Below, piece by piece: positions 1 to 64,000 of a stretch of DNA of 64,000 bases (its first letter is position 1; each line of letters begins with the position of its first letter). The notes beneath the pieces are model-generated. The model was not told the DNA's origin. It did no database searches and was given only the letters and a program-made list of their open reading frames with translations. A program made the position numbers and the translations under genes. Origin of the DNA: Antechinus flavipes. Lineage: Eukaryota. The stretch is taken from the NCBI RefSeq assembly GCF_016432865.1, contig NC_067398.1:117490001-117554000 (forward strand), written 5' to 3'.

Positions 1-108
1 GAAGCAGAGGATTATAATTGTTCGGGTTTCATTCTTAAATCCAGATTTGGCCAAACCCCACTTTAGACTCCAAAATCCCATATTTGCAGAACTCTGTGTC
101 TTGGTTAC

Positions 109-222
109 CATTGTGAGCTGCAGTGTGCAGGAAAGAATCATCCACGAGCAGGCAATGTCCCTCAGACCAGCACTGGGGCTCACCCCCAACAACTAATTCA
201 CAACCAGGGGGAATCTTCAGGC
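109..222 (-). CDS. ASPHD1: ASPHD1 coding exon 2 (114 nt)
   Basis: acceptor ttctccaacag|, donor |gtaacc; [37 protein letters not shown]. Confidence 0.95.
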
Positions 223-1085
223 CTGTTGGAGAAGGCCCAGGTAAAAATCAGAGGAGTCACCAAACTCAGAAATTCCTATCACTTCCCCAGATCTATAATC
301 TTCCATTTTGCCCCAGGTTTGACCTAAACATCCTTAATTTACTACTTACCCAAGTGACAACGAACCCGAGCATTAGTGGGTCCACAGCGTCCCTCAAGTC
401 TGGCTCCAGGCAGAAGAACAGAAAAACCAGCATTGCCAAAAGAATTGGCACTCACAAAGCTTCTCAGTCCTCTAAGAGCCCGATAAGCCCCTGGGCAGCG
501 TCGGCAATTATTTGGCTGACACCGACCAGCCCTGTAGAGTAGGAACTGGTGGCAGCCAGGCGCCAAAGGAGAAGACCAACCCCGTGGTGGAGAAGATGTC
601 CCTGAGAAATCCCAGCTCACAGTTCCAAAGTCCCGAAGAATGGCAGGGAAATTACTTTCTAGGAGTTCCACATCATGTCGCTGAGCATCCCGGGGCACAA
701 ATGGAGCAGAAGGAAGATCCGGCAAAAAGAGTAGAGCTGGGCGTTGGATTCCTGGACCTCCACCGAGGCTGCTGCTGCCCTGAGCTGCCCTCCTCACCCT
801 CCCCATCCCAGCCCAGGAGTAACGCTGGGCATAGGCCCGAAGTCTCCTACTCACCAGGCCTTCTGCCCCAGGCCCTTCACCAGGCTCCCTGGTAATCCCT
901 GACCCTTGACCTCCAGCCTCCGAACCTCTACCAGCTCCAGCACCCCCTCTGCTAGCACCCCCTACCCCAGGGATTGGGGTATCCTGTGAGCCCAATCGAT
1001 AGCAGTACCAGAGGAAAAGGGAAGTGAGGGCCCCAAGGATCAGAGTGAGGGCTGGGCAGGCCAGGGGTAGTGGCCAAGGGGGCAT
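109..1085 (-). CDS. ASPHD1: ASPHD1 (aspartate beta-hydroxylase domain-containing 1), coding exons 1-2; 3' end lies left of window
   Basis: Exons 1085-350 and 222-109 join in frame (...RVRCHLG|[37 protein letters not shown]). N-terminal TM segment and Asp/Asn beta-hydroxylase-type domain recognised; synteny with SEZ6L2. Confidence 0.96.
350..1085 (-). CDS. ASPHD1: ASPHD1 coding exon 1
   Basis: ccaccATG at 1085, [35 protein letters not shown]...; donor G|gtaagt at 349. Confidence 0.95.
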
Positions 1086-1499
1086 GGTGGAAATGGAGTG
1101 GGGAGTCTAGTCAAAAGGCCCCAGGCATTCCCTAAATCTTTCCCTCCTCACCCTGCCCTACTGGCTCTTTCCTCTAACAACCTCAGATTTACCCTCCTAG
1201 GGCCTTACTCCATGCTGTCTTCCTCATTCTCCATCACCTTTCCTTCCTGGCCCCCTTTTTCTGGGGTTTTTGCCTCCACGATTCTGCTTCCACTTTTCAA
1301 TTTCTCTCTTCTTCCATCAGCAGTTCCTGTCCCACCTCATCATGCAGCCCTCAGATCCTGAAGTGGATCCTAATCCTCTGCAGCAGCTTCCACCTTCCCT
1401 CCACAACCCTCTCCTTCCTTTCCTCTCTTCTTCTGTCCCTCTCCACCTCCTCGTCTCTCCTTTTCCCCTCCCCTTAACTCCGCTCTATCCCTTCTATTC

Positions 1500-2200
1500 T
1501 CCTCTCCTCTCTCCCCCTCCTTTCCCACTCACCCTGACGTCATCTTCCCCCCTTCCCTCCCCCGCACCCATCATTTCAGGCCCACCCCAGAATCAGCCGC
1601 ATCTCGGGGATACTCGCGTCAGGAAGGGAAAGAGCAGAGGGAAGGGGGCAAGGCAAGGAGGGGAGAGGGAGCTTTTGTAATCCGGGGTTGGAGGCAGGGG
1701 AGGGATGACCCCTGAAGGCTTGGAAAGCAAGACTGACAGAGCTGGACTCCCCTCCTTGGCTGGATGTCAAGTCGGGCTCTGAGGTGGCTGCGTTGGAGTC
1801 CGGCCGGCCCGCAATGCGAAAAGGGGGAGGGAGGGGCGGGGCATGGAGCCAATGGTTAGGGAAGAGTGGAGAGACCAACAGATTGGTGGGGCGAGGGCGG
1901 CAGTGACAACCCGCGGGAGGCAATCAAGTCAGCAGCTTCCAGGGGCAGAGCCACCTCAGTCTGTCTCTAGGTGACTCTTCTCCCTCCCAGCACCAGTCTA
2001 CGCTTCCCGCAAGACAGTCACTGGAACGCCTGTGATTGCCGGCGAGAGGCGAAGGTGGAGGCTGCCCCAGCCAATCAGCTTTGAAAGCCGGGGCTCTGGA
2101 GCTGAGGGGCGGAGCCGAGGACGAGCGCTGTCCTTGGGTCGGTGGTGCTGAAAGAGGCCTGCGCCCCGGAGCCCGTTAAAACCCTTCTTGGGAAGAGTGC
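1500..2200. promoter_or_regulatory. CpG-rich bidirectional promoter of ASPHD1/SEZ6L2
   Basis: Between divergent starts; palindromic CRE TGACGTCA 1535-1542, CCAAT/ATTGG boxes near 1850, 1882 and 2071, GC boxes, spaced RE1 at 2124-2152. Confidence 0.7.
2124..2152 (-). promoter_or_regulatory. Non-canonical (expanded spacer) RE1/NRSE REST site
   Basis: Minus strand TTCAGCACC-accgacccaa-GGACAGCGCT: both RE1 half-sites, 10-nt instead of 2-nt spacer. Confidence 0.6.
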
Positions 2201-3566
2201 AATGAAGCAGCGGGAACAGTTCTAGAAAGCAGAGAAGAGGGTGGGCAAGAGAAGCGCTGTATAAGCTTGGGACAAGATACACTCCAGACTGAAGCTAGTT
2301 TGAAGGATTCTGCGGAAAGGATTCCCTGAGGAAATCAAGAAGGGACATTTTAGACATTAGACCCTCTCCCACTTCGTCCTCCCGTTTGAAAGCCAGTGTA
2401 GTACTTCTGGGGTGGGGGAAGGGTGGATAGGAGAGCAAATTCCCTCTGATGCTGGGAGGCAAATTCACCCTACATGGTTGAGGAAAGGGAGGGAGATGTA
2501 AATCCGGGTGCAGAGTTGGGGGTGTCTTGGGAAACAGAAGGAAATGCAGCTGCGTTGCGGCTTACAGATCTGGGAAGAAAGCGATTAAAATTCCAGATGT
2601 ACTGGGAGGATATCCTGGAGGGCGGGGGGCACTAATTAGAGATGTAACCGGATTGAGGCTTTCCTTTTTCTCTCACCAGTGGATTAAGGAGTGCGGATGT
2701 ACGGTGGGGGAATTAACATAACTCGGTGCCCGCCTTCATACAGTGCACCCTCCCTCCTCTGGTCTCCTTCCTACGTCGGCTCTCCCCCCACATACCCACG
2801 CAGCAGGTCCCTCCCCTCGCCCGGCCCCAGGATCTGACGTGGGCTTCGACACCTTTCTCAGCTTCTCCCTCTCGCAGCCTCAGCTCTCGAGCTGCACCCC
2901 CCCACCCCGCATCTCCCTCCCCCAGGACCCAACGACCCTCTCTCCTCTTTCCCCATAAAACCCTTCTAGAATCCTTTAGATACTCCTCCCTAGCCTTCAT
3001 TCTTTCCACCTCCTACCCCAAGCTACAATTCCAATCTCTACCCTGCACCCCAACAACCTGGCATCTAATCGAGGCCGAAAACAGGCGTCAGGGGTAGAGT
3101 GGAACCCAGGCGTCCCTGGATCTCTGAGAGAGCCTGGTCTGATTTAGCACTCCCCCACTGAGCCCCACCCCCTGCAGCCGCAGCCGCGCCCCCTTTTCCT
3201 CTCCCCCCCCCATCCACGGGAACAGAGAGGACAGAGGTGTCCGGGCAAGAGAGAGGACCCGGGCATTCAAGGAGGCAAGAAAGCTAAGAATCTTCGGTTC
3301 CCAGTCTTTTTCCCATATATTCTTCAACACACACACACACACCTCAGCCTTTCGCCTCCTGTCGAGCCCTGGATTTTCTTCCTTAAAAGGAAGCAGTAGT
3401 AGACGGGAGCAGAATAGGCAAGAAGAGCAAGAAGACTAGCTCTTCAGCTCCTGGGAAGGGAAGAATTAGGGGAATAACCAAGAAGCTGAGTAAAGACGAC
3501 TAGTTCTTCAGCCCCTGGGAGGACAGGGATTGGGGTGCGGGAGAGGGATTTGGGGATCAGGGTGTC

Positions 3567-16392
<12,826 letters not shown>

Positions 16393-17120
16393 GCACCAAT
16401 GGAAGGAGCAGAACTTTTGGATGTCCCTTCCTGACCCCTCCCCCCAGACCAACCTGGGAAGGGGGGAAGAAGAACTGGATCCTCCATTCCCAGCTCTCAA
16501 CATCTCATGCTTCTCCCTTCTCCTTGTAAATACCCTAAGACCCCATTAAGGACAATAAATACCCTGAAGATCCTCTGGTAAAAATAAGCCAGCATCCTGC
16601 CTCCCAAGTCATCCTTTTTCTCTGTTGCCAAATGCAGGGGGTCCTTCTTTTGCCTCCTATACCCATAATCTGGCTCCCCAGCCCTAAAATACAGGGTTGT
16701 CCCTTGGTTACTTAGCATTGGGGCCAATCATAAGGGGAGAGGGGTAATATATCTTAGTCCAGGTCCTAACCAACTTGTCCCTGTGGCTACCACAGGGATC
16801 AGTCTTAGAGGGCTCGACATCTTTTTCCTTATTCTCTGGTGGCTCTCATTGCTTACCAGTTCCCTGGCCACACATGTTCCTGTCCTACCAGCACTATCCA
16901 TTCTTGGATTTTCCTTTTGCTCTCCCCTACCCACTGCTCCTTCAGGCCAAGAGCTCTCGGCAGCCCCTTTTTGCCCAATAGCCTCAGTCTTTTGGCTAGG
17001 CAGAGTAAGAGTAGGGTGGGCTAGGGAAATGACCCCTAACCCCTGCAGTCCCTTCCTCCCTTCAGGTTCCCCCAGTTCTACCCTTTATCCCTTCTGGCTT
17101 CTGGATTTTTGTTTTCAAGC

Positions 17121-17126
17121 AATAAA
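17121..17126 (+). terminator. Candidate SEZ6L2 polyadenylation signal
   Basis: AATAAA ~730 nt after stop; alternatives at 16554 and 18057. Confidence 0.5.
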
Positions 17127-17726
17127 CAGAAAATCACCATTTGTAACTGGGCCCAGTATTATGGTGGGGGCAGCTTATAAGTGGGAAGAGGGAGCAGAAG
17201 AGTTTGTTGGGGGAATGGCAAAACAAGACCATACTTTCTACTCTTATGGAAGCTGAGTAGGTTCAGCTGAGGCTTGGAGCAAATACTCTCTGAATGCTTA
17301 ACTGAAGATCTAATGGCAACAGCCCTTCAGAGAGAAATAAGAGCTAAGAGAATGAAAAGGGAATTTCCAGATCTTCCAATTTCACCACATATTGTACAGC
17401 TGAGGAAAAAAAAAAGAGGCCTAGAAAGGGAAAAGTGATTTCTACAAGGCCACTAACAAGAGCAGAGAAACAAGGTCCCCCAATTCCCCAAATCCATTCC
17501 ACCATAACGACTTTTGAGGAGAGCCAGGAACTCCTCTTATCCTCAGAGCTCAGTGCTCTATGTCCAGCCCTCAGTTGACTATGTTAGTAAATGAAGGAGA
17601 TTCTGGGAGAGAATACAAAATAATAGATAATTCAAAATAGTCAATTATCAATGATACTAGATTATAAACCCCTAGCAGATAATCTGCAATACTGTATAGA
17701 ACTAGATACTGGATAGAAAGCACTTT

Positions 17727-17800
17727 ACATTCTTCCTAGGTCTGAAATCATAGGATGCTAGTGACATTCTTCCTAGGGATGAAATCATAGGATGCTAGTG
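17727..17800. repeat. 37-bp tandem duplication (2 copies)
   Basis: acattcttcctagg(tc/ga)tgaaatcataggatgctagtg twice, 2 mismatches. Confidence 0.95.
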
Positions 17801-17871
17801 CTTAAGAATTGATTGGTTTTTTTTGTTTGTTTGTTTGTTTGTTTGTTTTTTTGTTTGTTTGTTTTTTTGCC

Positions 17872-18022
17872 TTTTTTAATGGTGATGCTGAGCTTCAGTG
17901 AATGCTACTATAAAAATAGAATTTACCTTTTTTCATCAAGTTTTGGGTTTGGGTTTTTTTTTTTTTAATGGTGATGCTGAGTTTTAGTGAATGCTACTAT
18001 AAAAATAGAATTTGCCTTTTTT
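17872..18022. repeat. ~62-bp direct duplication, 89-bp period
   Basis: ttttttaatggtgatgctgag...gaatgctactataaaaatagaattt(a/g)cctttttt at 17872 and 17961. Confidence 0.93.
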
Positions 18023-18250
18023 TTCCAGCAAGTGGAAGTGGTAGTGGAAATTCAATAATAAAGTCATGTCCTAGACAACCTACCTTGTAGATCATATATA
18101 CGTGAAGAACTCCTTAAAAGATAGCTAATCCACTATTCCCCTCTCTCCCTTGTACCAGTGGTAGTGTATCCCACTCATTACCCTACTCAGATAAGGTCAG
18201 ACCACAGCATTGCCTGAATTGGGGGAGGGGAAGGCGGGGGTCCCCGTCTC

Positions 18251-18256
18251 TTTATT
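18251..18256 (-). terminator. Polyadenylation signal of CDIPT-opposite-strand gene
   Basis: AATAAA on minus strand 150 nt after predicted stop codon. Confidence 0.7.
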
Positions 18257-18405
18257 AGTCTCTGGCTCCTGATGGTGTCATGGCCGGGCTGTAGGGAGTG
18301 AAGAAGAATGTCTTTGGGAGAGTCTTTGGGTCTTGCGGATGATGACACTCATAGCCAGGAGTCCACCCCTAGGATTTTTTCAGATGAATTTTGAAGAGTG
18401 GGATC

Positions 18406-18417
18406 TCAAGCCACATT
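18406..18417 (-). CDS. CDIPT-opposite gene last coding exon
   Basis: ctctcctctcctccttttcttccctcag|NVA-TGA, then AATAAA. Confidence 0.68.
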   Translation of the reverse strand, partial: NVA

Positions 18418-20752
18418 CTGAGGGAAGAAAAGGAGGAGAGGAGAGATGTGAACTCCTCCTCCCTTTCCTAAATGGTCCTTTCTTGGGTCAGGAGTTGAAG
18501 GAGAACATCTGCTTCTAAAGCTTCTGAGGGAAGTATTCTGTCCCTCTTAATATTTTTGTGACCTGCTGTCCCTTGGTCCCCACAAACCTGCCCCAACCTC
18601 CAAAGCATCCCTACAGAATCTTACTGGTAGAGGGTCTTACAGGTCATCTGGGTTAACATCCAACCACGGAGAAATCTCACCTACAACCTCTTAGAGAGAT
18701 GGTCATCAAGTCTTTGCTTCAACACTTCTAGTAACCCAGAGCTTTTTGAGGCAGCTGGTGAGCAGTTCTGATGGAATATCTTTCCTAAATGGAAATCTCC
18801 TTCCCTGTCACTTCCTTCCATTGAGTCTAGTTCTTCTCTCTGGAGTAAATACAGATTACAGCTATTGCCTCTTCCACACGATAACACTTCAAATCTATGA
18901 AGTCAGGTTTCACATCTTTCCCAAGTCTTCTCTCTTCCAAGCTAGGTAGACTTAGTTCCTTCAAAAGCTACATATAAGAATGATTTCCAGGCTCATCCTC
19001 ATGCTAATAATTACCTTTCTTTGGGTGAATTCCATCTTGTCATTGTACCTTTGACTCTACCTTAAAATGTTGCAGCCACCGTTCAAAAATACCTTGATAC
19101 TTCCTTGTTCTTTCCTCAAGGGATAGGAAGAGAGGCCTTCTGGGATTGTAGTCGACCTCCGAGTATTCCATCGGGGAATCAAATACATGCTTCCACCCAG
19201 AGTGTCCTCTTGTCGTACAGTCTCTACCTAGGAAGGGACAGAGATTAATGCAAAACTCTATTCCCAGGTGCTAGTCAGGAATAGAATAAGGGAACTGGTT
19301 CTTTCTCTCTCACCTGCTTATGTTGGGATAGGTCTTTCTCTTTCGACTTCAGCAATTTAACTTTCTCATCTTTAAAATCTTCAACCTGAAGCATTACAAG
19401 GAAGAAGAAGGGCTTGGTTTGTTTCTGGGATTTGGAATATAATCTTTCTTATTCTGAGATAAGGGAATTCCTGTAGTTTCCTCCCTCAAGTGAGAAAGCA
19501 TAAGAATCTTCTCTCTGTCACATTCCTTTCTACAATCCCTAGCTCTCAATAGGGCCCATCGGGTTGGAAGAAAATCTTATCACATACCATCTCTCTGGAT
19601 GGCAGGAGATGAGTCTTGTTTCTGGTCCTGTTTCTGTCAGAACTACAAAGAAGAAGAAAGGATGTGGATAGGAAGAAAATGAATTCCATAGTAAAAATGA
19701 ATTCCATGGTGGAGTGCAGCCCAGATACTCCCTCTTCAAAGTTCCTTCCCATCTAAAGTTCTCCATAACATCTCCTCCCAAAAGTGAATTCTCATTTCCT
19801 ACTTCCCCTTCGCCCCTGTAAAATATAGAAAACTACTGGATTTGAAATATGAAGACTTGGGTTCAACACTTGGTTCTGACACTTTCTAAACTTGTGAGCA
19901 AGTTACTTAGTTTTTTTTTTTTTTGTTATTTCTAAGTGAGGAAGATAACACTTGTACTCACAAGTTACTTAGCTTTTTTTTTATTATTATCTGTAAAATG
20001 GGGAAAATAATATTTGCACTTCACAGCCCTACAAGGTTGTAATGAATAAAACAAATTGTAAAAGCCCCATATAACAATATTATTGTTTCTCTTTCTTCAA
20101 TTCCCCATTGCCCTAAGGTGTGATCTTTCTCCTCAGGGATTCTCACCGAGTATCTGTGCCCTTGGTCCGAGTGGTTGGCGGCACTGAAAACATAGGCCCT
20201 AGTTAGAAAGAGTGCCTCTCTCTGTGACCAAAAAGGGAAAAAGGGGTTGGAATAACTAGTCACAGGGAGTGGGTAGTTAAGATCAAGAATACGGAAATGA
20301 AACACAGATGCTTGTAAGGTTGTATGACGTTAGATGGGAATGGCACCTAAAGGGGGGGCCTGCCAGGGTTCAAAACGGGTTCCTAGGGAGTAGACTTTGG
20401 GGCTGGAGTTCAGGGCACTGTATTAGAGCAGGGATCACCGTGTCGGGACATCTGAGTTCCCTGGTCCAGTTTTTTCAATTCCTTGGGCAGGTCAGGCCCT
20501 ATTGGATATTGGGCTCCCATCAGGGCCTCGTTGGTAAGTTCTGTGCTGATACGGACCAAATACTCCTCAGATCTGGTTAACACCTTGCAGGAAGGATGAG
20601 AGTTGAGGGGACCAGGGTCAGATGGTCAATTTTGGGGGAGAAAAGTGCCCCTTTCCCTGCAATCCTCCCACTGCACTCACCGCTGGTGTAGGGGAATTAT
20701 GTGAATTTAGAGTGCCCTTTTTCTCCTGAGGCCCTGAAGGACTGGACGCCAT
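18406..20752 (-). CDS. Uncharacterised 180-aa protein, CDIPT opposite-strand gene (positional ortholog of human CDIPTOSP / mouse Cdiptos)
   Basis: Seven exons 20752-20681, 20583-20439, 20198-20147, 19642-19588, 19385-19314, 19227-19093, 18417-18406, all with AG/GT sites and matching phases 0,1,2,0,0,0; 543-nt ORF, Kozak gggATGG, AATAAA downstream, X-box upstream. Confidence 0.8.
18640..19010. mobile_element. Ancient CR1/L3-type LINE remnant (approximate)
   Basis: Resembles degenerate CR1 3' end (ccattgagtctagttcttctctctgga...ctcttccaagcta...ttccttcaa). Confidence 0.45.
19093..19227 (-). CDS. CDIPT-opposite gene coding exon 6
   Basis: ctctgtcccttcctag|VETVRQEDTLGGSMYLIPRWNTRRSTTIPEGLSSYPLRKEQGSIK|gtattt. 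Confidence 0.75.
19314..19385 (-). CDS. CDIPT-opposite gene coding exon 5
   Basis: cttcttccttgtaatgcttcag|VEDFKDEKVKLLKSKEKDLSQHKQ|gtgaga; only phase 0 is open. Confidence 0.8.
19588..19642 (-). CDS. CDIPT-opposite gene coding exon 4
   Basis: ttcttcttctttgtag|SDRNRTRNKTHLLPSREM|gtatgt. Confidence 0.75.
20147..20198 (-). CDS. CDIPT-opposite gene coding exon 3
   Basis: ctctttctaactag|(G)PMFSVPPTTRTKGTDT(R)|gtgaga. Confidence 0.75.
20439..20583 (-). CDS. CDIPT-opposite gene coding exon 2
   Basis: tccttcctgcaag|VLTRSEEYLVRISTELTNEALMGAQYPIGPDLPKELKKLDQGTQMSRH G|gtgatc. Confidence 0.72.
20681..20752 (-). CDS. CDIPT-opposite gene coding exon 1
   Basis: ctctctctacctgttcccag|GGG ATG; MASSPSGPQEKKGTLNSHNSPTPA|gtgagt. 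Confidence 0.8.
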
Positions 20753-21099
20753 CCCCTGGGAACAGGTAGAGAGAGGTGGGCTATTAAGTTGGAAAGTTAC
20801 CCCACTTTTTTTTTCCTTTAGAGGGTATGGGCCAAGGATGGCCTGAAACTATCCCATGATGTTATTTTCAGTCGTACGGAAAAACCACCTGCTGGTTTCC
20901 TTTCTCCAGCAGATTAACACACAAACTTTAGGGCACCCAGCCCATCATTAGTCATTTCTCCACTTTCCCTCACACCAGTCTGTCCCCCTCCCTTTCCTCA
21001 ATTTGGTCCCTTCAGTTGATTCCCTCCTCCTCCACCCCCTAGTCCTCAGGGTCCTTTCCCAAACCCAAAGGTTCAGTTTCCCATTTTTCGGACCTGATG

Positions 21100-22420
21100 T
21101 TGGATAGAAATTGCCTATGGCCCGGGAGGGGAGAGACGGGGAGGTCTTTCTAGTAGTCCCGCCGTTGCTGTTGCTATGGTTACCGGTCGCAGAGGGAAGG
21201 GAGGATGGAAGGGGGAGGGGAAGAGTGGCACGGGGAGGTTGCCCCGGGAACCACGCAGGCGGAGGGAGCTCGGCGGCGCGTTGCTAGGAGACAACCCCTT
21301 TGAATTCTAGAAGTCAAATCCGAAGTCATCTTTTTTTTTTTTCCTTCTTTTTTTCCCCGGCATCCCTTTCTTCTCCGCTCAAGCATCATCTGCAGTAGAA
21401 TTACTCAGCTTGCAGGGCGGGGAGAATTATTTATCCTACTAATAGGCTTTAATATTGAAAGAGTAGTATCCTCCCAGGGCCAGGGGGCGATCTCTAGAGT
21501 CAGCTCCTTCTAGTCTAAAGCTTCTTCCTGACGCTCTAGCTGCCACCTTGACGTCCTAGAGTAGCTGAGCTCAAAAGAGGATGAGTCAGAGTTGGAGGAA
21601 AGGGATGATTTAAGACTGAGCCAAATGCTTCATCCGGTGGGTTCTTGAAGTGTAGGTTACGTGAAATAAGTCTCTCGTTCCTTTTAAAGAAAAAAAATCC
21701 TCACAAAAATTAAAACTAGTTATTAGTATTCTTATCTAACTTCTCTTCGGTACCTTTTTCCGTTCTGAATTTACAATTCGTTCCTAGTCTCTGTGCGCGC
21801 TCTGAGCTCCCCTCCCCTCCCCGCTCTGAACTTGGTTCAAGCCGTCGGAGAGCAGAGGAGGAAAGGAAAGGAAAAGGAAGAGGGCCGTTCTTAAAGGGAT
21901 CGGAGCCACTTTTTGGCCTCCAATTTTGCGTCAGCACGGGCGGAAGAGCAGATTTCTGGGATTCAGGGGGCCTCTCCCTCGCACAGCTGGTGCTGTGACG
22001 ACTGGAAGAAAAGTGGAGAGGAAGGACTTTGAATCCATCCCTGGGCCCCGAGCGAGCGGCCTAAGGGGACTTGCATCCCTGCAGGAGGAAGGCCGGCTGG
22101 GCGCCGGAAACCGCACAACTGGACCGGCTGATGCCTGGGACGGCAGGGGGGACTTGCACATCTGGGTCCCGCCCGGGGCGGAGGCCGCGGGGTCCACTGC
22201 GACCCCGGAGCTGCTGATGCGCCGGGGAGAAAGAAGCGGCTGCACAAGGGCGGCACCGGGGTGTCTCTGGGGGCAGAGGAAAGGGGCGGAGCGGCAACCG
22301 GGGACTCGGTAGCCCTAGCCCGGGGCTTGCTTAGCTGGCTAGGTGGGTGCCTGACACGGGAGCGTCCGGGGATCGCTCCCCATCCCCGTTTCTAGAGGCC
22401 GTCCATCTCCACCCCGCCGA
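21100..22420. promoter_or_regulatory. CpG-rich bidirectional promoter CDIPT / opposite-strand gene
   Basis: High CpG density between divergent genes; ETS-like cggaag at ~21941. Confidence 0.7.
21170..21183 (-). promoter_or_regulatory. RFX X-box
   Basis: GTAACCATAGCAAC on minus strand fits GTHNYY-AT-RRNAAC. Confidence 0.7.
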
Positions 22421-22421
22421 G

Positions 22422-22464
22422 ATGCCGGAAGAAAACATCTTTCTGTTCGTGCCCAATCTCATCG
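22422..22464 (+). CDS. CDIPT: CDIPT exon 1
   Basis: MPEENIFLFVPNLI G|gtgagt. Confidence 0.96.
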
Positions 22465-25448
22465 GTGAGTCTGTCGGACCCTGACCACGAGCCCCGGCCG
22501 GGTTCCCAGGGAGGATCCCCACGGTTTGGGTTGTCGCACCTGCTCTGCCCCGCACTTGCGTGACCTTGGGCTAGTGGCTTCCCATCTCCGATCCTCATTT
22601 CCCCGTCCCGTGTCTTTGTGGGGGTTGGTGGGGCTCCTCTGTCCATGAGCCTTCTCCCGGCCCCATTTATTCACCCCTGTTCTAGTGCTCTGAAGCCTCT
22701 CTCCCCTCGTCCTCAGGCTATGCTCGGATCGTCTTCGCCCTCGTTTCCTTCTACTTCATGCCCAGCTGCCCGTTCACTGCCTCCTCCTTCTACTTGCTTA
22801 GTGGGCTCTTGGACGCCTTCGACGGACATGCAGCCAGGGCCCTGAACCAAGGTGACCGAATGCCTAGCGTGCCTCTCTCCCTGCCCCCCTTCCCCGGCTT
22901 CCCTGCCTCCCCCCGCCCCCACTTCGCCCCTCCACGACCACCCTCCCCGGACTCAGGACTTGGGTCTTCGAAGGGCTCTGCTTTTGGATGCCACCATCTC
23001 TCCCCGGGACCGAACCAGAAGGAATAGCTTGGCCCCAGTGCTAGTGCCAAGGACTGAAGCAGGGAGGACTGAGCTAATTATTAGCTGTTGGGAAGAGCTC
23101 CCTGGTTGTTAGATTGCAAAACCCAGAATTAAGTGAACAAGAGAGGTTTGGAGCGTTTTCCCCTGGGGAATCTTCTATGGATTTGTCAAAGTTTGGGGTC
23201 ACAGACTGGTGTCACGAGGTATCTCAAAAGCATTTGCGGTCAAGGGGCAAAGTTTATTGACTTGAAATGTCATTACAAAAACGGGCTTGGAATTCCCAAA
23301 AGAAATTTGCAGCAAAACAGAAGCAGGGAGACTCGTTTGTCCAGTCTATATCGTAGATGTGCTAATTCTATGGCTCCTAGGTAGGAAGAAGTGGTTTCCA
23401 AAGTTTGGCTCTTGGTTGGCTAGATTGTTACTGGCATTGAGGAGTGGTCTGTTCACTGTTGTCTCATGAGTTTGATCTGTGGGGATGATCCTGAGGCCAG
23501 AAGCTATCTGACTTAAGGAGTGGTCAGAATCTGACAGATTGGGCGGGGGAGTTTCCTGAGACAGACTCCAAAGCCAGAAGATCTAGAATCACTGACTTAT
23601 TGCTAGAACAAAAGCTCCCCCTAAAATCAGGGGACCACAAAATCATACTACATCAAGTTCATCGATTAGTCAATAGCCATTGAGAGAGCTGTTCCTGAAG
23701 TCTGGAGGCTTGTAGATAGCTGTAGGTCAGTGTCTTTTTCGGGGTTTTGGATTATTTGATTTAGGTTGGGGAGATTTTATCCACATCTGGCTTTGTGATG
23801 TGTGATTCGGTTTATCCTGATTTTACCTCACAGTTTGGATTGGGTTCAGGGAATATTTGGGACATAGAATTGTAAGGATTTAGACTAAGAACAGTATTTC
23901 TAATCCAATGTGCTCGTTTGCATATGATAGAGACTCAGAATACATTGCAAAGGTCATACCTAGCTTGAAATCTAGTTTTAACTTCCCCATGATGGAATAT
24001 TCCCTACCCACCCCTTACACTTTTTAATCTTGACCCTCTTCTCTTAGATCAGTATTTCAGTTGATTGGCAGTTTCTGACTCGTAATCTTCTCTGGGCCCA
24101 GGAGAGAATGAACATCCTTAATTTTTCAGTTCCTGCATATCTGCGGGTTTGGAGCAATGTTGGTCATGCTGACTCTGGCCAGGGGTCCATTCACTCTCAC
24201 TATTTTCAAGCTAAACTTCTGGCTCTCTTATTTCTACTTTAATTTAGGAACTCGCTTTGGGGCAATGCTGGACATGCTGACTGATCGATGTTCCACCATG
24301 TGTTTGCTGGTAAACCTAGCTCTGCTCTACCCTTGGGCCACCCTGCTCTTCCAGCTCAGCATGAGTCTGGATGTTGCCAGCCATTGGCTGCACCTACACA
24401 GGTTACAACCACCACCCCATTGGGCTGAGAAATTATAGCCTTGGGTTTGGCCCATCATTGACTGAGTTACTTCAAGAGGGGTCCTAATGATCACCTTTCA
24501 ATGAGGGTGGAAAGAGGAAGTCCTAGAGATACTGGGGAATGGGCCTTTCTTCTTAGAGGCAAGAGAGAATCCATGGGTTAGTGGCTGATGATAACAAGAG
24601 AAATATGGGTGGGGGGAGTGGGGCAAGGTAGGAATTTGAGTGGAGAGGTAATACTTTATATTCTCATATCTTTCCTTCCAGCTCCGTGGTCCGTGGCAGT
24701 GAGAGCCACAAAACTATTGACCTAACAGGGAATCCCATCCTTCGACTCTACTATACGTCCCGGGTGAGTCCCAATACAGGTCTTACCCCTAGACTACACT
24801 TAGAGTGTCCAGATAGCTTGCCTCATTGCCAAGTATCCACTTCCTTTCTCTGAAGTCTTAACAGATTTTGGAATGAATATGAGTGAGCATATAAGTGTGT
24901 GTGTGTGTGTGTGTGTGTGAAAGAGAGAGACAGACACTGAAATTGTGAGCCCACTGTTCAAATTAGAACTATGTGTTTTACCTTCTTCTTGCAGCCAGTG
25001 CTATTCATCATGTGTGCTGGGAATGAATTTTTCTACTGTCTGCTTTACTTGCTCTATTTCTCCGAGGGACCATTAGGTATGACCCACGGGGGCCAGGAGG
25101 CAGATCCGAGGACAAGATGTGGGGAGTGGGAGCCAGAGGGAGGTTTGGGCATGTCGGGGTGGCAGGTGGAGATTGGAAGGATAACTGATTTGACTAGATA
25201 CTGATACTGAGCTTCTTAAGTGAATTCACCTGCATTCATTTTCTCCTCTTCTTTGTTTCTTTTCCCTCTCTGTATTGGACTTTGTTTTCTCCCTTTTTGC
25301 AGTGGGTTCAGTGGGTCTGTTCCGACTGGGACTCTGGATCTCCGCTCCTATTGCTTTTCTCAAGTCCCTCATCAGTGTCATCCACTTGGTCACTGCTGCA
25401 CGCAACATGGCTGCCCTGGATGCTGCTGACCGTGCCAAGAAGGAATAA
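22422..25448 (+). CDS. CDIPT: CDIPT CDP-diacylglycerol--inositol 3-phosphatidyltransferase (PI synthase), 213 aa
   Basis: Exons 22422-22464, 22717-22851, 24248-24401, 24682-24763, 24995-25076, 25303-25448 = 642 nt; CDP-alcohol phosphotransferase motif DAFDGHAARALNQGTRFGAMLDMLTD. Confidence 0.98.
22717..22851 (+). CDS. CDIPT: CDIPT exon 2
   Basis: YARIVFALVSFYFMP...DAFDGHAARALNQ. Confidence 0.97.
24248..24401 (+). CDS. CDIPT: CDIPT exon 3
   Basis: TRFGAMLDMLTDRCSTM...SHWLHLH. Confidence 0.97.
24682..24763 (+). CDS. CDIPT: CDIPT exon 4
   Basis: SVVRGSESHKTIDLTGNPILRLYYTSR. Confidence 0.97.
24893..24918. repeat. (TG)n microsatellite
   Basis: direct observation. Confidence 0.9.
24995..25076 (+). 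CDS. CDIPT: CDIPT exon 5
   Basis: PVLFIMCAGNEFFYCLLYLLYFSEGPL. Confidence 0.97.
25303..25448 (+). CDS. CDIPT: CDIPT exon 6
   Basis: GSVGLFRLGLWISAPIAFLKS...AADRAKKE-TAA. Confidence 0.97.
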
Positions 25449-27185
25449 CCCTGATGTCTTCTCTGCTTCCAGCAAACTTCCAGCCCCGTTCCTCTCGCTG
25501 CCCTGCCCCCTGCCCCCACGGTGCTGTTATGCCCTCCCCCCATGAGGTCAGCCTTTTATGTAGCACAAGGCGAGTCCTCCACAGTGCTGTCACCTCCCCC
25601 CACGCCCCCCAGTGCTGTCAGAACTTCTTAAAGGATGTCACTGTTCTTTGTCCCCACTCCCATGTGGTACCACTTCCCGAGATGAGGGTAGCAGCTAGAC
25701 ATCAGATGAGGGCTCTCTTCCTGGGGACAATGGTGGAAGTCCCAGCCACGAAGGTGAGGCCCTCGGCTCTATGACCTGGGGGTGGCCGTGCTCCTTGGGA
25801 GAGACAGGGGTGTCCTAGCACGGAGCCAGGCCAGAGGGCTGTTGGTGGCAGCCCCAGGAGACTCTGGGACCCATGCAAGCTGGCATGGTGCTGCTATTTG
25901 AGGAAGATGGCGTGGGGGCTGGCTCTCCACTAGGAGCCAAACTCCCCTCCTGGCCTGGACGGTCCGGGATTGGAGGAGTCTTTGCCCTGGGAACTTTACC
26001 CAGGAGGGAAGGAGGCTGTCTGGATCCTTCCCTGTTGTACTGTGTCTCATGATGTGTAATCTGGCCCTAAGGCCTTGATGATAAAGGAGGAAACTTCACA
26101 ATCAGAGCCCAGGTTCCTGTCTTCACTCCCTGGACTTTGCTTATGGTGGGGATAGGATGAGCACTACCTCTTCCTCTGGAACTTCCTTTCACTGAAGCAG
26201 TGAAATGGCCTGTATCACCTCCCCCCCGTAAAAGGCTCTCTCCCTTCTGCTAGCAGAAGACCTAAGACCCATCTACTCTGTGAAGTCTGTTAGATAGACT
26301 TCTAATTTCTAATAGAAATTAGAAACTTCTAATAGATTTCCTCCCAATCCCCTGGGATCCTCTTTCACTCTAGCAATTATTGCCCATGTTTCTAGGTACT
26401 TTTAATAATCCTCTTTTGTTCACTATCCATCTTTTGGCCTTATCTTTCCCATGGGACTTTGAACTCCTTGGGGGAAGGTGAGGAGAAGTGTGCCCATGGG
26501 TGAGTTACTTATCCCTGATTATTTCCCCATCACCCCATCAGGAAAATGTCAGTAATTATACTTCTTAGGTGAAGGGAGGCAGGAAGGGTGGGGTAGGGTG
26601 GGGCCAGGCAGGGTGTGCAATTGGCTTGAGTGTTTGCAGCTGTGGAACCATATTGACTGCAGGTCTGTGAGGAGATTAAAATGGTCCTACCTACAGTAAG
26701 ACTGAGGTAGAGCTCTGAGGCAATGACCTTTTTTGAAAAGAGTCCTAGTGAAGTAGACTTTCAGATTTTCCTCTTACTCTGAGACGCCTTCTTCCAGGCT
26801 CCTAGTTTTATGGGGCTAGGTGTCCAGACATTCGAGAACAGCTATACTAGATGCAAAATATGTCAGGGGGTCACAAGTTGGGTGAAACAAGGAATCTCTT
26901 CACCCAAGATGGACAGGCTTCTCCTTAGGCTGAGCAGGAGGAAAGAAGCTATCACAGTCAGTAACCTGTGTCATAAGATGGTCACTTGTTCCTGTTGGAC
27001 AAAAAATTGGTCTGAAGTATAAGTATTTTAGGGGACTTTTATGCAGTTGAGTCCCCTCCACCATGGTGGGCTTCATCACCACCTCAAGGCAAAACAAGAG
27101 TGGAGAAGAACCTTTAGTGAACTTCCTGTAGTTAAGCAAGTGAACTTAAGAATCTTTAACTCACAGCTCTGGGGCCTTATAAAAC

Positions 27186-27325
27186 TTTTTTTTTTTTTTT
27201 TTTTTTTTTAGCTGAGAAGTTAGGGTCACACAACTAGGAAATGTTAAGTGTCTGAGGTCAAATTTGAACTCGGATCCTCCTGACTAAAGGGCTGCTGCCC
27301 CATCTATCGTGCCACCTAGCTGCCC
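27186..27325 (-). mobile_element. WSINE1/SINE1-like SINE
   Basis: poly-T then reverse complement of SINE ending ...gtgccacctagctgccc. Confidence 0.82.
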
Positions 27326-29203
27326 TCATAATAGAACTTTGATAGGATACTCTCCAAATGATTACTACTGATTGAAAGAGTAATGGTCCAAATTATTCCT
27401 CATCCCCATAACATATAACAGGGTAAGATTTAAGGTCATAGTTGGATATAAGAGTCTTGTACTAAATTAGCTGCAGCCAGAGAAAGAGAAAATGCAAAGT
27501 TGGGAGTTTTGGGGGTAGATGTGAAATAACTTGTGTACATACAAGGGGAAAAATGTTGGTTCAAATCTCGCCTCATTACTTTTGGGAAGAATCATTTTAC
27601 TTTTCCGAAGGGCTGGACTACATGGCCTCCATAGTCCATTCCAGCTCTAAATCAGTTTTTTGAATTTCCTCTGCCACCTATTACATGTCTGACCTTCAGC
27701 TTCCCTGAGCCTGTTTGTCCACCGGTCAAATGAGAGCTTTGAGCTAGATGTCCAGCCCTGCCAGCTCCTTTCTTAAATCATGCTAGCCTCCTTCCTACCA
27801 AAAGTTGGGCTTAAAATCCAGACAAGTGGGCTAAAGCTATGATTGTCTCACCAGCTGGGAGAAAAATGCTGTGAAAATGGGGGAGAGATGGGGAGGTTTC
27901 TAATGGAGAATTCTTCAAGGAAGATGAACCAGTGGCTTCTGATCAGAGCAAAAGGAAATGCAATGGATTGTCTTAAAGAACCAAAAGATTTATAAAGAAG
28001 TGCCACCTGTGTGCCAGGCTGTAGAGAAGATTCTGAGACCTAGTAACAGGTAAATGACTCAAAGAATCTGGCCAGAGTAGACGGTATTGTTTCTATCCTA
28101 TGTAACAGTCGAGTAAGGACTGCTTTTGGCTAGAGGCCCAAGCAAGTCAGGGCCAACCTGACAACCCAGAAGGCAATCAGAAGCATGTGTGACATAGTGC
28201 TCTTTTCACCATCAGAGCTAGGAGCCTTGGGGATCACAAAGAGATCCAGAATCATAAAATTTTAGAGGATTGGTTAGGATTAAAATCATAATCCATCCAG
28301 ACTAGCCTTTCATGTTTTACCCCCTAAGCCAATGTTTCTCTAGAGAAGGATAGATTTTAAATTTAAATTTAAAAAACACAAATTACATCAATAAAAAGCA
28401 ATTGGGGGAGGCCTTCAATTTGAAGAAAATAAAAACTATACCAGAAAGGCTGGTTTAGCACTGTTGTTTTGACCTGTGAAGCCTTTTCCTATGCATTAGA
28501 AATATAAAGTCCTACTCACTACTAAAAATAGCCACTTTAAACAAGTGAGAAAAGAATTGTGGGATTTAAGTTTGCAAAGCTTATTAATTGTACAAAGAAT
28601 ATAGAGGAATAGACATAATCTCTTCCAGGCTCTTAGCTCATATTCTGGTTCTTTGGCAAAAAGGAAAAAAAAAAAAAAGGCAGGGCCCCTCCCTCAGGGC
28701 TATATCCAGTATCCACCTAGCACCAGACCTCAGTAATTTTTTAGAAATGCAAAATCAAAGCATACTGGGGGGAGAAAGGGAAATACTCAAATTAGGTAGT
28801 CTTCTGCTTTCAATTGGTGGCCTTTTGAGTACTGTATATAGAGCCATCCTTTGTAGCTTTCACTCTGCCTTAGGTGAATAGGGGAAACCCAATATATTAG
28901 GAAAAGGAGCCAGGCTTTTTGGTCCATGCTTACCTGGGTCAATTCTCTTTTATACAGAAGGAAACCAGTTCAATACCGATTCTAGTGCTTATTGCTGTTT
29001 TGTTGCTTCTTTGACACCACAGATGGAGAAAAGCAAACTAGATCTACCTTTAACCAGATGATTAAAGGAGAAAACATGAGGGATTCCTATGGTCCTTTCC
29101 TGAATCACAGACATCTTGTCCTCCCCTCTCTGGTCCCCTTTACTCCCAATCCCCAGGAATGAGGCACTGAATGAAAGCAGAGAAACATAACTGAAAAAAG
29201 GGG

Positions 29204-29214
29204 TTTATTTTATT
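29204..29214 (-). terminator. MVP polyadenylation signals (two overlapping AATAAA)
   Basis: tttattttatt on plus, ~110 nt after MVP stop. Confidence 0.8.
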
Positions 29215-29323
29215 TTCATTGAAAAACTAAGGCAGAGAAAGCCCTTGGGGCAGAAACTAAGGCACAGAAAGTTCCCAGGGAGGACAATGGTATAATTTTC
29301 CAATGGAGCTGGGGGAGAAGTCC

Positions 29324-29473
29324 CTACATCTCAGTGTCCTTCTTTTTTAGCTCAGTAGGATGCCCAGGTGCCCCAAGCCCCAGAAGCCCAGTGGCTGTGC
29401 TGAAGAGATTGATGGGAGTGGAGCCATCTGTAATAAGGGTTGATTTCAGACCAAGACCTTGGAGCAGTTTCAC
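29324..29473 (-). CDS. MVP: MVP last coding exon
   Basis: [52 protein letters not shown]. Confidence 0.96.
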
Positions 29474-32400
29474 CTGTGATGAGAAGGAAACAAAAATTAC
29501 AGGATGATAAAATATTAAGAACTAGAAGGAACCTTGGAAAATAATTCCTTTATATAGATTTTTTAAAAAAGTTTTTCAAACTGTTTATCTCACTACCTCC
29601 CTTCAGAAACAGTTTCTGGGGCTAAGTTAATTAACTAGCCTAGTGTCACATAGCAGGGACTTTGTATAAAGGTGTTCTGATTTTCTATTACATAACAGGT
29701 AACATTGAAACTGAAAAGGGACCTTGGGCCTTTCTCTAGTAGTAGTCTGAAGTCAACCCTTCCAGTCAGCTCAATTTTTCCCCTTCCCACCCAAAGACAC
29801 ACAGCCTCTAGCCCTCAGGAAGAACAGGGTCTCCCTTTTTGCTACCTGAACTGGGGCAGTCTCCTCCCTCATTTCTCCTGGCTGGCTTACCTGCAGCTCG
29901 GGCCCAGCCAGTGCCAGGTCCCGGATAGTGTTGGACCCGAGAGCCTCTGTCATCTCCTTGAACTTTTTAACCTCCACTGCAGCCAGTTTCTCTGCTTTGT
30001 GAAGTTCCAGCTCCATCTGGGCCTTGGTATAGGCGAGCTCCTGTTCCCTGGCTTTCTGTACCCGAAGTAACTCTGCTTCCTGAAAGAAGGAAAGCACTCA
30101 GCTCAGGCTCTGAGGGATCACCCAGGGGACCCCCAGGGGACCTTGGGGCTGGCACTGCCCAGGCCTTGGGATGCATAAGAACATGCGAAGCAGTGCGAAA
30201 TGGTCCAGTGCAAATACATCTGCCCCAGGAATACAGAACAGAAGACTGGTCTCCAAGTGGAGTGGGGGGAGGGGGAATGTCCAGAAGGGTTTTATGCAGA
30301 AGATACCAATTTTGTGGAGCCCTGAAAGATAAGGAGGGAGAGCCATTCTGCACCAAGCAGGGACCAAGGCACGGAAAATTTGAAGGATACAGTGTGAAAG
30401 ATGCTGCGTTTCCTCCTCCTCCTTTCAGGTTCCCTTCTCTTCTGCTTTGGCTCAAACTGGGGAACCTTTTCTTTAGGACACTTTTTAAAGGTGCTTCCCA
30501 CTTACCGTTTCTATGGCTAAGGCCTCCGCTTTCAATTTGGCCTGAAGCACGGCTCCTTCTCCCTCAATCCGGGCAGCCTCTGCCCGGGATTCTGCCTCCG
30601 CCTTAGCAGCCCCCGTCCTTTCTACAGCAGTGCTTGGGGAGGAAAAGTTGGATGAGATCCATGGAAAGAAACAACTTTCTATCCCTTACCTGACACTTTC
30701 TCCTTCTACTGATTAGCTGCTTCTTTCAATAATTAATTCATCATTTATTAATAAGTGCTGGGTGAGGCAACACAAAGAAGTAAGCAAGAATAGTAGCTTA
30801 GAGCTCAATAAACTCAAAGACCCCTGCTACTGAGATGAGAGCTTACTATCTGACAAAAATTGTTGGGGAAACTGGATAACATTTTCAGGATTTCACATGG
30901 ATAATTGCTATCATACTGCTTGCCTGCTCAATGAGTAGGGGGAGAGAATTCAGAACTCAACATTAAAAAAAAGAAGAATGATAAAAACATATATTTTAAA
31001 AGAACATTAAAAATGATAAAAACAAATATGTATTTTAAAAGAACTCAACATTAAAAAATGATAAAAACAAATATATATTTTAAAAGAGCCAAAAAAAGGA
31101 ATGATAAAAAAATATATATTTTAAAAGAACCACCAAATAGATATTTTAAAAGAAACCCCAATAAACAACAAAAACTGAAAAGCAGATCGGAAGAAATTGG
31201 GTTTAGATTAATATCTCACGCCCTAAAACCAAGATAAATTCCAAATAGATGACTGGTCCAGATAAAAGGTCCCATTATAAACAAATTAGAGGGATAAGAG
31301 AGATATTACTTTTCAGATCTATGGATAGGGGAAGAGTTTGTTACCAGGTAAGGGAACAGAAAGGGTGACAGAAGATAAAACTGACAATTTTAAGTACATG
31401 AAATCAAGTTGGTTTTTTTTTTTTTTTAAACAAATCCAACATAGCTTAGATGAAAAGAAAACAGCTAACTGGAAGAAAAATTTTGCAGCAAGTTTCTTTG
31501 AAAAAGGTCTTATTTCCAAGACATAAGCCACTGATTTAAATTTATATGAATAAAAGTTATTTTTCAATTAATAAAAGATAAAAGGATCTGAATAAGTAAG
31601 TAGTCCTCAAGGGAAGAACCTAAGCTCTTTATAGCCATGTGAAAAGAATGCTCCAAATCACTAATAATTAAAGAAATACAAATTAAAGCAACTCAGATTG
31701 ACAAAGCTGACCAAAAAAAAAAGTAAAAACACCAACATTAGAGGAGCTGTGGGAAAACAGGCCCATAGATATCCTATTAGTAGAGCTGTGAATTGGTACA
31801 TCACATTCAGGAAATCAATTGGGGAGGGTGGAGCCAAGAACATCAGAATTGCAGGAAGAAGTACAGCAAGCTTTCTGCTCCATCTCTTCCAAAAAGATTT
31901 AGAAAAAGCAACTGAGCAAATGTGATAGTAAAATCCAAGGGGAAAAAAAAAAATCACAGTGAATAATTTTTCCAGTCTAGGTCAGGATGCAAAGACAAAA
32001 AAGGTCTATGGACATTGAGGAAGAGATATGATCAGGATGATGTCATGTGGAGCACTGCAGGACAGGGAGAAGACATGCACCTGGTACTGCAGGGTTTGGG
32101 AACAGGTGCCAACTTGGAAGCTCTGTTACTACCCAATTCCAGATTGTAGATCCAGGTCAGACTGAGGAGTTATCTGGACCTAGGGAGAGTGTTCTGGAGC
32201 AAGCAAGCAGTAGTGGAAGGCCCTAGACCGTGTGCCAGACAAATTTATAAGTAGCACCTGGGTGGTTCAGATCCCAGAAACAAAGGAAGGTCTCAATTCC
32301 AGCATCCATACCAGCCTGAAGCTTGCAGAACAACCAGGGTAGAAAGCCCAGACCAAAGTGTAGTCTGTAGTTCTGTCACTCTGAACCAGCAGAGCTTCCT

Positions 32401-33179
32401 CTTGACTGATAGGGGCTGAGTCCAGCCTCAGTCCATTGTTGCTCAGACTTAATTTGCAGAACTTGGACTAGGATGAGCCAGTGATCAGCCATGGAAATAT
32501 TGAAAGCTTACTTTATCCAGTAGTGGATAAAGTTCCCTTAACATCAAATTGGAAGGGAAGTGGCTGGAAGAATGAGTAAACACATCAACAAAAAAAGAAA
32601 TCTAACCATGAAAAGCTATTATGGTGACACAGCCATTCCAGAAAAAAAAGGATTTCTCCTAAGAATCTATAAGCAAAGCTTCAAAGAAAAAGACAATTTG
32701 GGCACAAATTCAATTAGCACTTCCAAAGAAATTTTAAAAAATTTTCAAAATTATTTTTAAAAAATGAAATGAGAACCTTAAAGGAAAAATTTGGAAAAGA
32801 AATGAGAACTGTGGGGAAAAAAATTGAAAAGGGAATCGGTCTAAGAGGTATAAAAATCTTGTCTGAGCAACAAAATCCTTGAAAATTAAAATGGACCAAA
32901 TAGAATCCAATGACTCTATAAGGCAACCAGAAATAATAAAACAAAATCAAAAGACTGAAAAGAAAAAAAAAAGTAATCTCATTGCAAAAACAACTGAGCT
33001 AGAAAAGATCGACAAGAAAAAAAATTTAAGATATCATGATCAAAAAAAGCACCTACTAGACATCCTATTTCAATAGGATCTTAGGTCTTGATCAATAAGT
33101 CTTGAAAGAAAACTGCCTTAGCACCATAAAATGGAAACTAAGAGGATTCATTGATCATCTTCCATAAGAGGTCTCAAAA

Positions 33180-33218
<39 letters not shown>

Positions 33219-36200
33219 ATAAGTGTATGTGTGTATAGGCTTAAAGCCAAGAACAACTTACCACTAAAACTCAGTATAATCAAAGGAGGAAAATAGATTT
33301 TGAATCAGCCTGATTGTGGTATAAAAGCTTTAAAAAGCAAAAACAGGAATTAAAAGAAACATAAAAAGTTAAAATATTAATGGACAATCATAAGGGACTA
33401 AACAAAAATTAACTCCTTCCCTAACTCAGGAAGATGATCACAAAGAGAATCTGATTAGGAAGAAGGATTGGGAGTAGCTCTGTTATTTCTTGATGATCTT
33501 AAAAGAACAGAAGAATACACAGTGGAGTGAGAAAGAGGGAAAGGAAAGTTAGGGAAAGTTCTTCTAGAGGGTGGGGATAAACTAATCTTCACTCTTATCT
33601 AAATTGGTCAAGGGAAGAATACACACAACAAACACACAGTATATTTCACTCAATAGGAAACAGGAGAGACAAGGGAGGAAGATGCAGCAATAAAAGTGAG
33701 TAGGTTAAGAGACAGAGTAGTCCTAAGCAAAACTAGGGATCTATAAAAAACATATATATATATACACATAATTGTAAATATTTCATATAATTCTTTTTTT
33801 TATTTTACTGAAGAAACAGAAATTGAATGTATGTTCATCAACTAATGAATGGAGAAACAAATTATGGTATATAAATGAAATGGAATACTATTGTGCTGTA
33901 AGAATGAAGGAAATACTTTCAGGGAAGCCTGGTAAAATTGTGTATGAACTGATACAGTGAACAGAAATAGAACAATTTATATAATGATGACAATATGATA
34001 AAGACAAATCTTTTTGAAAGTCTTAAGAACTCTGATCAGTGTAATGACCAAACAATTCCACACAATTCATGATGAAACATGTTACTCCTTTCCTAATAGG
34101 CAAATAAAAGACCTAAAGTGTGAGAGGAGACAGGTAGGTGTATGCGTGTGCGCGTGCGTGTGTGTGTGAATATAGTATATGTAAGTGTATACAAATGAAA
34201 TTTCCCTTTGGATATGAGCAATGCAGAAATAGGTCTTGTTTGGTTACTCATGTTTGTAATAAGGGTTTTGTTTTTCTTTTGTTTCCATTTGGAGGGGAAG
34301 GAGAGAAGAATTTAAAAACTAACTTTTAAAAAAAGGGAAGTACTTTTGGAATTATGTCTCCAAAACTACAAAATTCTATATGCCCTTTGACCCAGACACC
34401 TCCCAATAACCAAAGTAAACAAAAAAAAAAAAAAAAAGGAAAAAGATCTATATGTATGTACTAAATATTTTTAGCAGTTCTTCATATAGTGGCAAGATCT
34501 GGAAACTAAGGGGAGGCCTGATATTTGGGCAATGGCTAAACAAATCATGGAATATGAATGTAACATATTACTATTGTACTATTGTACAGTAACAAATGAA
34601 GAGAGTTTTCGAGGAGCTTGGAAAGATTTATATGAACTGATGTGGAGTGAAGTAAGCAGAACCAGGAGAACAATTTGCACAATAGCATCAACATCATCAA
34701 AACAAATACATATGAAAGCTTTAAGAACTTTTGATTCCAAAGGACTCATAGTGAAATCACTCACTCATGATGGACTAAGACAAAATGAGATACACATTTT
34801 GGATAGTCAATGTGCAAATTTGTTTTACTTGACTATGCTTATATGTTATAAGAGTTTTGTATTTTTTTTTTCCTACTCTGGGGAAGAAGAGAAAATAAAT
34901 TCTTGATTTTTTTTTTTTTAAGTTTCAAATGATGGGAATATTAACAGGTAATACACAAAGATCCTGTTCTGGAGGAATACATAATCCCACATTGGGGAAT
35001 ATCACATGCAAACTGGTATATGATACAAAGCAGAATACTATAGGGAAAAAGGAGAGCTCCAAAGTAATCCAGAATTTGAGACAAGAGTGACCACTTTTAG
35101 CCAGAATCAGAAAAGATTTTAAAATTAGGGATTAACAGATTGAAATCTAATTAATAGACTGATCTGTTAAAATACATAGAAGCAAATGTGCACAAGAGGT
35201 CATTGAATAGTCCAGTTTGGCCAGAGCATCTAAGAAAAGAATTAAGAAAGAAGAATGGAAAAGTAGGTTGGAACCAGACCCATGGAGGACCTTAGATAGC
35301 AGGTCGAGGAAGTTTCTATTTTACCCTAGAGGTAATGGAAAGCCATGAGGGTTTCTATAATCAAAGAGCCGAGTTGATAGCCCTGTGCATTATAAAGATG
35401 CCTTTGGCAGCCACATGGATAGATCGAGATGGGGTGAGTCTGGAGGCAAGAAACCAGTTAAGAGGCTATAATAATCCAGACAAAAGCTTAACAAATCAGA
35501 ATAGTGATAGGATAAGTGGAGATGTAAGGAAGAATGCAAGAAATGCTTGGAGAACTGAAGAGACTTGACAATGAATTGGATATAGTGGCAAATGGGGAAG
35601 AAGGTGAGCCTTTAAAGAAGGAAGAAAAAAGACTGGAAACCTCATAACATCTCCAGTTCTTTCTTCATTAATCATTTCTGCAACTGTTGCAGAGAATCAG
35701 CATTCCTTTTATTCTTCCTTTCTTGTGTGAAGGCAAAGTTGAACAGAGAAAGACACTGAAGGATCATGGTGTCAATGGCAGGAGAGACAGATTGAGGAAA
35801 ATCTGATGAGTTCCATTTGGAAGATGAGTCTGAGGAAGTGGGAGGACATTTGGGGAAGAAATGTCAAGCGGGCAGCTTGGAAGTGGAACTCAGAAGAAAG
35901 CTGTGCTAGATCTACAGAAACAGGAATAATTCATAAGTTAAAGAATAGTGGAAAAAACTAATATCTCAATGTAGTGGAATATTAAGGTGCTTTAAAAAAT
36001 TATGACACAAAAAACTATGGAAAGACCAATGAAGTGATGCAAAATAATAATAATAGGTTCAAAATTACATACACATTAATAATGGTGTACCAAATATGAA
36101 TGTTATGGAATATTACTGTTCTATAAGAAATGACCAGCAGGATGAATACAGAGAGGCTCGGAGAGACTTACATAAACTGATGCTAAGTGAAATGAGCAGA

Positions 36201-39200
36201 ACCATGAGATCATTATATACTTCAACAACAAGACTACATGATGATCAATTCTGATAGACATGGCTATCTTCAACAATGAGAGGATCCAAATCAGTTCCAA
36301 CTGATCTGTAATGAACAGAACCAGCTACACCCAGTGAAAGATCACTGGGGAATGAGTGTGGCCACAACATAGCATTACCCTCTTTCTGTTACTGTTTGCT
36401 TGAATTTTTGGTTTCCTTCCCAGATTATTTTTTACCTTCTTTCTAAATCTTATCTTTCTTATACAAGATAACTGTATGGACATGTATACATATATTGTAT
36501 TTAACATATACTTTAACATATTTAATATGTATAAGACTGCCTGCCATCTGGGGAGGAGATGAGGGGAAGGAGGGGAAAAGTTGGAACAGAAGTTTTTGCA
36601 AGGGTCAATGTTGAAAAATTACCCATGCATGTTTGGTCAATAAAAAGCTAAAATTAAAAAAAAAAAGAAAAAGAAAAAGCTTTAATTAAAAAAAGAATTT
36701 TAAAAAATGTTAAGGAAAATAGGTGGGAGGATTTCTGACAAGCCTAGAAAGGAACACAAGAATCTTATTTGCTGCTACTTTTGTTAAAAGGTTTAGGGGG
36801 AATTTGACAAGATTTTTGCCATTTCTTCTGTACATTACTTTATTGTTTTGGTTGGTGATTAAACTTAAGGTTTTTAAATTGTTGGTGACACTGGAAGGTA
36901 AGAGTAACAGGTGACAGCCAGAGGGGCAAGGGAGGCCTCTCTGCATTCTCTTTTCTCATGGACTATGGAGCCATCTTCTCTCCTTACCTCTCGGCTTCCA
37001 GAAGCAGCAGCATCTTCTGAGCTTTCTCAGCTTCCACTTGGTCCAAGATCTTCTGTCTCTTCAGTCGTCCCTGAGCCTCCTGCTCCAGTCTCTGAGCCTC
37101 ATGTCTGATAGAAAAGGAGACAGGAAAAGATTCTCGTGAGATGGTGGTAGAGGAAGAATGGGAACCAGGGAGGGCGAGGGACAAGTGCATTGTGGAGGAG
37201 GAAGGAAATTGGCATTTATTATTAAGCACCTACTATGGACTAAGTTCTTTGCAAAACACCTACTATGTCTAAGTTCTTTACAAAATACTATGTGCTAAGT
37301 TTTTTTTTTTAAACAAATATTGCCTCATTTGATATTTACAACAACTCCAGGAGATAGGGGCTATCATGATTCCTGTTTTACAGATGGGGAAACTGAGGCA
37401 GATCGTGGCAAAGTGATTTGTCCAGGGTCATATAGCTAGTAAGTGTCCGAGGCTAGATTTGAACTAAGGTTTTTCTGACTCTATTACACCAGCTGGTTCA
37501 CTCAAGGAAACCTGTAGCATTAAGTACACAGGGATCTCAACATACAAAGGAGTGGATGCCATGGACTTAAGGCAGGAGAATTGGGAGGGGGAGGGAGTGT
37601 CGGAAAAGCCATCTGCTCGGCTCACTTGGCTGCAGCTTCTTGGGAATTCGTGGTGATTTCAATGGCCAGCTGGACACTTCGCTGCAGGGCGTCACGGGTC
37701 CGCTGGTCCACGGGTTCTACAGATTGGACATCCACGCTACTGATCACCAGCCCATTCTGAGGAAAGAAAGCTCGGTCCCGGGGCTGAAGCATGGGGTCCT
37801 CTCCAGCTCCTTTCCGCTCTATTTCCTCAAAACCGAAGACGGATGTCCGGATGATGCGAGCAGAATTCTTGTGGAAGTCATCAAAGGTGACTGAGGCCAC
37901 AGCCCCACGCACCCGGGAGGCGATGGCTTTGCAGGCGTCGCCCACAAAGTCTGGAACGGAGAAGAGCCGAGCAGCCTCCTGGGGGTTATTCTGGTCTTTC
38001 ACTTCAAAGTGCCTGTGGGAAGAGAAAGGGAGAAAGATGTCCCATCTCCTCCCCTACTGGGGTCTGGGAGTTAGGACTGTAATTCAGAACCTGGATTACT
38101 GCAATGGGCTCCTAAATGGTTTCCTTCACTCATCTTACTCCACTCTAATCTGTCTCCACCCAGTTGCCAAAGTGATATTTCCTTAAATAAAACTGTGACT
38201 GTCATTCTCTACCAAAACTCCAGTGCTGCTCTACTATCTCTGAGATAAAATATAATTACAATATATAATAACATAGTATTTCTGTAGCACTTATTCTGTG
38301 CCAGGCTCTGTACTAAGTTTTTATTCAATCATTTTAATTGTGTCCAGCTTTTCATGATTCAGTTTGGGGATTTCTTGGCAGAGATATGGAAGTGATTTGC
38401 CATTTCCTTCTCTAGCTTGTTTTATCAATGAAGAGCCGAGGCAGACAGGGTTAGGTGACGTGCCCGGGGTCTGATGAGTTAGGAAGCCAAATTTGATCAG
38501 GAAAATGCGTCCTCCTGGCTCCAGGCCTGGGCTGCGCCACCCAGCTGCCGCACTTACATTAATACATTACACAGTGTTACAAATACTGTGAAGGACAAAT
38601 CTCTGTCTTTGCATCCTCAGAACTTAGCACAGAACACGGCATCTGCCACCGGCTCTCCTGGGCCTGTTCAGACCCACCTGACTCTCGACAAGGTCCCCAG
38701 GACCTCCCTTTGGACAATTTGGATTGGACAAATCTCCCCCTCTCCCAGCGCTGACACAGCAGACGATCCTGGCAGGGCCTGGGGGAATCCCTAGGTACCA
38801 GTTGTAAGCCAGCTGGAGCTGCAGTCGGGCATGGTCCGCTGTTTCAATGGTGATGACATCAGTAAAGAAATCAGGCCCCAGTAGCAGGCAGAGTGTCCGG
38901 CGGGCATGGGGTCGCTTGGGCCGGCCAGCTGAGAGGGACAACACCGTGAATTGTTCTTCAGGGCCAAGGCACACCAGCTCTGGCCCAAACACAACCCTGT
39001 GGAAGATCCGGAGAGTCAGCCAAACAGAGAATTCACAGCCCCCAATCCCAGGCGCAACATCCCCCCAGATAGAAGAGTTTTCTTCCCATGTTTTCCCTTA
39101 CCGGGCTTTCTTTTCCCTGTAGTCATACACCTGCACAGCTGCATTGTGAGGGACCCGGTAGCTCACAATTCGAGTCTTATCCCTGGGAGGGAGAGAACCA

Positions 39201-41680
39201 CTTTTTCTTGACTCCCCCAATGCACCCCTGTCTGCCAGAGGGTCTTGCCCCATGCTCAGCAGTTCTTCCACGCCAGAAGGCAGCTCCTTTTCCCACAACT
39301 CTTCATCGTGGGTCAGCATATAGGTTTTACCAACAACAGCCCGGACCTAGAGAACAGACCAAAGAGAAGAAGACATTCTCCAAAGCGGGCAGGGACGAGA
39401 AAATTAAAGAATCCAAAGCTTTAGCTCACATTGCTCCCTACACTCAAGAACAGGATTCCTCAGTTCCATGTCAGAGGTAAGGGCTAGTAGGCACTTAATA
39501 AACACGTATTGAATTGCATTAAAACACCTGGGTTCTGCTACTATTTCATTAATAGTCTTTGGAAAGATGTATTCCTTCCTTTGAACCTCAGTTTCCTGTT
39601 AACAAAACTAAGGAAGGATAAGGTGAAAAGTAGGTGCTGAGATCCCCTTCATTCTAAAACCTAGGGTCCTGAGATCTGAAATGTCATCCCTTGACAACAG
39701 AGATCCTGCTCATCTTTTACAGTTTAGTTCAAATGCTTTGCTTTCCAATAAGCCTTCTCTAATTTCCTTACTTCATAATCTTCCCCCTGCCCATCCCTAG
39801 TCTTCACATAGCATTGTGCATTTATTTCTCTTAATAAATATTTAATGGATTGAATTCAATAAGAATCTACAGTGTAGAACATTGAGCTAGGCCCTAGAAG
39901 AGGCAGTGAGTTAAATAAGCTACAGTGTCTATTCTCATGAAGCTTACATTCTGGCCATTTTAATTTTATGCAGCTGGTACTGAACTGGCTCTTAAAGAAA
40001 TTCCAAAAGAATAATGTGCTAAAAATATTATGCATTTTTTTTTGAAACTCTCTCCTCATCTCATCCAGACTGAAGTATAATAACTACTCAGGGACTGACC
40101 ATAGTTGAATGGAAACTTCATTATTTTTGTCTTTTCCAACAAGGCCAGTTTGCCCATCCTCAAGCAATCCATGGCCCCCTGATTCTTGGGGGTTTATCAT
40201 GTCAGTTTAGAACTTAGTGTCAACACCTGATCATCTTTAGCCCTAGTAGAGTTCAAAACTTCAAATCTCAAGCAATCTGCCAGCCTCAGTTTCCTCAGAA
40301 GCAGGGACTATCATGGTGTTATGGATTATTTATATTATGTTATTATATGTTACTATATTATTCATACTATATATCATCAATTTATATTATGGATTCTGTT
40401 ATAGTTGTTCATGGGCATATTTGGGAAAAATACAAACTTCATCTTAAGCCTGGCTGATCTGATCCAGCTTCGATGAGACTCCAGCTCTTTCTTTAAGCCA
40501 AGCTCTAGAAGACTTTTGCCTTCAGCATCCAGATTTTTCAAAAACTTACTTTCTAAACCTTTCCTGATCAATGAATCACCAATAGAAGACTCTAACCCCT
40601 CCCTTTGGGCCTTAGGCTATATCACTATTTCCTTTATTACTGTTTTCCTCTTAGTCATTGGGATTAGCTTTCTCTTAAACTTGTGGGTGGTACTTCTTTT
40701 TTTCTACCAGCCCTATGCAGTTGATCATAGGAGCAAGTTTCCCAGAGTTTATTTCCAAGGAAAAAGGGAATATGCAAGTTTATAATACACAAGGACAAAA
40801 ACAGGCAGATAGAAGACAAAATTTTCCCCCTTGGGATCTTAAGGACATGGTGTTTTAGGCATAGAGGCACAAAGACATGGGACACCCAGATCAAAGGGAC
40901 CAGCTTGTTTATATTCACATATCTTATTCTGGTTAATATTAAAAATCAGAAAAATAAATTAGGGCAAAGTCTGGCAGAATTATTTGGTGAGGGGGCTGCT
41001 GGTTGGGCCTTTTGATTTACCATAGTCTTGAGCACTAGGCATTTTCTCTGACTATCCCCCTTATAGCTGGAATGTTCTTCCTTCTCATTTTTGCCTCCTA
41101 GTTTCCTTCAAGTCTCAGCTAAAATCCCATCTCCAAGAAGCCCTGTTTTGCCTAATTCCCAATCCCTTTTACTTCCAGAAATCTTCCCTTTATTGATTAT
41201 TTCCTATTTAACACATACACAGGTTTCTGAGGACCAGGACTCTCTTTGTATCCCCAGGGCTTAGCAGAGAGTCTCAGTAGGTGCTTAATAAATGTTTACC
41301 AGATTGGATTGAAGTTTTGTCACTTATTAATTGTCTGACTTATTGATTGACTGATTGAGAGGAGCCTGCCTTTCCATTCTGGGCTTCTGTTTCTTCACCT
41401 GAAAAAATGAGGGGTTTGTTGGAAAAGTTGGGGAAGGTGTCAGAAAAGGGAAATAAATTCTTTTGGAATTTCTTTAAGAGCCAGCTCACTACACATATAT
41501 TGTATCTAGTATATACTGTAACCCATTCAACATGTAAAGGACTGCTTGCCATCTGGGGGAAGGAGTGGAGGGAGGGAGGGGAAAGATTGGAACAGAAGTG
41601 AATGCAAGGGATAATGCTGTAAAAATTACCCTGGCATGCGTTCTATCAATAAAAAGTTATTAAAAAAATAAATAAATAAA

Positions 41681-41714
<34 letters not shown>

Positions 41715-44700
41715 GAGCCAGCTCACTTTAGGAGCTTGGAGGTAGGTATAGGGTTCTAGAATTATGGCAGGCACCTGAGGCAGTTTCAGATCAATCAAGG
41801 CAGCCTGATGAGGAGCATGCTGCACTTGGAGTTAGGGAGATTTTGTTCAACTCCAGCCTCAGACATTACTAGTTCTGTGACCCAAGCCATTTAACCTCTG
41901 CTGCCTCAATTTCCTCACCTGCAAAATGAAGATGCTAATAGCAGATTCCTCCAGGATTGTTATCAGGACTAAATGAAATAGCATATGGAAAGAGCTTCAT
42001 GTAACTTCAAGGGCTACATCAATTCTAGTGATGATTATTATGAAATTCCAGATTGGGTTTGGAAGCAAGACCTACCTTGCCAGTCTTGATATCCCGCACA
42101 TAGATGCCCTCATTCTCATCCAGAGGGATGGCCTGTCGCTGCTCTATCACTTCTACTTTGGCTGGGGGGACATATTCCAGGGGTCCCCTAATCAGCCAGC
42201 GGTCTCCGGCCCGCCTTTTACCATTCTCCCCGTCATCCCCTTCCTCCAGGGGCTGGAGGGCCCTCAAAAGCAGCCCTTCGTCTTCGGAGAGCACAAACAC
42301 CTCCTGGATGCCTTCCTCTAACCTCTCCCCAGGATGAAGGAAGAAAGATTTCTCCCCCTGTAGGAGAAGGCAGAGTAAGGCACGCGGCTCTTCCCGAAGT
42401 GTCCCCCCTCGCGCCCACTCCCGCCAGCCTCATCACCTTCACCACGCGCTTGTGTCCCAGCTGGTTCTTGCCGTCGGGCCCCACGGGGTCCAGGATCACA
42501 CAGTAGTTCCGTGGCCCCAAGGTAGTGATGTTCACAATCCCCAGCACTTCCTCATACACATCAGGCACGTGGGCTTCTGTGTCCGCTTGGGTGACCAGCC
42601 ACTCCTCCCCCGTGTGGCGCAGCAGGCCCCTCACATCCCGGAAGTTCTGCAGGGCCCGCAGGTGCAGGGCTATCTGTGCAGAAGGGAGATGGAAGCTAGA
42701 AGGCCTCTGGCCTCTAACCTAACCAAGAGGGATGTGATCCCCCACTCGGGCCAGACATGGAGCCGCCCTTTATGTGGTTAAGATTTGCTAGCACTCTTTG
42801 AGCAGTCTCAGTTAATCCTCACAGCAGTCCTGACCCTCAGCTCTTCAACTGATCTCTACTGCTCTTTTACCCCTCATCACTTCCACATTTAAGGGACTTA
42901 GGAAAGCTGCACTGATAGAAAAAGGTTTTCCATTCATCCTAATTTCAGGGTGACTTCCGAACACCTGCTGGTCAGGTTAGAATGAGGTTGATTTATTCTT
43001 GTGCCATGGACCTTTTTATGAGGCTGGTAAAACCCATGAACGCTTTCTCAGAACTGAGTTTTTAAATATCTGAAAAACCTATGGTTACTGAAATATGACA
43101 AATTAAAAAAAAATATTTTTAAATTAGAGACCCTAGTGTTCAGAACCAATGGGCTGGAAAAGTGAGCTTAGAAAGATCACTACTTATTATGTTCCTTATC
43201 CACCCCATCCTGGGATAGTGTCCCCACTCAGTTTCCCTCAGTCTTTGTGGAATCCCTCCCAATTCCCCAGAGCTTATGTACCTTGTCTGTGAGGACCACA
43301 GCATTGACCACATCCAGAACTTCCTCAAACACACCTGGGAGGTAGGCCCCCATGGAGCGTACCAGCCATTCTTCTCCTAACAAAGGAAGTCATGTTAAAG
43401 GTTAGAAAATCTGGCAAAGTCCTGAAAAGACCATCTTAGTGGGTTCTGGTGATGAATACTCTTCCCTATAACAGACAAATGCAGGGTAAGGACCTGTCAA
43501 ACTTCTAGCTGACAAATTCTGCTTGTTACCACTCATTTCTCTTGCTTTCTGACCTCAGCAATGTTGTGTTTTTTTAAAGGTTGATCTGTGGGAAAATAAA
43601 CCTCTTTGAAATGGAGAATTCACAAGTGTCAGTATTTATATATCTCCTTCAGATACTCTGTCTCTTTCTTAAACTGACTTGTTTTCCCATCTAAGGCCTC
43701 TGCCAAGTTCCTGAGGCTCTCTCCATGTCCATGGTTTCTCTCCAACCTCCTTTGTTCCCCTCAACCCTTCCCTTTGTAAACATCTCCACCCTTCTTGTTC
43801 TCTGCCCTCCAGATCATTCCGTCTCCCTGCCCCACCCTGGCTCCAGCTCCCCTGTCCCCTTACCTGTCACTCTCTGTTTGCCATCCCGATCCAGACATTC
43901 TTTCCGGGCCCGCAGGCGAAGAGCTTGGTTATGTCGAATCACTGTGGCCTGGATTGTCTCCACCACTTCTACCTCCTTCTGGGGGATGTATGTGCCTGAG
44001 AGGATGGAATGGAAAGTGTAGAAAATGCTTTATTATAATGTTCAGAAAACTATCATCATACTGTTTAAATCTAACTTTATGGGACTAGAGAGAATGTCAC
44101 CCTACTCTCAGTAACTTTCCAGGAATGCCAGAGAGGGCTACAGGGAATTATGGGTTCTTCTCAGGGCCTGGATCCCATAAAAAGCAAACCTTCTGGGGCC
44201 TGGAGGATAGGGAATCACACATCTTCCAGCTCTTTTTCTTTTACCAAATGACCTAATAAAATTTCTTCCTAAAACTATTTTAGGTTTTGGGGTTTCTTTT
44301 CACAATTGACAAAATAAAGGAGAAAACAGGGGAAAGCAAGAGAGGCAAGTGATTGGGGATTCTTCCTATTCCACCCAGGATGAAACCTGCCGAATGAGGT
44401 CAGATCCTATATAGATGATGACCATTAGGGAGACAAATGACTTACCAGGCCCTTCAAAGAGCCACTCATCTCCTGCTATTCTTCTCTCCCCATTCTCATC
44501 TTCAAAGTCAAGTAAAGCCTTAAGGTGCAGTGCTGTATTGGGTAGGACCACCTGAAGTGGAGTTATATCCTAGCAGAATAGAAAAGAAATCCATGATCCA
44601 TCCCTGAGGCCCTCAGAATTAGGACTCTCAAAGATCTGGATGGGAGGGCCTGAAATTCAAGGTAGACTCAAGGTAGTTTTGGAAGTGAGAAATCAACTTC

Positions 44701-47700
44701 TGTCATGTAAAGAGAACAATGAAAAATATCCTGAGCAGCACCTTTTCTGTCCATTTCCTCTAGATTTGGTTTTCCTGAGAGTATAAGTAGAGAATTTTGA
44801 AGGCTGCATTTTATGAATCAGAGAGTGCCAAATTCTTTTGTGGCATAAGTAGTAAATGCCCAAATATCACACAATCGTGGGAAGTAGGAGACAGAGCACT
44901 GGACCTGGAAGCATAAGATAAGTGTCTCAGTTCTGAGACAATTACTAGCTTTGTGTTAACCTTGGGTAAATGTTGCTTAATCCCTCCAAACCTCAGCTTT
45001 TTCCTCTGTAGAAAGAAGTTAATTAAGATTCTTGGTCTAGATTAAAAGCTAGATCATGAAATTATTTGGATCTAGGGAAGAAGGGATGGTGCCATTTTAG
45101 CATTTAGAGCTATCTATCACTAGGATAACACAGGAATACTGACACATCTTTATCTTGCCCTTTAATTTTACAAGACCATATTTCAAAACATTCAGAAAAA
45201 GGATAGGTGGAATCCCAGATATGAAATTCTTAAGGAAGAGTTGTTGAAAAAAAGATTGAGGGAAGAGGAAAGGAGGAGGCAAGAACTCTTCAAAAATAAA
45301 TTCTGTTGGGGAACATAAATGATTCCCATGAGTAAGAAAAATGTGTCAACGAGACCAAATGGTTACATACACATCACTGATAAACACTGAATTTGGAAAA
45401 GCAAATGAGCAAAGTAACTGAGACAAAATTAAAAAATGTATTCTGAATCTGTAAGAATGCCAAGACTAAAGTTGCAAAAGATCTAAGATATGTAATAAAT
45501 AATGACCACAAAATAGTTTTAAAAAATAAGATGGAACAGGAAGAAAGTAGCAAAGGGACCACTTCTCAAGATGACAGTGGTAAAAACTGAAAAAAGGAAG
45601 AACTATTCAACTCCTTTTGCTCCTATCTTTTTTCTCTACCAAGAAGAATGACCTTTAGACTGGGAAAGGTTGAACAAAAATGGTTAACAGGGCACTGAAA
45701 GAAAAGTCAACAGATGAAATGATAAAGAGGTTATATCTGTTCGCAATATGCTCAAGCCACTGTGCCAGGGTGAACTCTGCCCCAGAAGCCTAAAAGGACT
45801 TGTACATGTGACTTAAAAACTACCAATAATAGTTAAGCAGAGTCATGAGGAATAGGAGGAAATATTATTGGAGATATTCAAATGTTCTATTTTGAAAAAA
45901 TAGTGGAAGGCAAATTCTCAAATTGTAAACTAGCTAGTTCCCCCCCCCACACACACACTTAACAGTATTTTATTTTTTCTACTTATATGTAAAAGTTTTC
46001 AACATTTACTTTTATAAGATTTTGAGTTCCACTATGCTTAAAATTATCAAACTGTGCATACCCTTTGATCCAGCAGTGTTACTATTGGGCTTATATCCTA
46101 AAGAGATATTAAAGAAGGGAAAGGGACCCCACATGTGTAAGAATGTTTGTGGCAGCCCTCTTTGTAGTGGCCAGAAACTGGAAACTAAGTGGATGCCCAT
46201 CAATGGGAGAATGGCTGAATAAGTTATGGTATATGAATTATGGAATATTATTGTTCTGTAAGAAATGACCAGCTGGATGATTTCAGAAAGGCCTGGAAAG
46301 ATTTACACGAACTGATGCTGAGTGAAATGAGCAGGGCCAGGATCATTATACACTTCAACAACAATACTCTATGATGATCAATTCTGATGGACGTGGCCCT
46401 CTTCAACAATGAGATGAACCAAATCAGTTCCAATAGAGCAGTAATGAACTGAACCAGCTACGCCCAGGGAAAGAACTCTGGGAGATGACTATGAACCACT
46501 ACATAGAATTCCCAATCCCTCTATTTTTGTCCGCCTGCATTTTTGATTTCCTTCACAGGCTAATTGTACACTATTTCAAAGTCCGATTCTTTTTGTACAG
46601 CAAAATGACTGTATGGACATGTATACTTATATTGTATTTAACTTATACTTTAACATATTCAACATGTATTGGTCTACCTGCCATCTGGGGGAGGGGGTGG
46701 GGGAGAGGGAGGGGAAAAATTGGAACACAAGGTTTTGCAACTGTCAATGCTGAAAAATTACCCATGCATATATCTTGTAAATAAAAACTATAATAAAAAA
46801 GATTTTGAGTTCCATTGTTGTTCTACCTCCATCTATCCCAATCATCCTCCTCAAATGGCAAGCAGTCTAATATAAATTATACTTGTATCCTCATATCAAA
46901 CATATTTCCACATTAGTCATATTGTGAAAGAATTAGAAAAAAACTATGAGAAAGGAAAAATTAAAAAAAATGACAATAGTGTCCTTTAATCTGCATTCAA
47001 ATTCCATAAGTTTTTTCTTTGAATGTGGCTCACATTTTCCATCATGAATCTTTTGGAATTGGCTTTATCACTGGATTGCTAAGAAGAGCTTAGTCTATAA
47101 AAGTTGATCATTTCATTATACACTTCGACAACGATATTGTATGAGGACATATTTTGATGGAAGTGGATTTCTTTGACAAAGAGACCTGAGTTTCAATTGA
47201 TAAATGACGGACAAAAGCAGCTACACCCAAAGAAAGAACACTGGGAAACGAATGTGAACTATCTGCATTTTTGTTTCTCTTCCCGGATTATTTATACCTT
47301 CTGAATCCAATTCTCCCTACGCAACAAGAGAACTGTTCGGTTCTGCAAACATATATTGTATCTAGGATATACTGCAACATATCCAACATATAAAGGACTG
47401 CTTGCCATCTAGGGGAGGGGGTCGAGGGAGGGAGGGGAAAAAAAATCGGAACAGAAATGAGTGTAAATATAATGTAATTATTAAATAAAAAAAATTAAAA
47501 AAAAAAAAAAAGTTGATCATTGCACAATATTGCTGTTACTGTGTATGATATTCTCCTGGTTCTAGCAAGTTTATTGTTGACAAAATTTTTAAAGGGGTGG
47601 TTTGTGGATCCTTAGAAAGAAAATCACTAATTGCTATGTGCCAGTATGAGTTCTCTAAAGACAAATAATTCTGGGCTGTTTTTTTTCCTTTTTTGACAGC

Positions 47701-50700
47701 TAATAGATTTGGAAAATATCATTTGTCGGGCCATTAATAAAAATCCAGCACAATGGTGTTGAGGACCAGACAGATGTGGGAGATAGGGAGATTTAGACAT
47801 AGGTAAAAAGATAGGAATTAAAAAATAAGATGTAGGAATACAACCTGGAATGAACTCTAGCAGAATGCTTTCTCTAGGGTACTGTTGTTCTTAGTGTTTG
47901 GGAAACATGCTGATCCCATGAGGAAAAATGAATGTATAACATGAATGAGTACAAATCCATGAATATTAGAACAGTTAGAAGAGTGGATGAAATTTATTAA
48001 ATTTTTTCCCCTACTTTATTAAATTTAAAGTACAACACTTTGGTTAAAAAACAAACAAAAAATTTTACAAGTATAAAACTGGGATATGAGTAGACAAAAA
48101 CTCATGGAAAGGAATGAGGTTTTTAAAGTAAACATGTTATATAGCCAAGTCAAGTCAATAAGCATTCATTAAGTACTTATTATGTGCCAGGCATTGTGCT
48201 AGAGATACAAAGGGCTGGTTACTGTTTTTTATGCTTGAATAGGACCAAAATGGCACCATTTTTTGTTTTGAATAGGATAGTGTGAGGGTCAAAAATACTC
48301 AGTTTACAACAAAAGATACTTAGGCAGAGCCATTTGAGATGCTCCCTTTTTGCAGGGGCTTAATTTTATAGTGCTTGATACACAGAAGATACAGCTGAGG
48401 CAAAGTTAAAATTCAGAGTCTCATTGGTTAATAGACCTGTAGCTTGCCCATTCAGGGGAACTTTCAGTTCATGGGTACAACTGGTGACGAGAGGATTCCA
48501 AAATTGGCCAAGCTGATGGTCACTCACTGGCACCCTGTTTAAGACAGTGTTAGCTGTTGGCCAGAACACCCATAGGCCTGTTTCTCCAGCAAAGTGATAA
48601 TAAGATTGAGGGACCATCAGAAATAGAATGTTCTATATCACTGACTCATCTCTATCAGGCCAAAGTAGATTGCCTACTCAGCAGAAAGAGTGGTGGTCCT
48701 ATAATCAAGGAAGTGAACTTTGTAACAAGTCATTGAACTTAAGAATCTTAAAGCCCATTACAAGAAAGAATCTATCCTACCTTATCTAATCATCTCCAAA
48801 ATAAAGATATGTAAATATCTATTAACACTAGTTGATTATACTGACTGAATATAAATTAATAGAAAAGCATATCACTAAATAATTACTATGGAATCATACC
48901 AAACTGAATAACTGATCAAAAATAAGCTAGGGGTCTAAGTCTACAGGGTCTAAGTCATTATTTCCTACAATAGTCACCTCCCACATTAGGCAGACTAGGA
49001 TTAGGTTAAGTGGAGCAGGCCATTTTTAAGGGCACCTTTTCTAGCCCTTTCCTCGCCAGAAGCAGAACAAGGTGGCTGCTCAGACTCCCAGGGATTCCAA
49101 ATCCCCCTGCTGCTTCAACACAGTGAGAAGAGAACTCTAGGTCCTGGGCCTCTTGTGGACAGGGCCTGATTACTTCCAGTGCATTCCCACCTGCTGATTC
49201 ATCACCACAGGACTTTGAGGCAGGCAAAAAGGATAAAATGGTGAAGTCTTTGACTTGAACATAATTGGATTTAAGGGCCTTCATGGCCCTTGGGAAAAAC
49301 TGTTCTCATCTGACCATTCCACCAAGGATGTCTTCCTGTGTCTGGGTTAGACACCCCTAAACTGCTGAGGGATTTAAGGCCCCTCAGGTACCCTCAGCCT
49401 GATTTAGCCCATCCGCCGACACTGGCTGCTGTACAAACCGCAGCCTCTCGTGGCCACAGGTGGGAAATGGATGGCAGGTGAACACCAAAGGTGGAAAGCG
49501 ACTCTGAAAGGGCTCAGCAGCTCTCACATAGATGTGTTAGTCTCCTCTGACCACTTATCCACCCACATACAACTATAAGCAAAATGAAATATATTCTCTG
49601 CCCTCAAGGAATTTCTACACCAAGGAAAGACAACACATATAAGAAAACTGAAAAAGAAGGGGAATGGGGAAAGGGAAAGTAAAGACAGCAGAAAGTCTGG
49701 ATAGCCAGGAATGGAGCCCAATGGCTAGTCTGGGAGCCTTTTTTTAAATCGGAGGTACCTGGAGGAACCAGCCAATCAGAGGGGCTGTGGTACAGCATGA
49801 ACTTCTAGGGTGGGAAGGCTGCTATAGACATGATGGAGGAGTGGAACCCGAGAAGAATGTCTGAGAAACAGTTGGAAATAGCAACTGTAGCTCGGTAAGA
49901 GAGATTGGGGCTGGATATATATCATCAGGTGAAGATGGAAACATATATTTTTGGACACAGTTAGGATGGGAATTGCTTTTAGCTATACATATGTCTTATA
50001 AGTAATTTTTTTCCCAATTTTTTTTTCCAGTACAGATGATAGGAGGGGAAAATGGGAGGGAGACTGGAATGGAATTAAAAAGAAGGCCAGAGAGAGAAGA
50101 TGAGAATATCCTTGAAACATACATGAAAAACTAATTTTCTGTTCAGTATAAAAAATAAAATTAGACGAAAAAATACTCAGAGGAGACATGATTGCTGCTT
50201 TTGAGCACTTTAAGGGCTGACATGTAGACAAGGGATTGGCTTTCGTTTATTTAGCCACAGAGGGAAGAACTGGGAATAAAAGGGTAATAGTTACAGGGAG
50301 GTAGGTTTTGATATTAAACAAGATTTCCTTTTTTTTTTTAATAACTTTTTATTGACAGAACCCATGCCAGGGTAATTTTTTACAACATTATCCCTTGAAC
50401 TCATTTCTGTTCCGATTTTTCCCTTCCCTCCCTCCATCCCCTCCCCCAGATGGCAAGCAGTCCTATACATGTTAAATAGGTTTCAGTATATCCTAGATAC
50501 AATATATGTGTGCAGAACTGAACAGTTCTCTTATTACACAGGGAGAATTGGATTCAGAAGGTATAAATAACTTGGCAAGAAAAACAAAAATGCAAGCAGT
50601 TTATATTCATTTCCCAGTGTTAAACAAGATTTCTAAAAAGTCTTAATTCACTCTTAAGCTTCAGTTTTCTAAAAATGTACTAAGTATTTTGGAAATCCTA

Positions 50701-52963
50701 TAATTAAAAAAATTTTATAATAAAGTTGAGAAAAAATAGAGGGAAAAAACACAGAAAATAAGGAATTGCCTCATTATTGGAAAAACTTCTAGCTGAATAT
50801 CTTCGAGGGGAAGTTTCCTGTTGCACTGCCCATGATGCTCTGTCATCATATACTTCTGTACTGATTTTTTCTCTTCCCCTCTCAAATGCTCTTCCTCTTG
50901 AAACTTATTTCCTTATAAACTCAGCCAGTTTCTGTATGAGGCCTCCAAGCTACTAAAGCTTCTCCACCTCCACACAGTTTGTATCTGATTTGTTTATTCC
51001 TATAAGTACATATATGTTGTGTTCCCAGTTGGAATATAACCAAAGGCTGCAATAGATACAGCCTTAAAGCTATCTCCACCGAAGGCTCCTGTGAACCCAC
51101 AACTGTTGTAGGCAAGGAGCTCAACCTTGCTTCCTAAAGTCATGAGGACCTGAGTTCAGATCTGGTCTCAGACACTTAAAACTTCCTAGCTGTGTGACTC
51201 TGGGCAAGTCACTTAACCCCAATTGCCTCAGCAAAACAAAACAACAACAATAACAAAAACCTCTGCAATCCAGCAATACCAGTGCAAGGCTATATCCCAA
51301 AGACATCCAAAGAATGGAAAAGGACTTATCTGTACAAAAATATTTAGAGCAGCTCTTTCTGCAGTGGCTAAGAATTGGAAATAAAATTGGGGGATGGCTA
51401 AATAAGCTGTGGTATATGATTGTAATGTAATAGTATAGTGCCATAAGAAATGACAAGCAAGATTATACCAGACTTAAATGAACTGATGCATAGTAAAGTG
51501 AACAGAAGCAAGAGAACATTTGTACAGAGTAACAGCAATATTATTTAATGAACTGTGAATAACTTAGCTATTCTCAACAATACATGATGAAGCATGTTTT
51601 CCACCTCCAGAAAAAAATGATACTGAATACTAACTGAACCATGCCGTTTTCCACTTTAATTTTTTTCCTTTCGAGTATTCTAGTACAAAGTGACTAATAT
51701 GGAAATGTTTTACATAATTGCTTCACATCTATAACTTATATCTGATTATCATTTCAGGGAGGAGGGAAAGAAAGAGAGAAAAAGGGTTGTATCTGGACTC
51801 AAAACCTTAAGTAAAAATGTTTTAAAAAAATTAAAGATGACAAAAGTCTAGAAGTAAATGACTTGTCTACATAGTTCAAGTCATGCCAATGGGGAAATCC
51901 CACCCAGAGATTTCTTCTCTTCCTGATCTTATCCCACTTTATTGTTTTCAATAATTCTATAAGCGTCACGTGATCTGTGTCAACAAATGGGTAAAGTGAA
52001 ATGTTTAAAAGGATTAACTGAAGGCTGCCATGGTCCCCAGGAAAACTCTGTGAGAACTCAGCTCCACAGTAGCATGTGAAATAATTTAGTTATTGGTGGT
52101 CAATTACTAACAGGCAAAGAGGGCTACTGACAACTGTAAGCAAAAATATGGAGGTGAGAAAGCATGAATGTGTTAAAGGAATGACAAGAGAATGCTGATG
52201 CTCAAAAGTGGAGAGGAGGGCAGAAGAGAATTCCTTGATAATTCAGTTCTATACAACCCAATTTTAGTGCTAGCCAGTGCCTTGCCCCTCATGCATCGCT
52301 TCCTTGCAGAGGAAGGACTCATTGTGGGTACCTGTTCCAGCTCCTCTCCTGGGTACAGCGGGAAGGGGTCCTGGGCCAGCCGGATCTCCAGGTCTGCATG
52401 ACGAAGTCGCACTTGCCCAGTAGCCACATCAAACAGCACAGAGCCCACTTTATCTCGGGCTACAGGGTTAGCTACAATGCAGTAATGTCGTGGTGGGACT
52501 GTCACCATCCGTGCCGGGGCAAACAGCACCCTGGGGAACAGAGGGAAAGTAGGAGGGATCGCCGCGATCTTCCTCTAAGCCTTCCCACCCAGCCCGACAC
52601 AGCCCCGAGAGGTAAGCTCAGTGCTTCAGATAACGAGTGTTCCAGCAAGGAACACAGGCCTCCAATCGACCAAAAGCTGTCTGCCTGCCACATTCTGGCC
52701 CGAATGAGGTTTACTCTTGCCTGGACATGAAGACAGAATGAGAGACCTGGAGAGCCTGATCAACAAGGTCTATCCCTCCCTGCCCCAGACTTGCCTTTTT
52801 CTCTGCCTCTCTCCTTTTCAGGACTCAATACCAACCTTTCATTGTCCTGCCGGATGTAGGTCTTGGGTCCAACCTCCACCCGGGACACGTTGCTGTTCTG
52901 GTCAAGCACATGGATGAAGTGGTATGGGGGAATTCGGATGATGGAATCTCCCTTATTTGCCAT
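29324..52963 (-). CDS. MVP: MVP major vault protein, 869 aa
   Basis: 14 coding exons: 52963-52836, 52530-52332, 44569-44446, 43995-43864, 43376-43282, 42673-42437, 42357-42076, 39346-39102, 38996-38799, 38012-37626, 37104-36988, 30632-30506, 30079-29891, 29473-29324 = 2610 nt ORF; vault repeats, SPFH-like shoulder, cap helix. Confidence 0.98.
29891..30079 (-). CDS. MVP: MVP coding exon 13
   Basis: [15 protein letters not shown]...[12 protein letters not shown]. Confidence 0.97.
30506..30632 (-). CDS. MVP: MVP coding exon 12
   Basis: [42 protein letters not shown]. Confidence 0.96.
30955..31160. repeat. AT-rich degenerate minisatellite
   Basis: ~5 copies of a unit containing tatattttaaaaga. 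Confidence 0.8.
31160..34900 (+). mobile_element. Nested, decayed L1-family sequence (old L1 ORF2/3' end interrupted by a ~2.5-kb element at ~31821-34345)
   Basis: L1 ORF2 3'-like text breaks at ggaaatcaatt (31820) and resumes at ttggaattatg...tgccctttgaccca (~34347); insert begins ggggagggtggagccaag and has ORF1-like remnants. Confidence 0.6.
33180..33214. repeat. (TA)n microsatellite
   Basis: direct observation. Confidence 0.9.
36107..36690 (+). mobile_element. 5'-truncated marsupial L1 3' end
   Basis: ggaatattactgttctataagaaatgaccagcagg...G-rich tract...A tail. Confidence 0.88.
36988..37104 (-). CDS. MVP: MVP coding exon 11
   Basis: [38 protein letters not shown]. Confidence 0.96.
37626..38012 (-). 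CDS. MVP: MVP coding exon 10
   Basis: [28 protein letters not shown]...TNSQEAAA. Confidence 0.97.
38799..38996 (-). CDS. MVP: MVP coding exon 9
   Basis: [16 protein letters not shown]...LQLQLAYN. Confidence 0.97.
39102..39346 (-). CDS. MVP: MVP coding exon 8
   Basis: [23 protein letters not shown]...YDYREKKA. Confidence 0.97.
40035..40310 (-). pseudogene. Old 7SL (SRP RNA) retrocopy
   Basis: Minus strand follows 7SL along its length including S-domain (gatcaggtgttgacactaagttc ~ GATCGGGTGTCCGCACTAAGTTC), ends in A-tail. Confidence 0.75.
41491..41712 (+). mobile_element. Short L1 3' end insertion with 15-bp TSD
   Basis: TSD aagagccagctcact at 41476-41490 and 41713-41727; A-rich tail. Confidence 0.92.
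42076..42357 (-). CDS. MVP: MVP coding exon 7
   Basis: [11 protein letters not shown]...[12 protein letters not shown]. Confidence 0.97.
42437..42673 (-). CDS. MVP: MVP coding exon 6
   Basis: [13 protein letters not shown]...[12 protein letters not shown]. Confidence 0.97.
43282..43376 (-). CDS. MVP: MVP coding exon 5
   Basis: [31 protein letters not shown]. Confidence 0.97.
43864..43995 (-). CDS. MVP: MVP coding exon 4
   Basis: [33 protein letters not shown]...RVT. Confidence 0.97.
44446..44569 (-). CDS. MVP: MVP coding exon 3
   Basis: [16 protein letters not shown]...WLFEGP. Confidence 0.97.
46032..46798 (+). mobile_element. 5'-truncated L1 with 16-bp TSD
   Basis: TSD aagattttgagttcca at 46016-46031 and 46799-46814; ORF2 end and 3'UTR. 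Confidence 0.93.
47113..47507 (+). mobile_element. L1 3' end insertion with 14-bp TSD
   Basis: TSD aaaagttgatcatt at 47099-47112 and 47508-47521. Confidence 0.9.
50328..50619 (-). mobile_element. L1 3' end insertion with 14-bp TSD
   Basis: TSD ttaaacaagatttc at 50314-50327 and 50620-50633; poly-T head. Confidence 0.9.
51135..51258 (+). mobile_element. 5'-truncated WSINE1-like SINE
   Basis: gaggacctgagttcagatctgg..cagacactt..cttcctagctgtgtgac..aattgcctcagc(aaaac)n. Confidence 0.8.
51270..51830 (+). mobile_element. Older L1 3' fragment
   Basis: aataagctgtggtatatg...gaactgatgcatagtaaagtgaacagaagcaagagaac. Confidence 0.7.
52332..52530 (-). CDS. MVP: MVP coding exon 2
   Basis: [17 protein letters not shown]...[10 protein letters not shown]. 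Confidence 0.97.
52836..52963 (-). CDS. MVP: MVP first coding exon
   Basis: caccATG; [42 protein letters not shown]. Confidence 0.96.
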
Positions 52964-54153
52964 GGTGACTTCAGAGTCAAGATGGCCGGAATTAGGAGTG
53001 GTTAATACAGGATCTCTGGTGTGGGGAGAAAGAATACAAATGAATGATAAACTGTACATATTTTTTGATCCAGCAGTGTCTCTCCTGGATACTGTCTGTA
53101 TCCCAAAAGATCACCAAAAGTGAAAATAACCCTCACATGACAGTATGTTTGTAAGAATTCAAAGTACCATAGGGACCATTATCTTTTAATATTACAAGGG
53201 CCATCATGTGGAAGAGGCAAAGATTTGACTTGTTTTGTTTGGCTCCAAAGGAAGGAATGAGGAGCCACAGCCACGTTCAGGAAAGCATATTTTAGTTTTA
53301 AGTAAAAACTCCTTAGCAATTAAGAATTGCTCAAAAGAGGAATGGATTATTGCAGGAGGTAGGTGACTCTCCTTCAGTGCAATTCTTCCAGCTGATGACT
53401 ATTGGTTGGGGATGTTGTCCAGGAAATTCCTGTTCAGGTATGGATTAGATGACCACTGACTCCTAATTAGCCAAAGACTTAAACTCTCCCAAGCCTACTC
53501 TTAGCTAGTCCAATTTCAAGTTTTTAAAATAATAAAGTATGCAAAATTCTTCTCTACTGTTTTATTTCATGGAGGTGATCTTGGTTCTTGGTTCTGCCAA
53601 TAAACCTTAAGTTCTGGAAAGCTCTGCTATACTAGAAAAGCTTCCTGTACAGTTTTGGTGACAGACTGAGTACCAAAGTAGCTACTACATATACGAAGGT
53701 TCATCACCAGCTGGTTGCCCACTAAGTGACAAGATTCTCTGGCAAGTCAACCTCAAAAGAGAAAATAAACATTCTTGTGTGGCTGCCTCACATAAATACA
53801 CTTATAGACGAGTGATAAAAAAGGGGGCAGGAGCTGCTAAGAAACACAACTTTTAAACTTAAAAAGATGAACTCAAGAAGATATTCTAAATGTGGGATTT
53901 TGTGTCCAATGGCAATGACTTGAAATACTTTTGGTTAAGCTGACTCATATTATATAGTGATAGTCTCACAAATGAAAACAAAAGTATTAAGCTAATGGGA
54001 AGGATAGCAAATATATTCTCGGAAAGACAAACGAATCAAAGAGATTGTTTCACTGGGTGCCCCAAAACAACTAAAAATAAAAATTTCATGGGATACTTGG
54101 TTATATCATCTTGTAGATGCTCTTAACGAGGATAAACAAAAAAACATTTAGAG

Positions 54154-54344
54154 CAGGGGTCCTCAAACTTTTTAAATAGGGGGCCAGTTTACTGTCCCTC
54201 AGACTGTTGGAGGGCTGGACTATAGTAAAAACAAAAACTTTGTTTTGTGGGCCTTTAAATAAAGAAACTTCATAGCCCTGGGTGAGGGGGATAAAAGTCC
54301 TTTGCTACCGCATCTAGCCCACGGGTGTAGTTTGAGGACCCCTG
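54154..54344. mobile_element. hAT MITE (191 bp), OC1/OposCharlie1-like
   Basis: Perfect 16-bp TIR CAGGGGTCCTCAAACT; 8-bp TSD ATTTAGAG at 54146-54153 and 54345-54352. Confidence 0.93.
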
Positions 54345-54438
54345 ATTTAGAGGGTGGGATAATCAATACATTGACATCCACTGCAGACATGAACTTCAAA
54401 CTAAGCCAATAGAAACTTTGATATTTGGTGACTTCATT

Positions 54439-54854
54439 GTAAAAGTAGATACTGAGAATGGCATTCAGGTTGAAGAAATTAAAATGATTAAAGATTTATA
54501 TCCTATTCTGAAAACTCAGACCAGAATATTATGAATGTTCTCTTCCAAAAATAATTTGAAAGGTGCTGAACATGGCAAATCAATGTCACAAAAATGAAAA
54601 ATTGACTTCCAACAGGAAACTAAGTTTCATCTGAATATCAGCCCACTTTCTTAGCATAGCCAAAGGAAATGTGTCCTGACTATATAAGACCCCCCTTCTT
54701 TCCTGAATGTCAATAAAGAGGGTAACCTCCTTTTCATTAGTGATTTTACTGAGGTAGCCAATCTAACTCACGTTATTATATGTATCACTGTTAATAAACT
54801 AATTTTTCTTGTAGTATATACCTCAGTTTACCTTAGTTGAGTTTACCTGCAACA
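54439..54854 (+). mobile_element. Probable solo ERV LTR
   Basis: TATATAA 54681, AATAAA 54712, terminal ...gcaaca at an abrupt junction with an L1 ORF2 fragment; 5' end uncertain. Confidence 0.45.
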
Positions 54855-55400
54855 ATATCCTTCAACTTTGTTAAAGTTGTTAATTGTTCTAACTGGTTTT
54901 TTAGTTGATTCTCTAGGGTTCTCTAAGTATATCATCATAACATCTACAAAGAATGATGATTTTGTTTCTTCACTGCCTATTTTTATTCCTTTAATTTTTT
55001 TTCTGGTTTCTTTGGCACAACATTGAATAATAATGGTGATAATGGGCATCCTTCCTTTACCCCTGATGTTATTGGGGAAACAATGTTTATACTCATTACA
55101 GGTAATGCTTGCTCTTAATTTTGGATACTACTTATTTTTAAAAAGACTCCATTAATTTTTATGCACTATTTTCCTAATAGTGAATTAGTTCTGCAGTCTT
55201 AATATAAATTCTATGTGGGCAGTGTATGATTTTTGTGATATATTACAATAATCTCTTTGCTAGTGTTTTAATTTAAAATTTAAAAATTATGGAAATTGGT
55301 CTATAATTCTTCTCTTTTTCCCCTTCCTGGTTTAGATATTGGAACCTTATCTGTGTCATAAAAGGAATAACAGGATACCTTCTTTACCTATTTCTTTTTT
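54855..55400 (-). mobile_element. Decayed L1 ORF2 (RT region) fragment
   Basis: Minus-strand translation ...FVDVMMIYLENPRESTKK...INNFNKV resembles L1 RT LFADDMIVYLENP. Confidence 0.8.
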
Positions 55401-55485
55401 TCTACTTGTGAATTCATCTGGTATTGGGGATTTTTTCTTAGGGATGGCTTGGTTCAATTACTTTTTTTTTAAAGATAGGGTTATT

Positions 55486-55630
55486 GGGGCAGCTAAGTGG
55501 CACAGTGACTAGAACACCAGCTTTCATTCAGAAGGACCCGAGTTCAAATCTGACCTTAGACACTTAACACTTCCTAGCTGTGTGACCCTGGGCAAGTCAT
55601 TTAACCCCAACTGCCTCAACAACAACAAAA
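55486..55630 (+). mobile_element. WSINE1/SINE1-like SINE
   Basis: ggggcagctaagtggcacagtg...gagttcaaatctgacc...(aac)n tail. Confidence 0.85.
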
Positions 55631-55834
55631 ATTTTTAAGTTATTTAAGATTTTATTTTTTCTTTTCTTAACCCAGTTAATTTATATTTTTGTAAATAGTC
55701 ATCCATTTAACTGAAATATGCCAATATTGGCATATAATTAGATAAAATAACTCCTAATTGTTGCTTTAATTTTATTTTCATTGGTGGTACATTCACCCTT
55801 TACATTTGATATTAGTAATTTTGTTTCTTTTTAA

Positions 55835-56675
55835 ATTTTTTTTTAAATTTAAATTTTATTTTATTTAATAATAACTTTGTATTGACAGAATCCATGCCAG
55901 GGTAATTTTTTACAACATTATCCCTTGCACTCGCTTATGTTTCGTTTTTTCCCCTCCCTCCCTCCACCCCCCCCCCAAGATGGCAAGCAGTCCTATATAT
56001 GTTAAATATGTTGCAGTATATCCTAGATACAATACATATTTGCAGAACCGAACAGTTCTCCTGTTGCACAGGGAGAATTGGATTCAGAAGGTAAAAATAA
56101 CTCGGGAAGAAAATCAAAAATGCAAATAGTTCACATTCGTTTCCCAGTGTTCCTTCTCTGGGTGTAGCTGTCTCTGTCCATCATTTATCCATTGAAACTC
56201 AATTAGGTCTCTTTGTCATAGAAATCCACTTCCATCAGAATACATCCTCATACAATATCGTTGTCGAAGTGTATAATGATCTCCTGGTTCTGCTCATCTC
56301 ACTTAGCATCAGTTCATGTAGGTCTCTCCAAGCCTCTCTGTATTCATCCTGCTGGTCATTCCTTACAGAGCAATAATATTCCATAACATTCATATACCAC
56401 AATTTACCAAGCCATTCTCCAATTGATGGGCATTTTCCAGTTTCAAGCCACTACAAACAGGGCTGCTACAAACATTTTGGCACATACAGGTCCCTTTCTT
56501 TGGGATATAAGCCCAATAGAAACACTGCTGGATCAAAGGGTATGCACAGTTTGATAACTTTTTGGGCATAATTCCAGATTGTTCTCCAGAATGGTTGGAT
56601 TCGTTCACAACTCCATCAGTGTCCCCGTTTTCCTGCATCCCCTCCAACATTCATCATTATTTTTTCCTGTCATTC
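55835..56675 (-). mobile_element. 5'-truncated L1 (ORF2 end + 3'UTR)
   Basis: Reverse complement of same L1 3' end family as 46032-46798. Confidence 0.9.
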
Positions 56676-57404
56676 CTTTTTAAATTTTTAAAAATAAAAT
56701 TAGATACAGCGATAGAGCACCAGCTCTTAAGTCAAGAGGACCTCAGACACTTAATAGTTCCTGGCTGTGTGATCCTGGGCAAGTCACTTAATCCCAATTG
56801 CCTCAGCAAAAACCAAAACAAAATACAATTAAAAAGATCAAATTAACCATTTCCCCCACAAAAGTAGTTGCACTTTATTTATTTGCTCACTTTCCATTTT
56901 ATTAATTTCTTCTTTGATTTTCAGGATTTCATTTAGAGGTTTAATTAGGGATTTTTAATTTGTTCTTTTTTCTAGGGCTTTTTTCCCCCTGTATGCTCAA
57001 TTTATTCATATGCTCTCTCTTATATATTTAGAGACATAAACTTTCCCCAAGTATTGCTTTGGCTACATTTCAAAAGTGGGACAGAAGTCTTTCTAAGAGA
57101 CAAGGAGGAAAAGAGAGGGGTTGATCCCTGGAATTCCCTACCTGGTCAGAGGGGGCAGGAACTACTTCACAGGGGAAGAAAAAAAAAAAAGACTCCTAAT
57201 AGGTTTTTCTCCTTCCACTTTCTCTCTCTTTTCTGAGTGCTGCATCCTTAATACCAAAATAATCTTAGACACAACTGATGGTTCATGAAGGGAAGATTAG
57301 AGTAATGAAAAGATGGCTAGATTTTATAGATTCAACGTGTTAGCTTGAATCCTCATTTACTATGTGACGTAACTTCTCTAGAATTCGGTTTTCTCATCTG
57401 TACA

Positions 57405-57950
57405 AAAAGGGAATTTATAAGGAAATCATAAAGAAATGAAAAGGCACATGTGTAAAAATGTGTGTAGCACCTCTTTTTTGTGATAGCAAAGAATTGGAAA
57501 AAGAGTAGATGCCCATCAATTGAGGAATGACTGAACAAGTTGTGGTATATGAAGATAATGGAATATTATTGTTCTATAAAAAATAATGAACAAGCTGATT
57601 TTAGAAAAGCTTGGTAAGATTTATACGAACTGATGCTGAGCAAAACAAGCAGAACCAGGAATACACTGTACACAATAACAGCAAGAATGGTTGATCAACT
57701 CTGAAAGACTTGGTTCTTTTCAGGGTTCAGTGATTCAAAGTAATCCCAATAGACTTTGGACAGAAAATGCCATCTGCATCTAGAAAAAGAACTAGGGAGA
57801 TTGAATGTAGATCATTACATGTTATGCTCATTTCTTTTTTGTTTTTTAAAATCTTTTTCATGGTTTTCCCTTTTGCTGATTTTTTTTCTCCCAACATGGT
57901 TCATAAAGCAATATGTATTAAAAATAAATCAAAACAAAAAACAATAGGTT
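57405..57950 (+). mobile_element. Older L1 3' fragment
   Basis: tgtggtatatgaagataatggaatattattgttctat...gaactgatgctgag. Confidence 0.78.
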
Positions 57951-58445
57951 AAACTAGATGACTTCTAAGGTTTTTTTTCCCTCCACCTCTAGGATCACAG
58001 GTCACTTTCTCTGTTCAAAAGTCTTCAATGGTTTCATACTAGTAAAGCCTAAATTCCTTCTTGTTATTCAAGGCTTTTCACTATCTGGCAGCAGCCCAAA
58101 TATGCATTACTCATTCACTACCAATCCTTTGCTTATAGTTTCCTATGCCCAGAATGCCTTCTCTGTCCCTTTTAGGCTGTGAATCCCCATTCCTCCATTA
58201 ATGCCCATCTCAAAGATAATGAAAATTGTCTTCGTTTTACCCCATTTTACCTCAATTGTCCTCCTTGAGTTTCACATGGCACTTCATTAGTGCATTCATA
58301 TTGAAATATTGTCTTCTTCTGGAATATCTAATAGCAAACTATGATGCTAAGGTTCACAGGCTCATAGATTTATTATTGGAAAGGACTTCTGAGGCTATGG
58401 AATTCAACCCTCACATCTGACAAGTGAAGAAACTGACACACGGGA

Positions 58446-59051
58446 TATGGAAATGGAATAAACCACACTATCTTATGATAAGTCTGGATCTGACTCATTT
58501 CCCTTTCTATTTATTTATGGGTTTAGTCCAATTTTTCTTGTGAAAAAACTTTATTGCATTACTATTTACTTTTGTATTACTTAAACCTAGCCCTTCATTA
58601 CTGGGAAGCTGGACTATCTCTATGTGCTGCTTAGAGACCCTTAACTAAGGACCAAGTTATACTAACCAGAAACCCAGTCAGACCTGAAGACTGATCCAGT
58701 ATCGGTCCAAGAGTTATTGTTTCCTTTTTCCTTTGATTGAATATAGACACTTGGGGCAGGGGGGAAACCTCTTTCCCTGATTTTAGGAAATTGTACCCAT
58801 TCATTCTCCCCTGCCTAGTTTAAAAAACCCTTAATCTTTCTTCCAATTAAAAATCAGATTACCTAATCTTGAATCCTAATTTATATCCTGTTGTTTTCTT
58901 TTACTATATTTCCCTTCCATTTAGGGTCCAGGGTCAAGCTGGGGAGGTCTGGTTCTGATCTGGTATGCAACTGACATGCTTTGCTTAATAAAGTGATATA
59001 CTTGGAAGTTCAAACCTTTGTTTTCTGAGTTATTTCAGGTTTCGCCCATCA
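58446..59051 (+). mobile_element. Probable solo ERV LTR
   Basis: ~600-bp unit with AATAAA 58987 and terminal ...ttcgcccatca; no TSD found. Confidence 0.5.
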
Positions 59052-61300
59052 GTGTTTTAATGAAACAAGCCAGAATCAGGAAAGGATTCAGGACTCTCCC
59101 TTTCCCACCAGGGGACTTCTTAGCTTTGCAGAAGACTGCTCCAAAGGTCAAACTTCCCTATCAATTTCAAATTATTTTAAGTTAAGAATCACCCCTATAC
59201 TGTTGGGAACCATTTATTCCGCCATCTTGCTGAGGAAGAGATACTCCCTTTACGCCCATCATAAGACAGCCTAGGGTCACATAGCAAATAAATGTCTGAA
59301 ATACCCTCATTTTCATCTGCTCAGGACATCTAGAATTATACGTCCCATAGACTTTTTAAACTCAATCTTTCTCTCCCCTCTCCTTTTACTAATTTACCTT
59401 TTACTATGAGGTATAACACTATTTCTCATCCCCTCCCACTCTAGTAAATCCTGTACTCAATCATCAAAATGATTTTTCTAAAGTACAAGTGTGACCTCCT
59501 TCCCCCAATTCTAATGGTTCTATTCCAATTCTAGTTTTATTTCTTCCAGAGCTCCTCTGTTTGGCTTCTAAGGACCTTCACAAACTACTTCCTACCTTTT
59601 CAATCTTCTTTACTCACTTCTATCTCATTTTAAAATTCAGTAGACACTGACCTCTTTCCTGTTCCTTGAACAAGACACTCACCTCTGGAACTTATGCTTT
59701 TCCCCTGGCTTTTCCCATTGGTCTGGTATGCAATCCTTCCTACCTGTCTCCTGGCTTCCCTAAAAGTTTCACAAGGTCTTTTCCAGTCCTCCTTAATGTT
59801 ACCTCCAATTTACTCTGTACAGTTGTTTTTATGCTACCTGCCCGAGGAATCTCTCAAGATCAAGAACTTTTCCCCCCAATCGTATCTAGAGCACACAGTA
59901 TTTGCACAGAATAGGTATTTTGTGTTTCTTAACTCCCAATCAACTTAATCTTTTTTGCTGGGTCAGCTCTCTCCCCCTCTGTCTCGGTGACAAGGACACA
60001 ACAGGTGTTTTATTAAACTTTTGTTGAAAGATCCATGAACTTCTTTTAATAGTACCTTGTTTATAACTTTCCTTTGAGAGATATTACATCCTATCTACCT
60101 CATCCTTACATTCTACATATTTGGGGACACCTGATAGCATTTATGTCAATATGCTTTTATTTCTGGGAGCAGGCAGTTCCGTTTAAAAACCCAACAAATA
60201 ATTATTACAGCTAGCAATAGCTTTTTATAGTTACTATATAACGAAGAATTACCCTGTGAGGAAAATGCAATTAATTGAGCCTGAGAGGTGTACCCAGGCT
60301 CACATAACTATTAATCTGAGGCCAGATTTGAACTCAGGAAGTTCCCACTTCTACCTACTACACCTTAGTGGCAATAGGTCAGACTACTAAGATTTGTCAG
60401 TGAAAAACCCTTGAGAAACCTGTTGAGATTGTGGTGAAGACTAAGCGTCAGAAGATCAGGAATATAATTTTTTCCTCTTTCATCTGCAAAAGGAGAGTTA
60501 TAATCTCTAAGGCCCCTCCGAGGTTCCAGTTACATGATTTCTAAAGGCCCTTTCGATTTCCAGACCATGGGTTTCACTTCCTGCTTTTCCTCTGATCTAA
60601 TCCAATATGAAAACCAGAATGAGTCACAGATTAAGCCCCGATGAAAAGAGTGGGTCCAGAGACAACACTTGGCTTGGAGGCCTTGGGCCCTGATTGTGGG
60701 CCAAAGATTGATAAAGGAAACTGTAAAATTAGAGCAGAGGAGTATTCTAGAGGATTTCCTAACATCACCCTGAACTCTACAAACTCATACAGTTATACGT
60801 ACAAAAGCACGAAGTGACAATCTCCCTAGTCAGCTCCATTTGGGGCCAAGTTTAAGAGGAAGAAGTTGGTTGGGATGACTGCTAAAATCAGCCCTGAGGC
60901 TGACCCCAAACGCGGACCCCCTCCTAGGAGAGGGACGAGAGGAGCTTGATGGGCAGACAGTGCATTCCTTCTCAGTCTGGTCGGTATAGAGTGCCAGGGA
61001 GGCAAGTGCAAAAGTCCCAAGGACGGAGAAGGGGAGCAGCATTAAGCGGGGGCCTTAACCGCAGGGGACTGCTCTTCTACTGCAAGGGCCGGGGCGATGG
61101 GCACTCCCAGTAGCGGGCCATTTTTACAGACCGGGCAGGCCGGGATTTCTCCTTGCACCCCCAAAGCCCCTTACCCACTCCTTCAGGAGACCTTTCCAGA
61201 ACAGTAAAGCACTGCCCCCGCGATGGTATCGAATCCATTACAGGGAGGGCTAGGGCATTAGCCAATGGTGGGAAGGGGAGAAGGAGCGGGGGCAACTCAC

Positions 61301-61400
61301 CTGGGTTAGCCCCTTCCCCGCTGCTACTTGCTACGCTTTTCTCCGGCCTTCCGGGCACTCCCAGGATTGGGGTCACAGAGACGTCAATCCTCCCACCCCG
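61301..61400 (-). other. MVP: Probable MVP non-coding first exon (TSS approximate)
   Basis: Strong donor cag|gtgagt at 61300 in CpG-rich region; candidate acceptor ccacaccag| at 53015 before MVP ATG. Confidence 0.55.
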
Positions 61401-61923
61401 CCCCGCCCAGCCCCAACAGGCTCTTAAGGAAAGTAGGGGGGGAAGAGGGCCGTCTGAAGCAGGAGCCGGAGGAACACTTACGAAGGGGTCTCCGAGTCAC
61501 CGGGTAAGAGGTGCGTTCTGCGCTGCCGACGTTTCATGCCTTGAGAGTGGCAGAGCCTCCCCCGCCCGCCTTCTCCCAGCCTGCTTTTATAGACTTCCTG
61601 GCAGCACCAGCCGGGACCGGGCAGGGGTGGGACCCGAGCATTTAAAGGGCCCACGGAGAGAGGGGCGGGGAAAGGCGCTGCCTCAGCCGGGTTCCCGGCT
61701 GTTAAGGGCTCCACTTCCCATACACATGATTTTGGGAGTCTGGGAGGAAGAGCCAAAGTTTTGGTCGTGAGTCTCAGTAATCCAACTCCCGAGGAATCCT
61801 GGGGCTGGCTTATCCACCTCCACGGAGGGGAAGGGGGAGGGAACGGCAAAGCCGCCGAGCGTGTGCTTTCTCCGCCGTAATCGGAGCAGAGAGAGGGAAG
61901 TGCCGAGGCAAAGCTGCACAGTC

Positions 61924-61929
61924 TTTATT
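61924..61929 (-). terminator. PAGR1 polyadenylation signal
   Basis: AATAAA on minus strand ~180 nt after stop. Confidence 0.75.
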
Positions 61930-62111
61930 TAGATACTAACTATTGGTATAAAAAACCTAGGACGTAACTGCGCGGTTACAAAGACACAACCGGCGAAACG
62001 CGCTCGGCTCCACCACACTGCTTTCCTCTGGGCGCTAGCTCCTTAGCCAGCCGGCCTCGTACCAAGCGCGCTCGCGTTCTGGGGGGCTTCGGAGGGGAGC
62101 CTCCTGGTCCG

Positions 62112-62311
62112 TCAATATTTCCTCTGTCTCAAGAAGAGCCCTCCTCCGGTCGGTCGGACGGGAGTGCTCGAAGGCGAGGGGTCTTCTGAGTCTAGGCTGA
62201 AGAGATCTCGGCCCGTCCTGAGGATCTGCTCTTCCAGCTTCTTGTGCCGCTTCATGTCGGAGAGAACCTTATCGAGGCGGGCCTCGCGCTTCTGACTCCG
62301 GGCCGAGCTCC
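62112..62311 (-). CDS. PAGR1: PAGR1 exon 3
   Basis: [24 protein letters not shown]...FLRQRKY-TGA. Confidence 0.97.
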
Positions 62312-63498
62312 CTAGACGAGCGCACGGGATGGGAAGCCTGAGGACCCCGCGCCCCGCCGCCCGCCTACCGCCCGGGGCTCCGGAGAGGGAGCAACTGAGG
62401 TCAGTGACACCAAGTCCGCCGCGGCAGGGGGCGCAACACCCCCCCCAGCCGGCTCCCTCCCTCTCAGCCCCCCACGCGCCCCCTCCCCAGTGCAATACCT
62501 GGGGTACGTCTTCTGTCAATCAGGGAATTCTTGGGCGTCATCGGCTCATCATCAAAGTCAAACTCTGTGGGTACATGAGGTCTGAGGCCGACAAAAGAGA
62601 GAGCGCTGTGGGCAGCTTCCTTGGTTAAACACCCCTACGGAGAAGGGATGGGGGGGGGGGCGCTCTGCTTTTCCCCCGACATGCTTTCTGGGTCTATCTC
62701 TGCCCCTGCATTCCCTCCTTGCTCTGTAGATTCCTCGGTTTCCTGCCCCTTCGCTAGGGATTCTAAGTCCTACTTTAGAGAAGTTGGGAAGCTCCGAGAG
62801 AAAATCCAGCCTCACATAAACGTCCTAGCTGTGAGAAACTGTCACCTAACAGCCGTCTGCCTCAATTTCCTCATCTGTAAAACCCTGCCCCCGGCGCGAG
62901 GCTCGCCTAGCAGGTGCTCTCATCATAACCTTCCCCCACACCTCGACCCTTTCCCTCCCGGCCCTCCTCCTTGGTCCCGGGACGGGGCAGCCGTCACTCA
63001 CTTTTCCTCTTCCTCCTCCTCCGCCTCAGGCTCTTCATCGGATTTCTCCTCTTCACTCTGGACCTCGGGCGTGGGAGGTCTGCGGGGTAGGATCTCCGCC
63101 TGGAGCTCCAGAGTCCCATGGCTGGCCAGCAGCTCATAGAGTTTTCGAATTTCAGCAGGGGGTGGCATCCAGGGCTCTCCATCCTGGGGTAACTCTAGCT
63201 CTTCGTCACTGCAAGGCACACACCAGTCTTTTTTCCCTTCATTTTCTTCGTCTTCTTCCTCCTCCTCGGATGTACCTGCTGGTTCTACCTGTGCCTCTTC
63301 GAGGGCAGGCTCCTCCCCTTCCACCTCCACCTGGACTTCTTCTCTGGCTCTTTCCCTTTCCTCCTCCTCTGCCTCCTGAGTTGGGTCAGTCCGGGAAGGG
63401 GCCCCGGCGGGGTCCTCCACAGCCAAAGCCTCCAGGCCAGACGTCACCTCCCCTTCCCCGGGCTCCAACGCTGCATTGGTCACTGCTACGGACTCCAT
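62112..63498 (-). CDS. PAGR1: PAGR1 (PAXIP1-associated glutamate-rich protein 1, PA1), 259 aa
   Basis: Exons 63498-63002, 62581-62499, 62311-62112 = 780 nt; [71 protein letters not shown]. Confidence 0.97.
62499..62581 (-). CDS. PAGR1: PAGR1 exon 2
   Basis: [27 protein letters not shown]. Confidence 0.96.
63002..63498 (-). CDS. PAGR1: PAGR1 exon 1
   Basis: gccATGG; acidic region; donor AA|gtgagt. Confidence 0.93.
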
Positions 63499-63499
63499 G

Positions 63500-64000
63500 G
63501 CCCTGGGCCAGGGTCCTTACGCTGCAGGGGAGGAAGCCCTACAATGACTGACAGCTCAGGGAATCGAGGGCCACCTGGACACTGGTCTGCCCTCAGGGGG
63601 AGGTAAGTCAACAAGAGGGATCCCCGACCCCAAAGTGCGGGAAGGGGGGGGTCTCCAGACTGGCAGCGTAAGGTTTTGCTGCACCCCTCCCCTTTTCTCA
63701 TTCCAGGCCCAACCCCCCACCCCCGACTCCCATTTCCAAAGACTTCAACATCAGCCCCAGGACTGGGGATCTCAAAGCCTATAGGGAGGAAGTAGTTCTT
63801 TACAAAAAGCCACGCCTCCACCCCCAATTTACGAAACCGTCTCGGGAGAGGTCACACACCTAGACAAGACCAGTCTCCAGCCTCTCCCCCTTTCCCCCCG
63901 GGAATCAGACACTGACAAGCCTGGGGGGATGGGCCGGTGAGCGAGGAGAGTCCACGCGCGCGCGCGCTTCTCCCACGTTAGCTCCACCCCCTCCCACTCT
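63500..64000 (-). promoter_or_regulatory. GC/CpG-rich region upstream of PAGR1
   Basis: CpG-rich, (CG)n run at ~63955-63967. Confidence 0.5.

Follow-up and report, generated by a model that had tools for sequence, protein, structure and literature searches.

LOC127556323 of Antechinus flavipes is very probably the orthologue of the mammalian gene Cdiptos (T-ENOL)

The window, by which we mean the whole 64,000-nt stretch of DNA analysed, is 100% identical to Antechinus flavipes CM028217.1, and on its minus strand, at 20752-18251, lies the gene that RefSeq names LOC127556323. The annotated product, P0001 (224 aa, titled 'uncharacterized protein LOC127556323 [Antechinus flavipes]'), maps to the genomic DNA as seven GT-AG exons, beginning at the same ATG as the gene model of an earlier, sequence-only reading of this DNA. 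That reading had presented the gene as hidden; the same assembly annotates it, the locus fetched with P0001 (L001) being 100% identical to the window across 22,072 nt, and NCBI models of the gene are present in nearly every sequenced marsupial. LOC127556323 stands head-to-head with CDIPT and is flanked by CDIPT and SEZ6L2, and the resulting order, MVP-CDIPT-gene-SEZ6L2, agrees with the proposal of an intact protein-coding gene placed and oriented like human CDIPTOSP and mouse Cdiptos. CDP-OH_P_transf on one side of the gene and CUB/Sushi on the other were found in Antechinus, platypus, Mus pahari and Bos; CDIPT was the only neighbour called at the Dromiciops locus, and zero neighbours were called at the echidna locus. 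The exons are as follows (^ marks a splice border).

20681..20755, minus strand: coding exon 1, acceptor cccag^GGG, ATG at 20752, 72 coding nt
20439..20583, minus strand: coding exon 2, 145 nt, encoding the conserved helix (residues 28-48) and the DQGTQMSRH motif
20147..20183, minus strand: coding exon 3, 37 nt, annotated acceptor ttttcag^TG
19588..19642, minus strand: coding exon 4, 55 nt, matching Dromiciops at 55/55 nt, supplying SDRNRTRNKTHLLPS
19314..19385, minus strand: coding exon 5, 72 nt; marsupials and monotremes have it, placentals lack it
19093..19227, minus strand: coding exon 6, 135 nt, the fastest-evolving part; marsupials and monotremes have it, placentals lack it
18681..18839, minus strand: 159-nt exon, the annotated 52-aa C-terminus, within intron 6 of the sequence-only model
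18251..18417, minus strand: putative ancestral terminal exon, coding NVA, TGA, then 3' UTR up to AATAAA at 18256-18251

All seven minus-strand exons of the earlier model (20752-20681, 20583-20439, 20198-20147, 19642-19588, 19385-19314, 19227-19093 and 18417-18406) are there, each with its AG acceptor and GT donor, and they join into the 543-nt ORF with exactly the 180-aa translation given for it. Compared with the annotated model, the borders of exons 1, 2, 4, 5 and 6 were exact, whereas the acceptor of exon 3 was not, and the annotated product ends in another exon (18839-18681). For exon 3, put at 52 nt, orthologue mapping gives 37 nt with the acceptor at 20183, 15 nt downstream of the one proposed; the exon is 37 nt also in Dromiciops, platypus and echidna and 34 nt in mouse and cow, and the five residues that the 20198 acceptor adds (GPMFS) are missing from nearly all orthologues. 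Judged from these comparisons, the 20198 acceptor, with its 15 extra in-frame nt, would at best be a minor alternative. Several finer points of the earlier model held up: the exon-2 donor (CACG^gtga), which had been called the weakest junction, is kept in 6/6 species, and the AATAAA at 18256-18251, 150 nt past the TGA, is conserved in Dromiciops. The (c/a)ag^gggATGG start context of exon 1 is conserved in therians.

A protein similarity search with the 180-aa peptide returned 80 matches, those with names all mammalian, with E values of 1e-72 to 1e-102 for marsupial proteins, ~1e-37 for monotreme and ~1e-17 for placental ones; proteins titled 'putative protein T-ENOL' matched at E 1e-17 to 1e-12 with 50-60% identity. 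Agreement of this order greatly exceeds what chance would give. An exhaustive profile search of 1.84 billion proteins gave 42 matches, of which all named ones checked were mammalian, and the family profile reached the mouse cluster 'CDIP transferase, opposite strand' (NP_001349161.1), bearing out the suggested homology to mouse Cdiptos. Intact annotated copies occur in lemurs, a loris and the New World monkey Aotus. Judging by these matches, the family is conserved across the three mammalian subclasses and apparently does not occur outside mammals. LOC127556323, which by exon mapping is transcribed divergently from CDIPT and has seven coding exons, is in our best explanation very probably the already annotated A. 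flavipes orthologue of this mammal-specific gene (Cdiptos, 'putative protein T-ENOL', human CDIPTOSP).

Coding exons 1-4 match in length and phase across 6/6 mapped species. Exon lengths are 72/145/37/55/72/135 in Antechinus, 72/145/37/55/72/126 in Dromiciops, 84/148/37/55/72/138 in platypus, 84/148/37/55/72/132 in echidna, 81/151/34/58/36 in Mus pahari and 90/145/34/58/36 in Bos. The protein kept in marsupials and monotremes is a long form (~175-225 aa); that kept in placentals is a short one of ~119 aa, encoded by exons 1-4 and a short terminal exon. The gene had been described as ancestral to therians; the full 7-exon form occurs also in platypus and echidna, which dates it to at least the mammalian ancestor. 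Its fate in placentals is neither plain retention nor plain loss, since they have a shortened form without coding exons 5-6. Traces of exons 5-6 were sought by tblastn and blastn in the introns of Mus pahari and Bos, and nothing convincing was found. The longer form at the Antechinus locus is probably the ancestral one.

In the 159-nt exon the stop TAG is the final codon and is followed by gtgaga, and it is therefore probably a cassette exon. Its protein is identical to that of Dromiciops at 48/52 aa (92%), and differences between the two species fall at 5/32 synonymous vs 4/124 non-synonymous sites (pN/pS ~0.2). The exon probably derives from an old dispersed repeat: for it and its flanks nhmmer gave only two weak, diverged candidate copies, both elsewhere in the window (reciprocal E ~2.5e-3; ~115 kb searched), no further copies were found by blastn, and its tail (...LEVLKQRLDDHL...) and downstream sequence resemble what we take to be a CR1/L3-type LINE 3' end. 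The 12-nt last coding piece of the earlier model belongs to the exon that ends the Dromiciops, wombat, wallaby and opossum models, and by this comparison is the ancestral terminal exon. Its AATAAA is the sole poly(A) signal between 18700 and 18000, and its TGA aligns with CGA in Dromiciops. Antechinus would have two C-termini, one of a 224-aa protein that includes the putatively repeat-derived cassette and one of a 175-aa protein that skips it and stops at the lineage-specific TGA; the 175-aa form ending in NVA is quite plausible as a second isoform. A weak match (E 0.008) downstream of the Bos stop resembles the tail of the Dromiciops terminal exon, which suggests only that the terminal exons are orthologous.

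The sequence-only reading had foreseen a mostly disordered product with one candidate helix and no recognisable domain. AlphaFold2 (mean pLDDT 56, pTM 0.23) places a helix at that position, residues 28-48, with a central block (residues 31-40) averaging pLDDT 90, and a second helix at 206-223, within the 159-nt cassette exon. Pfam scans of five family members gave zero families even at E <=1, a profile comparison with all PDB chain sequences gave zero matches at E <=10, and the look-alikes in the ESM Atlas were the T-ENOL cluster alone (score 0.77). In these models and alignments the conserved parts are the predicted alpha-helix 28-48, the DQGTQ(M/I)S motif and a basic motif rich in Thr and Arg (GTDTRSDRNRTRNKTHLLP), the rest being predicted as disordered; the near-invariant basic motif GTDTRSDRNRTRNKTHLLPS is encoded by exons 3 and 4 jointly. 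An AKAP-type amphipathic helix, compared by eye, did not fit. Nor was a one-sided conserved face found, the whole helix being conserved (conservation moment 0.06), so that a simple amphipathic docking helix is not demonstrated. The protein may be a small disordered adaptor that binds partners through its helix and basic linear motif. Literature searches on Cdiptos, T-ENOL, CDIPT-AS1 and CDIPT with RFX or X-box turned up gene lists and a single CTCF-insulator study but nothing functional, and a partner, localisation or phenotype was not found there for any orthologue.

Upstream of the coding exons we distinguish the following features, based on a promoter alignment.

21305..21312, no strand assigned: palindromic octamer TTCTAGAA, invariant in 6/6 mammals aligned
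21280..21295, minus strand: X-box-like site 1 (GTTGTCTCCTAGCAAC, 4-nt spacer)
21238..21251, minus strand: X-box site 2 (GTTCCCGGGGCAAC), conserved in Dromiciops, platypus and echidna; Bos has a recognisable version, Mus a degenerate one
21170..21183, minus strand: X-box site 3 (GTAACCATAGCAAC, full RFX consensus)
21094..21169 (5' end nominal), minus strand: putative non-coding first exon, donor CATCAG^GT conserved, no ATG inside

Both the donor at 21094, conserved in marsupials and monotremes, and the X-box at 21183-21170 had been pointed out from the sequence alone, and the latter proved real and conserved. Site 3 reads the same (CCATAGCAACAGCAA) in marsupials and monotremes, and neither of the two placentals has it. 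Sites 2 and 3 align across the two marsupials and the two monotremes and lie at most 150 nt upstream of the conserved CAG^GT donor; site 1 is conserved in part, among therians only, its half-site CTAGCAAC being kept in marsupials and Mus with one base different in Bos. A loose X-box pattern is not enriched across the window (9 found vs 6.5 expected), so positional conservation is the sole support for the sites. These conserved X-boxes upstream of the first-exon donor suggest RFX control. RFX factors may drive the promoter through the sites shared by marsupials and monotremes, in which case the gene would be expressed in ciliated and/or spermatogenic cells.

Selection was assessed in six species (Antechinus, Dromiciops, platypus, echidna, Mus pahari and Bos), leaving out Sarcophilus, Monodelphis, Petaurus, wallaby, wombat and bilby. 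The dN/dS ratio was 0.30 for Antechinus-Dromiciops (95% bootstrap interval 0.16-0.54), 0.37 for platypus-echidna, 0.22 for Mus-Bos and 0.28 for Antechinus-platypus. Between marsupials and monotremes it was 0.26-0.28 in core exons 2-4 and 0.23-0.29 in extension exons 5-6 (each Fisher p <2e-4). The substitution pattern shows purifying selection on the encoded protein in all three groups, marsupials, monotremes and placentals alike.

The same pattern already contradicts the idea that the CDIPT promoter gives rise here to a divergent non-coding transcript whose ORF was kept by chance or by RNA-level constraint, which we regard as extremely improbable. The 100% nucleotide identity of exon 4 to Dromiciops and the low dS of exons 2-4 (0.11 vs 0.44 in exons 5-6) do hint at nucleotide-level constraint, and human CDIPTOSP is named a 'pseudogene', with many lncRNA isoforms catalogued (PMC11211608). 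However, the frame is intact in every species examined, over ~180 million years; exon length changes between species are multiples of three, or compensating (37+55 = 34+58); synonymous sites are near saturation between marsupials and monotremes while the protein is conserved; and dN/dS, which had been proposed as a check of coding status, is well below 1 (0.22-0.37) in three independent lineages, with bootstrap intervals <1. A further alternative concerns which protein the gene makes. That the main product is exactly the proposed 180-aa protein, with a 52-nt exon 3 and the ending NVA, seems to us improbable. Its GT-AG chain is valid and its frame open, its terminal exon and AATAAA are strongly conserved with Dromiciops, the Dromiciops, wombat, wallaby and opossum models end in the same terminal exon, and PMFS is present in the wombat model P0003. 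Yet the wombat PMFS sits in an intron-retention-like insert, exon 3 is 37 or 34 nt in all mapped orthologues, and a ctaac branch-point-like element lies 3-7 nt upstream of the proposed acceptor, compared with ~20 nt for the annotated one; moreover, the annotated model of this assembly has the 159-nt exon, whose coding sequence is itself constrained.

As for the promoter, the X-boxes may instead serve CDIPT, or reflect RFX1/RFX7-type binding of a general kind at a bidirectional promoter that both genes share; they would then be uninformative on cilia or testis expression of this gene. We consider this possible, if on the unlikely side. The two genes are head-to-head, the X-box pattern lacks window-wide enrichment, the sites are only partly kept in placentals though the gene persists (site 3 missing, site 2 degenerate in mouse), and CTCF, by insulating enhancers, controls Cdiptos in mouse ES cells (bioRxiv 10.1101/2025.05.26.656183). 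On the other hand, the sites lie 75-200 nt upstream of the gene's own first-exon donor and are separated from the CDIPT start codon by ~1.1-1.25 kb that include an AT-rich stretch, and two of them are footprint-conserved from marsupials to monotremes.

Reading the raw sequence rebuilt a real multi-exon gene almost base-perfectly, and the novelty claimed for it disappeared once the annotation was looked up; as judged from sequence comparison, the gene call is correct but already known, and the evolutionary detail added here is modest. So is the residual interest, which lies in a mammal-wide uncharacterised family, in the clinically important 16p11.2 interval and in the pseudogene label in humans. 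We take human CDIPTOSP to be the former CDIPT-AS1 and to lie in that interval. Only tentatively do we propose that an ancestral 7-exon Cdiptos/T-ENOL (~200 aa) was under a tandem X-box (RFX) promoter as part of a ciliary/spermatid programme, that placentals lost two of its coding exons and that, as the sequence-only reading had suggested, the human lineage lost the gene; of this last step the literature bears out only the human name 'pseudogene'. If this were true, the human gene would be a silent casualty inside the 16p11.2 copy-number-variant interval, and the full-length protein would be open to study only in marsupials and monotremes. The conserved X-box promoter offers a testable lead to Cdiptos/T-ENOL biology.

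The locus can be compared with several known systems. With its two weak candidate copies in the window, the 159-nt exon would resemble exonised repeats that supply alternative C-termini, but differs from most of them in keeping 92% protein identity to Dromiciops and a pN/pS of ~0.2. Like ciliary and spermiogenic RFX/X-box genes, the gene has several RFX-consensus motifs within ~200 nt of its presumed start, two of them conserved between marsupials and monotremes; in contrast to such genes, its protein showed no similarity to known ciliary proteins in the Pfam, PDB and ESM Atlas searches, and the motifs are weaker in placentals. Human CDIPTOSP has the same position and orientation according to a literature table (PMC11211608), but is catalogued as a pseudogene/lncRNA, whereas the Antechinus gene is intact and constrained. 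Mouse Cdiptos (NP_001349161.1, 117 aa) and placental T-ENOL share with the Antechinus gene the slot head-to-head with CDIPT and upstream of SEZ6L2, the first four coding exons and their phases, and purifying selection; residues 1-105 are 50-58% identical, and the helix and the basic motif do not vary. The marsupial and monotreme protein differs from them in its longer tails and in the extra coding exons 5 and 6, which add 69 residues in Antechinus.

The sequence-only reading, which had assembled seven minus-strand exons opposite CDIPT into a 180-aa open reading frame, was essentially right, with two corrections: the acceptor of exon 3 and an alternative 3' exon. A search with the 180-aa peptide returned 80 database proteins, all mammalian, the top match being 'uncharacterized protein LOC127556323 [Antechinus flavipes]' (P0001, 224 aa, 97% identity). 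The locus that encodes P0001 (L001; 22,072 nt, assembly GCA_016432865.2, CM028217.1) contains MVP, CDIPT (CDP-OH_P_transf), LOC127556323 and SEZ6L2 (CUB/Sushi). Because L001 is 100% identical to window positions 8681-30752, the gene, which had been presented as hidden, is already part of the annotation; it also belongs to a named family (Cdiptos/T-ENOL) and is thus already known. Mapping L001 to the window places the neighbouring genes as follows.

22422-25448, plus strand: CDIPT coding sequence
near 16392, plus strand: end of SEZ6L2
beyond 29324, minus strand: MVP

The window contains a single run of N, at 4461-4592 (132 bases). Off-diagonal blastn matches also revealed two neighbouring copies of ~73 nt, 92% identical (17861-17933 and 17953-18022), just downstream of the LOC127556323 poly(A) site.

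Extraction of the seven proposed segments from the minus strand of 18000-21500 confirmed the chain, each segment being preceded by a pyrimidine tract and AG and followed by GT. The joined 543-nt frame yields a peptide identical to the one originally reported and ends in a TGA at 18408-18406.

20752-20681, minus strand: proposed exon 1
20583-20439, minus strand: proposed exon 2
20198-20147, minus strand: proposed exon 3
19642-19588, minus strand: proposed exon 4
19385-19314, minus strand: proposed exon 5
19227-19093, minus strand: proposed exon 6
18417-18406, minus strand: proposed exon 7

We then placed six annotated proteins on their own genomic loci by exact spliced search, which gave one solution per protein.

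Coding exon lengths (nt) from the exact spliced search
Antechinus: 72, 145, 37, 55, 72, 135, 159
Dromiciops: 72, 145, 37, 55, 72, 126, 84
Platypus: 84, 148, 37, 55, 72, 138, 96
Echidna: 84, 148, 37, 55, 72, 132, 102
Mus pahari: 81, 151, 34, 58, 36
Bos: 90, 145, 34, 58, 36

Of the proposed exons, five were exact, while the exon-3 acceptor was wrong and the alternative 3' exon had been missed. Spliced mapping sets the true start of exon 3 at 20183, with acceptor ggcctatgttttcag|TG; the acceptor chosen originally lies 15 nt upstream and inserts GPMFS, which is missing from nearly all orthologues. A ctaac element lies a few bases before that upstream acceptor and is suitably spaced to serve the annotated one as its branch point. 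The exon-2 donor (CACG|gtga), singled out as the weakest junction, is kept in all six species mapped. NCBI models of wombat (P0003), bilby (P0011) and koala (X2, P0010) orthologues contain in-frame insertions precisely where exons meet (following exon 2 in wombat and exon 1 in bilby); these look like intron read-through rather than genuine coding sequence, and exon 5 is skipped in the bilby and Sarcophilus NCBI models. Intron 3 contains an A-rich segment (19830-20060, minus strand) with two occurrences of 'aaaaaaa(g)ctaagtaacttg', ~60 nt apart, in sequence that by eye looks SINE-like.

Selection on the coding sequence was assessed as dN/dS by the Nei-Gojobori method on protein-guided codon alignments. 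We obtained values of 0.30 for Antechinus-Dromiciops over exons 1-6 (bootstrap 95% 0.16-0.54), 0.37 for platypus-echidna, 0.22 for Mus pahari-Bos and 0.25-0.31 between mammalian subclasses. For marsupials versus monotremes, dN/dS was 0.26-0.28 in exons 2-4 and 0.23-0.29 in exons 5-6 (Fisher p 5e-6 to 2e-4). The reading frame is unbroken in every species mapped, with shifts in exon length that are either multiples of three or mutually compensating (37+55 = 34+58). Judged from these sequence comparisons, the gene is protein-coding and intact, as had been proposed, since neither frame disruption nor dN/dS near 1, both sought across six species, was seen. Exon 4 (19588-19642) is identical at 55/55 nt between Antechinus and Dromiciops, against 81-83% in the adjoining introns, and dS is 0.11 over exons 2-4 versus 0.44 over exons 5-6; exons 2-4 may be under synonymous-site constraint, at the level of splicing or RNA, or the pattern may be coincidental, given how short the region is.

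The annotated Antechinus product joins exon 6 to the 159-nt exon at 18839-18681, which could be read either as a cassette or as a separate terminal exon. Its stop, TAG, is the last codon of the exon and is followed at once by gtgaga, as is also the case in Dromiciops. We found no poly(A) signal for this exon ahead of the common AATAAA at 18256-18251, which had been identified correctly and is the sole AATAAA between 18700 and 18000. From the position of the TAG before gtgaga, and from this common AATAAA being the first poly(A) signal, we infer that 18839-18681 is a cassette exon; because of the established 50-nt rule for nonsense-mediated decay, a stop at its last codon would be predicted to escape decay. 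The Dromiciops counterpart has an open frame with 48/52 residues identical, and 5 synonymous differences in 32 sites against 4 non-synonymous in 124 point to coding constraint, although these numbers are small. The cassette-encoded tail is also annotated in Sarcophilus, Petaurus, koala and bilby.

The last exon of the original chain is the ancestral terminal exon, with ~88% identity to the Dromiciops terminal exon, reaching identical GAGACTAATAAAGAGACGGGGACCCC. The Antechinus TGA is aligned with a Dromiciops CGA (Arg), so that a cassette-skipping Antechinus product would end in NVA, 23 residues short of that of Dromiciops. Two diverged copies of the cassette region lie on the plus strand (50164-50330 and 53101-53559; reciprocal nhmmer E ~2.5e-3), and nhmmer iteration found no further copies. 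These look like an old dispersed repeat, perhaps the 3' end of a CR1/L3-like LINE, and the cassette exon is probably repeat-derived; the ...LEVLKQRLDDHL tail that it encodes and the downstream sequence are presumably similar to CR1/L3-type LINE 3' ends. In the Bos locus (L006), the Dromiciops terminal-exon tail GWTPGCQHHHP has a weak match (E 0.008) at 6893-6925, ~110 nt past the stop. The comparison suggests that the 36-nt last exon of placentals corresponds, in truncated form, to the ancestral terminal exon.

Alignment across six species of the ~300 nt that precede the first coding exon reveals a footprint-like block with the following elements.

21305-21312: palindromic octamer TTCTAGAA, invariant in 6/6 mammals, just upstream of the X-box cluster
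21280-21295: X-box-like site 1; CTAGCAAC half-site kept in marsupials and Mus, one base off in Bos
21238-21251: X-box site 2, kept in marsupials and monotremes, recognisable in Bos, degenerate in Mus
21170-21183: X-box site 3, full RFX consensus; CCATAGCAACAGCAA identical in marsupials and monotremes, missing in both placentals
within the block: conserved GACCTCCCCGTCTCTCC
21094: donor CATCAG|GT, end of the putative non-coding first exon of the sequence-only reading

The shape of TTCTAGAA is akin to an HSF-type inverted pair. The putative first-exon interval contains no ATG, which would make the annotated start codon the earliest ATG of the transcript. The X-box sites lie 75-200 nt from the donor at 21094 and 1.1-1.25 kb from the CDIPT start codon, with an AT-rich stretch between, and on these distances we assign them to LOC127556323. 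A loose X-box motif is not enriched across the window (9 found versus 6.5 expected), and thus the case for these sites is built on their conserved positions. Regulation by RFX, with the expression in ciliated or spermatogenic cells that would follow from it, is a reasonable if tentative hypothesis. The one regulatory study of the gene that we found reports that mouse Cdiptos rises on removal of a CTCF insulator in ES cells (bioRxiv 10.1101/2025.05.26.656183).

The protein matched no Pfam family and has no relatives among solved structures, and its only Atlas look-alike was T-ENOL itself. AlphaFold2 with the family alignment (mean pLDDT 56, pTM 0.23) gave a confident helix at 28-48 (mean pLDDT 90 for block 31-40) and a second predicted helix at 206-223 in the cassette-encoded tail, the remainder being unstructured. 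Columns with the same residue in at least 90% of the 28 aligned sequences (P0001 numbering), the majority of them fully invariant, fall in the helix region (S29 E30 E31 L33 S37 E39 L40 E43 A44 L45 A48), the DQGTQ(M/I)S motif (D64 G66 T67 Q68 S70) and the basic motif region (T79 G81 T82 D83 T84 R85 S86 D87 N89 R90 T91 R92 K94 H96 L97 L98 P99). The helix is conserved on every side, and segment 49-100 has a net charge of +6 with abundant Thr, Ser and Pro. The product is predicted to be a small disordered adaptor that would act via the helix and the basic linear motif.

Among the 80 peptide matches, marsupials show 50-97% identity and both monotremes ~50%, and many placental matches are named 'putative protein T-ENOL'. 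A profile search with 28 family members against 1.84 billion representative proteins retrieved 42 proteins; the 20 match clusters looked up were mammalian in every case with a source name (one was an assembly contig), and included mouse 'CDIP transferase, opposite strand' (NP_001349161.1), lemurs and the platyrrhine Aotus. Since all named matches of both searches are mammalian, the family appears, on present annotation, to be mammal-specific and older than the monotreme split; orthologues in both monotremes make the gene older than the therian origin first suggested. Exons 5 and 6 are common to marsupials and monotremes and constrained, and no relics of them were found in the Mus pahari and Bos intron. 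The simplest reading would be that the ancestral form was long and lost length in the placental stem. For the human locus, the label 'pseudogene' is confirmed as nomenclature only (PMC11211608).

What stands of the original interpretation is a constrained protein-coding orthologue of Cdiptos, neither hidden nor therian-specific. To this known family our analysis makes modest additions: the long ancestral architecture and the constraint on its extra exons, a lineage-specific terminal-exon stop, a constrained and probably repeat-derived cassette, and a conserved X-box cluster.
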